Assembly: GCA_900088475.1 (NCBI GenBank)
Contig: FLMG01000833.1
Span: 1 to 63,593 of the forward strand
Direction of reading: 5' to 3'
Source of the DNA: Hyphochytrium catenoides
Lineage: Eukaryota > Protista > Hyphochytriomycota
DNA: 63,593 nucleotides
The notes beneath the pieces were generated by a model. The model saw nothing but the letters and a program-made list of their open reading frames with translations, had not been told where the DNA came from and ran no database searches. Made by a program: the position numbers and the translations under genes. Below, in pieces: positions 1 through 63,593 of this stretch. Every line of letters begins with the position of its first letter. Position 1 is the stretch's first letter.

Positions 1-620
1 GGGAGGAGGAGGGAGGTGGTGGTTCGCTAGGTGAAAGTGGAAGTTCCTCGTTCCTCCGCCCTGACGATCGTCAGAAGGAGTGAGGCGCAGAGTGGTGATG
101 GAGGCGCTTCGGGCCTTCTTCCTCTTCCGGTGGATCCTCCTCCTCCTCTCGAGTTCTATTCATTATCGGCCATCGGCCTCATTGATGTGTGCCCTACTCT
201 CGCCGCCACAGAGGAGGAGGCACCGCAGTACGTAGCAGCAGCAGCAGCAAGAAGGCGAGCAGGGCGTCTCCGCCTAAACTGGCTAGAAATGGGCAGTCCT
301 ACTCTTGGTTGATGAGAGATAGCGCCAGCTAGTAGGTTGTCTATCTACTGCTTGAGAGCTAGCGCTATTTATGTAGTCGGAGTTGAAAGGATTGAAGAGG
401 CGTGAAGTCGTGGTGGAAATCTTTGGTGGGACAAGGAGGCGGCAGACAGAGATTTTGGTCAAACAAAAAGAAAGCTCCATTATTATCTTCATGGTCTTCC
501 CTTCAACCCACCGCAGGTCAGCCTGGCAGTGAACCTTCGGATACATGCACAGACCTTTGTGCAGTAAAGGAGTCTAATCAATGGCATCCTTCCACTCACA
601 TTATTGGTGCTACGATGAGG

Positions 621-650
621 NNNNNNNNNNNNNNNNNNNNNNNNNNNNNN
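621..650. other. Assembly gap (others at 3490-3527, 5337-5456 and 15100-15130)
   Basis: Runs of N. Confidence 1.
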
Positions 651-1974
651 CACGCATCAGATAAGCGGTCCGGTCCTACCTTGCTGAAAGAGCTGTGTCT
701 CCTAGTAGAGAGAGCGAAAAGACAGAAAGGATCAGAGCGGTGGAGAGACAACACTGTTCATAAATGCATATATAACCCAAGGCAATGGCTCTTTTCCTTC
801 ACAAAAGCTAGTGAGTCCCTAATTCCTACTACGCCATGACGCGATCTTTGGTCATTGTTAGTCGTGGCTTGCTGCTTTTGCTATGCCTCGGCTCTGCCTG
901 CTGGCTAGCTCTCATCTGTCGTGTTGGTCCCACAGGCACTTTGGCGCCAGAACCGTCTGCCTGAGACTTAGAAACCTCAAGTTCCTGGGAAGAAGAACCT
1001 CACAGTTCCTCATCGTGATCTTCCTTATAATGTCAATCCTCCTCCTGTCTCCTTGTACGCACGCTCCTTATGGATCATCATGTCTTTGCGACGTGTCAAC
1101 CACAAGATCTAGGCACCTTCGGACAGTCAAACAAAGTCATTCATAGAATATTGTTGTTCCTAAGATATAAATGTGAAGTTCTTGCTTAGGTGTACTTTAT
1201 ACCGATGAAAGGATCGCCGTTCTCCAGTCATTGGCTCGGAGCCCGTCATCAGCGACAGGGGGAATTGAACGTGGGAGAAGCATTGTTCCTCGCAGGGTGG
1301 TGACTCTTCCAATGTACAAGTACAAGTGCTGGGTGATGAGGAGGAGGAGCATCAAAATGCAGGCCCCGTCCACAGGGTTGCTGGCTGTGGGGCTTCCTTT
1401 AGCTAGTCAAGCTCGCCGATATGCTTTACCTGTCAGAATATTCAACAATTTTGAACGTCCGTTCACCTGGAAATGAAAGCTGCAGTTCTCTAGCTGATAC
1501 TTCTTCAGAGTACTTTGTCTTTCCTCTGATAAATTGGCACGTACTCTCCACCACCTACTCCTTGCTTACAGCTGGATACCACTATCTCCACCTCCTCCAT
1601 CCCAATAATCGCCTCAAACGGCTCCTTCTTCTCCCTGCTGGCGATCCTCTTCATGGCTGCTGTTCTTCTTGGTCACGGGAACTCCTCCCAATGCAGCCAG
1701 GAGATGTCTTGGAAGACCAGCGAGGGAAGCCCTAGTGATCAACAAACGGCAGAAGGGCTGCTAGAGCTGCTCTGACCGAGGCTGATTGAACACCTTTATA
1801 CCACCCACTTCGCGATTTGCAGCTTCCTCCAAAAGCTCTGCGGAACTGTATGGTGTGGAGGCACACTGACGCTGCAGGAGCCAACAGAGCTCAGCTCTTC
1901 TTCTGAGACCATTATCTTACTACCCGGGATCACTGCAGCAGGAAAGGAAATTATCTCTTCTAGAGCTTAGCAGC

Positions 1975-4422
1975 ATGAGCAAAGTCATCGCCCTCACAGA
2001 TATCACTAGCCATCAAAATGACGCTGAGGACGGGGGCAGCCGAAACACGCCAACCCCAGCCTCGTTGACTGTCTTCGTGACTTCACCCGCCGTCAAAGAC
2101 CTCCCCGCACCACTTCACTCCACGGCCAGCAGTGCTCAGAAAAATGCCTCACCAGCCTTCCAAGGCATGGAGTCTCCTTTTGATGAGAAAGCTTTGGAGG
2201 AAAAGAAAATGCGGGGCGCGATTGATGCTGAACACCCGGTGGGAAACGAGTCAGCGGTGTCGAAGATTGCAGCAAATTTGCCGCCCGCAGCCCAAGCCGC
2301 GATCTCTTGGGTGCTTCTCGCTGGAATAGTTGGAAGTGGCATCTTGCTGTTCCTTCTCTTCGTAACGTTCAATAGCCGAGGATATATGAAGTGGCAGGCG
2401 GAACAAAGGAAGTCACTGGAGAATGCTTTCACCCCGGGGATGGGCAGGCAAATGCTTTATGCTTTGATGCTTGGAATCCCCACGGCAATAGCCTCTACTT
2501 GTGCCATTCTCTATGCGAACCATTCAGTGGGATTTCTCTCTAAACAAGTGAAAGTCTGGGCTGGTCTGAAACAAAGGCTCAGTCGTCCTACCGTTTATTT
2601 TTACCGCTGGTTCTCCCTTGGAGAAGTGCTCTCTGTCGTCTTGGTTCTCTTAGGTGGCCTCCTTTGGACCCTGTTCTGGGTGGACTATCGTCTCTCTGGA
2701 CCCCGGAGGAATAACAACTCCAGAGTGATGAACTGGCTGGTGCACGGAGCTAGAGGAGCTGGATGGGGAGGCCTCTTGTCATCTTACTTCATGCTCTTCC
2801 CCGTCGCCCGAGGTGCTTCATGGATGAAAATCCTGGGTCTCTCCTTTGAGAGTGCCATCAAGTACCACCGCTGGCTCTCACGCATCGCCATTCTGACGTT
2901 TGGCATCCATGGCGCTCTCTACTATCTCTATTGGTTCCTGAAAGAGGAGTGGGTCCAAAATGCTGTGCCATGCTTTACCGAGTCCGAGCAATGCCACAGA
3001 CGGCTAGAGACTCGTTGGGAGAACTTTGCGGGGCTGATGGCGCTTGTGTTCTTCATTGGGCTCTGGCTGACTTCCCTGGAGTTCGTCCGCAGAAGATACT
3101 TCGAAGTATTCTGGTACAGCCACGTAACGCTATTTATTCTTTCGTTCTATGGCACTGTTCTCCACATGTCAAGTCTTCTTTTCTGGTGGTATCCAGCGCT
3201 GGTCTTCTACATTGTCTTCCGCGTCCGTACTGGAGTGACGATGTCTCGGTACACGGCGGTGAAGGACTGCGATTACGACGATGAGAGCGGTGTCTTTTAC
3301 CTGCATTTGGCACGCTCTACTGACCCTGTAGACCAGTATATCGCAGGGCAGTATGTCTTCATCAACGTCCCAGCACTCAGCTTCTTACAATCTCATCCCT
3401 TTAGCATCAGCTCCGCTCCTAGCGATGACCATTCGGGCTTCACCATTCATGCCAAGGCTCTCGGAGCTTGGACTGGGGAGCTTGCGGCANNNNNNNNNNN
3501 NNNNNNNNNNNNNNNNNNNNNNNNNNNCTGCTACAACTACCGCCTCCTGAACTTCGGACACGGACCTTCCAAGGTAGTTCTTCACTGGGTCTTAAGAGAT
3601 AGAGCGCTGCTAAAGCCCTTTATGGAGACATTGGAGCAAGTCTCCTCCCTACCAGAGATCTTTGAGATCAACATCTATGTGACTAACAGTGGGAAGCAGC
3701 ACCAGCCTCAGATCACCGCTGCAGGAGTCGCGGCTGCGGAGGATAGCTATGGCGGCAAAGCCTTTATCCCCACAGGGGAAGCCCTCAAGGCCCTCACGAA
3801 TCCCAAGACAATGTGCAAGCCGAAGCCTTTCCAGCCCGTCAAAGTAGGAACTTGGATGGATGTCTTTCTACACTTGGGAGTCTGGGCCTCGGCTTATGTG
3901 GCTGTGCTACTCATGTGGTACCTGATCCTGCGAGCTAACGGGACGCACAAACCGAGGAAGGAGCAAAAGGAAGTCGTTCCGTGGTACGCTTCCAGAATGC
4001 TTGAGCTGACCATGTTCTTTGTCTTTGGCGGCCTCTTTGCTTTCGTGCTTTTCAGAGTTATTCTGAGGAAGCGGGAGAGTCAGCAACAGGTGCTTGGAGA
4101 CGGATTCTCCGAGGCCCTGGATCGCACTAGCTTGACACCTTCAGTTAGTGTTGGGGTTGGCCGACCGGACGCGGTGGATTGCCAACCGTCAAGGATTCAT
4201 TACTTTGAGAACATGAGGCCCAATGTCCAAGAGATCTGCCAGACAACAGCAGCAACTTTCATGGCCCAGAATAGTAACGCGAAGGATGGGCCACAGAAAG
4301 CTTCTTGCCATGTCTTTGTCTCGGGGCCAAAGGCTCTTCAGGATAGCGTTAGAGCAGCATCGCGGAGTACTGAGGCTTGTGCTAACAGCCTGGTGGTACA
4401 CTGCGACGAGTTTGAGCTCTGA
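1975..4422 (+). CDS. Transmembrane ferric reductase / ferric-chelate oxidoreductase (FRO/FRE/NOX superfamily); no introns seen, interrupted by an N-gap at 3490-3527
   Basis: Heme His pairs KYHRWLSRIAILTFGIHG and FWYSHVTLFILSFYGTVLH; GQYVFINVP...HPFSISS FAD-binding motif; VVLHWVLRD; C-terminal VFVSGPKAL...CDEFEL; multiple TM helices. Confidence 0.92.
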   Translation: MSKVIALTDITSHQNDAEDGGSRNTPTPASLTVFVTSPAVKDLPAPLHSTASSAQKNASPAFQGMESPFDEKALEEKKMRGAIDAEHPVGNESAVSKIAANLPPAAQAAISWVLLAGIVGSGILLFLLFVTFNSRGYMKWQAEQRKSLENAFTPGMGRQMLYALMLGIPTAIASTCAILYANHSVGFLSKQVKVWAGLKQRLSRPTVYFYRWFSLGEVLSVVLVLLGGLLWTLFWVDYRLSGPRRNNNSRVMNWLVHGARGAGWGGLLSSYFMLFPVARGASWMKILGLSFESAIKYHRWLSRIAILTFGIHGALYYLYWFLKEEWVQNAVPCFTESEQCHRRLETRWENFAGLMALVFFIGLWLTSLEFVRRRYFEVFWYSHVTLFILSFYGTVLHMSSLLFWWYPALVFYIVFRVRTGVTMSRYTAVKDCDYDDESGVFYLHLARSTDPVDQYIAGQYVFINVPALSFLQSHPFSISSAPSDDHSGFTIHAKALGAWTGELAAXXXXXXXXXXXXXCYNYRLLNFGHGPSKVVLHWVLRDRALLKPFMETLEQVSSLPEIFEINIYVTNSGKQHQPQITAAGVAAAEDSYGGKAFIPTGEALKALTNPKTMCKPKPFQPVKVGTWMDVFLHLGVWASAYVAVLLMWYLILRANGTHKPRKEQKEVVPWYASRMLELTMFFVFGGLFAFVLFRVILRKRESQQQVLGDGFSEALDRTSLTPSVSVGVGRPDAVDCQPSRIHYFENMRPNVQEICQTTAATFMAQNSNAKDGPQKASCHVFVSGPKALQDSVRAASRSTEACANSLVVHCDEFEL

Positions 4423-6395
4423 TGTGATAGGAAGATGATAGGGCCTGTCAGGTTGTCGGTCGGAAGTTGTTTGCTAGTATTGCCTTAATTGTTATAATTT
4501 ATGCTTGTGACCGTGTGACATGTTTATAGTAGAACTGGCAAGTTCGAATGAATGTCAGTGCTTATATGTCCCTCCGCATCAAGAGTCGTCTTGGAGCTTT
4601 GTGAGTGGCCGATCGTACTTCTGAAGCGTGCACGGGTGCAATGTGTGTCCATAGTGAACTTCCGCCACCAGCAGTAGAGAGAGAAAGCGGGAGAGCGAGA
4701 AGACTAGGGAATGGTTAGGCAATCTTTCGATAGTCTCCCCGGCGTACAAGTAGCGCCAACAGCATTAGGAGACAGTTCGGGATGGTGGTGGACCCAACTC
4801 ATGGCCTCGATGGGTCCCTGGAAAGGATGCGAAGGACGCTTGTATCACGCACAAAGATGGAACCTCATGGCAGAGGTTTTATTCGGAGAGGACCTGGTCA
4901 AGGAAGACGTGCTTGATTGAGTCGGCAGGAAAGTGGAGTAAGTGTGCCATAGGAGACATTGATAATATAGAGATAGAGCATCGTGTCGATAGCTCTAAGA
5001 AGCTTTCCCCTTGACCCTTCCAGTCTCTTCTCCAGAAGTAAGGCTCTTATACGAGGACCGTACAACGACAATAAGTTCTCCATCTCCTCATTGATGCGGT
5101 CTCTAACTCCAAAGGAAGTGCAGCCCTGGCCTCATAGATTCTGGAACCATTTGGACTTACACGCTTCTTTCTGCTGTCGGGCTTCTTTCTGCTGTCGGGG
5201 CTGAACGAACTGTACCCCGGCAAACGGCAAACCTATCAAGCGGAGACTCTTCTTCTTGGTGCTCAGCTCCCAGCTTCATCTGTTGCTTCTTTGCTGGTGG
5301 ACACATGGGGCAAGCATGGGGCAGCTACCCCCAAAGNNNNNNNNNNNNNNNNNNNNNNNNNNNNNNNNNNNNNNNNNNNNNNNNNNNNNNNNNNNNNNNN
5401 NNNNNNNNNNNNNNNNNNNNNNNNNNNNNNNNNNNNNNNNNNNNNNNNNNNNNNNNCTTCTGATGATGACTCTACAGTTTCTCAAGCCACAAGGAAAGTG
5501 CGTTGTTGACTAGACAGCTACAACAACAACGCACCATAGAATACAGCACCCGATGCCCGCCCGATTACATGAACACTACAATCCAGATCCGTTGTCAGTT
5601 GTCAGTGACGGTAGGTTCCTTCCTTCCTTCCTTCCTTCCTTCCTTCCTTCCTTCCTCCTCCTGTGAGCGGCGGCGGCAGCAGCGGCGATGGTGCTACCTG
5701 TACTGCTGCTGCTGCTGTGGAGACCACCTCTGGCCTTCCTCTTCTCTGCTGGCTGCTCATCTTCTGCCAACACCTCGCGACGCTTCGTCGTACTACTGGA
5801 CTACTCTGTCTTCTCTTGGCCAGGATTGGTGCGAGATTATTGGGGGGCAGCGTGATGTGGTGGTGCTTGTGGACAAGGAGACAGTTAGTTCTTGATGCTG
5901 CTCACCTAGGACGACAACTCTACGAAGGTTAGTTGTTGCGCTACTCGGGGTTCGTCCTCCTCTTTTCACGCTATTTCCTCTGTATGTTGTCCTTCGTCGG
6001 CGGGGTCCCTTCTGCCTCAGTATTCACTGCGCTTAGCTCTCCCCTCTCGCCTCGCTTGTGCAGCGGCAAGGGTCAAGAAGTTCTCTCCCTCCTCTTCGAT
6101 CACTAGCCGCACTAGAATATTCATCACCTTCCTTCCTTATTATGCAGGGACATATACACTAAAGCGACCTTCTTTTCTTGGGGACTTAGTTAGCAAAGAG
6201 TTCGTCTCTACCGGGCCCTTTCATCTATAAGGGCTTTATGCTGTATGCTGGTGCAAAAGGGCTCCAGTGCTACGCTAGTAATAGTAGCTCGGGTCAACGG
6301 CAGGCACCTAGACCGCAGTTGCTCCTCACCATTTGGCTCCTTGCCTTTTGATCGTTTAGCTTGATCAACTGAGCGGAGAAAAAGGCAGCAGCAAC

Positions 6396-7374
6396 ATGGC
6401 GCTTGATTTGTGGCAGGTGATCGCTCTAGCGATTGCTTACGGATGGCGTGAGGTGCAGTTCAACGAGGCCAGCCGTGTCATAGGCTTTCGACGTGATGAT
6501 GACGAGCGCGTTAATGTGTACTACTCTACTGGCACTGTTGGCACTTGCCTAGATCATCCCATCAGGAGCTAGACCCAATTGTTTAGACGCAATCAGACAT
6601 TGAAAGACCTGGAGAAAATCTTTCAGAATCCTCGGGTGCACACGGGAGTAGGCTATTATCGACGCCCTTCTTCAGGGCACCCGGAACCAAGTTTCCTGGG
6701 CAAAGCAGGAGGTTCCAGAGGCACTCCCCGGCGGATTAAGCCTGGAAGAGCCTGGTATTTTGCCCCCAAGAGCTCGAGAGAGAGCTTCTTTGAGGACTTT
6801 AACCCGCTTACTACGATATCGTTGGCGCTTGGCAAAGATGGCTACTTTTGCATCGAGAAGGATGGACAACCTTGGTGGCGTGGTATACCCGTATTTTGAG
6901 AAATAAGGTTGTCGGTAGACAAAAGACGTTACCGTCGCCTGACTTCATCGCTATAAGTCCAGATGACCGATGGTTCATACAGTTCTGTGGAGGTCAGATG
7001 CACTAGGATGACAATCTACCGAGGAAGCCCTCCTGAGTAGCATCCAGCAGGTGGAGTTTCTAGCCCTTGGCCCTCAAAACGCGTGGTATGTGCTATGGGA
7101 AGATGGCACCTCCCGATGGGAGAATCTTCCACGAGTTCTGCATAATAAGCTCAATGGCAGGCAGAAGTCGTTGCCAGGGGTGGAGGACATAGCTATTGGA
7201 CATGGTGGTAGCTTTTTCGTAAGGTTCAAGAACGGTTCATGGACATCTAACGTCGCGGTTGGCCACTATTGCGATCTCCAAGACCAGATCACCGAGCTTA
7301 AGGCCGCCTCGAAAGACATCGCCAGCATTAGATTTGGAGGAAATGGGAATTGGTTGATGCGCTGCTATGATTAA
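6396..7374 (+). pseudogene. Disrupted paralog of the 9541-10518 uncharacterised protein
   Basis: Colinear with 9541-10518 from ATG 6396 (MALDLWQVIALAIAYGWREVQFN...VNVYYSTGTVGTCLDHP). In-frame TAG at 6570-6572 (AAG in the paralog), 1-nt deletion frameshift near 6890, TAG replacing TGG near 7004, further indel near 7030-7050. Confidence 0.9.
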
Positions 7375-8034
7375 GTCTAGGGTTGTTCTTCAAGGCAAGA
7401 CACGAGAGGTAGTAGTGATAGCGCTGCAGGACTCGTCGCCAACCAGGTAGAGAAAGTATAGAATATCCCTTAATTCTCTAGATAGACGTGTCGCACTTGA
7501 TCCGGCTATCTTCGACCAGTAGAGTGAGTGATCATCATTATCCTCAGGATGTCCACCTCCCATGCAGTTGCCTAACCAGACGAGCCCACGCCTTTCCTCT
7601 TGGGCTAGGGTCACTAGCGAGCACTATTAACATGCTGAGGAGAAAGAGGTATCTGGGACTTCTTTGTTGTTTGACCTATGCTTCTTAGTGGTGATTGGTT
7701 ACAATGAACACGGGACGGAGGCGTGCATGACCAGGGAGATCCTGCCGTTCAAAGCTGCTGGGCAGACGCCGCTGCAATCATCATTATTTACTATTATGAT
7801 CAGTCTAGGGTATGGTTGGAAGGGAAAGAAGGCAGCAGAGCGACACCGATTATCATCCTTCTCGCACTAGCCCTTCATCATCTCTCGTCAGCATTATTGA
7901 GAGGAGACATATGGCACGCATTGGACTACCTCATTGCATCACGACCACCCGCCCACCGCATGTGTAGGGAAGTGAAAAAGATGAATAGAGATGGATAGCA
8001 CTCAACCGTACTTCTTCATGAAGTCACTATGAAG

Positions 8035-8320
8035 TCAGGGTACGGCGCAGAGCACGCGCATAGGAAGAACGTCGCCCTCTACGATGAGAGTTTCGCCAAT
8101 CAAGGCTACACTTATCGTCCTTTCGCGTTGAAATCCTTTGGTAGGGTCACAGAGACCGTTCAATCCACGGTGCTGGAAGAATGTCTTGAGGGCTATGTCT
8201 GCTGACAGGTATGGCAGTGTCGGACTACACTCTCTGTTCTCTCACTGCAGCCACCGCTTATAGACGAATATCTGTCTTCCTGCAACGCTGCAATGCGAAG
8301 ATCGTTTTAGATAAACTGGA
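8035..8320 (+). mobile_element. Relic 3' end of a restriction-like-endonuclease (CRE/R2-type) non-LTR retrotransposon
   Basis: From 8041 translates YGAEHAHRKNVALYDESFANQGYTYRPFALKSFGRV; after a stop, AYRRISVFLQRCNAKIV follows. This matches the K..Y...G..F.PFA.E..G and RIS..LQR.NA signature of RLE-type non-LTR C-termini. Confidence 0.65.
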
Positions 8321-8483
8321 ACCCCAGCGCCCATCATCAATGATGCTGCGTTTCTAGGGTCATCTTCTAGGAGCTGTTGCTGAAGGACCTCCATAGTTTG
8401 TGGTAGAGGTCAGAAAAGATTGGCGATGGGGAGTGCGAGCCAACCTGGTCAGCTTCATCAACAAAGGGAGGAAGGGTTGAAGC

Positions 8484-8735
8484 TTTAGGGAGGTGCGTCT
8501 TTGCTCTATGTCAGGGTGTGCATGCGGCCTGACATCGCTTATGCAGCGCCAGCCGTGAGCCAGCATATACACTGGGAGGCTGTGAGACGAATCTTCACTA
8601 CCCTGAAGGGCAACCGAGACTACTCTTTGTGTCTCAGAGGAGATGCTCCTATTCAACTCTCTGTCCAGGCTGATGCCGATAGGGCTAGTATCCCACCCGC
8701 TGGCCGCAGCAAGTCTATCACAGGCTCGCTCAACG
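8484..8735 (+). mobile_element. Ty1/copia LTR retrotransposon relic (RT C-terminus / RNase H start)
   Basis: SLLYVRVCMRPDIAYAAPAVSQH..HWEAVRRIFTTLKG..D.SL...QADADRAS...RSKSITG matches copia GSLLY...TRPDIAYAV..HW.AVKRI.RYLKGT..YSDADWA..RKSTSG. Confidence 0.85.
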
Positions 8736-9540
8736 GCAATGCTCGTCTCATCGACAGCACTCTCAACAAACAGATAGGAAGTCCTCTGCCTCCTCCTGCT
8801 CGCCACTGTCGGTCACATCGCTGCTGTGACTCTTCGACATATCCTAGATCCTAGACTACAACGGCCGTAACCCCTGAACAGGATCAGAAGATCAGAATTC
8901 CGATTACAACTACAACGCACAAGGGAGCTCGGAGGGAAACACGCAGATCACACAGCCGCACCAGAGTCTCAGGATCATACGCAGCGGCGGCAGCCGCCAC
9001 TTTGGTGGAGCTTGTCACTTGCCGATTGCCGATGGTGCAGGGTCAACCAGCTGGCCCAAGCTGCGAGGGAGCCGCCATCAGTAGGCAGCTGTCTCCTTCC
9101 AACCTCTTCCATTCTGCTGCGCAGCGGCGCTGCATGTTCGCTCCTGCGGTGGTAGCAGAAAGAAGGTAGAATCATCGTCTCTTTTCACTGAATAGCAAGC
9201 TATTCAAGCAGCAGAGAGTCCGCTTCGTACAGGCGGCCAAAAGACTTAGCAGGTGACAGTCTTCTTCCAGGCTTTTCTTCCAGCTTAACACTATTTCCGG
9301 GCTTATACGCCAGATGAAAGCTCCGTTTCTTCTCACTGAGCGCGTCAACACAATCTGTCTTCGGGCTACTAACAGCAGTAGGGCTCACTAACCTCCTGCA
9401 CCAAGTGAGCCTTGTTCTCCTTCAGGCGAGCTAACACTTGCTGAGACTCCTTCCAGTGGCGGGCGTCTCTATACTCATGGTACGAGCTACAGCCGTCACA
9501 AAGTAACGTTCCGCGCTATACAAGCAGCAAGAAGACCATT

Positions 9541-10518
9541 ATGTCCCTGAACCTCGTGCACGTCCGTGAGCTGGCCAATGCCTATGGATGGCGGGAGGTG
9601 CAGTTCAATCACACCTCTCGTGTCATAAGCTTCCGGCGCGAGTACGATGAGCGGGTTAATGTGTATTATACCACTGGTACGGTGGGCACCTGTCTGGATC
9701 ATCCTATTAGGAGCAAGACTAAGCTATTCAGGCGCAATCAAACTCTTGAAGATCTTCGGGAGATCTCCCAGAACCCTCGAGTGCATACGGGCGCAGGCTA
9801 TTACCGCCGACACGGTGCAGCCCACCCAGAGCCGAGTGCAGTTGGCAGCAGCCACGCTAATGCTAGAAGTCACACTATCACAGCAGGTGTCAGAGCTAAC
9901 ATTTTCCCAACATCCCGGCGGAAGTTCTTCCTAGAGAACTTTAATCTCGCTACCACAGTGTCCGTGGCGCTGGGAGAGGAGGGCTTTTTCTGCATTGAAA
10001 AGGATGGACAGCCTTGGTGGCACACTATCCCGCAGGTACTAAGAAACAAGGTGGTCGGGAGGCAGAAGAGTCTACCGTCGCCTGACTTCATCGCAATGGG
10101 TCCAGAAGACCAATGGTTTATACAATTCTGTGGCGGCCAGACGCACTGGGCCGGCCTCCCTTCATCACTCGAGGATTGCATCTTTGAGACTTCTGAGGAT
10201 GTTGAGTTCTTAGCTCTAGGGCCTGATGACGCGTGGTACCTTCTATTGGAGAATGGTAGCTCTGCCTGGGCAAACCTCCCACGACAGCTTTATAATCTGC
10301 TAAATGGCAGGCAGAAATCCCTACCCGGTGTAGAGGACTTGGCTATCGGAGAGAATGGAAACTACTTTGTCCGGTTCAAGAATGGCTCTTGGAGAGCCCA
10401 GCTGTGGCACTATCCGAGTCTCGACGAGACAGTAGATGATCTCGTAGCTGAAGGCAAAGATATCGCCCGGATCAGATTTGGCGGGGATGAGCAGTGGGTC
10501 CTTTGCTATTATAACTGA
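9541..10518 (+). CDS. Uncharacterised 325-aa protein: about 90-aa N-terminal domain (VNVYYTTGTVGTCLDHP...NPRVHTG.GY) plus about 4.5 internal repeats of 41-44 aa; intronless
   Basis: Clean ATG-to-stop ORF; its conserved paralog at 6396-7374 supports coding status; repeats of the form hAhG...WF....G...W..LP..L. Confidence 0.85.
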   Translation: MSLNLVHVRELANAYGWREVQFNHTSRVISFRREYDERVNVYYTTGTVGTCLDHPIRSKTKLFRRNQTLEDLREISQNPRVHTGAGYYRRHGAAHPEPSAVGSSHANARSHTITAGVRANIFPTSRRKFFLENFNLATTVSVALGEEGFFCIEKDGQPWWHTIPQVLRNKVVGRQKSLPSPDFIAMGPEDQWFIQFCGGQTHWAGLPSSLEDCIFETSEDVEFLALGPDDAWYLLLENGSSAWANLPRQLYNLLNGRQKSLPGVEDLAIGENGNYFVRFKNGSWRAQLWHYPSLDETVDDLVAEGKDIARIRFGGDEQWVLCYYN

Positions 10519-10873
10519 GGGCTCTCTTGCGGGCGTCGCCCAACTGATTTTCGGTCAAGCTTTCTAGAGATTGAGTTAAGTGCCTGATGATAGATGACTG
10601 ATGCGCCGATGAGAATATAAGGAACAGATGGAGAGATAGACTTTCAGGTCAACGTCAATCATCAGAAATGGCTCTATTCAAACTGACAACTCGAGGTCAT
10701 GCCACCTTAATCTTGCACTTACTACTGTTTATCGCTCCCTCTTCTACCGGGTACCGCTACCGCCATTCCCCTAAGCGTGCTTGCTGTTAGCCGTCATGAC
10801 GATAGGAAAGCGCCCACTGCCTTTTCAGAGGAAGCAGGCAAGTGGCGACATTGTTACCCATCGTCTCCTGCGG

Positions 10874-12581
10874 CTATGAAGGGGCAATCTTTGAGCTGTT
10901 TGTCATGTTGCCCGCAGCCTTGGAGCTACTGACTAGAACTGATCTTCCTGGTGGGGGAGGAAACGTCCCATCCCTTGTCTGCAGCAGCCTAAGACGTCCA
11001 AAGCGGTACAACTTGACGAAGCGGTTGTAAGGATCGAGAAGCATCCGGTAGACTTGTTCCTCGACGGCCTGTAAGGCTTCAAGAATCGGAGCATCTAAGG
11101 ACAGATGTCCTTCATGTGAAGATAGAAGCCCTTGAAGCAGAGTAATAAACCTATTCCGCAGCTTCTCCTCAATATTTATCTCACAAGCGGCGCCTCGCGC
11201 TAGGTAATCCGATAACAAAAGCTCTATAGTCCTTCTGGCAAGACCACCAGCGCCATTCTCCGGTTTGTCGGTAACCTCGTCGCGAAGCTTGCGTATCGCC
11301 TCAAGGAAGAGAACGTTCTCGCACATGAATTCTTTCGCACTGTAGTCCTTGAAGAGTTGAAAGATCTCACTATTTGCACCAAGAATACGCTTCAGGTCCG
11401 CTGCGTGCAAGGCTCGACATAGAGCCAAGCCGCCGCCATCGTCATCCTCATTGCTGGTCTCCCTCTCCCCGCCACCTTCTGAGTCTGTTCCGGCTCCGGC
11501 TCCTCCTGCAGCGACCCCTCCGGACGACCCTTTCCCTTCCACCTGCTGCTCCTTCTCAAAGCTGTAAGAGTGCAGAATTGGATTGCTGACTCCGTACCAC
11601 ATGTAGGCGAAAGAAGCCGCGACAAAGGCAAATTGCCCGAACGCGTATGCATTGAGTAGAGCTTCTTCTTGATTCTTCTTGCTTGTCCCGCCGTTAGCCA
11701 TGGACGCCAGTGGAGTGCCAAGTACAAAGAAGTAAATGATGCTCTTCCAAGATTCTCTGAGGTTGAAAGCATCTTCAACGTTGCGCATGAGGAACGCAGC
11801 TACCATGTTTCCCAACACAAGGCTTAGAAGCAAGGTAGCAGATAGCTCCCACTGCAGCACATTGAGGGCAGAAGAAGAAGGAGGTGGCATTAGAGTTATG
11901 AAGGCGCAGTTGATGTACCTACTTGTCTTCCCGAGCACTTACCTCTCCCTTTGCGTACTGTCTGCAGGCTGGATCGATCATTGCTGCTGAGAGAGAAGCA
12001 GGGCTTCTGCTTCCCAACTGGAAGATCGGCAACAGCGCTGTTAGGCAAGCCAGACCTACAAGGAATCTTGCCAGAAAGGCATCCGAGACAAACGCCGCGT
12101 GACGAGTGAACCAGCTATCCTCCGATCTCTTCCTAGACTGTTGAAAGTTGTAGACAAACCAGCTGCGAAGCAAAGTGACCATAGTGCCACAGAAGAAGGG
12201 GTACAGCTCCGCCCAGGAGAGAAGTATGGAAAGCCAGCAAGGAATTGACGGGAAAACCAGGGACTGGAGAAGTGACGGGATGTAGAGGGCGGCACCCACC
12301 AACGTAAACATCTGTAGGAACAGAGGAGTCGAGCTTAAGGGAAACTTATCTCGACGCTTCCAGAGCAAGGCGGCCAGCAAAGGGAAGAGGAGGAGATCGA
12401 GGACGAGACATGTCAAGGCAATGCCAAAGGGCCATGACTGCGTCCCGTCCACCACAAATCGTAAGCGAGGCCCTGGCTGTTGACTGGCTCTTCCACTAGC
12501 CACGAGCGAGGCAGAGAAGGTCGGATCATCGTCAGCCGCTCCGCCCTCAGCACTATGGGAACTACCAAGCTGGAAGCTCAT
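10874..12581 (-). CDS. Multipass (7TM-like) membrane protein with C-terminal RGS domain; two exons (12581-11943, 11851-10874)
   Basis: RGS box LFKDYSAKEFMCENVLFLEAI...DYLARGAACEINIEEKLR...VYRMLLDPYNRF. Hydrophobic helices in the N-terminal half. A phase-0 GT-AG intron 11942-11852 (GTAAGT...TGCAG) joins KGE|WELSATL in frame. Confidence 0.88.
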
Positions 12582-13519
12582 CCCTGAGGGTTGGGTGTGA
12601 CGCTAGTAGATTATCTGAACGTGAAAGGAGGAACTGGCCGTCTTTCTCTTCGGCTTGCGTGACAAGCTGGTTGGGCTCGTCGGTCAGAGAAGCGCTGTTC
12701 GCTGTAACGACCCTGCTTTCTCCCAACAACAGGGCGCTGCTGATGGAGTTTCTGAATGTAGTGACTTCCTTCTTAAGCTTAATCGCTCTCCTCGGTTCTT
12801 TGCACTACTTCCTTATTAGGAGCTGTCACCAAGCGACAGGCACCATCCATTGACCTTTTATATTATTCTTTCTGCGCCATGTCAACACCAGTCCTGGCTC
12901 TGGTTAGAACAATCCTGCGGCTCGCATACCCATCCAGCGGTTCGCTCTGACTGCTCTTTGGCAGCAGCAGGAGAAGATTGTCAACCCCTAAAGCTTTGCC
13001 CTTCTTGTTTCTGGGTACTCTATGGCCTAGAGCTCCTCGCACTTCCTTAGCTCGCTGCCGTACTCCCATGACTAGCTTGAACGCCTAATCTTCCCTACCA
13101 CTTGCCCTACAGATGAAAAAGCTAAGGCTCCTTTCCTATCCTCCGCTACAAAGTAAGCGCCACCTGACGCACTACTTCTGCTGCTTCCCCCAGGCTCAAC
13201 ACCTAACCTTCACTACATTCCTCTCGTCTCTCTACCAGCCCACCATAGACTGACTACTGCGGAAGCACTTCTTGCGTGACGGGAGTTTCGTGCAGAAGAA
13301 GAATCGTCAGCCTTCTTCTTTGCCTCTCTATCTCTTTCACTCCGTCTCTCTTTCCCACCTACTTTCTCTGTCCCACTACACATCATTTCCAAGGTATTAT
13401 ATCTAGAGTTTCCTCCCTTAGTGGCGTGCCTCTCATCCACAGGAGCGGCCGGCCTTTGACCAGTCATCAAAGAGCCTTCCCATCTTCATAAAAAAGGAGG
13501 GTGGGCTCCTGTCTCCTAC

Positions 13520-13585
13520 CTCTTTCTTTCTTTCTTCTTCTGTCTCTCTCTCCCTCTCGTTTTCTCTCTCTCTCTCTCTCTCTCT

Positions 13586-13623
<38 letters not shown>

Positions 13624-13760
13624 TCTTTCTTCCTCTCTCTCTTTCTCTCTCTCTTCTGTCTCTCTCTCTTTCCCTATCTCTTCTGACTTTCTCGTTCTTC
13701 CTCTCTCCCTGTCTTGCCCTCTCTCGCTTTCTCTCTCTCTCTTTCTCTCTCTCTCTCTCG
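13520..13760. repeat. (CT)n/(AG)n compound microsatellite
   Basis: Directly visible dinucleotide run. Confidence 0.95.
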
Positions 13761-14864
13761 GTCTCAACAGCCATTTTACCCTGTCCGTTACAATGCTTCG
13801 GTAAGCTTCATAGAGATCAAACGGAATGTTTCCAAAGAGTCTATGGATTGAAGTAGAACGTGAAATAGTGAAATCTACAATGAATGTTTCATCTAAGGTG
13901 GTGGGTCGTTGGTGGTCAGCTTGGCTGTAACAGACGCTGGAGGAGCGGCGACACAGAGCACATCCGTTTTCCTTTTGTAAGGAGAGAAAAGTATGGGAGG
14001 CAGGTCCTGAGAGGAGTCAAGGGGACGAGGGCATAGATCTCCAGGAGCACCGCCTGGGTATAGAAGAGAAGACGAGACCTAGGTAGCCATAGACAGAGGA
14101 CCAGCCATGGCGCTGGAGAGACAGAGGGAAGTGCAACCACGTGTTAAGGTGACTAAGAGTAAGGAAAGTAGGTCGCCTCTACCTCCTGCAGAAGAGAAAG
14201 AAGGAAACCGTGCTGCGCGGAGAATTTATGAGGGGCATGGGCTAATGACAGAGATGTGAGGTCATTATGAGGGGGGAGGAGGAGAGGTGGCGCTGGCAGA
14301 TGAAAGTAGGTGCCACAAGCTCTCTTTTAGATGAATCATCTCCCTTAGTACCCTTGTTTGGCCGCGGCAGCACTTCTTCTTCTTCTTCACATCTCTGCGT
14401 TCCCTACTATTTGTGCCTCTCATGACTGGCAGCAGACGTAGGCTCCCTCGTTTGTTCAGAGCAAAGACGCCAACGATACTGTTCTGCAGAAGAAATAGAC
14501 CAGGCCTGGAGGTAATAACCACGAAACTCGATTGTCCAAGACCATAGCGGTGAACCTTGTCACGTGGTCACCAAATTTCTCTAGGTCTACACCATCGACC
14601 AATGTGGGACCAATGATTAGGAAGAGTAACGTCCACCAGCTATCCTTACAACCATAAGAGCCCCACCCTACGGCTCTGATCTTTGCTTGCGCTCTTTTCT
14701 GATCCTATTATAGCGTCACCTTTGTTCATCGCAGTTCAGACCACCATCCCGTGGTGCCTGACCGGAGCCATCAGCAAGGAGGAGTGTTGGATAATAATAG
14801 CCAATTGTCGACGCTCAGCCACAAAAAAGTAAAGAGAGGAGAGAGATCCTTTAGCCTATTTAGG

Positions 14865-17403
14865 ATGGAGAAGCAACGTGGAGCCGGAGCCAGCTCCTCA
14901 AGGCCTTCAGCAAGGCGGTCGCTTGTCTTTGCGCGAGTGGTGCTCGGAGTGATGGGTCTCTATAGTCTTGCATTGCCCGTAGTGGACTATTTCCTCACCT
15001 CTTACGCCATGCAACCGAGCTTGGCCCTCGACACCGTTTCGGTGCTCTCAGAAGCTGGCCGATCAGCTTGGCGAGCAGTGTCTCTGACCGCGGTACTAGN
15101 NNNNNNNNNNNNNNNNNNNNNNNNNNNNNNGAAGGGAACGCCTCAACGGGACCCTAGCAACAGGGATAAAATTGGCCTCTGTGAACTTGACCAAGGGCTA
15201 TCTCTTTGACTTCTCTACTAGCGTGGATGAATGGATGGATGTCAGCGGAAATTTTGAGTCGGTGATGTGCCTAAAGAACCTTACCCTGTCAACCCTCGCC
15301 AATCTTCAATTTGACTCGGGGCATCATGAGCCGCTATTCTTAGGCTTCTTGGAGGACTTTGGTCGAAGCACCTTTCCCGACCTTTATACCTGTCTCCAAG
15401 AAGAAACATTGGAGCAGCGGATGCATTTTATTCTCGAGTTTAGCCCTAAGCTAGCGCTGAATGCATACAAGCGCGGAAAGTTTATTGGGAACAGCCTTCA
15501 GCTAGCGCGACATCAAGAAGGAGGGATGGACTTGGGAGGTGGATCTCGCCTGCAAGTGAATGTGTCAGCAGCTTTCCGCCGCGAGCTGTACACCTACCGA
15601 TGGAAAGGGACATGGGACGATGTGCTGGGAGCGGTTCGTGAGGCAATATGGCTTTGTCTTTTCTGGCCTGAAGAGGCTCCAAAGGTCTATGGCCAGGACT
15701 CTACTAGTGATCTGGCCTATCTGCGTCATTGCTTTAAGAACTTCGATATGATGGCTGAATATCGGACATCGGGCTGGAACTATCGTGACTTCCCTAACAG
15801 AGTCCCAGAAATTTACCTTCGACCGGAAAGAGTTGGCAATAACTCTCGCTGGATCTGGACTGACATCTCCACCTCGACCTGGCAGTCAGTTCTGCAGATG
15901 CCACTACATCCGCCTGTGAGCATGCACTTTGAATATATCAGAGGTCTCTACTCCCGCTGGCTGGCTCCAGTCTTCCTCTCGCCATCAACGTCATCCTCCC
16001 TTTCCTCCTCCACCGCCGTCCCAGAGTTATTCTTGACGCAGCCTCCTGAGCAGCTGACCAGCCTTACAATCTGTTCTTCTGATTGTCAGGCTAAGTGCCA
16101 GGGTGATCAGCTAAGCGGCATCTGGGTGGCACTTTCCCAGGCCAAATGCCAGAAGATGGAGCTGCCATCCCTTTCCGCCCCTCAACTTTACAACCGGACC
16201 AACTGCCTCGATGACGAGACTTATGCTTCGGCCCTTGCCAGGTCACAATACATCGTTAAAGTTGGCAACCCGTCAACTAACGTGTACATTAACCGGACAA
16301 TCCCTCATGGAGAGCAACTGCTGACGTGCCTCTTCGAAGGCTGGGTTGCTGAGAGTGTCCTCCCTGTAGAGGCCTACCAGGTGATGGAGGATAATAGCGA
16401 CAAGCCAATCCAGGTTGTCATGTACTTTGGATCCTTCCAGACAGTGCAGGTCGTCATGGTCATCTTGGGGCTCCTTGGCTCCGTCATCCTGACCTTTGAC
16501 ACGCTCCGTGTCTGTTATCTCACCTTCATCTTCCTTGAGCGGGCGGAGGGTGTTGGCGCGGTCGGTTGGCTGGCAGAGAATACCTTCATCAAGCTTGATC
16601 CGTCTTATCGCGCCATACGCTTTGCGTCCTTCAGCTTTAAGCTGATGCTTACCGCCGCTCCTGGCAGTGTCATCATTTCCAACGTTATCTATAGCTATCA
16701 CTGGAACAGAGTAAACGGCCTCACAGCAGGCGTCAATGGACTGCTGGGCAAGCTCCTGACAGGTTCTTTTACTCAGGTGCTGCAGGTCCTCGTGAGCTTC
16801 TTGTGGATTGGGAACATCTGGGGAGACTCTACGGACGGCGAGCTGGTTGGAGTGCGAAAGTCCTCCTTGAGCGATAAGTTTGGGCGTGTTTTATACTATG
16901 CCTTCACCTTCATGTACCTCTCAGAGGTTATCTCCGTGTCCGCCGTCATGAACGAGTGGGATCTGCGCATTAACTTCTATGCGGGCCTCGACTGTCGCCT
17001 CTTGGCCACAGTGATGCTTGCTCTGGCTATCTACAAGGTGGGCTACACGGTGAGCGACCGCATCCTCGTTCAACGGAGTGACCTACTCTGCGTGAAGGAG
17101 CTATTGAAAGACTGCAATGTGGAGCACATCTATGTCAAGCCCGAGAGTCTGCATGGCCTGCAGGGCGAGGCAGGACTCGAGATATCGGCAGTCCTGGATC
17201 TCATCAGCCGATTGCCTACGAGGAGAGCTTTACACTTGATCTCGACCAGGATCCATAGAGGTCACTATGGCACCCACCTAGACAAATGTAAGCGTTTGAC
17301 TGCGGCGAAGGCGGTGTCCGACAGCAGTGGGAATGGAGGCGGTCAACAGTCATCGCAAAAGAAGGATAACAGAAAACAAGAGCTGGAGAAGTTTCTGTTT
17401 TGA
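14865..17403 (+). CDS. Unknown multipass membrane protein (N-terminal TM, large Cys-containing luminal region, about 5-6 C-terminal TMs); frame broken only by an N-gap at 15100-15130
   Basis: ATG 14865 starts MEKQRGAG...VVLGVMGLYSLALPVVDYFL. The 743-aa frame is already open immediately after the gap. Hydrophobic helices are evident but no family was recognised. Confidence 0.7.
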
Positions 17404-18437
17404 CCTGACAAAGTGGCTTGAGACAGAGATTCACTTTTACCAGCCACACGGATGTCATCCGAACAGCGCAAAAGAGTTCGCCCTAAGAGTAAACTGCAGC
17501 GCCAGCCAAGTGGCTAGGTATATCGGCGCCAGCAGAGCAAGAATAGAGATGAATACGAAGCTCTGATTGACTTAAGACTTTATCTTAAAGTCCAAGCTTA
17601 CACCCTAATGAGCCCCATACTGCATCGCACTATCTCCTTGATACCTCTCACAGATCTACTATTAACTAAGACTCAATGAAGAGCTGAAGCCAGTGGCAAG
17701 ATCTTTGTCGCAAGGGCCCTTGACATGAGAGCTCGAACATCAATCGCCTGCTCACTCAGCTGCTCGGTGCTCCTAACGAAAGCCATGGCAATTTAAGCCG
17801 TAAGAACGAGCAACTAGGAACTAGGGACAAGTGGCATGTGTGGAAGACTACTTGGCAAAACTACTCTTCGCCACTGCCCCGATCTACCATCCTTGCCGCC
17901 ATCAGCAGTAGAAGCAGCTGGCAGTAAGCGAGGCAGCGCACCTCAACCCTTGGCAATGACCTGCCTGCCCTCGAAGGCAACGGAAAGAGCTCTGGCCGAT
18001 GATCTTCCCTCTGTATCTAGGCGGCAGCCTTCACATTCTGAAGATCTTCGATGTCAGCGCGTCAGCAACTTCAAGCCCAAACAAAGCACCCATCAGGTAG
18101 CCGGTAACCGCCATCCAAGGCGACGAACAGATTGGGAAGCGCCAATTCTGTGAGGAAGAGCTGAGGTCGATGATGATGAGTGCTGATAGCTTCTGAGGCG
18201 GTCACAGGCGGATCTGATGAGAGAGAAGTGCTAGGCTGCTCATCCAGAGCGAGAGATAAAGAAACTATTGCCCCGTAGCCCTGGTGCGTCTCCAAGCTAA
18301 GCTCTGCGGCTGTCTCTTGATCAGCGGCCAACAGCTTTAAGAAGGGTTAGAGGATGGGAGAAAGATAGAGCAGTGTCTCCTTATAGAACTCGACGGGAGG
18401 AAGGGCCAGGGAGCTAGCTCCTGACTGTCCAATAGTT

Positions 18438-21400
18438 ATGTTCAGGACGCTTCTAAGAGAAGCGCTGGGGCAAGGAGGCGAGGAAGTCGGCAGTCTACTG
18501 GACAAATCGACTGAACGCACCGGAGACGAGGATGATGAGGAGAACCAGGAGGATGATGAAGAAGGTGCAGAAGACTTGGAAGATGGTGACGAAGAAGAGG
18601 CCGAGGAAGAAGATAATGCTGGCAAGGAAGGGTCGAAAGAGGTAAAGACCTCAACATCTGCGCCACGCACAGGCAGCGCTGCAGAAACATCTCAGCCGGG
18701 GGCAGGAGAGCAGCAGCTGGAAGAAGAAGGAGAAGACGATGGGAGCTCTGACGAAGATGAGTTTCTCTCTCTCTCTGGAGCGGGAAAGCGGAAGCGCGAG
18801 GCTCTTGGAGCGGTGGGTGGCTCTAGAAGAGAGAGAAAGAGAGAGAGAGAGAGAGACTGACGCCATTGCGGCTCTGTCAAGGGCAACCTACTCGCCCTCT
18901 CCATCTCTGGCTTTTGTCTAGTCTTTGTCTGTGCTCTCCCCCTTCCCTCACTATTCTTATCTCTATCTTTCACGCTCATCAATCTCACTCTTCCCCTTCC
19001 CGTCTCATGTACCAGAGGAGCACACAGAGTCAGGGATCCAAGGAGAGCGACCGTAGCTCAGGTTGACGGGAAGCGCCTAGTTCTTGTCTCTGTTCTGGCC
19101 TTCTTGCCTACCTTCTATTCATTTCGAGCGCCGTCTACCGTAGGACATACGTACCGATATCTGGCGTTCCTCTTCTCCTCCCTTCTTTCTTTGTGGTCTC
19201 TATTTCATGAGGTTGATGTCCTGGGGCCCGTTCACACCGGATCCTGCGTGTCTGATCTCCGTTTCTTGTTCTTCTTCTTCTCTGAAATTTATAGTCACTG
19301 AGGCGGGCGGCCATGGCAGGAAACGGCGGCGGCTGTCGCGGAAAGGGCGGCGCCGGGTGCCGCGATCCGTTTCGAAGCACCTGAGCGACGCGTACACCTT
19401 CTTTTCCAACGGACAGTTTCAAGAGGCGATAGATGCGTTGCACGAAGTGGTAAGGATATAATGTGTGAAGAAGAAAGAAGCAGCTGATCTGTACGGTGAG
19501 ACAAGAAGGATAGAGCTAAAGGCGATGGGGAGACAAGGGGCACATGTGTGAAGAAGTGCAGGCCAAGGCCATTCATGACAGGGATTTCCTCTCCATTATC
19601 TTATGATTCAACTGGATGATTGCTCTAACTTTCCCATGTCCGCCACGGTTTTCCTGCCATCCAACATCTGCTGCCAATGCGTGACCAGGTGCGACAAGCA
19701 CCAAGCTATCCGCAGGCTTATGATACGCTATACCTGGTGCACAAAGAGCAAGGAGATAACTTGAAAGCGTTGCATTGCTTGCACATTTGTGCGCTGCTAA
19801 AGAAGAAGGTAAAGGGTACTGCCCTCATTCATGTATCCTATGGGCTACTTTGATGGGGTTCCACCTCGCAGCGTGGTCTCTGCTCTGGGCGGAAAATGCC
19901 CGAGACGGTTGCTCCTCTCACCGTTGTTCTTTATTCTCTTCATGTGTGCACCAGGATGCCTCTCTATGGCGGTCCGTGGGAATGATGGCGAGGGAGATGG
20001 GCAAGATGGACACCGCTATTGACTGTTATACAAGGTCGGTCTTGCTTGCGTTGCGTTACCGTGGCTCTCTATGCGCTTCTTAGCTTTACTTGTAAGCCTT
20101 ATCTTCTCAACGGGGCCTTGGCTGTAGATGCCACCGGCTTCTCACCCTCATGCGGTCCACTCTTTTCTTCAGAGTAGAATTACTAATCTATCCTCGCCCG
20201 GTTGACTCTCTAGAGCCATGCGACTGGAGCCTCAAAATGCCGACACACAGGCCGCACGCGCACTCATGCTTGTCGAGACTCAACAGTATAAGAAAGCAGC
20301 CGAGGCGTACGGAGCACTTGTCACAGCGGTGAGGCTCTTCGTTTTCCCCTAAGTGCTTCGTGAGTCCTTGCGACAAACGCGTTGATTGTTGTTCCTTATC
20401 TTAACAAGGCTGACCGGGCCTGTGACCTTTATTTATCTGCGTGTCTCACTCTGCTGAGTTCTACTGTGGGGCCGTGTCTCACTCTGCTGAGTGTCTCACT
20501 CTGGTGTTGGTTATCCCGTCGTCCTACCTATCCTTCCCGCATCTATCAAGGTGCTGGAAGAGCATACCGGGTACCTTTGCGTGTTAGATTTACACTTACC
20601 AAGAGTTCTGAACTGTGATAGTGCCCTGAAGACCATGCTTTGCTATTGAGACTGGCCGAGGCTTATGACTCAGACGGCCAGACAGACAAGGCCATATCCG
20701 CCCTTCAGGAGTGCATCGCAAGGTGTTTTGAGTCAGTGGAATCAGACGATGGCTCAATGGTACCCGTCGACCTTGACTGCGGTAAGAGTGGCAATAGAGA
20801 CAGAAAAGAGGATGAGCCATGATAGCTCGTCGTAAACAAGAGATCGAAGTTGCGGACAAGACGTGGGTACAGGGACACGTAAGATGGCTCAGAAGCGGAT
20901 AGAGCTCGGTTTCCTTTTCCGAGCTTCATTTTTGGAGAGAGACGCCATCCTGCGCAATGAAAAGGCGCTTGTGAGATGGTAAAGACCAGTTCAGGAAAGG
21001 GGTAGATCGAACTAAGTCACTTTGCTGCTTCTAACCGACTGGTGCAGGCCTCACAGCGTCCAATATGTTAGGAGATCTGCTTATCTTTAGGGAGCAGTAC
21101 AAAGATGCAGTCGCGGCGGTGGAGCAGTGTCACCGAACGTTAGGCCCGCAACCGCTGCCCCTCGATTTGACCGTCAAATATGGGATTTGCATGCTGCGAC
21201 TAAAGAACACGACGAGAGCAGCCTTATGCTTCAGCCACCTGTCAGTTTAAGCGTCTTCTCTTTCCAGCCTGATGCCTCGCATCCTAATCAACTCAGTTGC
21301 TTTCTCTTGAATGGTGCTCTCTCTTGATTTGGTGCTTCCATATCGTCCTAAGCTTGATAAGCCCTTCCAGGGCTATATTCAAGGGCCACCTCTAAACGTT

Positions 21401-24400
21401 ATAACCTCTATACGTTGTTTCCATTCATATCGATAGTCTTCTTGACAAAGCTTACCTTTTCTGGGCGTCGTGGTTTGTTTGCATCTCTCTTAACCTTCGT
21501 CAGGTTTGCCCAAGACATCAGTGAGCAAGGCGACGTTTGGGGTGACCTTTTTGCCAGCGTAGCGCGGCACTATGAAGGGGTGAATGACAACGAAGAAGCA
21601 TTAAAGTGGTACATTCGCCTTCTGGAGTCACCCATCTTTAACCACCAGGTAGCCAACAATCGGCCCACTAGGCCCCGCTAGCTAATGCATACTCCATCTA
21701 TAACACTTCTAGATCCCTCACCTATGTCCATATCAGACTCCTAATCTTCAGATTATTCCTACTTCTCTGTCACCTTCTTTGGTGCTGCATGTCCCTCGCT
21801 TCCTCCATTCCGCTCAGTCTGTCTAACATGGACCTCTCCACCCGCATCTGACGTGTAGCTGACATGGACACGCATCGCTCGTTGTTACGAGCGAGTAGGG
21901 GAGGACAGGATAGCGGTAGACTACTGCCAGCGAGCGCTAGATCAACAAATGGAAGAAGATGGCTTGAGAGTGGATGTCTCGCTTCTGTTGCTCCTTGCAC
22001 GCCTTTATCTGAGGCTAGGAGAGCCCCTACACGCACTTGAGAGCTTGGCGAAGTATACAGAGATGGAAAATTTCCCTTTATCTCTACCGGAAGTGATCCA
22101 TACGGAAGAGGTGATGGATGCTATTTGATGATGACCCATCTCCTTTTCGCTTGATATAACTGTCTTTTCTTTCATAGGTTGCCACTTCTTTCCTGACGCG
22201 CTTCCCTCTTCTTCATCTGCAGGCAGCAGCTGAGAAGACTGAAGAGGAGAATCAGTCTCCGCAAACTGGCCCTGAGAAGATGCTCATTTTGCCTGAGCTG
22301 GCGCTACAGCTGCTGCATGTCTGGGCTGCGGGGAAACTGGCGTTAGGCGCTTCTGAGTCTTTCCTCCATGTAAGAGTAGTACCCACGAGTGCACCTTCTG
22401 GACAATTCTTCTCCGCTGCTTCTTTTTCCGGGTCCTATCTCGTGAGGTCTCCTGAAGCCTCAGCCTCGATTTCCCTGTCCTCCTGTTTGTCTACCTGCAA
22501 ATGGAGTCGGTTCCGGGACTTTTCCCCGTCGCTGTCATACTTTTGAGCCTTGTGGCATCGTTAACTCCCACAACTCGTGCCTTAGGTTGCAGTCCCTTTA
22601 CTCTTGGAGTCACTATCTCAGTCCGATCCTGGACAGAGGAGACGGAGGTCGAAGAGGAAACTTAGCAACAACCCTGTAAGTCTCCCTCTCCCTTCTGCTA
22701 TAAAGGCGGGTGCGGACGGCGTCGGTGGTTCGTAGCCATGGCATTGCAGGTGTTATGAGTCTTGTCTGCCTGTGGACGTGTCCTCTCTTGAAGCTGAGGT
22801 GGCAACTGCTAATTTTCCATCACGCTGTTTCGAATCCCTACGGAGCGTAGCTATCCCACGCTCGTGGTGCTCCACGCTTACTTCGGGACTTTTCGCGGTC
22901 TTCGTTGCCCAAGGGCAAGGGTGGACGAAGCGGGAAAGCGGGACAAGAAAACAACGAGCCGACAAGTGGTCTCTCACTTTCCCGTCTCCGCAGTGTGACC
23001 TTTGAGCTGTCTAGGGAAGTGCCAGTGGTCTCAACACTTGGTCCGGATGCCACCAAAGAACTCGCCGTGGACGCTTCGAGGCTATTGGCTCGAGGTGGCC
23101 GTGTACCAGACGCCTTAGAGCTTTTGCAGCATCTTCTAGAGGCTGAGAAGGTGCCTTTGAGAGACGAGAGAGAGAGAGATGAGACCTGCAGCTGTGGTGG
23201 AGCAGAAAGCATGTCTTGAGGATTACTTTATCCTTGGTCTTTCCTCTTACCTTCTGTTCCTTCCAACAGATCTTCGTGCGGTGTCCCTTCTGCCCTCCCT
23301 CCCTCTCATTCTGCTCTCCAAGGCGCTATGAGCTCAGTGACTTCCTTGGCTCACACCTGCTCTTTCTCCGTACAGATCACAGAGGAAAATCTGGCTCGAG
23401 AGCTTCGATTTCTTGTGGCTTCTTACGCCATGGAAGTAGGAGACTTCCAGATGGCAGAGAACAATGCAAGGGCTGTCGTACTGCGGCGACCCCTTAGCCT
23501 TCCTCTCTGGAACCTGTTTAGTAGGGCATCAAACGGACGTGGCATCCTCACCCTCACACAGAAGTTTGCGGTAAGAAGGATGCTTCATTCTTCTTCGATG
23601 GTCGTGCCTCCTCCAAAGAGGCAGTTCCTCCTTCTGTCTGCACAAGATACCGCTTAACGGCTCCGCTTCATCTGTCCGTCATTGTACTTGCGTTCCTTGT
23701 CCTGAAAGCTGGAATTACTCACACTTCCTTTCTCTTTCCTGGCCATCTGCAGACGCGGCTCCTGGAGGCTAATCCTCACAGCTTTCCTCTGATGGTGCTG
23801 GTGGGCCATCATTGCGCAGTATCTGGCACACAGCTGTTGGCTCTCGGGGAGTACTCAGCCGCCCACAGTAGGCAACCATCGGACCCACTGCTCAACCTGT
23901 GCCTGGGAGTCACCTTCCTTAATGTTATCATGCACAGAAAGGTGCGGCCTCTTTAGGATGTTCTTATTTTGTTTAATTAATGGCCCACTACTCTTCTCAT
24001 TCCTTGTTCCCCAGTACATGTTGTCTCTTCGGCTTTGCTTAACCGCTTCATGACGCAGCCTCTCCCTTGGGCCTTTCTTAACCATAACGGGCGTGCGGCG
24101 GCCGTTTTGCTGCATGTTACGTATTTGACCTGTGTTGCATGTTCTTCTCCTCTCCTCCAGCTCAATGACAGGCATTTATGCGCTCTGAGGGCGTTCTCTT
24201 TCATGTACCGTTATATGGAATTGAGAATAGGCGAGGAAGACGAAGGAGACGGCGAGGAGACAAGGCCGGCAGAGGGCCAGACTGACGAGGATGTTGAGAC
24301 TCTCAGGTCAGGAAGGCGCTCTGCATAAACCGTACAATGCTTCTTCTTCGACTTGCACTCGTAGTATCATCTCAAATACGTGATTGCTATCTCTGCTGAC

Positions 24401-24930
24401 TAATTTCCATCTCTAGAGCGTATCGCTTGATCTTTGGCATGGAGGCTGCGTACAATGTCGGCCGCGCCCATCATCAGCTGGTGCGTATAGAGAAACTTCA
24501 CTCTTTGGATGCTCCGGCCCGAGTTATAGCTAAAGAATGCACCTCCTTACTCACTCGTGGTCTGCTTTCCCATCAGGGCATCTACCACCTTGCCTTGCAG
24601 TACTATGAGGAGGCTTTGGCGCTTTGGGACAGTCGAGGGGTTCAGGAATTACCGGAGGGAGCGGAGCTGTGCAGAGAGGCAGCCTACAACTTAAATCTCA
24701 TCTATCGCAAGAGGTCAAGCTACATTCTCTTTGTACAGCCCACTATTCTATCTTTCGTCCCTTGTTCTGCCCTCTTAACAAATGCTGTACAGACTGTTAT
24801 GTCTTTCAACTGTTAAGCCGACAATGAGTGTCTTTCCCATCTACGCCCTTACACTGACTCCCGTTTGGTCTGCAGTGGCCGGAAGGGACTTGCCACAGCT
24901 CTACTGCGGCGCTATCTCACTCTAGACTGA
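18438..24930 (+). CDS. GTF3C3: RNA polymerase III transcription factor TFIIIC TPR subunit (GTF3C3/Tfc4-like), multi-exon
   Basis: Acidic N-terminus; TPR exons LSDAYTFFSNGQFQEAIDALHEV|VRQAPSYPQAYDTL and ASLWRSVGMMAREMGKMDTAIDCYTR; LPLDLTVKYGICMLRL; C-terminal signature ALGEYSAAH..QPSDPLLNLCLG, EAAYNVGRAHHQL|GIYHLALQYYEEAL, LCREAAYNLNLIY..SG...LATALLRRYLTLD*. Exon boundaries only partly resolved. Confidence 0.88.
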
Positions 24931-25213
24931 GCGCGCAGCACCCTCAGCACCAAAAATTTGGGCTAGGACTCAATGTGCTGTGTGAGTTCAACATGCGCCG
25001 TCGCAATTTGTCTGTAGGAACTGCAAGCTACTGAACAGCTATGCACTTCCTCAAGCTAATAGAGCTCATATTTATTATGAGGGACAGCGTGTCCCCTCTT
25101 AAATAAAGGAAGAATCGTGCCAAACAGCATCCATCTGTCTTACCCCGACACTAAAGGTGAGAACGGGGAGGGAGCTAAGAGCTATATATCTGGAGAGTCG
25201 TAAGAAAGAAGAT

Positions 25214-26761
25214 CTACAACTCATCCGTGCTCTCCGCAAGTGATTCCTTGTGCTGCAACCCTGATTCGGCGCCGTAGTGCAGCAGACTGAAGAGCGGCAC
25301 CGAAGCTAAATCATCCTAGAGAAGGCGATAATAGGCTCGTCAGAGTAAGCTATCAATATTTGAACTAGGAAGGTGCAAGGGAGATGGCAGGGACTGGTAG
25401 GAGGACAGACAGCTAAGGACACTACGTCCATTCATACCATGTTCACATCCTCCTCTAGCACCACCACAGCACACTCCACAAGCACTCCTCCAGCCTTCTG
25501 CACGAGCTCGCAGGCGGCGAGCAGCGTCCCACCAGTTGCCACCATGTCATCCATCACTACCACCCGAGAACCAGGAGTAATAGCATCATCGTGGATCTGT
25601 GTGTGTGATAGTGAGAGGGAGAGATACAACGTCAGAAAAAGAGAGAGAGAGAGAGAACACTTTAGAGTGACCAAGAGAGCCAGCGCGTCAAAGCAAAAGC
25701 AAGGCCCCTAGAACTTGGATATAAGGAAGGCTATAAACTCTCTTAGCAAAGAATATAAGAGGTAGGTAGACGGCCCAGAGAGTGATAACCTCCAAGCGGT
25801 CCTTGGTGAACTGAGAGTGATAGTCTACGCCGATCGTGTGCCCAGGAAGCTTCCTCGCCTTGCGGACTGCAAAAGCAAGGAAAGCAGTAAGCAATAGAAT
25901 CAGCAGCGCTCGTTTACTTCAAAGAGCTGAAGCCCTGAGACCCAAGAAAGGAGAGAGGGCAGGAGGACCCAGAGAGAAAGAGAGTAAGCAGAAGGAAAGA
26001 GAACAAAAGGCAAAGCGATACACGGACGCATGGAGGTGGAAAGGACTAAAAATAGAGAAGGAGAGGCTTTAAGTCCTTTCCCAACCTGGCACAAAGGCGC
26101 ATTTCAACGCCAGCGCTAGGGGAGCGGCAAAAATGAAGCCTCGTGACTCGCAGCCAGCTACATGGGTGATCTGCTGGTCGCGGTACCGCCGAGCGAAGGC
26201 ATCGATGACTAACTGGAAGGCGGCGGGGTCTAGCAATAGAGTGGTGATGTCTCTGCAGCGGGAGTATAGCGGTCGTAATGCAGAGGCCGCAACAACAGTT
26301 AGGAGATGTAAAGAGTAGAAAAAGAGTCAACAGAGAGTGAGAGAGAGAGAGAGAGAGAAAGAGCGAGCGAGCGAGAGAGGAAGAGAGCGAGAGAAAAAGA
26401 AAGAAAGAGAGCGAGAGAGAGAGCGAGAGAGAGAGCGAGAGAGAGAGAGAGGGAGAGAGCAGAGTGAGAGCGAGGGGGGAAGAGAGGTGACGGAGGAATG
26501 TGTGAAAGGAGCTGTCACTTAGGTCCCACAAAGCTCTGTCACTAACTTGAATTGGAAGCCTGGACGTGGGAAGTCTGGGATGGTTCGGATCTCCCTCCGT
26601 AGCAATGTCTCCATCTCCGCATAGGAGCTGGTCCGCACCAGTGGCGGCTCCGCCCGCCGCCGCGGCCATTGCGGAGAGAGGATGCGCTCCGGAGCGTCAA
26701 CCCTCTCCTTCTCGTCGTCTTGAGGAGCTGGACTGCCCAGCCTCTCGAGCGCTGTACTCAT
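25214..26761 (-). CDS. APRT: Adenine phosphoribosyltransferase-like protein, 5 exons, N-terminal extension
   Basis: IRTIPDFPRPGFQFK|DITTLLLDPAAFQLVID...VAGCESRGFIFAAPLALALKCAFVP|VRKARKLPG...|VVVMDDMVATGGTLLAACELV; PRPP-binding motif intact. Confidence 0.9.
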
Positions 26762-26984
26762 GCTCGGAACTAATGAGGAACACAGGAGACTACTGGGATC
26801 CTTCTTTGAGAAATAGAGTGGACCACTGGCCTTGGAGGCCTAAGACAACGAGCGGAAGAGAATAACGATGTGCTAAGCTGTACCACTCTCTGTATAATTA
26901 GGAGGATGAGCTGCCTGCTACTGCCACTGACTTCTTTGAGCTATGGGGATGAGGAGATGAAGATTGGCAGGCAGAGACGCAAGT

Positions 26985-27280
26985 AGAAACAGAATGAGAG
27001 AGAGGGAGAGAGAGAGAGAGAAAGAGGCGCCAAGTCGTGGTGGCAGCAGGTACCGAAGAGATGCTGAGGAGACAAAGACAGCTAATGGACAGGACAGCAA
27101 TGAAGCGGCAGTTCAGGCAGCGGAGTGGAAGAGAGAGAGAGTCTTGAGTGAGAGACAGAGAGGGAGAGAGAGGAGGGCATGAGAAGCTACCCATAATATG
27201 TGTGAGAGGAAGAGAGAGAGAGAGAGAGAGGAAGAGAGAGAGAGAGAAAAACAGAGAGAGAGAGAGGAAAGGAGAGAGAA
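26985..27280. repeat. (AG)n-rich microsatellite tract upstream of APRT
   Basis: Directly visible. Confidence 0.9.
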
Positions 27281-28004
27281 AATTCTGATGCTTGCTTGTC
27301 AAAACTGATGGGGCTTAAGCGGCCGTTAGCCGCTCTCTTAGACGCTGTCTGTTGGCCTTGGCTCGCTTGTGGAACCTGTGCGGCTGCAGGAAGGGCGCAG
27401 GAGCTTATGACTTATGAGGGAGGAGGCCAGGTCGTTGGATCTTCAGATCAGGAGGTCAAACAAGGCGGTGCAGAGCCATGGAAGACATGTTATTTTGATG
27501 TTGGAGAAGGGGAGGCTTGAAAGATGGTGCACCGTTAGGCGCAGACAGACGCATGACAGCTAGGCGGTGTGCCGGGCTCCTGTGGGCTAATTTTGGGAAG
27601 ACTAGTATCTCCCTCTGACATGACCGCTTCGGCAGCTGCGCTATAGCAGGAGCTCCAGGTGACCCCATACTAGAGCCATTGATGACATCTTTATGGCAAT
27701 GACAGCATGACAGCAGCCTCCGAAGGTCAGCAGCGAGCGGAAGAATGGCCACACATCTGATGTGGAAGGGACGATAGCAGGCGACAAGATTTCGGTCTCG
27801 ACTGCAGAATTGTCCCGGCAAACCCTAGTGTGACGCTGGCAACAAGGACGACATTTACGACCACTATGGCAGCTCTCATCACCTCCTTCGTCGGTGTCAT
27901 CTGTCCTGTCACGCTCCTTTGCTGCACGTTCATAAGGTCAAAGAGAAACGACAGAGATTGTGGGTGTGAATCATGGGATATACATTATCATAGGAGTGTG
28001 TTCC

Positions 28005-29782
28005 TTAGCCTTCCTGCTTGCTATCATCCTGCTTCTCAGTCCCGCTGGCCTCCTCCGCCTTGAGCTCCCAGAAAAATTCATCCTTCACTGGCTTCCCCAT
28101 GTTCTCGCCTAAGAGCCGCCGCTGCAGCAGATCGACAGCGGTGACTGTCAAGATCAAATTCTCATGTCGCAGGATATCATACACGTTGGCGCCCTATAGC
28201 AGAACTGTGAGTTAGGCCGCCGGATCTGATCATGGCTCTGCCGCCCATACGTACCAGATGCGGGAGAAAAGACAATCGGCGGAGGTTCCGAACCGAGAGC
28301 TTCACGTTCATGTCCCGGTACTCTGTGAACAGAGGTGACAACAACAGAGTAATCAGTGATCATGAGTCAGCTCAACGCGCAAGGGCAAGAATGCGACGGA
28401 TCATTAAAAGAACTGAGTTAATGCAGCGCACTCCATAAGCAGCTCACTCTATATGCAACTCAATCAAGCGGGCCTCACCATCAATCATAAGAGCTGTCCG
28501 CCACTTATATTTCTCAACTAATGCCGCAAATGGCTTGACCTTAGGCTCCTGCATGCAAGATGGGACGAATTATGAGCCGCGAGATAAGCTGATGACTCCT
28601 CCATCAGAGAGTACCTGAGTTTCGAGCTTGTCAACGATCATCAGCTTGCCCTCGCGGAGTTTGGCAGACAGCACAATTCTCAAAGCCATTCGTCGCACTG
28701 TGTAAGACATCCAAGAGACCCTTAGCGAAGAGAGTTCTACCAACAGGAAACGTAGTGACGTGCCATTGCCCAGGACATACAAATCAATAGCATAGATATA
28801 TAGCTGAAGAAGACAAACGCGCAAGGGCGGAGGAAGACGGATTGACCACTAGCATGACGACATTGGTTCAAAAGAGCTCACGGGGTCGGTATCTCACCTT
28901 TCTTGTTGATGCTGAAGGCAAAGCTCCTAGGACGAGGAGGATGTGCTACGCCGCCACCCCTTCTATTTGGAGCGCGAATAGATCCTACACGAGCTCTGCC
29001 TTGGCCCTTCTGAGGTAGGGGCTTGCGACCTCCTCCCCTAGAATGGTCCAGCAAGTCAGCCGGGAGCCTGCAGGGTGACGCAGTCAGTTATCCTCACCTG
29101 ACTTCACTTCTATCCTTCGCTTTTGCGGTTCCCTTCCGCTTCTTTGCCCTCTGTGAGAGAAGTATGGAAGGTTGAAGGAGAAACAAGAGACGCATAAAGG
29201 GGGAGTGGGGGGGAAGGAGGGCGGCAAGAGCCATCGACAGTGACGTGAGGCAGACACGACAAGAAAAGACAGAGCTTTGTCAGCACTCTTAGCATAATCC
29301 GGCTGACATTAAATAGTGGACAGCACCTGCCACCGGACAACATCGTGCACAATATCTGTGCGAAGCGGCACTGCAAAGACTCTACAAAGCAACAGAGGTT
29401 GTTCCTCTGGAGTCAGTACGACCGCTTATAGAGAAGGTCAATGCAGAGCAGGGGTTACCTTGGATCTAACGTAATCTCTGCCACTGAAGGCTTTTCTCCA
29501 AAGAGATTGATAACGGGCCTTACAAGAGCTTCCGGCTTTGCGATGTCCACAGCTGGGCGGCACAATAGACACATACAAGATCAACCCAAACGTATTGAGG
29601 CCAAGAGCAAGCCGCCACTTACGCTCATATTTAGCAAACTTATTAGGGTTAATGCGGGAAGGCTCCAAGATAAGGTTGGGTGGCAGCTCCTGGACTTGCG
29701 GTGCTGATGTAGCAAAAGCCCGCGCTATGACTGTGCGACTGGCCAACTGATGGTTGCGCCCCAAAAGCCGAAGGCCGAGCAT
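28005..29782 (-). CDS. MRPL4: Mitochondrial large-subunit ribosomal protein uL4m, multi-exon
   Basis: Presequence-like [26 protein letters not shown]; [18 protein letters not shown]|[17 protein letters not shown]|[40 protein letters not shown]; [12 protein letters not shown]; [20 protein letters not shown]. Confidence 0.93.
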
Positions 29783-30461
29783 CCTCCTTTCGTTGCGTGC
29801 GAGGCGCACGAAGACAACACGTCTTTATCTCCCTTCCAAGCCGCCCTGACAGACAGCTGTGCCTGGCGTCGTTTGACCCCCCCGAGCTCTGTCACCTACG
29901 TGGCCCTGTTGTCCCTCTTCCAGAGCGAAGGGCTTCGCATTCTACGTCTCGGATTGATCTTCAGACAGAAGCTTCAGCCGAGCTTCGCAGCAGAGTCAGC
30001 AGAGAGCTGGCATTACCAATGATGTAGGCTCCATGCCTGCCTAACGGGTCCATGCAAGTGGGTAAGGCTTTCAACACGAAAGATGGTCCCAGATAAGGGT
30101 TCTCTAGCTTGAGAATATAAGCAGATATATTTCGGATTAGAGATACTCTATTATCTGGAATAGATGAGACATTAGGAAGCTTTCGCCATTTCCAGTGGTT
30201 ACTTTCGGCTCCCAAACGAGGACATTTAAACTACAGTACACTGTAAGCAAACTTGTTGTAACTGAATATGTTTCCAGGATTTGATTCATTCGTAGTGGCG
30301 GATTCGGAACTAGCACGTTACGGAATGTATGGTAGGCGGCGCTGGCGCTTCATTGGTGCCGCGCCGGGCAGAGCTTTGAGCCTCCGTCATCGGCTGGGCG
30401 ATCGGAGCTCAAGAAACCTTTCTCCCACCTCCCGAATAGTCTGGCACACTGTCTGCAACAG

Positions 30462-30836
30462 GTAATCCTTTGTGCAAGTATATGTAGTCCTGAGAGCTTA
30501 GGTGGAGGGCCATGCAGTTGACTTCTCCGGTTTTGTAGTTGATAGACTATGGCAGGACCATTAGGTTCTCCCTTTGATGTCTTTTTTTATGGTTCTCAAT
30601 CGCGCTCTCCATTACCCAGTTAGATGAACACTAGCTGTCCTGCTGCGGTTTGTCTAAAGGATGGCATGAAGACGATGTTCTACAAGCCTTTCCTCGACTT
30701 ACCAATGCGGTTGTACAGGCGAATCTGTCCCATGCGCGTCTTGCAAACATGGTTGTACAGGCGAATTAGTGCTTTCATCTAACTTAACAACCTGCCGTCT
30801 TCCATCGCTCCACCTTGTTGCACAGATTTTGCACAG
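30462..30836 (+). promoter_or_regulatory. Probable 5'-UTR intron of RPS19, preceded by a pyrimidine (TOP-like) tract near 30417-30433
   Basis: CAG|GTAATC donor at 30462; CTAAC branch-like site near 30779; tandem CACAG acceptors ending 30825 and 30836 just before the ATG. Confidence 0.55.
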
Positions 30837-30840
30837 AATC

Positions 30841-31439
30841 ATGGCTGAATCCACCGCTAGAGGCATCACCGTCAGGGACATCCCTGCGGCTGATTTCATT
30901 AAGGCTTATGCTGAGCACATCAAGCGATCTGGCAAGATCGAGCTGCCCAAGTGGGTTGACTATGCTAAGACCGCTCCTCACCGTGAGCTCGCTCCTTACA
31001 GCCCAGACTGGTACTACATCCGCGCAGGTATAAGAGTTCTTGATCCCTTGTTCTGCTTATCACAGAGCGCTTACAAATCACACCTCCACAGCCTCCATTG
31101 CACGGAAGATCTACCTCCGCCAGAACATTGGTGTAGGTGCTCTTAGAAAGGTCTACGGCAAGGCTGGGCGCCGTGGCGCTCGTCCTCAGCACCACTACAA
31201 GGCTGCAGGAGGTGTCATCCGTCACATGCTTCAGTCTCTTGAGGCCATGAAGGTAATACTTTCAAGTCACTTTGAATCTAAAATTGTACGAGTTTGATGA
31301 AGCTTACGCGCTTACTTGATGCTACTAGGTCATTGAGATTGCTGAGGCTGGAGTCAAGAAGGGCGGCCGCCGCATCACAAAGCTTGGACAGCAAGACCTT
31401 GACCGTATCGCGGCTCAGGTGGCTCGCAAGGACGAGTAG
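30841..31439 (+). CDS. RPS19: 40S ribosomal protein S19 (eS19), 3 coding exons
   Basis: [53 protein letters not shown]|[23 protein letters not shown]...|[20 protein letters not shown]; canonical GT-AG introns. Confidence 0.97.
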
Positions 31440-32082
31440 ACTTCTTTGTGATTCTATGACACTGTGCTATGACGGGAGATCTTCTGCCCCTGCAGAACCT
31501 GTTGGCAGACAATGCACACTATAAATTAATGTGAGGTTTCGCTTGTTTGCCTTCGATTGACCTTGTCTGGCACCGTCGCCCAAGTCCTACGGGACAGATC
31601 GCGTTGTCTACATTTTGAAGCCTAAAGACCCGGGTCGTCACGCACTGTACCTTCGCTGTCTCCATAGAACTGTCTTACACTCAACAATCGTGCCCCTACT
31701 GCTTTATGGGACTTGTTGGGCTAGACCAGGTCCCCTGGGTATGACAAGCCTGAAGTGTACGATCCCCAATGGCCATCTGTATTCACGTCATCGATATCCT
31801 TATCCAGAGATGCTCCTAACCGCCCTCTTCTTGCTCCTGCTCGCTAGCCCTCCAAACTTCGGGCTCGGCTCACAAGCTGTAGAAGCTCACTATGTCGTAA
31901 TGCACTCACGCTCATTTCCTTCTTGCTCGTCATCGAATGACCTCTGAATCCCAGATTTGGCCCTGTGCCCTGAAGTGAAAATAGAACACTGGCTGCCTTT
32001 ATCAGCACCTAAGAAGACTGTTGTCTGTCTTTCTTCACGTTCAATTTTATGTTTAGCGACTTTTTTCTTCCTCAGTTGCTCC

Positions 32083-34157
32083 TTAGCTGGCACTCTCTCC
32101 ACCTTCTGCCCTATCATCTTCACGCAGTAAGCTAGTAATGCCCTGTCTGTGCTCCAAAATTCGCGCCACCAAGGCTGCTGTCTCCACATTCAGCTCTTTT
32201 GTGAGCCTCTCCCTGTCTGTCTCTCCTGCCAATTGCACCAGCGAAAGGGTCAGTACCGTGTCCTCACAAGCAGAGGCAAAATGGCAACTTTTGAAAGAGC
32301 TTACCCTGCCATATGCGCTGCACGGTTTGCCTTACGTCAAACCCTAAGGTCTCCAAATTTCCAATGACGACTGAAGAGACGTAGTGCTTGGTCGGATCGT
32401 CGTCATCCATGAATGGAAAGGCTGCAATGGCCTCGCAGATCTAAGAGAGAGCGGAGAGAGGCATAAGAGAGAGGTCCTTACTAGTGATGTATGCGAGAGA
32501 GGCCAGACTAAAAGGAGGACCAGGCAACTTGGACGGGAGGATGCCGCCCCGATTACAAAGGAGCACGAGGCAGAAGAAGAGGGCAATGATCCATACATGA
32601 GAAGTGATAGACGGCGGTCGGTAGTAGCAACATAGCAGCAGTTGAAAAGAGGGGATAGCGCTCCTCGTACCGGATCAAGCTTTCTCAACTTCATTTCCAG
32701 GGTCTCTTGACCTTCCCGCCCATTGTGCTGCTCCACCTTCTCGTCCTGCACCCCTTGCACCCCCTGTCCCACTACCTGACCCTTCTGCTCCGCCGGACTC
32801 TTTCCTACTTTGCCTGCTTGCACCATACTTTCATCCAGCTGAGGAGGGGAAGATGGAGGTGTGGTGGCGGAAGGCTTGGCGGTGGGCTTCTTGGCCTTGG
32901 GAGTCCTCTTCCGGGTGGTTGTCGCAGTGGTTGGGACCTGAACGACTTGGATGGCAGGCTTGGCGGTGGCCTGAACGATTTCCGCCTCATCATCGCTGTC
33001 AGATGAAGTGGGAAGTTTGCCCCAGGATGTCTCAGACCAGCGGAAGCGGTGCGGTAAGTTGCAAGCAATTAGAAACTCCTCGAAAGCGTGCTGCACCTTC
33101 TGCTCGAACAAGTGTCAATATAAGAACATAGAGTGCAAACGCCCTAGGCTAGCGAACCAGGCAAAGGAGACAGAGGAACAGAGGGAGAGACAGCAATAAA
33201 AAGAGGAAAGAGCAATTGTCAACAGCAAAAGAGCTGGCGAACGGCCAATAAGAGTCGGATATAGGCAGGGTAGAGCCAGACTAAAGTTACAGCTGATGAC
33301 TTGAGAAAAGAAGCGGAAGGTGCAACGCACCAGCTTGCAGTTCCCGCCCGTCGTATGTAAAGAGAGAGAGACGGTCTTGAACTCTCCCTCCTGCTCCGTG
33401 CGCAAGAAGAAGGTCAGTTCTTGCCGTTGGGCCGGTGGGTAAGGCGACTCGTCCTCCTCCAACTCGCGCGGCTTCTCCACAGTGTCCAGAAAGCCCATTA
33501 AAGACTGGAAAGAGCGATCATTTGCATCTCTCTGTTCTGGGTAGTTGTGGAAGAGATCGGGGTGGATCTGGTCGAGAAAAAGATGCGCCGAGAAAGAGAC
33601 ATAGAGAGAGTGAGAGAGAGAGAATGTGCGAGAGAGAGAGAGAGTGAGAGAGAGTCAGCGAGCCATTTAAGAAGTTAGGGACTGGCAAGAAGAAGTATTG
33701 CTCCTAGGAACATATGCAAGAGGTGGCAGCAGAAGGCCACAATAGCTCTCAAGGCCGTCGTGCTTGCCGCTCAGCCTCATCCAGGCCATTAAAGAGCAAA
33801 GGAGCAGCATCTCCTCTATGTGGCGGCGCCCCTTACCTTTAGATAAAGTCTCTTTAGGACACTTCCGAGGTAAGGGACCTCCTGCTTCTCATACTCACGA
33901 AGCTTGGCGCGTCTAGAGCTTCGAGACTCGCGCGGCGTCGGTACATTGACAGTGTTTTGCACATAGGAAGCCTTCCGCACTGCACCGCGTGTCAGAACCA
34001 AGGAGAGAGAAGGTAGAGCTGCACGAGGAGCAACAAGACGGGACGTCTCTCCTCCAAGGAGCGACGGACAATGAGGGCAGCCTGCCCTTTGACTTGTGCG
34101 AGCAGCAGCAGCTCGTAGCAGCGGCACAAAAGCCCTCTTGTGACTCAGCGTAGACAT
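32083..34157 (-). CDS. DUF4460/TCAIM N-terminal-like, probably mitochondrial protein, multi-exon
   Basis: Arg/Ala-rich presequence; VLKRLYLK|VHPDLFHNYPEQREANDRSFQSLMGFL (J-domain-like HPD, DUF4460 signature); last exon ends ...LVARILEH...GESAS*. Confidence 0.75.
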
Positions 34158-34519
34158 AGCACCGCGCTAGCTCTGACGGAGGGCCGGAGATGGAGGAGCT
34201 GAGGCGCTTGGGCAGGGGAGCTCGCCAAGGAGATGGAAGGATGCGAGAACAGTAAAAACAAAGAGATCTGCCTTTCAGGTGCTGAGAGACGCGGGAGAGA
34301 GGAGTTCAGTGAGAGCTGTATGGCACGCTGAGAGGATGGTGAAAGACTCTTGGGAGGACAGAGAAAGAGAAGAGAGATTCTTGAAAGGGGAGGGAGAGAG
34401 AGCGCCTTCTGCTGCTGCTCCTGCCTGCTGCTGCTGCTTGTAACCCTCCACCACTGCCTGTCCAGGGAAAGCAGCAAGGAGGAAGAGACAGAGCACTGGC
34501 TCTAGGACGAGAGGACCTA

Positions 34520-34665
34520 TGCAGAGCGAGCAAGAGAGGAAGAAAGAAAGAGTGAGAGAGAGAGAGGGAGACACGCAAAAAGGGAGAGAGAGAGAGAAAG
34601 AAAGAGAGAGAGAAAGAGAAAGAGAGAGAGAGAGAAAGAGAAAGAGAGAGAGAGAGAGAGACGAA

Positions 34666-34750
<85 letters not shown>

Positions 34751-34815
34751 AAGAGAAAAAAGCAGAGAAAAAGAGAGGGAGAAGAACAACAGAGAGAGAG
34801 AGAGAAGAGGACTGG
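34520..34815. repeat. (AG)n microsatellite between the divergent DUF4460 and TilS genes
   Basis: Directly visible. Confidence 0.95.
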
Positions 34816-35141
34816 TGACCAGGTCGCGACCGTTACCCGCTCTCTGTCAAGGGTGAGTTCAGATCCAAGAGCCTCCACTCTCAAGGGCAGGACAGTGCAG
34901 GACAGGACGATCACCGAGCCTGAACTCTGTCTCGGCTCTCTCGGCCCTTTCCTTGGTCGGATGATAGAGCCTGCGGATCTGCAGACTTGGGGCCTCAATA
35001 AAGAGCTGCCATCGGAGAGCTTAAAGTGGATTGCAAGAGGAAGAGAGCACGTGGGTTGTCCAAGCGTGAAGGTGTGTCCAGCTGGACAGTGGAGGCTGAG
35101 GTGATGATACGCTGAAAGGAAAGACAGAAATTCATTCGAAG

Positions 35142-38076
35142 ATGAGAAGAGTTCTTCGCCACCTTCATGGGACAAGGCGCCATTCGATAGCGCTGTCCCG
35201 AGGCAGACCTGCAGTCTGTTTCCAGGTCCGCCACTTCCAGACCCAGCAGCCGAATGCTCAGAGTCAAGAACGAGGGGAACAGACAGAGTTTGTGTCAGAC
35301 GCTAGAGATGTTGAAGCGAGACAGAGAGCAACCTTCGACGGCCCAACCATATCCTCAATCGACTACCACAGGACAGACGAGGAGGTTCCTCCTCTGCGCA
35401 TTTGCAAGGAGCTGACGAAGGAAGAGGAGGAAGCAGAGCCAGTGTCTGCTGAGGAGTTTGATGACTTGATGCAGAACCTGACGATAGAGACTAACGGCCC
35501 GCTGCTGGTTGCAGTCTCAGGAGGGAGTGACAGTATGGCTCTATGTCTTCTGCTTCAACGCTGGGCAGAGAGAAAAAGAGAGATGGCGAAAGAGGAAGAA
35601 CAGACGGACAGCCCATTACCTAGCCTCTTCGCGCTTGTGGTGGATCACGCACTAAGGGCAAACAGCGCGGAGGAGGCAGCCCTAGTCCTCAGTTGGTTGA
35701 AACAACGCGGGGTGAACGCTCGCGGTAGGCGCTTGGACTGGAATAACCAGCGTCCAACGCAGGCCAAACTTCAAGGAGCGGCCAGAGATGCACGCTTGGA
35801 GCTTTTCAAGAAGACCTGCCAGGAGGTGGGAGCCAGGTATTGCCGCGGAAGAGTAGAAGGGCTAGATCATCAGAAGAGCCAGGAAATGATGTAGCTATCC
35901 CACCTATGGAAAGACAGACAAACCTCAGATAGCGCGACAGGGAGAAGAGACCCGCAGAAGAGCGGAGGGCCTCGAGTGATCAGTACAGGGCTAAGAGGGT
36001 AGCAGCGAAAAGAATGGAGGAAGGCACGTGCTAATGTTTCTGCTTGCAGGTGCATATTCACGGGCCATCAGCTAGAGGATCAGGTTGAGACAGTCCTATT
36101 TAGGTCAAGTTATTCCCTTTCCCACTTCCCTGTACTTGTGTCTCTCCGTTCTCTTTGTGTACTGCTTGCTTTCATACTTCTTGCGGTCTATGGGTACGTT
36201 GCCCTTCCTGCGAAGACTTGTGATTGTACACTGCCCTTTCTCTCACGTTAGCTTCGCTCATCTATTTTCTGCTCACGCGCCATGGCTCACACTGCTGCAC
36301 CGCACGCTGTCATCTTTCTGGGTTGTTCCTCTCGTAGACTTGCACGAGCCTCTGGCATCTCAGGCTTGGGCGGCATTCAGACGGTGTTCCCGCTTGATGC
36401 TGAGCTCAAGCTTGTTCGACCGCTTCTTTCCATACCCAAGAAGCGCTTGAGAGCAACATTGGTGAAGGAGTTTGACCAGGCCTGGGTGGAAGACCCGTCA
36501 AACTTCAACCTTGCCTTTGACCGCAACAGAGTGCGCAAGGTAGGTCGATTGGAATGCCTACTGGACAAACTCCAGTGATGGTTGGGGACATAGAGACAGC
36601 CCCTGTCTGCAAGAGACTCTCACTCCAAAGAGGCCGGGCGAGCAAAGAGCAGCATTCGGCCACCTATTCTCCTACTCTTAACCGGTTACCATGTAGGGAA
36701 TTGAGATGATGACGAAGCTGCCTGGAGGGGAGAATATGATAGACAGAATATGTAATATGGCTTCTTTCATAAGGAGCATTACAGAGGAAAGAGAGGAAAT
36801 AGGTAAGGTTCAGGTCAGAGTATTAGATAAACCCGCGGGGCGACCCCAAATAGTGTTTGAGGCTAATGCTCTCATCATTTGCAGAGCTCAATTTGATCAA
36901 GCGCTATGCTTCGTACTCCCCAGACTATTTGGATGTGCGGTTGGATCTTAGCCCTCTGCTTAGACGCGAGATAGAGGACGATACCGCCGTGAGGAGTAAG
37001 TGGCAACGTCCTTTGTTCTCCTAGAGATCTTGCCCTTCTCCTTGTGTCTCCCCCAATCCTCCCCTCTAGTGTCCCCTCGTCTCCTCTTGCAGAATGATTG
37101 CTTACGGGGTGGGGTGCCTGTTCTCTTCAACCAGTGCTGAAGCGCATAGTGTCAGACGTGACCAATCTGCATGAAAGCTGTCGAGATAGCCAATACTATA
37201 GTGTCGTTAGAGACCTCAAAGCGCCCAGTCCGGGGAAGGTATGTAGAAAGGAATCTGTTGAGTGTCTATTAGGTTTACTTAGAGTCAGATCAGATCCTTT
37301 TAGCACCCACCATCTTATCTTTGTCTTTCTTAGCCTGGGAAAGACCTCTACAAGGCGTCACTGGGTTCGGCCGTGGTAGGTATTTCTCCTTGAAGGAACT
37401 GTTCCAGTGTTCTGACACGCCAAACAGTGTAAGTATGATTGTGACCTTTTGTTGATCTTAATCGCCCATTTCCTTGCGAACCACAGATTCGTATACCTGC
37501 CTCCTGCGATTGGACACATTGTCAAATATACCGCTCTTTGCCCTCGAAAGTTGCGACACAGAAGGAGCAAAAGCTTCTCCAGGAGCTGGAACCCGACCAG
37601 CCAATTGTCTGGGATCATCGTTTGAAGATTACGATGACGGCCACCAAACGCTATCGACCAAGTGTTAGGATAGGAGTACGACCGATGCAGCCGTCGGACA
37701 TACGAGCAGCCAGAAAGCTTCTCCGCCAGCCGGTACGAGGGCTCTGTCCTTACTGTCTTCACTTTTGTTTTCTTTGCCTCCACGATTCATTTAGGATTTG
37801 GCACTGCTAACTACTCAGTTCCTGCAGAAGAGTCTAAATGGACCTTGGAATTCACGGATGTTGCCACCAGCTTGGAAGGAGTGCTTGGCTGCTCTACCTG
37901 CCCTCTGTCTGGTGAATGACGGAGGGGAGTTCTCTACTGAAGGGCGTGAATTAGTCGGCCTTCCCATGCTGGGCCTCATCAAGCAGAAGTACGGCATTGA
38001 GTGCGAAGTGGAGGATGTGCCACGTACTCTGAGCTTGCTGGCCAATCACTCTATGACTCTAAAGGGGAACAAGTGA
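35142..38076 (+). CDS. tilS: tRNA(Ile)-lysidine synthase (TilS), probably organelle-targeted, multi-exon
   Basis: PP-loop LLVAVSGGSDSMAL; VVDHALR; QGAARDARLELF; FTGHQLEDQVETVLFR; RLARASGISGLGGI; LVRPLLSIPKKRL; WVEDPSN....DRNRVR; Arg-rich presequence. Confidence 0.92.
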
Positions 38077-39719
38077 GATGACCCTTGCCTTAAGGACAGT
38101 AGCGCGTGTGTCCTTGGGACGGCCTTCCTGTCAGTAGAGCCAAACTCATTGACCATGGCACCAGCAAACCGATTGACCATGGCACCAGCCAACGGGCATA
38201 TCTATGCGGTCAGAGAAGCCTCTCTAATACCACATCGAGGCGGTCGTTATGGCCAACAACGTGTGCACCTTTATATTCTACTTGCTTCGCCTCGATGGAA
38301 TATCTAGGCAGCGTCTTTGAGCACACTCGATGGGCCCTTCCGTCTCTACTGCTGTAGAAGGAAGTAGAAAGGATACTACTGTCCTTCTCATAGAACTCAT
38401 AATCAACATACACTCTTTTTGCACTTCTTTTGCCTTTTCATAATGCTTAGGCTTTCCGGACGTGGAGGCTTGTAGGATTTAGTGTTGGTCAGTGGCCCCA
38501 GGGATCATACTCATCCAGTACCCATCATACTCGGGCTGACTTCCGTCCTGCTTATGCTAAAAGGATCGCGTTGGAGTCACATTCCGTGTATTGTGGCCTT
38601 TATGCAGTCAGAAACTCTTCAACTTGACCTACTGCACATGGCAGCATCTTGGCGTCTAATCAATAGAGCTGTGCCTACCATCGGCCGGTAAAGCTTTAAT
38701 GCGGAAACCTCGTGCGACCGCCGACTAAAGAAAACAATAGTAGCCTTCCCCTCGCTCACCTGGGCTGGACAAGTAGGAACTCCTTTCTTCGGCCAGCTGA
38801 GTCTACCATGGCAGATCTTCCTTAGGCCCCGAGGATCGATGAGCCTCTCTGTCTTAGCGATATCGCTCTGGTGATGAAGACATCATCATTATAATATCAA
38901 GAGAGGGTCATCAAATCATCATGATTTCGCATGAAGGACGGTAGGATATCGAGCGGGTAACGGCTTGTAGGAATGGGGAGGAGGATGGATATCCGACCTG
39001 TCGTGGTGTGTCCACAAAGCCTAACATTTAACCTTCCTTCCATCCACATTGTGTGGAGGAAGAGTTTGCTGTATTTGTGCAAGGGCCGCCTTACCGGTAC
39101 TAACAGACTATACTACTACTACAGGCACACTGTCTCGCAAATCCACTGTGTCTATGAACAATATAATTAATGTTATGAACAGACTAGAACAAAGTGCGAG
39201 GCAAACGAAAAAGTGGGCGTGTTTGTTCCTGGACAATGAGGAGAGAAAGAGAGAGAAAGAGTGAAGAGTGAGACAGATAGGGAGACGAGAGAGAGTAAAA
39301 CGAGACAGAGAGGAAGAGAGAGAGAGAGAGAGGTGTACAGACAGTGGGGGAAGAAGAAGTGCGGCCTACGTGTTGCTTCTTTTCTTTTCTCTCCTGTTCT
39401 GCTGTCGAGGTGCCCAAACAGAGAAGAAGCGGCCTTGTCTCTGGGGTGGCTATACTTCCAACCGCAGCAGCGGCAGCATCGCCATCGTTAGCTCCCGCTC
39501 CTGGTCACTGATAAGCTGCAGGTTCTGAGGTGAACCAAGCACAGAGAGGGCCACAAAGCAGAAGCTTCAGTCAGCGAGAGTATTTATGCGGTTGTGCCTT
39601 GCTTGCGCCGCGCTGCGAGAAGGCGGTTATTCGACAACATCTCCATTTTAGCGAAGAGGAAGAGACGAGATCAGTCGACTATTGGGCGGAGGAGAGCTTT
39701 ATAGCGAGGCAAAGGAGGA

Positions 39720-42695
39720 ATGGAGACCGAGATTCAGCCGCGAGAAGGCAGTAGCCAAGTTGGTGAGGATCTCATAGACATCAAGGTGAAGACTATTGGA
39801 GCGGCGACTTACCCCTTGAAGGTCCACCGTGACGTCAACATTTTGGAGTTGAAGGGGCTGCTTAAGGTAAGGGACGGCATACCCGTCATCTTCATTGAGG
39901 AGCCTGGATCCTGACCTCCTGAGGTGCTCCACAGGATACCACTAACGTCGAAGTGGAGCAGCAGCGCTTAATATACAGAGGCAAAATTCTTAAGGACTCT
40001 GATTCTTTAGACTCTTACCATGTCGAGAATGGCCACACGCTCCATATGGTCAGCAGGTAAGATCTGCTAGATATGGGCCTGACCACGACTCAACCTAAAG
40101 TATCTCGTGTTCACTCGCGTCGACAGACCTCCGGACCTTCCACAGGTTACGACACCGCCAGCGCCAGAACCGCAGCCTGCACTTACCTCCACTGGCACGC
40201 AGGGCGGGGCGGTTTTGACGGGCGGAACATCGGCGGCTCTTACAAGCCTCTTGTCAGGCTTCTTTTCTAACCGCGGAGCTGCTGCTACACGCACAAGACC
40301 GACCAACGTCCAGTCGCAACCTGAACAGCAACAGCCACGGGACATGGAGAATGTTCACCAGACGCTGCTGACTCTGGTATGTAGAGTCTCACCCTAAGTC
40401 TCTTTGGCAGCATCCAATTAAGTAGTGCTCTTCTGGCAGGGAACGCTTCTAGCTACGTTTCAGGAGCATGGCGCTGGTCAACGAGATAGGTCCGCTCCTC
40501 GCTTCCGCTTAGGTCAATGGCTAGACGTTAGGGATACGGTCAACCAGTGGCTTGAAGCCACTGTGACGGACATCAATGACAATGAGGTGTTCGTCCATTA
40601 CAACGGTTGGCCCTCACGCTGGGACGAATGGATTCCGTTCAGCTCTGACAGACTGGCGCCTTTCCGCACCAGAACGGTTCATGGTGAGTGAGGGTCTCTG
40701 GCGCAACGTCTTTCGTTTGGCCTCCTGGCCAACTCGGCGTTTCTGACTGTATAAACTGTTCGTAGCGGCTCGAGGTATCGCTCAATGCCCTCAAATCAGT
40801 CAACCGATGCAGGATCCTCCTAGCATTGGGTCCAATAATATTGAGATAGTACTGCCCCAGGTGAGTGACCTTCATCCTAATTATTCGACATCACAGGTGG
40901 TGAACTTACATGCTACACTGCTCGGGTCTTTTAGGTTAGAGATACGATGACCAGGGTATTGCCTTTCTTGGAAGAGGCTTGCAGACATATTGAGAATAGG
41001 CCGCCAAGCAGTCAAGCTCAAAACGTTGGAGAAAGTAGTTCATCTGCCGCTGAGGTTCATCTGCCTGGGGCTCCCGTTGAGGGAGCAACATCGGCCGATA
41101 GCCTGGTGGCGCCTGTTTCTGCGGTCCCCTCTCTGGTATCCTCTTCATCAGGTACACCGACGCCATCCTCTACACAGCACCTCCATTGAGCTCTGAAGCT
41201 CACCTAACTGTGGCGCCTCTTTAGTGTCACACAGCAATGAGCACGTTGCCTCAAACTTGCCTGCTGAGGATGAAGATATGGGGGATATCTCAGATGTTGA
41301 CGGTACCCTTGGGAATCTCGGTTCTCAAGATGGGCACGCTATCGATGACTCGTCCACGCCCAGTCCACCCAGCAATGCTAGTAATGCCGCTCGGGTTATG
41401 GAGCTTGCCGCCCTACTAGAAAGACTGGGTCGGGTACTGACGGATACAGCCCCGCATCTCGTGCAGTATGCCGAAACTCTTGCCAGCGATATCCCCGAGG
41501 AAGTAGGGGTCACGCAAACTAGCTCAGCAAACACCATTGTTACCCCAACATCGTCTCAACATGGCGCCACTAGGCAGCGACTATTTGACCAGAATCCCTA
41601 CGCAAGGCCCTTGCACGTCTCTGCGCCGCAAGATGGTAGATCCCAGGTAGATCCAAGCCACTTTCCCTCTCAGTGAACAGATGTGGGTTGTGAGACTAAG
41701 CTTATGTCATCTCCTGCCCCGTTACGTCTAGAACAATATTGACATCCACATTCATGCAATCCTGACTCCAATGCGAGGTCTCAGTGCGCTCACGTCAAGG
41801 CAAGGGGGCAGTACTGGCTCAGGGTTGCCTGGAAGCAGTGCTAGGACTTTACGGCAAAGACGGCCTAATAGGACAAGCAGTGTAGGAGTATCTTCTCTAG
41901 TTGGCAATAGCGACAGCAATACGACCAACCCAGGGATGCAGTCCCTGATGGAGCGAATTGCAAGTGAGAGCACCAGGAGCTCTACCGCTTTAGACCGGAG
42001 CTCTCTAGACCGAAGTGCCCTGCTCTCAAGAAATGATATGGGTACCTCAGAAGCTCGTAAGTGGCGCCATTCTCATCTGCTGTCAAGTTGTTTCTGATTA
42101 TCTCGTTTTGTATGGTGATGTAGGGTCAGACGAAGGTAACAGTAGGCCAGCACATCCGTCTTCTGGAGAAGCCAGTGGCCGTCCTTCACGGGACTCTGAT
42201 AACGATAGGTCCTCCCTCCTCAGTTTAGTCGTCTCATCTCTGCATTCACGGCTTAACATCTACCTTTGTCTCTCTCTTTCCTTTCTCCCGCCATCTCCTA
42301 CCTTGCACGTCCACAGCTCTTCGCAGGAGCAGAACTTGAGTAGTTCGCTTTTGTCGATCTTCCGTCGCGCTTTCAGTCGGCGTCCGTCATCGAGATCTTC
42401 GGAGAGCCACGATACCGGTGCAGACCGACCTTCTACCACATCCCGGATGGTAGCAGAGCCAAGCGCCAGTTCTGAAGCTGGCAGCTCTACAGCTCCACAA
42501 GAGACAACTAACATGTGGGAGGCCATTAATGCTCTGCCTGCACGGGGCGAAGACTCAGATGATAGAGTTGCATCCAACAGCGCGGACAGTGTGCTGTCCA
42601 GCACTGGATCCAGGCAAGGTGAGCAGGCCGGTGCCGAACGACCCTCAGCGATGCCTCCAACATCTGACAGCGAGTCTGACGGCGAGTATTGGTAA
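39720..42695 (+). CDS. Ubiquitin-like domain plus Tudor/chromo-barrel-like domain protein with a long disordered C-terminus, multi-exon
   Basis: UBL: IDIKVKTIGAATYPLKVHRDVNILELKGLLK|...EQQRLIYRGKILKDSDSLDSYHVENGHTLHMV. Barrel: FRLGQWLDVRDTVNQWLEATVTDINDNEVFVHYNGWPSRWDEWIPFSSDRLAPFRTRT. Confidence 0.85.
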
Positions 42696-43660
42696 CCCAA
42701 GCTAACCAACCGACATCAGACCGAGCGCCACTGGTCTTTAAAGCAATGCCTATTTATCTGTAAATAAAATTGCCCCAGATATTTCTCCTCTCTATCGTCA
42801 AGTGTGCAAGCGATGAGAATGTTGGCTAAGACAGCTGCAGATCGTTCAAGCATACATTTACTCTCTATTATACTACGAAGTATACGTGGGAGGGGGCTCA
42901 TACGGTGGTGCATGTAATGTTTCCTCATCCTGGTCAGAACAGGTCTATGAAATGGTAAAATCATCGCCCTTTCCCTAACTACGATGCTAAGCACGAGGTT
43001 GAGCCTCTAAACATGAAGTCAGAGATCGGATACTTTCCACATCTCAGAGTATGATAGGGAAGGGGAATCCAAAGATCTCATCACTCCTCTGCTCGAAACA
43101 AGCCAATAAAAAACATGAAATGATGGCAAACACAAGTGAGAAGCCTCATATACACAGGTGTCAATTCGTCTTGTCAACACTGCAGGTTCAGCGTGGTGCA
43201 TGAATGTTTCAAATCATCGGCTTCGTAGGTCACATAAGCAGAAAAGCACAATCACATCGAGAACAAGCAACATATGAGGAGGTGAAGGTACCACCTAAAG
43301 GGAATGCTGTGTCTTTGGGGGTCAGGACTTTGTTAGAAATTTCATGGTTCGTCAATAACACGGACCAAAGTATGAAAGTCATCATGCCCCAGGAAGATGC
43401 AAGAATGAGTGCCGCAACGACCTCGGCCGTTGTTCTTGGCTCTCAAGAAAGCGGGAGACTGATTGTCTCCTCCGAGGCGCCTGCTCAACGGTGGTACTCA
43501 TGTTATGGGTGTGTGGTATAAAAGACTGATCTTCATGGCTAGTTGGTCATGCATCAGTTACCTTTTTAATCATTGTACCCATTGAAGACACCACAGGCCG
43601 AAAGCCCAAGACATAGCGCAAGGACACTATGCACCCAAGCGAACAATGGAGAAGACTCAG

Positions 43661-43860
43661 ACAAATAGTGATTCCGGTTAAGAGCGCTTCTTCACAAAGG
43701 ATCGGAAGAGGGAGCTCGTTTTGTCATCCTTGTCTCAATAGAGAGAGGGGCAGATCTCAATGCCTTCTCTTCAACGCCTAGAGCTCTTCAGGATGCAAAG
43801 AACTTTAAGTCATCAAGGCGCGTAGCCAATCTGCTGGGGGTATTATCTCGTTCATCATCA
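43661..43860 (+). pseudogene. Possible degenerate ankyrin-repeat fragment
   Basis: Frame from 43681 reads RALLHKGSEEGARFVILVSIERGADLNA, preceded by an out-of-frame NSDSG; resembles D..G.T.LH.A...G...hh..LLERGADhNA. Confidence 0.35.
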
Positions 43861-46800
43861 GAGCTCATGGACAACGATATAGAACGACGGTGTATTCACC
43901 AGTCAACGATGCACACTGAGGCAAGTTTCGACTCGATGAGTGTCGAGCCTTATCACAGTGGACAATCAACCACAGAACCAACAGCGATCAGCTGTAGTGA
44001 GACTGCTTTCTTATAGAGAATAACTTAGCCAAGATATCAACTTCTGACTGGGAAGGATCTTTGAGTTATGTGAGACTCCACCTTGTCGACGGTCTGCTGC
44101 TGGGTGATTGAGCGATGGGAATAGGTGGCGGGCGGCCGAGCGGCAGGCGGAGGCGGGGCCGCTGGTGGCCACCAATCCTGCAGCCACAGACAGATTCTTA
44201 CAGAGAGTAAAACCCACGCCAACATCATACTCACAATCTCTTGTGACTCCGGACAATACCCTATGAGCAATGTATATAGAACATCAAACGCAATGCAACC
44301 CCAAACCCAAGCTTCCCCTTGCCAAATTCTGGCCTCTACCAGTTAAAATGGCTGGACAGAAAGCTCTCTGTGGGAATCAGTAATCGCGAGCCAGGTCTTC
44401 TTGGGCGTCTTTAGCTCGATGAGTGTGGGAAGAACGTATTCTACAAATCACAAATATAGCCGTTAGCGGCCACTTGAAGCTGGTCTCCTCTCCTCTCCTC
44501 CAGTTCATCCTCCGATCCTTCTGCCCAAGATTGTCCGTTATTATCGATCTCTGTCTCTCTGGGACACAGACAGGCGGCCGGCCATCCAGTGATGGTCAGT
44601 GATGCAAGCAGGCAGACAGGCAGAGTTCTTCAGCTTTAGATAGTTCCAGCATCTTTCGTGCCGTTCTACTTTGTTGCAGTGGTGTTTTTGCTGAAGTTCA
44701 GCACCGCAGCAGCCGCATGGAGGAGAAGAACTTGGACGGACATCTTCTGCTGCCTCGCCCGCGAAGGATGGGTCAGCACTTTTCTTTAGTGCGTCTTGGC
44801 ATTAGCACCATATGCTATATTTGCTGAGAGCCAACAACAGTTCCATCATCGTCATCATTATGCAGCTGCCTGAGATAGGCTAAAGATGAGAGGTGGACGA
44901 CGGGAGTCTTCTAATATGAGGTGCTGGTGTTTTGCTGTCGTTGCGACAGAAGACTGGATGGTTGAGGCGGGGCTTCCTATTTATCGCTATGATTAGTTCT
45001 GAGTAAATTTGTTCTTTCTTCCAGCTGCGACACAAAGATAATAGCCTTGATGGTCCCGTGATGGCCAACAAATGATGCGATGGGAGGAGGGCAAACAATG
45101 GCGGCTCTCTACTCAGGGCACACGGCTAGCTGTCTTGCTTTCATTAGTACTTTCTTCTCACCTAGCTGCTGTCCTCCCCAGTAGTATCCTGAACGTTATT
45201 TCTAACAGTCGTCATCCATCATTGGCAACTGTATTTTAATCCAGATAACAAATTCGAGCACCACCACCCAGTGGCCAAGTCCTACTACCTTACGTATTAC
45301 TGCTACGACAACCGTCACGTCCTCTCTCTTTCTGTGTATTCTTGCTTCGTTGTTATTGTCCCTGCCTCCTCTCTCCTCCTCTTCTTCCTACTACTACTAC
45401 GACTGTTTCGTTTATTTTGTAGGCAAAAGACGAGGCTGAAGGCAGCAGTTGCAACTCAAGATGTCCTCCTCCTATCTTCAATTAATCCTCGTTGTCACCC
45501 TATCGCAGCTGCTAACACTACTACCATAAAAAATTGCAGTATTGATCTTATCTTCTTTGGCGAGTAGGTAATAAATAACCTGATTGAATGATCAGGTCTC
45601 CTTCTTCTTCCACCCATGCACTGCTTTTCTACTACTACCAGTCGTGTTATGGCCCAGAAGGAGCTCCCTCCTCCTGCAGCAGTAGGTCCTCCTCTATCTC
45701 GACTATCCTTCATTGTAATGCTGCCCTTGTGGGATGATTGTCTCTTTTCCTAACCAAAAAGGGCCACATACCGCTCCTCCTTGACGACTACTACCTGGAA
45801 CTATTGGCCCACGGAGGAAAGTTAGTTAAGATGGAGCATTAGCGAGGAAGAAAGGGGCCCTCTTCGTGAACAGCAAGCATTGCGTCCTTCAGCACCCAGT
45901 GACATCCATCATTACTCATCATCAGTGCGGTAGCCCTGCTTCTTCCTCCTCGTAGGGAGGATTCGGAGCAGGAAAAGTTGGTATACCACTGGCCAGGAAG
46001 AACCATGGGATTGTGAACCCTGCAGGGTCGCCTGGCTGGAAGTGAATGTCGCAACAGGCGGCGTTGTTCTAATCTCCGCTAATTTAGAAACCCTCCTCCT
46101 GTAGAGCCTGTCAGATAACCTATTCTATTGTGTCGTTTGACTGGCTGTTGTGCTTGTCAGCTTCCCTTGTATGCTCTTCACGATCACTTCCTCACTGGGC
46201 CTGGCAGATCATCTTGCCTCCACCAGGCTGTGGCTGCTTTAATAAAAAAAAAATTGCAAACTGCAGTGAAACGTAATGGACCTATTACCATCATCATGAT
46301 GGACCTGCTCTACCCCACCCAGCTCCCACCACAAGGCGTGAACAATCCCAGTGGTGGCAATCTGATGACGTTGGGGTCGCACCGTTTTTTTATCCATAAA
46401 TAGATGCAGCAGAGCAGATCGGGCTGCTGTGAAAAGCAGCATGGAGACCCTGGAAGTAGATTTATCCGAATATCGGTTTGATGCGTAAAGAAGATCTGCT
46501 TCAATAACGCTTCATTTTACCCCCCGATCCACTAATATATGGGGCTCCTACTACTACTTACGTCCGTTTCTTAGGTGATTGATAGCTAGAAATAGAACTC
46601 TTGGCAAGTGAATCAGCGCTGCGCTACCGATCATCATAGCCTGCGACATCAAGCGCATGCGCCCATCGATTCAATTGTGTCTCAACTGTTCATATAATGA
46701 TAGAGGCCCTGTATCAGCACAGCACAACAAGAACACAGGTTCAAACATATCCAGGAAATGCAGATCATTTTCTCCGAGAGCCCTGTGGCGACTATTCCTG

Positions 46801-48488
46801 CTACTAGTGGTTCTTGATCATGTAGCTTCTGCCGATGGAGAAATAGAACTTAGCCAGAAGTAATGTAGAAAGCCAGCGAAGAAGTACTCAATTCTATTAA
46901 ATGCAAGGAGGATAGGACGACAGCCATCGATCTGTGTCATCACTCACTAGGGGAAAGGCAGGCAAAGCGCAAAAACCAGCCGCCCGCGGGAGGAGGAGGA
47001 GACGGACATTATTACTATTCCTGTCAGCCCTACCCTCATGTCCTCTCTCTCTCTACCAGCTCCAGTCTAGTGCATGGCTGCTTGTTGTTGCTCAGCTTGG
47101 GTCCTGACATCCTTTCTACTACAGATCTCGGCTCTTTGGCTGATGATGGCCAGCAGACGGAGGAGGAGAGGAGGAAGGACTGCATTCCTTGTCGCTATTT
47201 CAAAAAGTGTAACGACCGCCTAAACCAAAGATCCAACAAAGAAGATTTAGATGACCTGGGGGATGAGTGGGACTGACTATCACAAACGAAAGGTTACAAA
47301 ACCACCAACCCCCCCCCCTGCCCTCCCCCTTTCCCTTTTTCTCTTCAGCAACAATAGCAGGTTTCGGTCAACATCGTTAGACTCGTACTTTGAAGTAGTA
47401 GTGCGAACTAGCCTTCATAAAACTCTCCCCGAACAGTGCTTTATTTTGTGGGTTGTGCTCTTATCTTTGGTTTATTTTGGGTCGCCGGCCATCCGTTTTC
47501 CTGAGTCTTCTTGCCTAACTGGCCAAGACGGCGCTGCCGCTCCTTCCTCATGGGCGTCCGGAGGTGATGGCGATGATGGTGAAGATGATGGGGCCGCCAC
47601 GATGAGGGCTGGATTCTTCCCGTCCGTTTCGCCCCTTGTTGATGGAAAGAAGGAGGCTGGATCAAGGAGACAGACAGGATGGGGATTGTCAGGAGGAGGA
47701 GGAGGAGGAAGATGAAACATGAACTTCTAGTTGATGGCCATCATTTCATTCCAAAGTTCTTATCAAGAGGTCTCTCTCCTCTGCGTACGGCAGTGTGATG
47801 GTGGAGTGACTTGACTAGGAGGAATATTGGGCTGCTCTCCTAACAACACTGGATTGGTGGTCATCACTCCTCCTCGAGGATTCTTAGCATCTTTCCTCAT
47901 CTCACCCGTTCGTAACCTTACTGTCTTGACGCTCTGTCATGGAAAGCTAACAACAACTACTCCACCCACCGAGTCATCTAATAAACGTACTCCCGTCATT
48001 GTACCTATCGCTACCATCGAAGCTCCCTTTCTGGTTCAGACGATGATAGGATCGGGCAGAGCCGGCGTGGACGGCAAGGATAATACTACAAATGAAGGAA
48101 GGCGCTATACGCAGCAGAGAGTCTTATTGATCGGGCTCGTGAGTGCGCTAGGCTAGAGAGGACAGTGATAATGGAATCCTCCGCTAAGCAAAGCCGGGGG
48201 TAGCAACACCTTGATATCTAGCCCATCATCATCACGAAACGACTCTCCACAAAAATCCCTCAGTGGCCTTGCAATCTCTAGAGCTATACTTAGAAAAAAT
48301 ATTCAGGATTAACAGCCGTCACAAGGAATACCTTCTTGTTGTCGGTAAGGGGTGAGAAGGCCCAGAGAAGTAAAGCCAGCACTCATGCTCATACTCCATG
48401 GCACGATAGCATCATTCTTAAACTTCCAGTCGATAGAAGCTGTCGATCAAGCCGGTAAGACGCCAGTCTTTTTGCCAAGGTTATATAA

Positions 48489-50477
48489 ATGATGGCGATC
48501 TCTTCCTCTCGGCGTTGGAATACCCGATGGGTGCTAGTCCTTCTAGCAGCCCTCTGTCTATGCTTGACCGCGCACACTTTGGCACAAGGCACGCCTACCG
48601 ATGCACCAACTGATGCACCTACCGATGCACCAACTAATGCTCCTACCGATGCTCCAACTGATGCACCTACCGATGCTCCTACCGATGCACCTACCAACGC
48701 TCCAACTGATGCACCAACTGATGCACCAACTGATGCACCAACTGACGCACCTACCGATGCACCAACTGATGCACCTACCGATGCACCAACTGATGCTCCT
48801 ACCCATGCTCCTACCGATGCTCCAACTGATGCTCCTACCGATGCTCCTACTGATGCTCCAACTGATGCACCTACCGATGCACCAACTGATGCTCCTACCG
48901 ATGCACCTACCGATGCTCCAACTGATGCTCCTACCGATGCACCAACCGATGCACCAACTGATGCTCCTACTGATGCACCAACTGATGCACCAACTGATGC
49001 CCCTACCGATGCCCCTACCGATGCTCCAACTGATGCTCCTACCGATGCACCAACCGATGCACCAACTGATGCTCCAACTAATGCACCAACTGATGCTCCA
49101 ACTGATGCTCCAACTGATGCACCAACTGATGCTCCAACTGATGCACCTACCGATGCTCCAACTGATGCACCTACCGATGCCCCTACCGATGCTCCAACTG
49201 ATGCTCCTACCGATGCACCAACTGATGCTCCTACCGATGCTCCAACTGATGCACCAACTGATGCTCCAACTGATGCTCCAACTGATGCACCAACTGATGC
49301 ACCAACTGATGCACCAACTGATGCTCCAACTGATGCACCTACCGATGCTCCAACTGACGCACCTACCGATGCACCAACTGATGCTCCTACCAATGCTCCA
49401 ACTGATGCACCAACTGACGCACCTACCGATGCACCAACTGATGCACCAACCGATGCACCAACTGATGCTCCTACCGATGCACCAACTGATGCTCCAACTG
49501 ATGCTCCTACCGATGCACCAACTGATGCTCCTACCGATGCTCCTACCGATGCGCCAACAGATGCTCCAACGGACGCACCTACCGATGCACCAACTGATGC
49601 TCCTACCGATGCACCTACCGATGCACCAACTGATGCACCAACTGACGCTCCTACCGATGCTCCAACTGATGCTCCTACCGATGCACCTACCGATGCACCA
49701 ACTGATGCACCAACTGACGCTCCTACCGATGCTCCTACCGATGCTCCTACCGATGCTCCAACTGATGCACCAACTGATGCTCCTACCGATGCACCAACTG
49801 ATGCACCAACTGATGCCCCTACCGATGCTCCTACCGATGCTCCTACCGATGCTCCAACTGATGCACCAACTGACGCTCCTACCGATGCACCAACTGATGC
49901 CCCTACCGATGCTCCTACCGATGCCCCTACCGATGCTCCTACCGATGCTCCTACCGATGCACCAACTGATGCACCAACTGATGCTCCTACCGATGCACCA
50001 ACTGATGCACCAACTGATGCACCAACTGATGCTCCTACCGATGCACCAACTGATGCTCCTACCGATGCACCAACTGATGCTCCAACTGATGCTCCTACCG
50101 ATGCACCAACTGACGCACCAACTGATGCTCCTACCGATGCACCAACTGATGCTCCTACCGATGCACCTACCGATGCTCCTACCGATGCACCAACTGATGC
50201 ACCTACCGATGCACCAACTGATGCTCCAACTGATGCACCAACTGATGCACCAACTACCGCACCTACTGAGGCACCCACCACTAAAGTACCCACCTCAGCT
50301 CCTACCACCATGGCACCAACTACCGCAGCTCCTACTCCTTCAGTTACCACTGTTGTTACTCCGACTCTTGGTACCGGTAGCGAGAAATCTGGGTCAGGGA
50401 AGGCGTACTCTGCAAACACCGCCTCAACCACAGTCTTGGGTCTGGCTTCAATCCTGGCCTATCTCTTTACTGCCTAG
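48489..50477 (+). CDS. Secreted, probably GPI-anchored mucin/procyclin-like surface protein made of 138 PTDA tetrapeptides (PT-repeat type)
   Basis: Signal peptide (WVLVLLAALCLCLTAHTLA-QG), 552-aa repeat, Thr-rich stalk, small-residue region plus hydrophobic C-terminus (SANTASTTVLGLASILAYLFTA*). Repeat variation is almost all synonymous in this frame. Confidence 0.9.
   Translation: MMAISSSRRWNTRWVLVLLAALCLCLTAHTLAQGTPTDAPTDAPTDAPTNAPTDAPTDAPTDAPTDAPTNAPTDAPTDAPTDAPTDAPTDAPTDAPTDAPTDAPTHAPTDAPTDAPTDAPTDAPTDAPTDAPTDAPTDAPTDAPTDAPTDAPTDAPTDAPTDAPTDAPTDAPTDAPTDAPTDAPTDAPTDAPTDAPTNAPTDAPTDAPTDAPTDAPTDAPTDAPTDAPTDAPTDAPTDAPTDAPTDAPTDAPTDAPTDAPTDAPTDAPTDAPTDAPTDAPTDAPTDAPTDAPTDAPTDAPTNAPTDAPTDAPTDAPTDAPTDAPTDAPTDAPTDAPTDAPTDAPTDAPTDAPTDAPTDAPTDAPTDAPTDAPTDAPTDAPTDAPTDAPTDAPTDAPTDAPTDAPTDAPTDAPTDAPTDAPTDAPTDAPTDAPTDAPTDAPTDAPTDAPTDAPTDAPTDAPTDAPTDAPTDAPTDAPTDAPTDAPTDAPTDAPTDAPTDAPTDAPTDAPTDAPTDAPTDAPTDAPTDAPTDAPTDAPTDAPTDAPTDAPTDAPTDAPTDAPTDAPTDAPTDAPTDAPTDAPTDAPTDAPTTAPTEAPTTKVPTSAPTTMAPTTAAPTPSVTTVVTPTLGTGSEKSGSGKAYSANTASTTVLGLASILAYLFTA
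48594..50249 (+). repeat. Coding minisatellite, 12-bp unit x138 (CCWACY GAT GCW)
   Basis: Directly visible; 1656 bp / 12. Confidence 0.98.
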
Positions 50478-53400
50478 AAATTCTCAATCAAATATAGCCC
50501 ACATACTTTCGTCTTCGTAGGAGGACATCCCCAATAAATTATCTTTGCCAAGAGCCTCGTCTCTTTATTATCTTATCTTACAATCAACGCCCGTCCATAT
50601 GACTGTGCGAGCATGCCTGATGTCACTACGATGAATGCCACTACTAACTGCTGCTGCCTCTGGCAAACCCAGCACTACCACCACCATTAGCATTATTGAG
50701 TTCGAGGTTGCTTACATCGATAAGCTGCAACAACAACCATCTAATAAACAGCCTGACCTCAGCCTCTTGCTTGGTGATGGTGGTATCAGAGAAGTGGTAG
50801 ATGGTTGGGATACCAAGTAAAGTAGTGCTAACACGCCCCGTCTATAGAATGACCTAAAAACCCATCATCAGTTATCTCCCTGAGGAGTATGATGATGGAA
50901 ATAACAAAGTGACAGTGATGGTGGTTTTCAGATCTTTCGCATCTTGATTGACGATGAGGACAACTTATATAGCGTAAGGCCCTCTACTGTTAAGCTAACT
51001 CCTATCCACCGCTACGAATAGGCGGTTGTTCGGCAACTTGCTGCCACTACTGGCGTCATCATTAAAGGTTCTTTATCAAAAGAGGGACATAAGACTAGAC
51101 GACAGGCCTTCGTGATCGGTTGCAACAGGCTGAGGCGTTGGCGATAAAATGTTATACAATGTCATCATCTCCCCTTTTGGAGGTTGGGACACTTCCTGGC
51201 CGCGTAGCGTGCTTGAATGAAAAGTGGTGTCAAGCTGCATTGAGAACATTTGCGCCTCGCTTGAACCAACCGCTCTGAGAGCTTTTCCAAACTAAGTAGT
51301 CGCAGAGGTATAGTGAACCCAGTCAATGGCTTGCTCTGCTATAAGAAGAATGGCATGGCACGATAGATAGCCTGGTTGAAGAGTAGTAGTAAGAGGTGTC
51401 TCCTCTGAAGAAGCCTTTGTTTAGGTCTCTTACTGCCAAGTGCTGCTCGATACCTTCGATGTGCCGGCTTGGTTCTTCTAAGAGTTAGCTTAGGTGTCTG
51501 GCAAACCTTATAGATAGTGATGGCAGTTGCAACGTCAATTGGGGGATGTCAATTGTTGATAGTGGTGCCCATGGGACGCTATTATGCCTCAGTTACCAGT
51601 GACAGCAATAGGAACAAATAGAATTTTGGACCATTTCAGTGTCAGCATCTAGTGCCGCAACGAAAATACTTCAGGGGTTCCTCCTCCTCATTGTCAGCCT
51701 TGCTCCGGTCTCCAAGCAAAGTTCCCTTCGCACGTCTGGTTGGTAGCCAACAGAGGGCCCCAGACCCTTGGAAGGCAGTTATGGAAACATTGACCAACTG
51801 CTAATCGTTTAGTCCCGAGGATGCAAGATGGCGCAAGTCCATAGAGCTGCCTCAATAGATACGCTGCGATAGATCTGTGGCATTAGGTCCGTTCTACTAC
51901 CCTTTCTTCGAGGACTACAGGGCGCACTTCAGGCTTCTCAGGGAGATATCTGGCTTCTTCTCCACAAGCACGTTCCAGGGTACCGATACTAGAGACTACT
52001 CGCTCTATGTCGCGAACGCAAATACCAATCAGTGGTGTTCTGACGCCTTAGAGAGCCGTGCTGCGGTGCCTCGCCCCTGCCTGAAGACTGAGAGAGATTT
52101 TCTCCTGCTTCATACTTTTTAGGCACTCAATGATGCAGGCTGGTTGCACCTTCAGCCTTAGCAGGGTGAGAATCTTGCGGATATGTTTCGACAACAAAAA
52201 AGGGGGTAAGCGAGGTGCAGGAGAGAGTGCTTTTAGAGACTACGATGTATAGCGCACTAATAGAAGAGTGAGGATGGCTTACGATTTCAAAAGCGTCACG
52301 GTCCAGACCGAAGCCCGTCTGCTGAAGGAGGTCCCAGAGTTCGCCATCTGAGCAGCACAAGCAATCGACAGTGATTCCAAGTCAGCATTCAAGTATTAAG
52401 GTTTATTGTCGGAAGAGAGTGAACAATATATCAGCCTCTGGTCTACATTGTTCTTACCGTATTCCTTGGGGTTATAGATCCCTGAAAAGGACATCTGCAC
52501 GCTCTGAGAAGGAGTGCCGAGGGCCAGCTATTTCCTTAAATATCGGCTCTCCCTGAGACAAATAGTCCGACAATAAAACTGCCTTGGCCTTACAGCTGGC
52601 AAAAGGAGTCCGGTCCGTCGGCAATCCAAGACAACCAACAAATCAACATTGACGCGCGTTCACGAGGAATATTGAGCTTCTAAGATCTCCCAATGACAGA
52701 TAGAGTGCTGCCGCAGTGTCAGATCTCTGGATCTAATAACAGAGCTTTGGGGTGAATCTGCATCAGCATCTTCATCTAGGTTCCTCGTAGAGCTTGAACT
52801 GGCAAAAGAAAAAGCGCGTAACTCTTTTTGCAGCACATTCTTAGGAAGCGGTTAACGGTACTATGAGAGGGTAGGTTAACGCTTTCAGAACGTAAAATTG
52901 GGTTGTCTGTCTATTGTCCAACTACTGGGTGCTACTACTACGGCAGGAAAACAGCTTTCACCATATAAAGAGGAGCCTAAGGAGTGTATTACTATGTCGC
53001 TGATCCTCCACCTCTTGTACTCGATCAACCTCAAGTTACTACTACTTCCATCACACTGCCAGATAAACCCGTCATTGCCTTTGGTATTAGCCTCATATTA
53101 CTATACATTGGCTCCCACCCACACTATCTTCCTCGAAAGATTCTTTATGTGCCTGACCGTGTGGCGTTTTCCTAGATGTATTTGCTCTTTGAATCCTTCT
53201 CAGACTTTCCCTGTGCGACATAAGAGTCTTTCAGCCCACCCACCCCTCCCGGCTGGGAAGAATACACACAGGACAAGGACTAGGATCAGAGGTGTAAGAC
53301 AGAGGACGGGTACCGGGAGACAGAGAGTCTAAGAGTGAATGTAAATAAACCGCCTTTAAGGTACATAACCAACAGAAAGAATATCGAAGTTATACACCTC

Positions 53401-53709
53401 GTCATGCTTGAGATTTATCGCTATGTAGAGAGGTGCAGAGGAGGGAATTTGAGAGTTTTGAAGGGCAAAAGGCGGAGAAATTCTGAAGTGCTCAAGAAAA
53501 GCCCGCCGCCCCGCCCCGTCCATCTGCCGCTTGTCAGCCCTGGCTGGCCACTTGTGCTGAACTGACTGAGGTGAGCGCTTCAGACGGCAGATCTCAGGCC
53601 TCCATCATTCACTGACTTTCACTCCTGCAGTGCGGAGAAGAATACTGACTTGTGCAACTACGAACGACTCGTAGGGCGTCACCCTTATTATCTACCTTTC
53701 TCTATCACA

Positions 53710-54573
53710 ATGGCTGCAGTTCACTTCAAGGACCTCGGCAAGACTGCCAACGACCTCCTGAATGATGATTATGACTTCTTCCGTAAGATCAAGGTCACCA
53801 CCAAGACCTCCGAGGGTGTTCAGTTTACTACTGAGGGCACCATGACTGGGGAGGGCAGCTCTAAGGCTATCCTTGGAAAGATTAACGCTTCCTTCAAGCA
53901 CTATAGTGGCATCAACTTCAAGAAGCTTCAGTTCACCACTCATGGCCGCTTCATTGGTGAGGCTGAGGTCGCTGATGTCGGTGCCAAGGGACTGAAGGTC
54001 ATCTTCAAGGCTGAGGATGGAGCCAACAAGAACTCAGCCAACAAGAGATACACTGCTTCAGCAAAGTTCGGCATTGACTACCTTACTGGACCTCTGGCGG
54101 CGTCCACAGAGGCCGATTTTGTCAACAGCAAGCTTAATGCGAGCGCTGTCTATGGCTATGAGAGATTCCTAGTCGGTGCTGGCGCCACGGTTGACACCGA
54201 CAAGAGTGCATTGAGCGATGTCAACGTTGGTGTTGGTTACCATGGTCCTGACTACAGAGTGGCAGTGAAGACCGCCAACTCCATGAACGTTGTTCTCGCC
54301 AGCTACGATCATAGATTGAGCCCTGAGGTCCATGCTGCTGCTCGCATCTCACACAACATTGCCAAGCAGACTCAGGTACTTAGCCTTGGCGGCAAGTATA
54401 CTCCTGACCTTGACACCACCCTTAAGGGCAAGGTCGACACCGAGGGTATCGTGTCTCTCGCAGTTATTAGCAGAGTTTCCAAGAACACCAAGCTTTCTCT
54501 CGCAACAGAGATTGATGCCAAGAACCTTGAGGGTGACTCACACAAGTTTGGTGTTGGCATCCAGCTTGGTTAA
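53710..54573 (+). CDS. VDAC: Mitochondrial outer-membrane porin (VDAC); single coding exon, probable 5'-UTR intron 53571-53630
   Basis: MAAVHFKDLGKTANDLLNDDY N-terminal helix; alternating beta strands; GGKYTPDLDTTLKGKVDTEGIVSL; C-terminal HKFGVGIQLG beta signal. Confidence 0.96.
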   Translation: MAAVHFKDLGKTANDLLNDDYDFFRKIKVTTKTSEGVQFTTEGTMTGEGSSKAILGKINASFKHYSGINFKKLQFTTHGRFIGEAEVADVGAKGLKVIFKAEDGANKNSANKRYTASAKFGIDYLTGPLAASTEADFVNSKLNASAVYGYERFLVGAGATVDTDKSALSDVNVGVGYHGPDYRVAVKTANSMNVVLASYDHRLSPEVHAAARISHNIAKQTQVLSLGGKYTPDLDTTLKGKVDTEGIVSLAVISRVSKNTKLSLATEIDAKNLEGDSHKFGVGIQLG

Positions 54574-54891
54574 GCGGTTGACAAGATTGCTTTGGAAGGA
54601 GGCTGCCAGGTTGTATCTCTTTTTTAGGTTGACAGATGCGTAGGATCACTTCCTGGTAGCCGGTTTTCTTAGAAGAAGAGCGGATGAATCGCAAAGTGTA
54701 CGGCTCCCCATAACTCTTGAAGAGGGAAAAGAGAGAGAGCTATACTAGGCAGATGAGTGAATAATAAATATCAACATATTGGAAAAGGACTCCATATGAA
54801 GAGATCGGCTTATTCTAACGGTGGCAGATATGTAAGGTCATGCCCCAGACCCTGTCGCAAAGGCGAGCTAGACCCAGCTAAAAGCATCTAC

Positions 54892-57063
54892 TCATCGAGA
54901 CTTCTCCTTGCTTTCTTCTTCACCTGAGGGCGCGGCTTCTTCTCCTTCTTGCTTACCACCTCCCTGTTAAGTCCAAGTAGGCAGCGTTAAGCGGTAGATG
55001 GTACAAGTGGCACGGTAAGCAAGGCTTGAAAGGAGGGCGTACCGTGCTGTCAGGGTTGCTCATGAAGAGATCCCCTTCGAGGATGCCAACCACTTTGTGC
55101 GCCGTCGGGTGGTCCAGCTGGGACAGGATGATCCGTAGAATCGCTAACAGCGGGACCGATAGAAAAGCACCAGGAGTCGCCCTTGAGGAGAAAGGAGTCT
55201 CAGCATTTTATTTCCCTCAGACACAAGCACTTCCAAAACCCTTACCAGATAATGGTCCAGAACCCCAACGCTAGCATAACGATAATCGGATGCAGATCCA
55301 GCTGGTCACCAAAGTACTAGGAATTTTTACAAAGATAGCTGTCAGCACAGATCACAGCTGTGGCGTGAACCGCTGCCGTCATACCTGAGGCTCGAAGAAA
55401 TTTCCCCATGCGAAGTGAATGGTGCCAGGAAGGGCTATTGCTAATGCCTATATAACAGCGAAATAGTCGGTTAGGGTCTGCTTTGTTAGCCTTTGCCTTC
55501 CCTAGCCATGCTCTTCATGCTCCTTCACGTGCCTCTCATTCATAACCCCCGACTCCTCCGCTCGGACTCACCTGTGTCCACGGACTCAACCTAGGATCAA
55601 AAACAACGAGAGGCAGCGGTGCCAGTGTCGAGAACAGCGCGCCTACATTTGGAATATAGTTGCAAAAGAAGGCTACGACTCCAAATAACCCTGCCACTTG
55701 CACGCCTAGAAGCCACAGAGTCACACCGACAATGAAGCCCATGGCCACACTCAGCATTGTCTTCAATCGAATATAGTTCTGTCAACACTGGTAAGCAAAC
55801 ACCTTACGGCACGCAGTGTTATCGACGACAGCTTTCGGACCTTGACATCCTCAGTGATACGCGGCCAAGCACCCTCTCCCGGTCGAAGAGGGTAGATGAG
55901 GAGGAATAGCAGGAACGCCAGAGTCAAGAAAGTGACTTCTGCAAAGTTCAGCGACCACGAGACGATGCTTCCGGCGATGTTCTTCACGAGAGTGATGAGG
56001 TAGGGTACCAAGTCATTGTCGAAGTCTAAGTCCAGCCTCTGGAGGATTCGCTGTACGGGAGCAACCGGAAACAAGCAGTCATTTAGCTGTCTGCTGCAGA
56101 GGAGTTCTTATGACGGGGAATTATCGTGATACCTTAAGCTCTGCCTGCATCTTCGTAGCCATGTCTTCGTATCTGGGGCGAACAAGCAACAGCCCAAGTC
56201 AGCATGAGAGCAATAAACAAGTGAGATGGGCATGAGAACAGGCGCTCTATCCCACTGGACCAGCAAAGGCGCCGAGAGGCCAAAAGTGACAGATGAGGCA
56301 ATGAAGAGCGTAAAACTAGGCAAGAAGTAGAGTCAGAGCAGAGTTATAGGTGGTAGCTCTCATAGCGAGAGACCGACTTACGGTCCGAGATGGTTTAGCA
56401 GGTACGTAACCTGGTTAGTGACGTAGGCCACAAACACCATGATGACGGAGAGTACCAGGAAGATAGAGACTAGGATAGCTATCCATCGAGGGATTCTCTT
56501 AACGAGTAAGGAGCTGGCCAAGCGTCTAAAGAATCGGTGGAGGTAGCTGCCCGTTTCCGCCTAAGGACCGATACAAGTAGGTCAGCGTTAGGATAAAGTG
56601 GGAGGGCGAACAGAGGGAAAGGGAAGGCTTAAGCAGGGTTTGGCACCTGATTCTGACGAGTAGGTTCTGAGCTTGTGCTCAATAGTGGCACATTCTCTCG
56701 GCTAGAGCCCCTCGTACTATCGCGCTTCTCTTCTTCAAGATCCGCGTCCCTTTCGGGAGAGGCCGGATGTCCTCCCGGTATTGCGTTTCTCCTGATCTTG
56801 TTGATGCAGGAAGCGAGTAGCTGTGGAGCGTCGCAAAGTTGGTCGACCATAGGATTCACCAAGAAGTAGAGTAGAAGTGCGAAGCAGAAGGGTATCAAGA
56901 GCTCGGAGAGCCACTGCAGCAGCTTGCAGAGAGCTACAAAGGCAATGACCATCGCACAGAAGACAAGGGTCTGAATCTCCTTTTCATAGTGCTTATCAAG
57001 CCAAGGCTGTCCGCTTGAACTCTCCGACCGCGCGGTGCGTTGCTGCGAAGGTCGAATAGACAT
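54892..57063 (-). CDS. AI-2E (PerM/TqsA, UPF0118) family transporter, multi-exon
   Basis: LLQWLSELLIPFCFALLLYFLVNPMVD; YIRLKTMLSVAMGFIVGVTLWLLGVQVAGLFGVVAFFCNYIPNVGALFSTLAPLP; GNFFEPQ|YFGDQLDLHPIIVMLALGFWTIIW|..PGAFLSVPLLAILRIIL. Confidence 0.9.
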
Positions 57064-57669
57064 TTAGGGATAATGGGGCTAACGAAGCTACTCAAAAGCG
57101 CAGGCGAGTTCTTTGAGGCACAGCCTGTGAAGATCTGGAGGCTATGCTTTAGCGCTAGCAGCAGATGGTCAGGTATGTAGCTCTGCGAACTGACGACGGC
57201 ACAATAGGGGGTGAACTCTTAGCCATCAAAGCCAGCAAGCACAAGCTGGCAATCTTATCTTAACAGCAATGACTAATGTCGCCTTCTTCAGACGCTAGAA
57301 CTTTATCTGTGTGGGAGCCATGGCTTGGGCCCATCAGGCCACGGCTTGATAGGCTGATAGGGAAGGCAGTTGAAGGGCGAACACAAGGATGGAGCCAGTG
57401 AAGCGTGCAGAGGCACATAAGGACGGTGGATCAGAAGCAGCAGCGTGGTAACTTCTTCAAGCAGAAGCAGAAGAGGAAGTCCAGCAGGGAGGAGAGGAGA
57501 GGAAAGATCTTCTTGGGGGTGGATGTTTGTGCTTAAGAATCAGATCAGATGTGAATCAGTTAGCTAATCATCAATATTGGTAATCACTTGGGCTTTTAAC
57601 CAATGGTTTGAAGTTCGTGGGGAAGGTCAGGTTAGGTTACTGCGAGGCATCCACTTCATCCATCACATC

Positions 57670-58022
57670 ATTCCTCTCTCTCTCTCTCTTCTCTCTCTTG
57701 TTTCATTCTCTCTCTCTCTCTTCTCTCTCTTGTTTCATTCGCTCTCTCTCTCCTCTCTCTTGTTTCATTCTCTCTCTCTCTCTTCTCTCTCTTGTTACAT
57801 TCTCTCTCTCTCTTCTCTCTCTTGTTTCATTCTCTCTCTCTCTCTTCTCTCTCTTGTTTCATTCTCTCTCTCTCTCTCTCTTCTCTTTTTCTCTCTCTCG
57901 TTCTCTCTCTCTCTCTCTTCTTCCTCTTGTCTCCTGTTTTTTTTTCTCTCTCCCTCTCCCTCGCTCTCGCTCGCTCGCCTCTTCTTCCTTTCTCGCTTTG
58001 TTCCTCTCTCTCGCTCACTCTG
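57670..58022. repeat. CT-rich tract containing six copies of a 30-32 bp unit anchored by TTGTTTCATTC
   Basis: Anchors at about 57698, 57730, 57760, 57792 (variant), 57822 and 57854. Confidence 0.9.
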
Positions 58023-58333
58023 ATTCAAGCCATGACATCTCTCCTCCTCTCTTGCAATCAATCACATCCTCTCTGCCTGAACTCATTGCCGCCTCCTCTA
58101 TCATCCGGGCCCCTTCTTCCCTCTTTTTGTCTCTCTCTGCCTTGAACGTCTCCAGCTTTATCAACACTGATTGATGCTGATGATAAACCTCTAATAGTAC
58201 CTTGAGAGAGACAGCGATCCTGCTCTTGCAGTTGACATTCTGCGCTTAACCTCTCCGCGGTCCCAGCCATCGCTCGAGACTCACCCTCTTCCCTCTTTAT
58301 TGATCCCTGTCCGAGCCTCAACCAGTTGGCATC

Positions 58334-61300
58334 ATGACGGCAGACGCAGGCACCTCTGCCGACGCAGCAGCTGTGCCGTCTGGTGCGCCCCTGGCTGGCG
58401 TCAAAAGAGCAAGCGTGGTTGGAATCATCACCGGCAGCGGGCTGTCCAAGTCGTCAATGTTCAGGAATCTCAAAATCACTGTGATAGACACAGAGTTTGG
58501 GCAGGCAAGAGAGGAGTCTTCTCTTTATATCTCCCCTGCTACATCTTCCTCTAACTCTCTGCCTGACATGTGACAGGTCTTGGTGCGGGTTGGCGAGCTG
58601 AACGGCGTGAAGCTAGTCCTTGTGCAGCGACACGCGGCAGACCCTCACAGAGAGTACTGCCAACCGCGGAAGATCAACTTTAAGGCCATCGCTATGGCAA
58701 TGAAGCAGTTGAACTGCGAGTTCGTGGTTGGGACGTACTCTGTGGGCTCCCTGAAGAAAGAGATTCCTATCGGAAGGTAGCGCCTAGTAATGCCTCTCGT
58801 GCTTTCTCCCTCCCGCTCTCTTTCTCTCTCTTTCTCTCTCTTTCTCTCTCTTTCTTCTCTCTCGCTCTCTCTCATCTCTCTCTCTCTGTCTCTCACCCTT
58901 AGTGCTCCCGTTCACTCTATTATTCTCTGCTCTTTATTCCTCTCTTCCTCTCCTTCCTCTCTCTCTCTCATCTCTGCCCGCCTTCATCCCTTTACTTGAG
59001 TCCTGTTCTGCTTCTATCTTTCTCTCTATTGCCCTCTGCTCTTTAACCCGCTCTTTCTCTCCTCTCTCGCTCTCCCTCTCGCTCTCATCTCCGCCCACCC
59101 TGACCCCTTTATTTGAGTCCTGTTCTGCTTCTTTCATCCCTCTATCGCAGTGAGCCCTATGGCCTTTGACCGTTTACCTCATCGTCCTTTATCCTCAGCG
59201 TGGTGGTCCCTCATGACTTTTTCAACCCTTCTGACATGATGCACATCTCTGACGGCTACGACGCGCACTATGTCCCTGGTAAGACCCTTGAGCCCATGCC
59301 AACCCCTACATCTTGCAAGGCTGGACCTTCACTTTTTGGTTACTGAGCCGTCTTTGATGCTTAGTCATCAGTAGCGAGCTACGGGCCCAGATCCTCAATG
59401 TGATCACGCAGCGCTGCGGCATCCAGCCGATCAGCAACGGAGTGTACATGCAAACGTCAGGGCCGAGATTTGAGACGGCTGCAGAGATCCGATTTCTCAG
59501 TTTAGCAGGGGTGAGGTCAAATTGCATCATGTGCCAATAGTTCCTTCGACTGTGCTGACGAAGGTTCTATCCATGTGATAGGATATTGTGGGCATGACAG
59601 GGGCGCATGAGGCCGAACTATTGAACGAGCTGAAGATTCCTTTTGCAATGCTGGCGATGGTTGATAACTTCTGCAATGGCATCGGCTTACCTCTGACGGT
59701 AATGTGAAACTGACTCACAGTCTGGCGGTTCTTGGTGGTAGCCTGTTGTTGTCCTTATGGCGCACTGCATTGCAGCTGGAAGAATTCCATGCGGGGCAGA
59801 AGCTGAATCTGGTCGTCATGGAGACATGCGTGATGCATTTGCTTGCGTACTTTACCGGCGCAGGTGCGATTAGAGGGTAAAGCAGCGATTATAGGGCTCT
59901 TGGATCCCTCTCTTTTTGTCTTCAATGCGTCTACATTTATCCTCCCCCTGCTGCCCTCTAACATTTCCTGCATGCAGAGAGCATTGATATCGAGAGTCCA
60001 TCCACAGCTGACACCATCATTTACGCCAAGTACATTGTGCCAGTAGAGCCAGTTGGGACGGTGCTGCAGGACCACGCGCTAGTCATTAGAGGTGGCAAAA
60101 TCATCGACATCCTGCCTCGTGTGGAAGCCGAAGCGACATACTCAGGTTCTAGCAAAACGAGCGGCTTTTCGAATGCATTGCCTCTTGGCTCACCTCTTCT
60201 TGCCTCCATCAGCTCCTGTCGTCCGACACCTGATGAACCACGTACTGCTCCCCGGGCTAATAAATGGACATACGCACTCGCCTATGACAAACTTACGCGG
60301 CCTGGTGAGGTTCCCTCCTTCTGCGAAAGGATAGTAGCTAGATAAGTGACAGCTCCTTCCTCGTAGTCTGATGACAAGACGTTGATTGAGTGGCTGTCCA
60401 AGCACATCTGGCCTGCAGAAGCACACTTTGTTGCTCCTGATTTTGTTCAGCACGGTACAAGGGTACGTGTGTATAGACAGGGAGTGACTCCGAGGAAATT
60501 GAAACGCTCTCTGTCTCTCAGCTGGCAGCGGCAGAGATGATCAGAAGTGGGACGACTTGCTTCTCCGATATGTACTTCTTCCCTGAAGACTCAGCGACAG
60601 TACTGGAAGAAGTTGGGCTTAGGGGTGTGCTTGGTGAGTCCGCTCGACTATTTAGTATCAACTCTCAATTTCTTTGCCCATTCTTCTTTACGGCCGCCTT
60701 CAGTATGATCTCTGAACACGCTCCTAGGGATCTCCGACTGACGACGACAACTGACTGTGGCGCTTTTCATAGGTCGAATCGTAGTGGAGTTCCCATCTTC
60801 ATGGGCCGCAAACCCCGACGAGTACTTTGCTAGGGGCAAAGAAGTTCAAAACCGGTTTCAGAATTCCGACCTGGTACGGATGATCTTCAATCTCTGTAGC
60901 CTCCCGAAGCCCTCACAATATCTTCCGCGTCTCCCTCATGCCTCCTTTAGGTGACTTTCTCAGTAGCGCCGCATGCTCCGTACACGGTTTCAGATAAGAA
61001 TCTGGCTAGAGTCGCCGCGGTCTCGGCAGAGGAGAAGATACCAATTCACACTCACTTGCATGAGACACAGAGCGAGTGTTGCGACAGTGAGAAACTGGAC
61101 ATCTCCTCCCTTTCGTGCCACAAGAGTGACCAGAAGTGTCGACCCCTGCAGGTAAACTCCGTCAAGCATTAAGGCCAAAAGAAAAGAGAGAGAACTGGAA
61201 GAGAACACGCCTCTGACTGCTTTGAAAGACGGAAGAGGATAGAAGGTGCTTATAGTATGGCGGTAAAGAACTGTGAGAATACCAGGGAGGTAACCTGCTT

Positions 61301-62298
61301 CAGAGAGCTGACTAGCGTCTCTCCATATAGAACTTTCACAGGCTTGGCCTCCTTTCGGAGCGTTTCGTAGGAGCACACATGACTCAACTGACAGCGGAAG
61401 AGATCAAGATCCTGGCATCTACAAAGGCTAATGTGGTCCACTGCCCGTCTTCAAACATGAAGCTCGCTAGCGGTGAGTAGCAGCCATGGACAGTGTCGCT
61501 TAGGCGAACCAAAGCTTTCACAACTCGGCGTCTTTAAGCGTTCATGTCCTATTCATTCCTTCTAACTATTATGTCCGCTTCCTCGTTACATACACCAGGC
61601 TTTTGCCCCGTCAGCGATTTACTGAAGGCTGGTGTCAATGTGTGCATTGGCACGGACGGTACGGCAAGCAACAACACGCTGGACATGTTTGCAGAGATGA
61701 AGCTTGCAGCGCTTCTCGCGAAAGGAGTTTCCAATGATCCAACGTCAGTTCCAGCTGAAGTGGTGAGATGGACTAACCGTTGGTGCACGATCAAAAGGTT
61801 CACAAACATGATCTTTTATGGCCTTAGGCGCTTCGGATGGCAACCATCAATGGTGCCAAAGCTTTAGGGCTTGGAAACAAGGTTGGATCTTTGGAGATAG
61901 GGAAGGTAATGACCGCATGAGGCCATGGGCACGGAAGTGAGGAAAGGAACTATAGACGTGTGCTAATGACCTTCTGCAGCAAGCGGACGTCATTGCCGTG
62001 GATTTAGAGTCGGTCGAGCTGATGCCGTTGTACTGCGTCATTTCCCATTTGGTGTACTCTACCACCCGTGACAAGTAAGTCTCTCTCTTTGTCAACTTTC
62101 GGATCTGTCACACGCTATAATATCTCCTCCAGCGCAGCGCGTCTTAACAGCTGTTCTTTCCACGACAGAGTAAGCCATTCGTGGGTTAATGGTCGCTTGC
62201 TCATGGAGGACCGCAAGTTAACCACGATTGACCTAAAGGCACTGGTAGTAGAGACCCGTGAATGGGAGGAGCGTGTCAGAAAGCACCACGATATTTAA
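58334..62298 (+). CDS. Fusion: N-terminal MTAP/MTIP-family (PNP family 2) nucleoside phosphorylase plus C-terminal MTA/SAH deaminase (MtaD, TRZ/ATZ amidohydrolase), multi-exon
   Basis: Phosphorylase: [49 protein letters not shown]. Deaminase: [101 protein letters not shown]. The junction intron 59864-59977 keeps the frame. Confidence 0.9.
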
Positions 62299-63593
62299 AC
62301 TCTAAGCCATAGAGATGCCAACCACCCTTCTGGGTCACCTGTACCCTCGCTTTGATAAATCTTCACCATCTCCCTCGAGCAGAAGCAGTAAAGATCCATT
62401 CACCCTTCTTGACACTACTTATTCGGTTCTCAACCTCTTTCCTCCCCCACGTTCGTCCGACTCAATCTGGGCTACCAATCTGAAGCCATAGCAATGCTCC
62501 GCTCACTGGGTCATACTGTCAGCAAGAACAGCATCTACTACGGCATGCGGAAGAGATCAACCCTCTTTATGGCAGTCTATTGGTCCGTCATTTGACACTA
62601 AAGGACGCAATTTATGTCTGCTATTGCCGAGAACATGGTTTTATAATAAGCGGACATTGATAGATTATATTTTGTTCCAGCTTACTCAGGAACAGGTGAC
62701 CACTGGCCCCGCTCATGGTTATACAAAGCACCCAGGAAGCAGCATAAGCGCCAACAAGCAACGTAAAAGACAATGCTCCTACAGACTGTACAAGGGCTAT
62801 GCCAACCCTACCGCCAGGTCTCTCCTTTACGAAGGACCTGGGCGACCATGGGGTGTTGTTCATACACCTCAGAAGGTCCCTAAACTACTGTTCTGCGTGC
62901 GTCTTCGCTCCATCCACAACTCGCCGAATCGCTCTGGTGCCCCTACCGTCATCCCATAATCTCAGAGGGACCTGGGGCTGAGGTGATGCCGTGAAGCTCA
63001 GGACTCAAACGCACTGAAAATCTCAGCAGAAGAGCCGCTCAGCCAGCCGCTGCTGTTGATTGAGAGAGATCCTTTCTCATGCGCCAGATGATGGATGAGT
63101 GCACTAGATCGCGGCCAAGGGATGATTGGAGCCGAAAAAGAAACGGACAAGTTGAGATCTGGCAGAAGATAGTACAGAAGAGTTCCTCTATATTCCTTTA
63201 CTTATGCCGTTTACCTCGCCAATCACCTAGCTTCATACCGTTTGCTACCTTATTATACGCCGCCTTTAGGTTAGACGCGGCTTTTGTTCGCATTATAAGC
63301 TTCATTAAAACCTAAAGACTATACCCCTAGATTAGCCGACATAGTTTCCATTGCACGGGATAGGAGGAGTTACCTCCCTTATTATATGCCGCCAGGTTTT
63401 CTTCAACCTCTCGCACTACTGACTCTCCGACCTCCTCATTGGCCAATATTTTGATGTCCATGTTGGTACTACTACTTCAGGACCCGTGATAATAGAGTGC
63501 TATTGAGTATGTAGGAGGAATATTATTATAGTGGTCAGTACTAATGGTGCACACATTGGACAAATGGACATATAAATGGTTTGTACCTTACAA

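What the first reader, a model, noticed from the sequence alone, without database searches (positions are those of the whole stretch)
58334..62298. Single-polypeptide methylthioinosine route: phosphorylase fused to MTA/SAH deaminase
Seen: the last phosphorylase exon (59776-59863, LEEFHAGQK...LLAYFTGA) splices through a phase-1 GT-AG intron (59864-59977) into [27 protein letters not shown]. There is no stop at the junction and no Met to start a separate deaminase gene. Known: Pseudomonas aeruginosa recycles MTA in two steps with separate enzymes, MTA deaminase (MTA to MTI) then MTI phosphorylase (MTI to hypoxanthine + methylthioribose-1-P). Plasmodium uses ADA + PNP, and most eukaryotes use a one-step MTAP or a nucleosidase. 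Inference: this protist encodes both consecutive steps of the deamination-first methionine/purine salvage route in one protein, possibly with substrate channelling. I do not know of a characterised example.
Basis: partly seen in the sequence, partly recalled or inferred. Interest (0 to 1): 0.9.

Follow-up and report, generated by a model that had tools for sequence, protein, structure and literature searches.

The report
Fused MTA deaminase–phosphorylase gene
One 17-exon gene of this protist really does encode a nucleoside phosphorylase joined to a methylthioadenosine deaminase, so two consecutive steps of a methionine and purine recycling route known as separate enzymes in Pseudomonas sit in one protein; the same fusion is already in public databases for other stramenopiles, but I found no study of it.

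Summary
Exons 1-6 (58334-59863) encode an MTAP/PNP-family phosphorylase. They splice in frame through a 114-nt GT-AG phase-1 intron (59864-59977) to exons 7-17 (59978-62298), an MtaD-type MTA/SAH deaminase, giving one 726-aa chain. A 269-nt contig from a public run labelled RNA (the label is the tool's guess) has introns 5 and 6 removed exactly as predicted.

The fusion is not unique to this genome. I fetched 89 other proteins with both domains, always phosphorylase first. They include Hondaea fermentalgiana GBG27968.1, a single uninterrupted 750-codon ORF, as well as Cafeteria roenbergensis and thraustochytrid transcriptomes.

The closest solved structures are the two enzymes of the P. aeruginosa route: MTI phosphorylase 3OZB and the MTA/SAH deaminases 4F0R and 4GBD. 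The phosphorylase carries the 6-oxopurine residues (Glu187, Asn228) where MTAP has Ser and Asp. That fits its acting after deamination.

Both domains branch beside the separate oomycete genes. An AlphaFold2 model of the Hondaea protein shows two folded domains on a disordered linker, which gives no support for channelling.

No paper on the fusion was found. Verdict: a real, conserved, uncharacterised bifunctional enzyme, a new variant of a known pathway that databases list under a name for only one domain.

The parts
58334..62298 (+). Whole coding span of the fusion gene (17 exons, 726 aa)
   Evidence: Gene model built and translated without internal stops. Collinear BLASTP to full-length fusions over residues 26-725.
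58334..58504 (+). Exon 1 (res 1-57), with the start ATG and the glycine-rich GIITGSGL motif at the family's phosphate-binding N-terminus; followed by a GC-AG intron (58505-58576)
   Evidence: Only the GC donor keeps both frame and homology (alignment A1).
58577..58776 (+). Exon 2 (res 58-124): QRH (R75, H76) and SVGSL (S112) phosphate-site motifs
59199..59278 (+). Exon 3 (res 124-151)
59365..59510 (+). Exon 4 (res 151-199): GPRFET with Glu187 (59472-59474)
   Evidence: PF01048 hit, E 1.7e-4
59582..59698 (+). Exon 5 (res 200-238): GMT (M204, T205) and the specificity loop VDNFCNG, D227-N228 at 59663-59668
   Evidence: PF01048 hit, E 7.6e-5. N228 aligns with PaMTIP N223 and with the first D of the MTAP TDYD motif. 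DN is present in 87 of 87 fusions.
59776..59863 (+). Exon 6 (res 239-268): C-terminal helix of the phosphorylase, ending ...LLAYFTGA
   Evidence: Covered by the spliced RNA contig.
59864..59977 (+). Intron 6, 114 nt, GT-AG, phase 1: the junction between the two enzyme domains
   Evidence: Absent from the X6 contig, which 'skips 114, GT..AG'. If it were retained, a stop follows at 59878-59880.
59978..60145 (+). Exon 7 (res 268-324): about 12-residue linker ([12 protein letters not shown]), then the N-terminal beta-sandwich of the deaminase
   Evidence: NagA_N composite-domain hit. Covered as far as 60089 by the RNA contig.
60213..60304 (+). Exon 8 (res 324-354): HxH metal ligands H343 and H345 (60269-60277)
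   Evidence: PF01979 hit
60367..60462 (+). Exon 9 (res 355-386), with invariant E372
60522..60633 (+). Exon 10 (res 387-424)
60773..60873 (+). Exon 11 (res 424-457)
60951..61151 (+). Exon 12 (res 458-524): H492 and E495 (HxxE), plus an insertion of about 11 residues that is absent from the bacterial enzymes
   Evidence: PF01979, E 3.9e-6
61331..61472 (+). Exon 13 (res 525-572): H561
   Evidence: PF01979
61599..61762 (+). Exon 14 (res 572-626): metal-ligand D591 in GTD
   Evidence: PF01979, E 1.1e-8
61828..61905 (+). Exon 15 (res 627-652)
61980..62074 (+). Exon 16 (res 653-684)
62169..62298 (+). Exon 17 (res 684-726) and the stop codon TAA

Best explanation
The gene encodes one bifunctional enzyme. 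The C-terminal amidohydrolase domain is of the MtaD / NF006549 type, with an HxH, HxxE, H, D metal site. I infer that it deaminates 5'-methylthioadenosine (MTA) to 5'-methylthioinosine, and probably also 5'-deoxyadenosine and S-adenosylhomocysteine, as its bacterial relatives do. The N-terminal domain belongs to the trimeric MTAP/PNP family. Its purine pocket is of the 6-oxopurine type (Glu187, Asn228), as in P. aeruginosa MTI phosphorylase. I infer that it then phosphorolyses the inosine derivative to hypoxanthine plus 5-methylthioribose-1-phosphate, or 5-deoxyribose-1-phosphate, which feed methionine salvage and purine salvage.

Shown here: the fused reading frame, its splicing, its conservation, the family assignment of both domains, and the intact catalytic and specificity residues.

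Inferred: the substrates, the order of the two reactions, and any kinetic benefit of fusion. That benefit is more likely proximity and fixed 1:1 stoichiometry than a sealed channel.
For: - Gene model: in frame, with canonical splice sites.
- RNA: a spliced contig crosses the domain junction.
- Other fusions: 89 other proteins have PF01048 and PF01979 in the same order. Among them is the Hondaea gene, one uninterrupted ORF at L001:4001-6253, and MMETSP transcript ORFs marked complete.
- Residue conservation: the window protein keeps 64 of 64 invariant and 52 of 55 near-invariant residues of 35 full-length fusions.
- Deaminase: profile against PDB gives 4F0R (MTA/SAH deaminase) at 2e-180 and 4GBD at 6e-163. 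Orthologues pass the NF006549 cut-off, 575-606 bits against 540.
- Phosphorylase: the best PDB match is 3OZB at 4.7e-45. I identify 3OZB as P. aeruginosa MTI phosphorylase from memory.
- Specificity residues: the N of the DN motif aligns with 3OZB N223 and with the first Asp of the MTAP TDYD motif. GPRFET carries Glu where archaeal MTAPs have Ser.
- Phylogeny: both domains have the same nearest neighbours, the oomycete stand-alone genes. That fits a shared history as a functional pair.
Against: - No enzymology exists for any member of the fusion family.
- The phosphorylase domain of the orthologues scores below the curated NCBIfam cut-offs of both MTI phosphorylase (87-138 bits against 223) and MTAP (125-164 against 275). 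It is therefore a distinct subfamily whose substrate range is only inferred.
- The assignment of PNP Glu201/Asn243 and MTAP Ser178/Asp220 as specificity determinants comes from my memory of the literature. The Guan et al. papers could not be opened.
- RNA support is a single short contig, from a run whose RNA label is a guess and whose organism label differs from that of the genome's own runs.
- The AF2 monomer model shows no fixed interdomain interface (pTM 0.67, linker pLDDT below 50).
Confidence: 0.75

Rival explanations
1. The fusion is real, but its main physiological job is not methionine salvage. Instead it disposes of 5'-deoxyadenosine, the radical-SAM by-product, or carries out general adenosine-to-hypoxanthine purine salvage, with MTA only a side substrate.
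For: Per the review PMC6302742, the related archaeal pair of a 5'-deoxyadenosine deaminase and MtiP is promiscuous and acts on 5'-deoxyadenosine, MTA and other purine nucleosides. NCBIfam also matches the 5'-deoxyadenosine deaminase model NF005557 at 274-326 bits, below its cut-off.
Against: The best-scoring models and structures are the proteobacterial MTA/SAH deaminase group, NF006549, 4F0R and 4GBD. The phosphorylase's nearest solved relatives are 3OZB and MTAPs, not inosine-type PNPs, which score 1e-20 or worse.
Confidence: 0.18
2. The fusion is real, but the two domains do not act consecutively. The phosphorylase cleaves MTA directly, like MTAP, while the deaminase separately detoxifies S-adenosylhomocysteine or adenosine.
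For: Databases name the Hondaea protein 'S-methyl-5'-thioadenosine phosphorylase'. TIGR01694 MTAP is the highest-scoring phosphorylase model in NCBIfam.
Against: The MTAP score is about half the curated cut-off. The adenine-binding Asp-x-Asp of MTAP is replaced by Asn-x-Cys or Asn-x-Ala, and the MTAP Ser by Glu. This holds in all 87 fusions for the DN motif and in all 81 fusions covered at the Glu position.
Confidence: 0.05
3. These are two adjacent genes that a chimeric or read-through transcript, or my gene model, has joined wrongly.
For: Without splicing of intron 6 the phosphorylase frame ends after 6 more codons, so a stand-alone phosphorylase isoform is possible in principle. Only one RNA contig was available.
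Against: The deaminase frame has no in-frame start before M332, 11 residues ahead of the HxH motif. Exact GT-AG removal is seen in RNA. The same fusion occurs in 89 homologues, including an intron-free single ORF in Hondaea.
Confidence: 0.02

Closest known systems
Pseudomonas aeruginosa two-enzyme route: MTA deaminase (PA3170, PDB 4GBD) followed by MTI phosphorylase (PA3004, PDB 3OZB)
   Same: Both enzyme families are the same. The deaminase profile matches 4GBD at 5.6e-163, and the phosphorylase profile has 3OZB as its best solved match. The window Asn228 aligns with 3OZB N223, and both carry Glu in GPR(F/L)ET. I matched PDB codes to gene names from memory.
   Different: In Pseudomonas these are two separate proteins; here they form one polypeptide in a eukaryote. 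The phosphorylase has V-D-N-x-A/C-N-G rather than V-V-N-P-A-A-G and does not reach the NF006599 cut-off. The eukaryotic deaminases carry an insertion of about 11 residues after the HxxE motif.
Methanocaldococcus jannaschii 5'-deoxyadenosine deaminase plus MtiP
   Same: The logic is the same, deaminase first and then a phosphorylase of the MTAP family acting on 6-oxopurine nucleosides (review PMC6302742). Archaeal 'MTAP family purine nucleoside phosphorylases' with the DN motif are among the nearest stand-alone relatives.
   Different: The archaeal enzymes are separate proteins. The archaeal deaminase model NF005557 scores well below its cut-off on the fusion orthologues.
Uncharacterised orthologous fusions: Hondaea fermentalgiana GBG27968.1 / A0A2R5GE13, Cafeteria roenbergensis KAA0156786.1, thraustochytrid MMETSP transcripts
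   Same: Same domain order and same invariant residues. Identity to the window protein is 44-50% across both domains.
   Different: Hondaea encodes the protein in one exon, while the window gene has 16 introns. The database names cover only one domain or say 'hypothetical'.
Oomycete stand-alone pair (e.g. Phytophthora fragariaefolia 263-aa phosphorylase and 470-aa deaminase)
   Same: These are the nearest relatives of both window domains in quick trees (SH-aLRT 98 and 94). Identity is 50% for the phosphorylase and 54% for the deaminase.
   Different: They are separate single-exon genes on different contigs. There is no phosphorylase within 8 kb upstream of the deaminase.
Other methionine-salvage fusions (Tetrahymena MtnAK and MtnBD, plant MtnBC)
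   Same: In these too, consecutive steps of methionine salvage are fused in protists and plants (PMC2759508; PMC6302742).
   Different: They join different enzymes and different steps. Neither paper mentions a phosphorylase-deaminase fusion.
Canonical eukaryotic MTAP (human 1CB0/1CG6)
   Same: Same fold family; the phosphorylase profile matches it at E 4.8e-34.
   Different: MTAP acts in one step on MTA, using Ser178, Asp220 and Asp222. The window protein has Glu187, Asn228 and Cys230 at the aligned positions.

Membership tests
MtaD-type MTA/SAH deaminase (amidohydrolase superfamily; NCBIfam NF006549; PDB 4F0R, 4GBD) | Amidohydro_1 barrel with the metal and catalytic residues HxH, HxxE, His and Asp | tested here: met
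   Window residues H343/H345, H492/E495, H561 and D591 are all present, and the corresponding columns are invariant in 35 fusions. PF01979 hits on exons 8, 12, 13 and 14.
MtaD-type MTA/SAH deaminase (amidohydrolase superfamily; NCBIfam NF006549; PDB 4F0R, 4GBD) | Whole-domain score above the curated NF006549 cut-off of 540 bits | tested here: inconclusive
   Met by four orthologous fusions at 575-606 bits. The spliced window protein could not be handed to that tool by reference. Locally it scores 742.6 bits against the profile of the orthologues' deaminase domains, and the A3 profile that includes its exons matches 4F0R at 2e-180.
MtaD-type MTA/SAH deaminase (amidohydrolase superfamily; NCBIfam NF006549; PDB 4F0R, 4GBD) | Deaminates MTA, SAH or 5'-deoxyadenosine | not testable with these tools
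   Needs an enzyme assay.
S-methyl-5'-thioinosine phosphorylase (PaMTIP type; NF006599; PDB 3OZB) | Trimeric-type PNP/MTAP fold (PF01048) with the phosphate-site motifs RH, S-x-G-S and GMT | tested here: met
   PF01048 hits on exons 4 and 5. R75, H76, S112, M204 and T205 are present, and their columns are invariant in 35 fusions. 3OZB is the best PDB hit, at 4.7e-45. The oligomeric state itself was not tested.
S-methyl-5'-thioinosine phosphorylase (PaMTIP type; NF006599; PDB 3OZB) | 6-oxopurine pocket: Asn at the position of PaMTIP N223 (PNP N243) and Glu in GPRxET (PNP E201) | tested here: met
   N228 and E187 in the window protein. DN occurs in 87 of 87 fusions; GPRFET in 78 of the 81 fusions covered there, and the other three also keep the Glu. 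The role of these residues is taken from the literature as I remember it.
S-methyl-5'-thioinosine phosphorylase (PaMTIP type; NF006599; PDB 3OZB) | Score above the curated NF006599 cut-off of 223 bits | tested here: not met
   Orthologues score 87-138 bits. They are a separate subfamily, sharing the V/I-D-N-x-x-x-G loop with stand-alone eukaryotic, archaeal and bacterial 'MTAP family PNPs'.
S-methyl-5'-thioinosine phosphorylase (PaMTIP type; NF006599; PDB 3OZB) | Phosphorolysis of MTI but not MTA | not testable with these tools
   Needs an enzyme assay.
Canonical MTAP (TIGR01694) | Adenine-binding T-D-Y-D motif (human D220, D222) and Ser in GPRFS(S/T) | tested here: not met
   The window protein has V-D-N-F-C and GPRFET. 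In the alignments the archaeal MTAPs show TDYD and GPRFST at the same columns.
Canonical MTAP (TIGR01694) | Score above the curated cut-off of 274.85 bits | tested here: not met
   Orthologues score 125-164 bits.

The most novel reading that the evidence does not exclude
The fusion marks the deamination-first (MTI) route as the main, ancient way of recycling MTA and 5'-deoxyadenosine in stramenopiles. The same route would then operate, through the stand-alone DN-type phosphorylase, in oomycetes, red algae, Balamuthia and Plasmodiophora, in place of classical MTAP. In addition, the trimer-forming phosphorylase and the dimer-forming deaminase would assemble into a higher-order complex that hands MTI from one site to the other without release.
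Probability: 0.2. Interest if true: 0.7.

Novelty: new variant of a known kind. Interest (0 to 1): 0.55.

Why it matters
As far as I know, the MTA deaminase and MTI phosphorylase route has been studied as an oddity of Pseudomonas and some archaea. Eukaryotes are usually described as using MTAP or a nucleosidase, with Plasmodium using ADA plus PNP.

A conserved natural fusion of exactly these two enzymes is Rosetta-stone evidence that they work as a pair. It also shows that the route is widespread in free-living eukaryotes. Fusions occur in labyrinthulomycetes, a bicosoecid, this organism and many environmental sequences, and the unfused pair occurs in oomycetes.

Three practical points follow:
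- Current annotations name only one domain or neither ('MTAP', 'MTA/SAH deaminase', 'hypothetical') and could be corrected.
- The fusion gives a ready-made single-protein system for converting MTA to hypoxanthine and methylthioribose-1-phosphate.
- Humans have no such deaminase, to my knowledge, so the unfused pair in oomycete plant pathogens and in Pythium insidiosum, and the stand-alone phosphorylase in Balamuthia, may be of interest as selective targets.

Tried and rejected
- **RNA run search.** A search over the whole gene listed no RNA runs. The second search, over any run type, gave DNA runs of the source organism, two soil metagenomes and one run labelled 'RNA?'.
- **Tiny runs.** The three very small runs with the same species label (X7-X9) laid nothing on the gene.
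- **The window's own protein.** It was not found in either protein collection; the best match is 63% on one exon and about 50% over the full length. It could therefore not be scanned whole by the reference-only tools. I worked with exon references, orthologues and local scripts instead.
- **Primary papers.** The Guan et al. 2011 and 2012 papers are not held.
- **Literature searches.** Seven searches for the fusion or for a eukaryotic MTA deaminase found nothing relevant.
- **RabGAP-TBC synteny.** A RabGAP-TBC gene lies near the fusion in Hondaea and near both Phytophthora genes. I rejected this as conserved synteny: the proteins are only 20-25% identical where they align at all, and none is in the window.
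- **Source organism.** The VDAC gene gave no taxonomic resolution in the protein atlas. The MMETSP0961 taxon id resolves to a fungus and is evidently wrong or truncated.
- **Single origin of the fusion.** It could not be shown. Fused and stand-alone rows are interleaved in both quick trees, needing 10 and 16 changes, and many stand-alone rows may be truncated gene calls.
Full report
**Observation**

I rebuilt the gene by hand from the three-frame translation and checked it by script. It has 17 exons between 58334 and 62298 on the + strand. The CDS is 2181 nt and encodes 726 aa with no internal stop. Fifteen of the 16 introns are GT-AG. Intron 1 (58505-58576) is GC-AG, and this is the only solution that keeps both frame and homology.

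Exon 6 ends at 59863 (...LLAYFTGA) and intron 6 is 59864-59977 (114 nt, phase 1). Exon 7 begins at 59978 and, with the G at 59863 that completes the split codon E268, reads [27 protein letters not shown]. Without splicing, the phosphorylase frame would stop at 59878-59880. The deaminase frame has a stop at 59959-59961 and no in-frame ATG before M332 in exon 8, just ahead of the HxH motif. The two ATGs inside the intron are out of frame.

Exon-wise Pfam scans put PF01048 (PNP_UDP_1) on exons 4 and 5 and PF01979 (Amidohydro_1) on exons 8, 12, 13 and 14.

**RNA evidence**

No RNA run was listed for the whole gene. A second search found the organism's own DNA runs, two soil metagenomes, and one run labelled 'RNA?' from a differently coded organism B.

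Laying that run on 58200-62400 gave one 269-nt contig at depth about 5. It covers 59630-59697, skips 77 nt, covers 59775-59859, skips 114 nt with GT..AG ends, and covers 59974-60089. Allowing for the stated boundary ambiguity of 1 and 4 nt, these are introns 5 and 6 exactly, and the piece lengths add to 269 with nothing in between.

The contig has 8 differences from the window. The three that are listed (60015, 60018, 60021) are synonymous third-position changes in my frame. So a close relative or another strain carries exons 5, 6 and 7 joined in frame.

There are three caveats. It is one short contig. The RNA label is the tool's guess. If the run were DNA, the contig would instead mean an intron-less copy, which supports the same reading frame.

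**The fusion elsewhere**

A full HMMER scan with exon 12 found many proteins of 700-795 aa that match at positions about 440-520, which is where exon 12 lies in my model. BLASTP of the spliced protein against them gives single collinear alignments over residues about 26-725 at 42-50% identity.

A profile search with the aligned fusions returned about 75 clusters at 90% identity carrying PF01048 plus PF01979. Among everything fetched, 90 proteins including the window's have both domains, always with the phosphorylase at the N-terminus. Linkers in the full-length ones run from none to about 60 residues.

The members that could be named are:
- Hondaea fermentalgiana GBG27968.1 / UniRef A0A2R5GE13, 750 aa, annotated only as 'S-methyl-5'-thioadenosine phosphorylase'.
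- Cafeteria roenbergensis KAA0156786.1, 774 aa, 'hypothetical protein'.
- MMETSP transcript ORFs, including one from Thraustochytrium sp. LLF1b.

The Hondaea gene is one uninterrupted ORF of 750 codons, L001:4001-6253, so there the fusion needs no splicing at all. In AlphaFold DB the Hondaea protein is its own fold-cluster representative. The window's own protein was in neither collection.

**What the two halves are**

*Deaminase.* A profile of the deaminase halves, with the window exons included, matches solved MTA/SAH deaminases:
- 4F0R/4F0S, 5-methylthioadenosine/S-adenosylhomocysteine deaminase, at 2e-180.
- 4DZH and 4DYK.
- 4GBD at 6e-163.

Tm0936, 8-oxoguanine deaminase, guanine deaminase and atrazine chlorohydrolase are far behind. 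Four orthologues pass the curated cut-off of NCBIfam NF006549, at 575-606 bits against 540.

*Phosphorylase.* A profile of the phosphorylase halves has 3OZB as its best solved match, at 4.7e-45. This entry was deposited as 'methylthioadenosine phosphorylase', and I recall it as the P. aeruginosa MTI phosphorylase of Guan et al. 2011. Archaeal MTAPs follow closely at about 1e-43 to 1e-44. Human MTAP is at 5e-34, and inosine-type PNPs are at 1e-20 or worse. In NCBIfam the domain stays below the cut-offs of both MTAP and MTI phosphorylase, so it is a subfamily of its own.

*Specificity residues.* The alignments are anchored by a conserved Tyr-Ala seven residues upstream. Window Asn228, in V-D-N-F-C-N-G, sits where 3OZB has N223 and where the MTAPs have the first Asp of T-D-Y-D. 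Window Glu187, in GPRFET, sits where 3OZB has Glu (GPRLET) and the MTAPs have Ser (GPRFST).

From established work on human PNP (Glu201, Asn243) and MTAP (Ser178, Asp220), which I cite from memory, these two positions decide between 6-oxo- and 6-aminopurines. The D-N pair is present in 87 of 87 fusion-length proteins and in 118 of 120 nearest stand-alone relatives. GPRFET is present in 78 of the 81 fusions covered at that point, and the other three also keep the Glu.

This confirms the separate first-stage note s1-342040. The window protein keeps all 64 residues that are invariant across 35 full-length fusions, and 52 of 55 near-invariant ones. These include the phosphate-site residues R75, H76, S112, M204 and T205, and the deaminase residues H343, H345, H492, E495, H561 and D591.

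**History**

Stand-alone homologues of the phosphorylase half occur in these groups:
- oomycetes
- red algae, including Porphyridium, where it is annotated 'putative 6-oxopurine nucleoside phosphorylase'
- Balamuthia, annotated 'putative S-methyl-5'-thioinosine phosphorylase'
- Plasmodiophora
- many archaeal and bacterial MAGs

Stand-alone deaminases at about 50% identity occur in oomycetes and in gammaproteobacteria.

In quick maximum-likelihood trees, both window domains are sister to the oomycete stand-alone genes, with SH-aLRT 98 for the phosphorylase and 94 for the deaminase. In Phytophthora fragariaefolia the two genes are single exons on different contigs, and no phosphorylase lies within 8 kb upstream of the deaminase.

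The congruent placement suggests that the source organism is a stramenopile related to oomycetes. It also suggests that the two parts have travelled together and been fused or split more than once. The trees are quick ones, however, and many 'stand-alone' metagenomic rows may be truncated calls. I therefore do not claim a single origin.

**Mechanism**

The most likely reading is a bifunctional enzyme. The C-terminal domain converts MTA to MTI, and probably also converts 5'-deoxyadenosine and SAH. The N-terminal domain converts MTI plus phosphate to hypoxanthine plus methylthioribose-1-phosphate.

The fused frame, the domain families and the residues are shown here. The substrates and the reaction order are inferred.

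An AlphaFold2 model of the Hondaea orthologue has mean pLDDT 90.3 but pTM only 0.67. The linker, residues 270-283, is below pLDDT 50. That means two well-folded domains on a flexible tether with no confident intramolecular interface, so the model gives no support for a channel.

Phosphorylases of this family are trimers. From memory, the related deaminases are dimers. A larger assembly is therefore conceivable but untested.

**Novelty**

The pathway is known as two proteins in P. aeruginosa and in M. jannaschii (review PMC6302742). Fusions of other methionine-salvage steps are known, such as the Tetrahymena and plant cases in PMC2759508.

Seven full-text searches found no paper on a phosphorylase-deaminase fusion or on a eukaryotic MTA deaminase. 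The library lacks most subscription journals, so this is absence of evidence only.

The architecture is already in UniProt, AlphaFold DB, MMETSP and metagenome catalogues, under names for one domain only. I rate it a new variant of a known kind: real, conserved, mis-annotated and uncharacterised, but not categorically new and not unique to this genome.

Whether the genome lacks a canonical MTAP or MTN could not be tested from one window.

Noticed in passing
window 58505-58576: Intron 1 of the fusion gene has a GC-AG boundary (donor GCAAGA). The nearest GT donor would break the frame. No RNA covers it.
   Followed up: partly
window 55536-57063 (- strand): A multi-exon gene for an AI-2E_transport (PF01594) family membrane protein lies head-to-head with the fusion gene, about 1.3 kb from its start. 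Exon pieces hit PF01594 at 2.8e-8 and 1.4e-3. This is first-stage note s1-342041. No PF01594 gene lies within 4 kb of the fusion in Hondaea (L001) or Cafeteria (L002, L003), so the pairing is not conserved there.
   Followed up: partly
window 57600-58000 and 58790-59120: Long CT-rich microsatellite-like tracts lie upstream of the gene and inside the 422-nt intron 2. By eye, intron 2 also holds two similar copies of a short segment ending ...TTGAGTCCTGTTCTGCTTCT (near 58995 and 59112).
   Followed up: no
window 53650-54573 (+): A single-exon ORF of 307 aa is a mitochondrial porin (VDAC, PF01459) by protein-atlas features, score 0.98 on the 288 aa from the first ATG.
   Followed up: partly
window 59864-59880: If intron 6 is retained, the phosphorylase reading frame ends after six extra codons (GAIRG, then stop). 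Intron retention could therefore yield a stand-alone phosphorylase isoform. No read evidence bears on this either way.
   Followed up: no
runs X4 and X5: Two soil metagenomes from 2024 hold 5-11% of the sampled 31-mers of this gene. The organism or a very close relative therefore lives in soil.
   Followed up: no
AlphaFold DB entry A0A1V9ZZH3: This 673-aa protein is named MTA/SAH deaminase, and its deaminase part aligns only from residue 220. It may be another fusion with a shorter N-terminal part. Its organism was not shown.
   Followed up: no
P0154 (MMETSP0961): The TAXON_ID printed for this transcript (87120) resolves to the fungus Rhizopogon burlinghamii. The protein is 82% identical to the Hondaea fusion, so the id is probably truncated or wrong in the source header.
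   Followed up: partly
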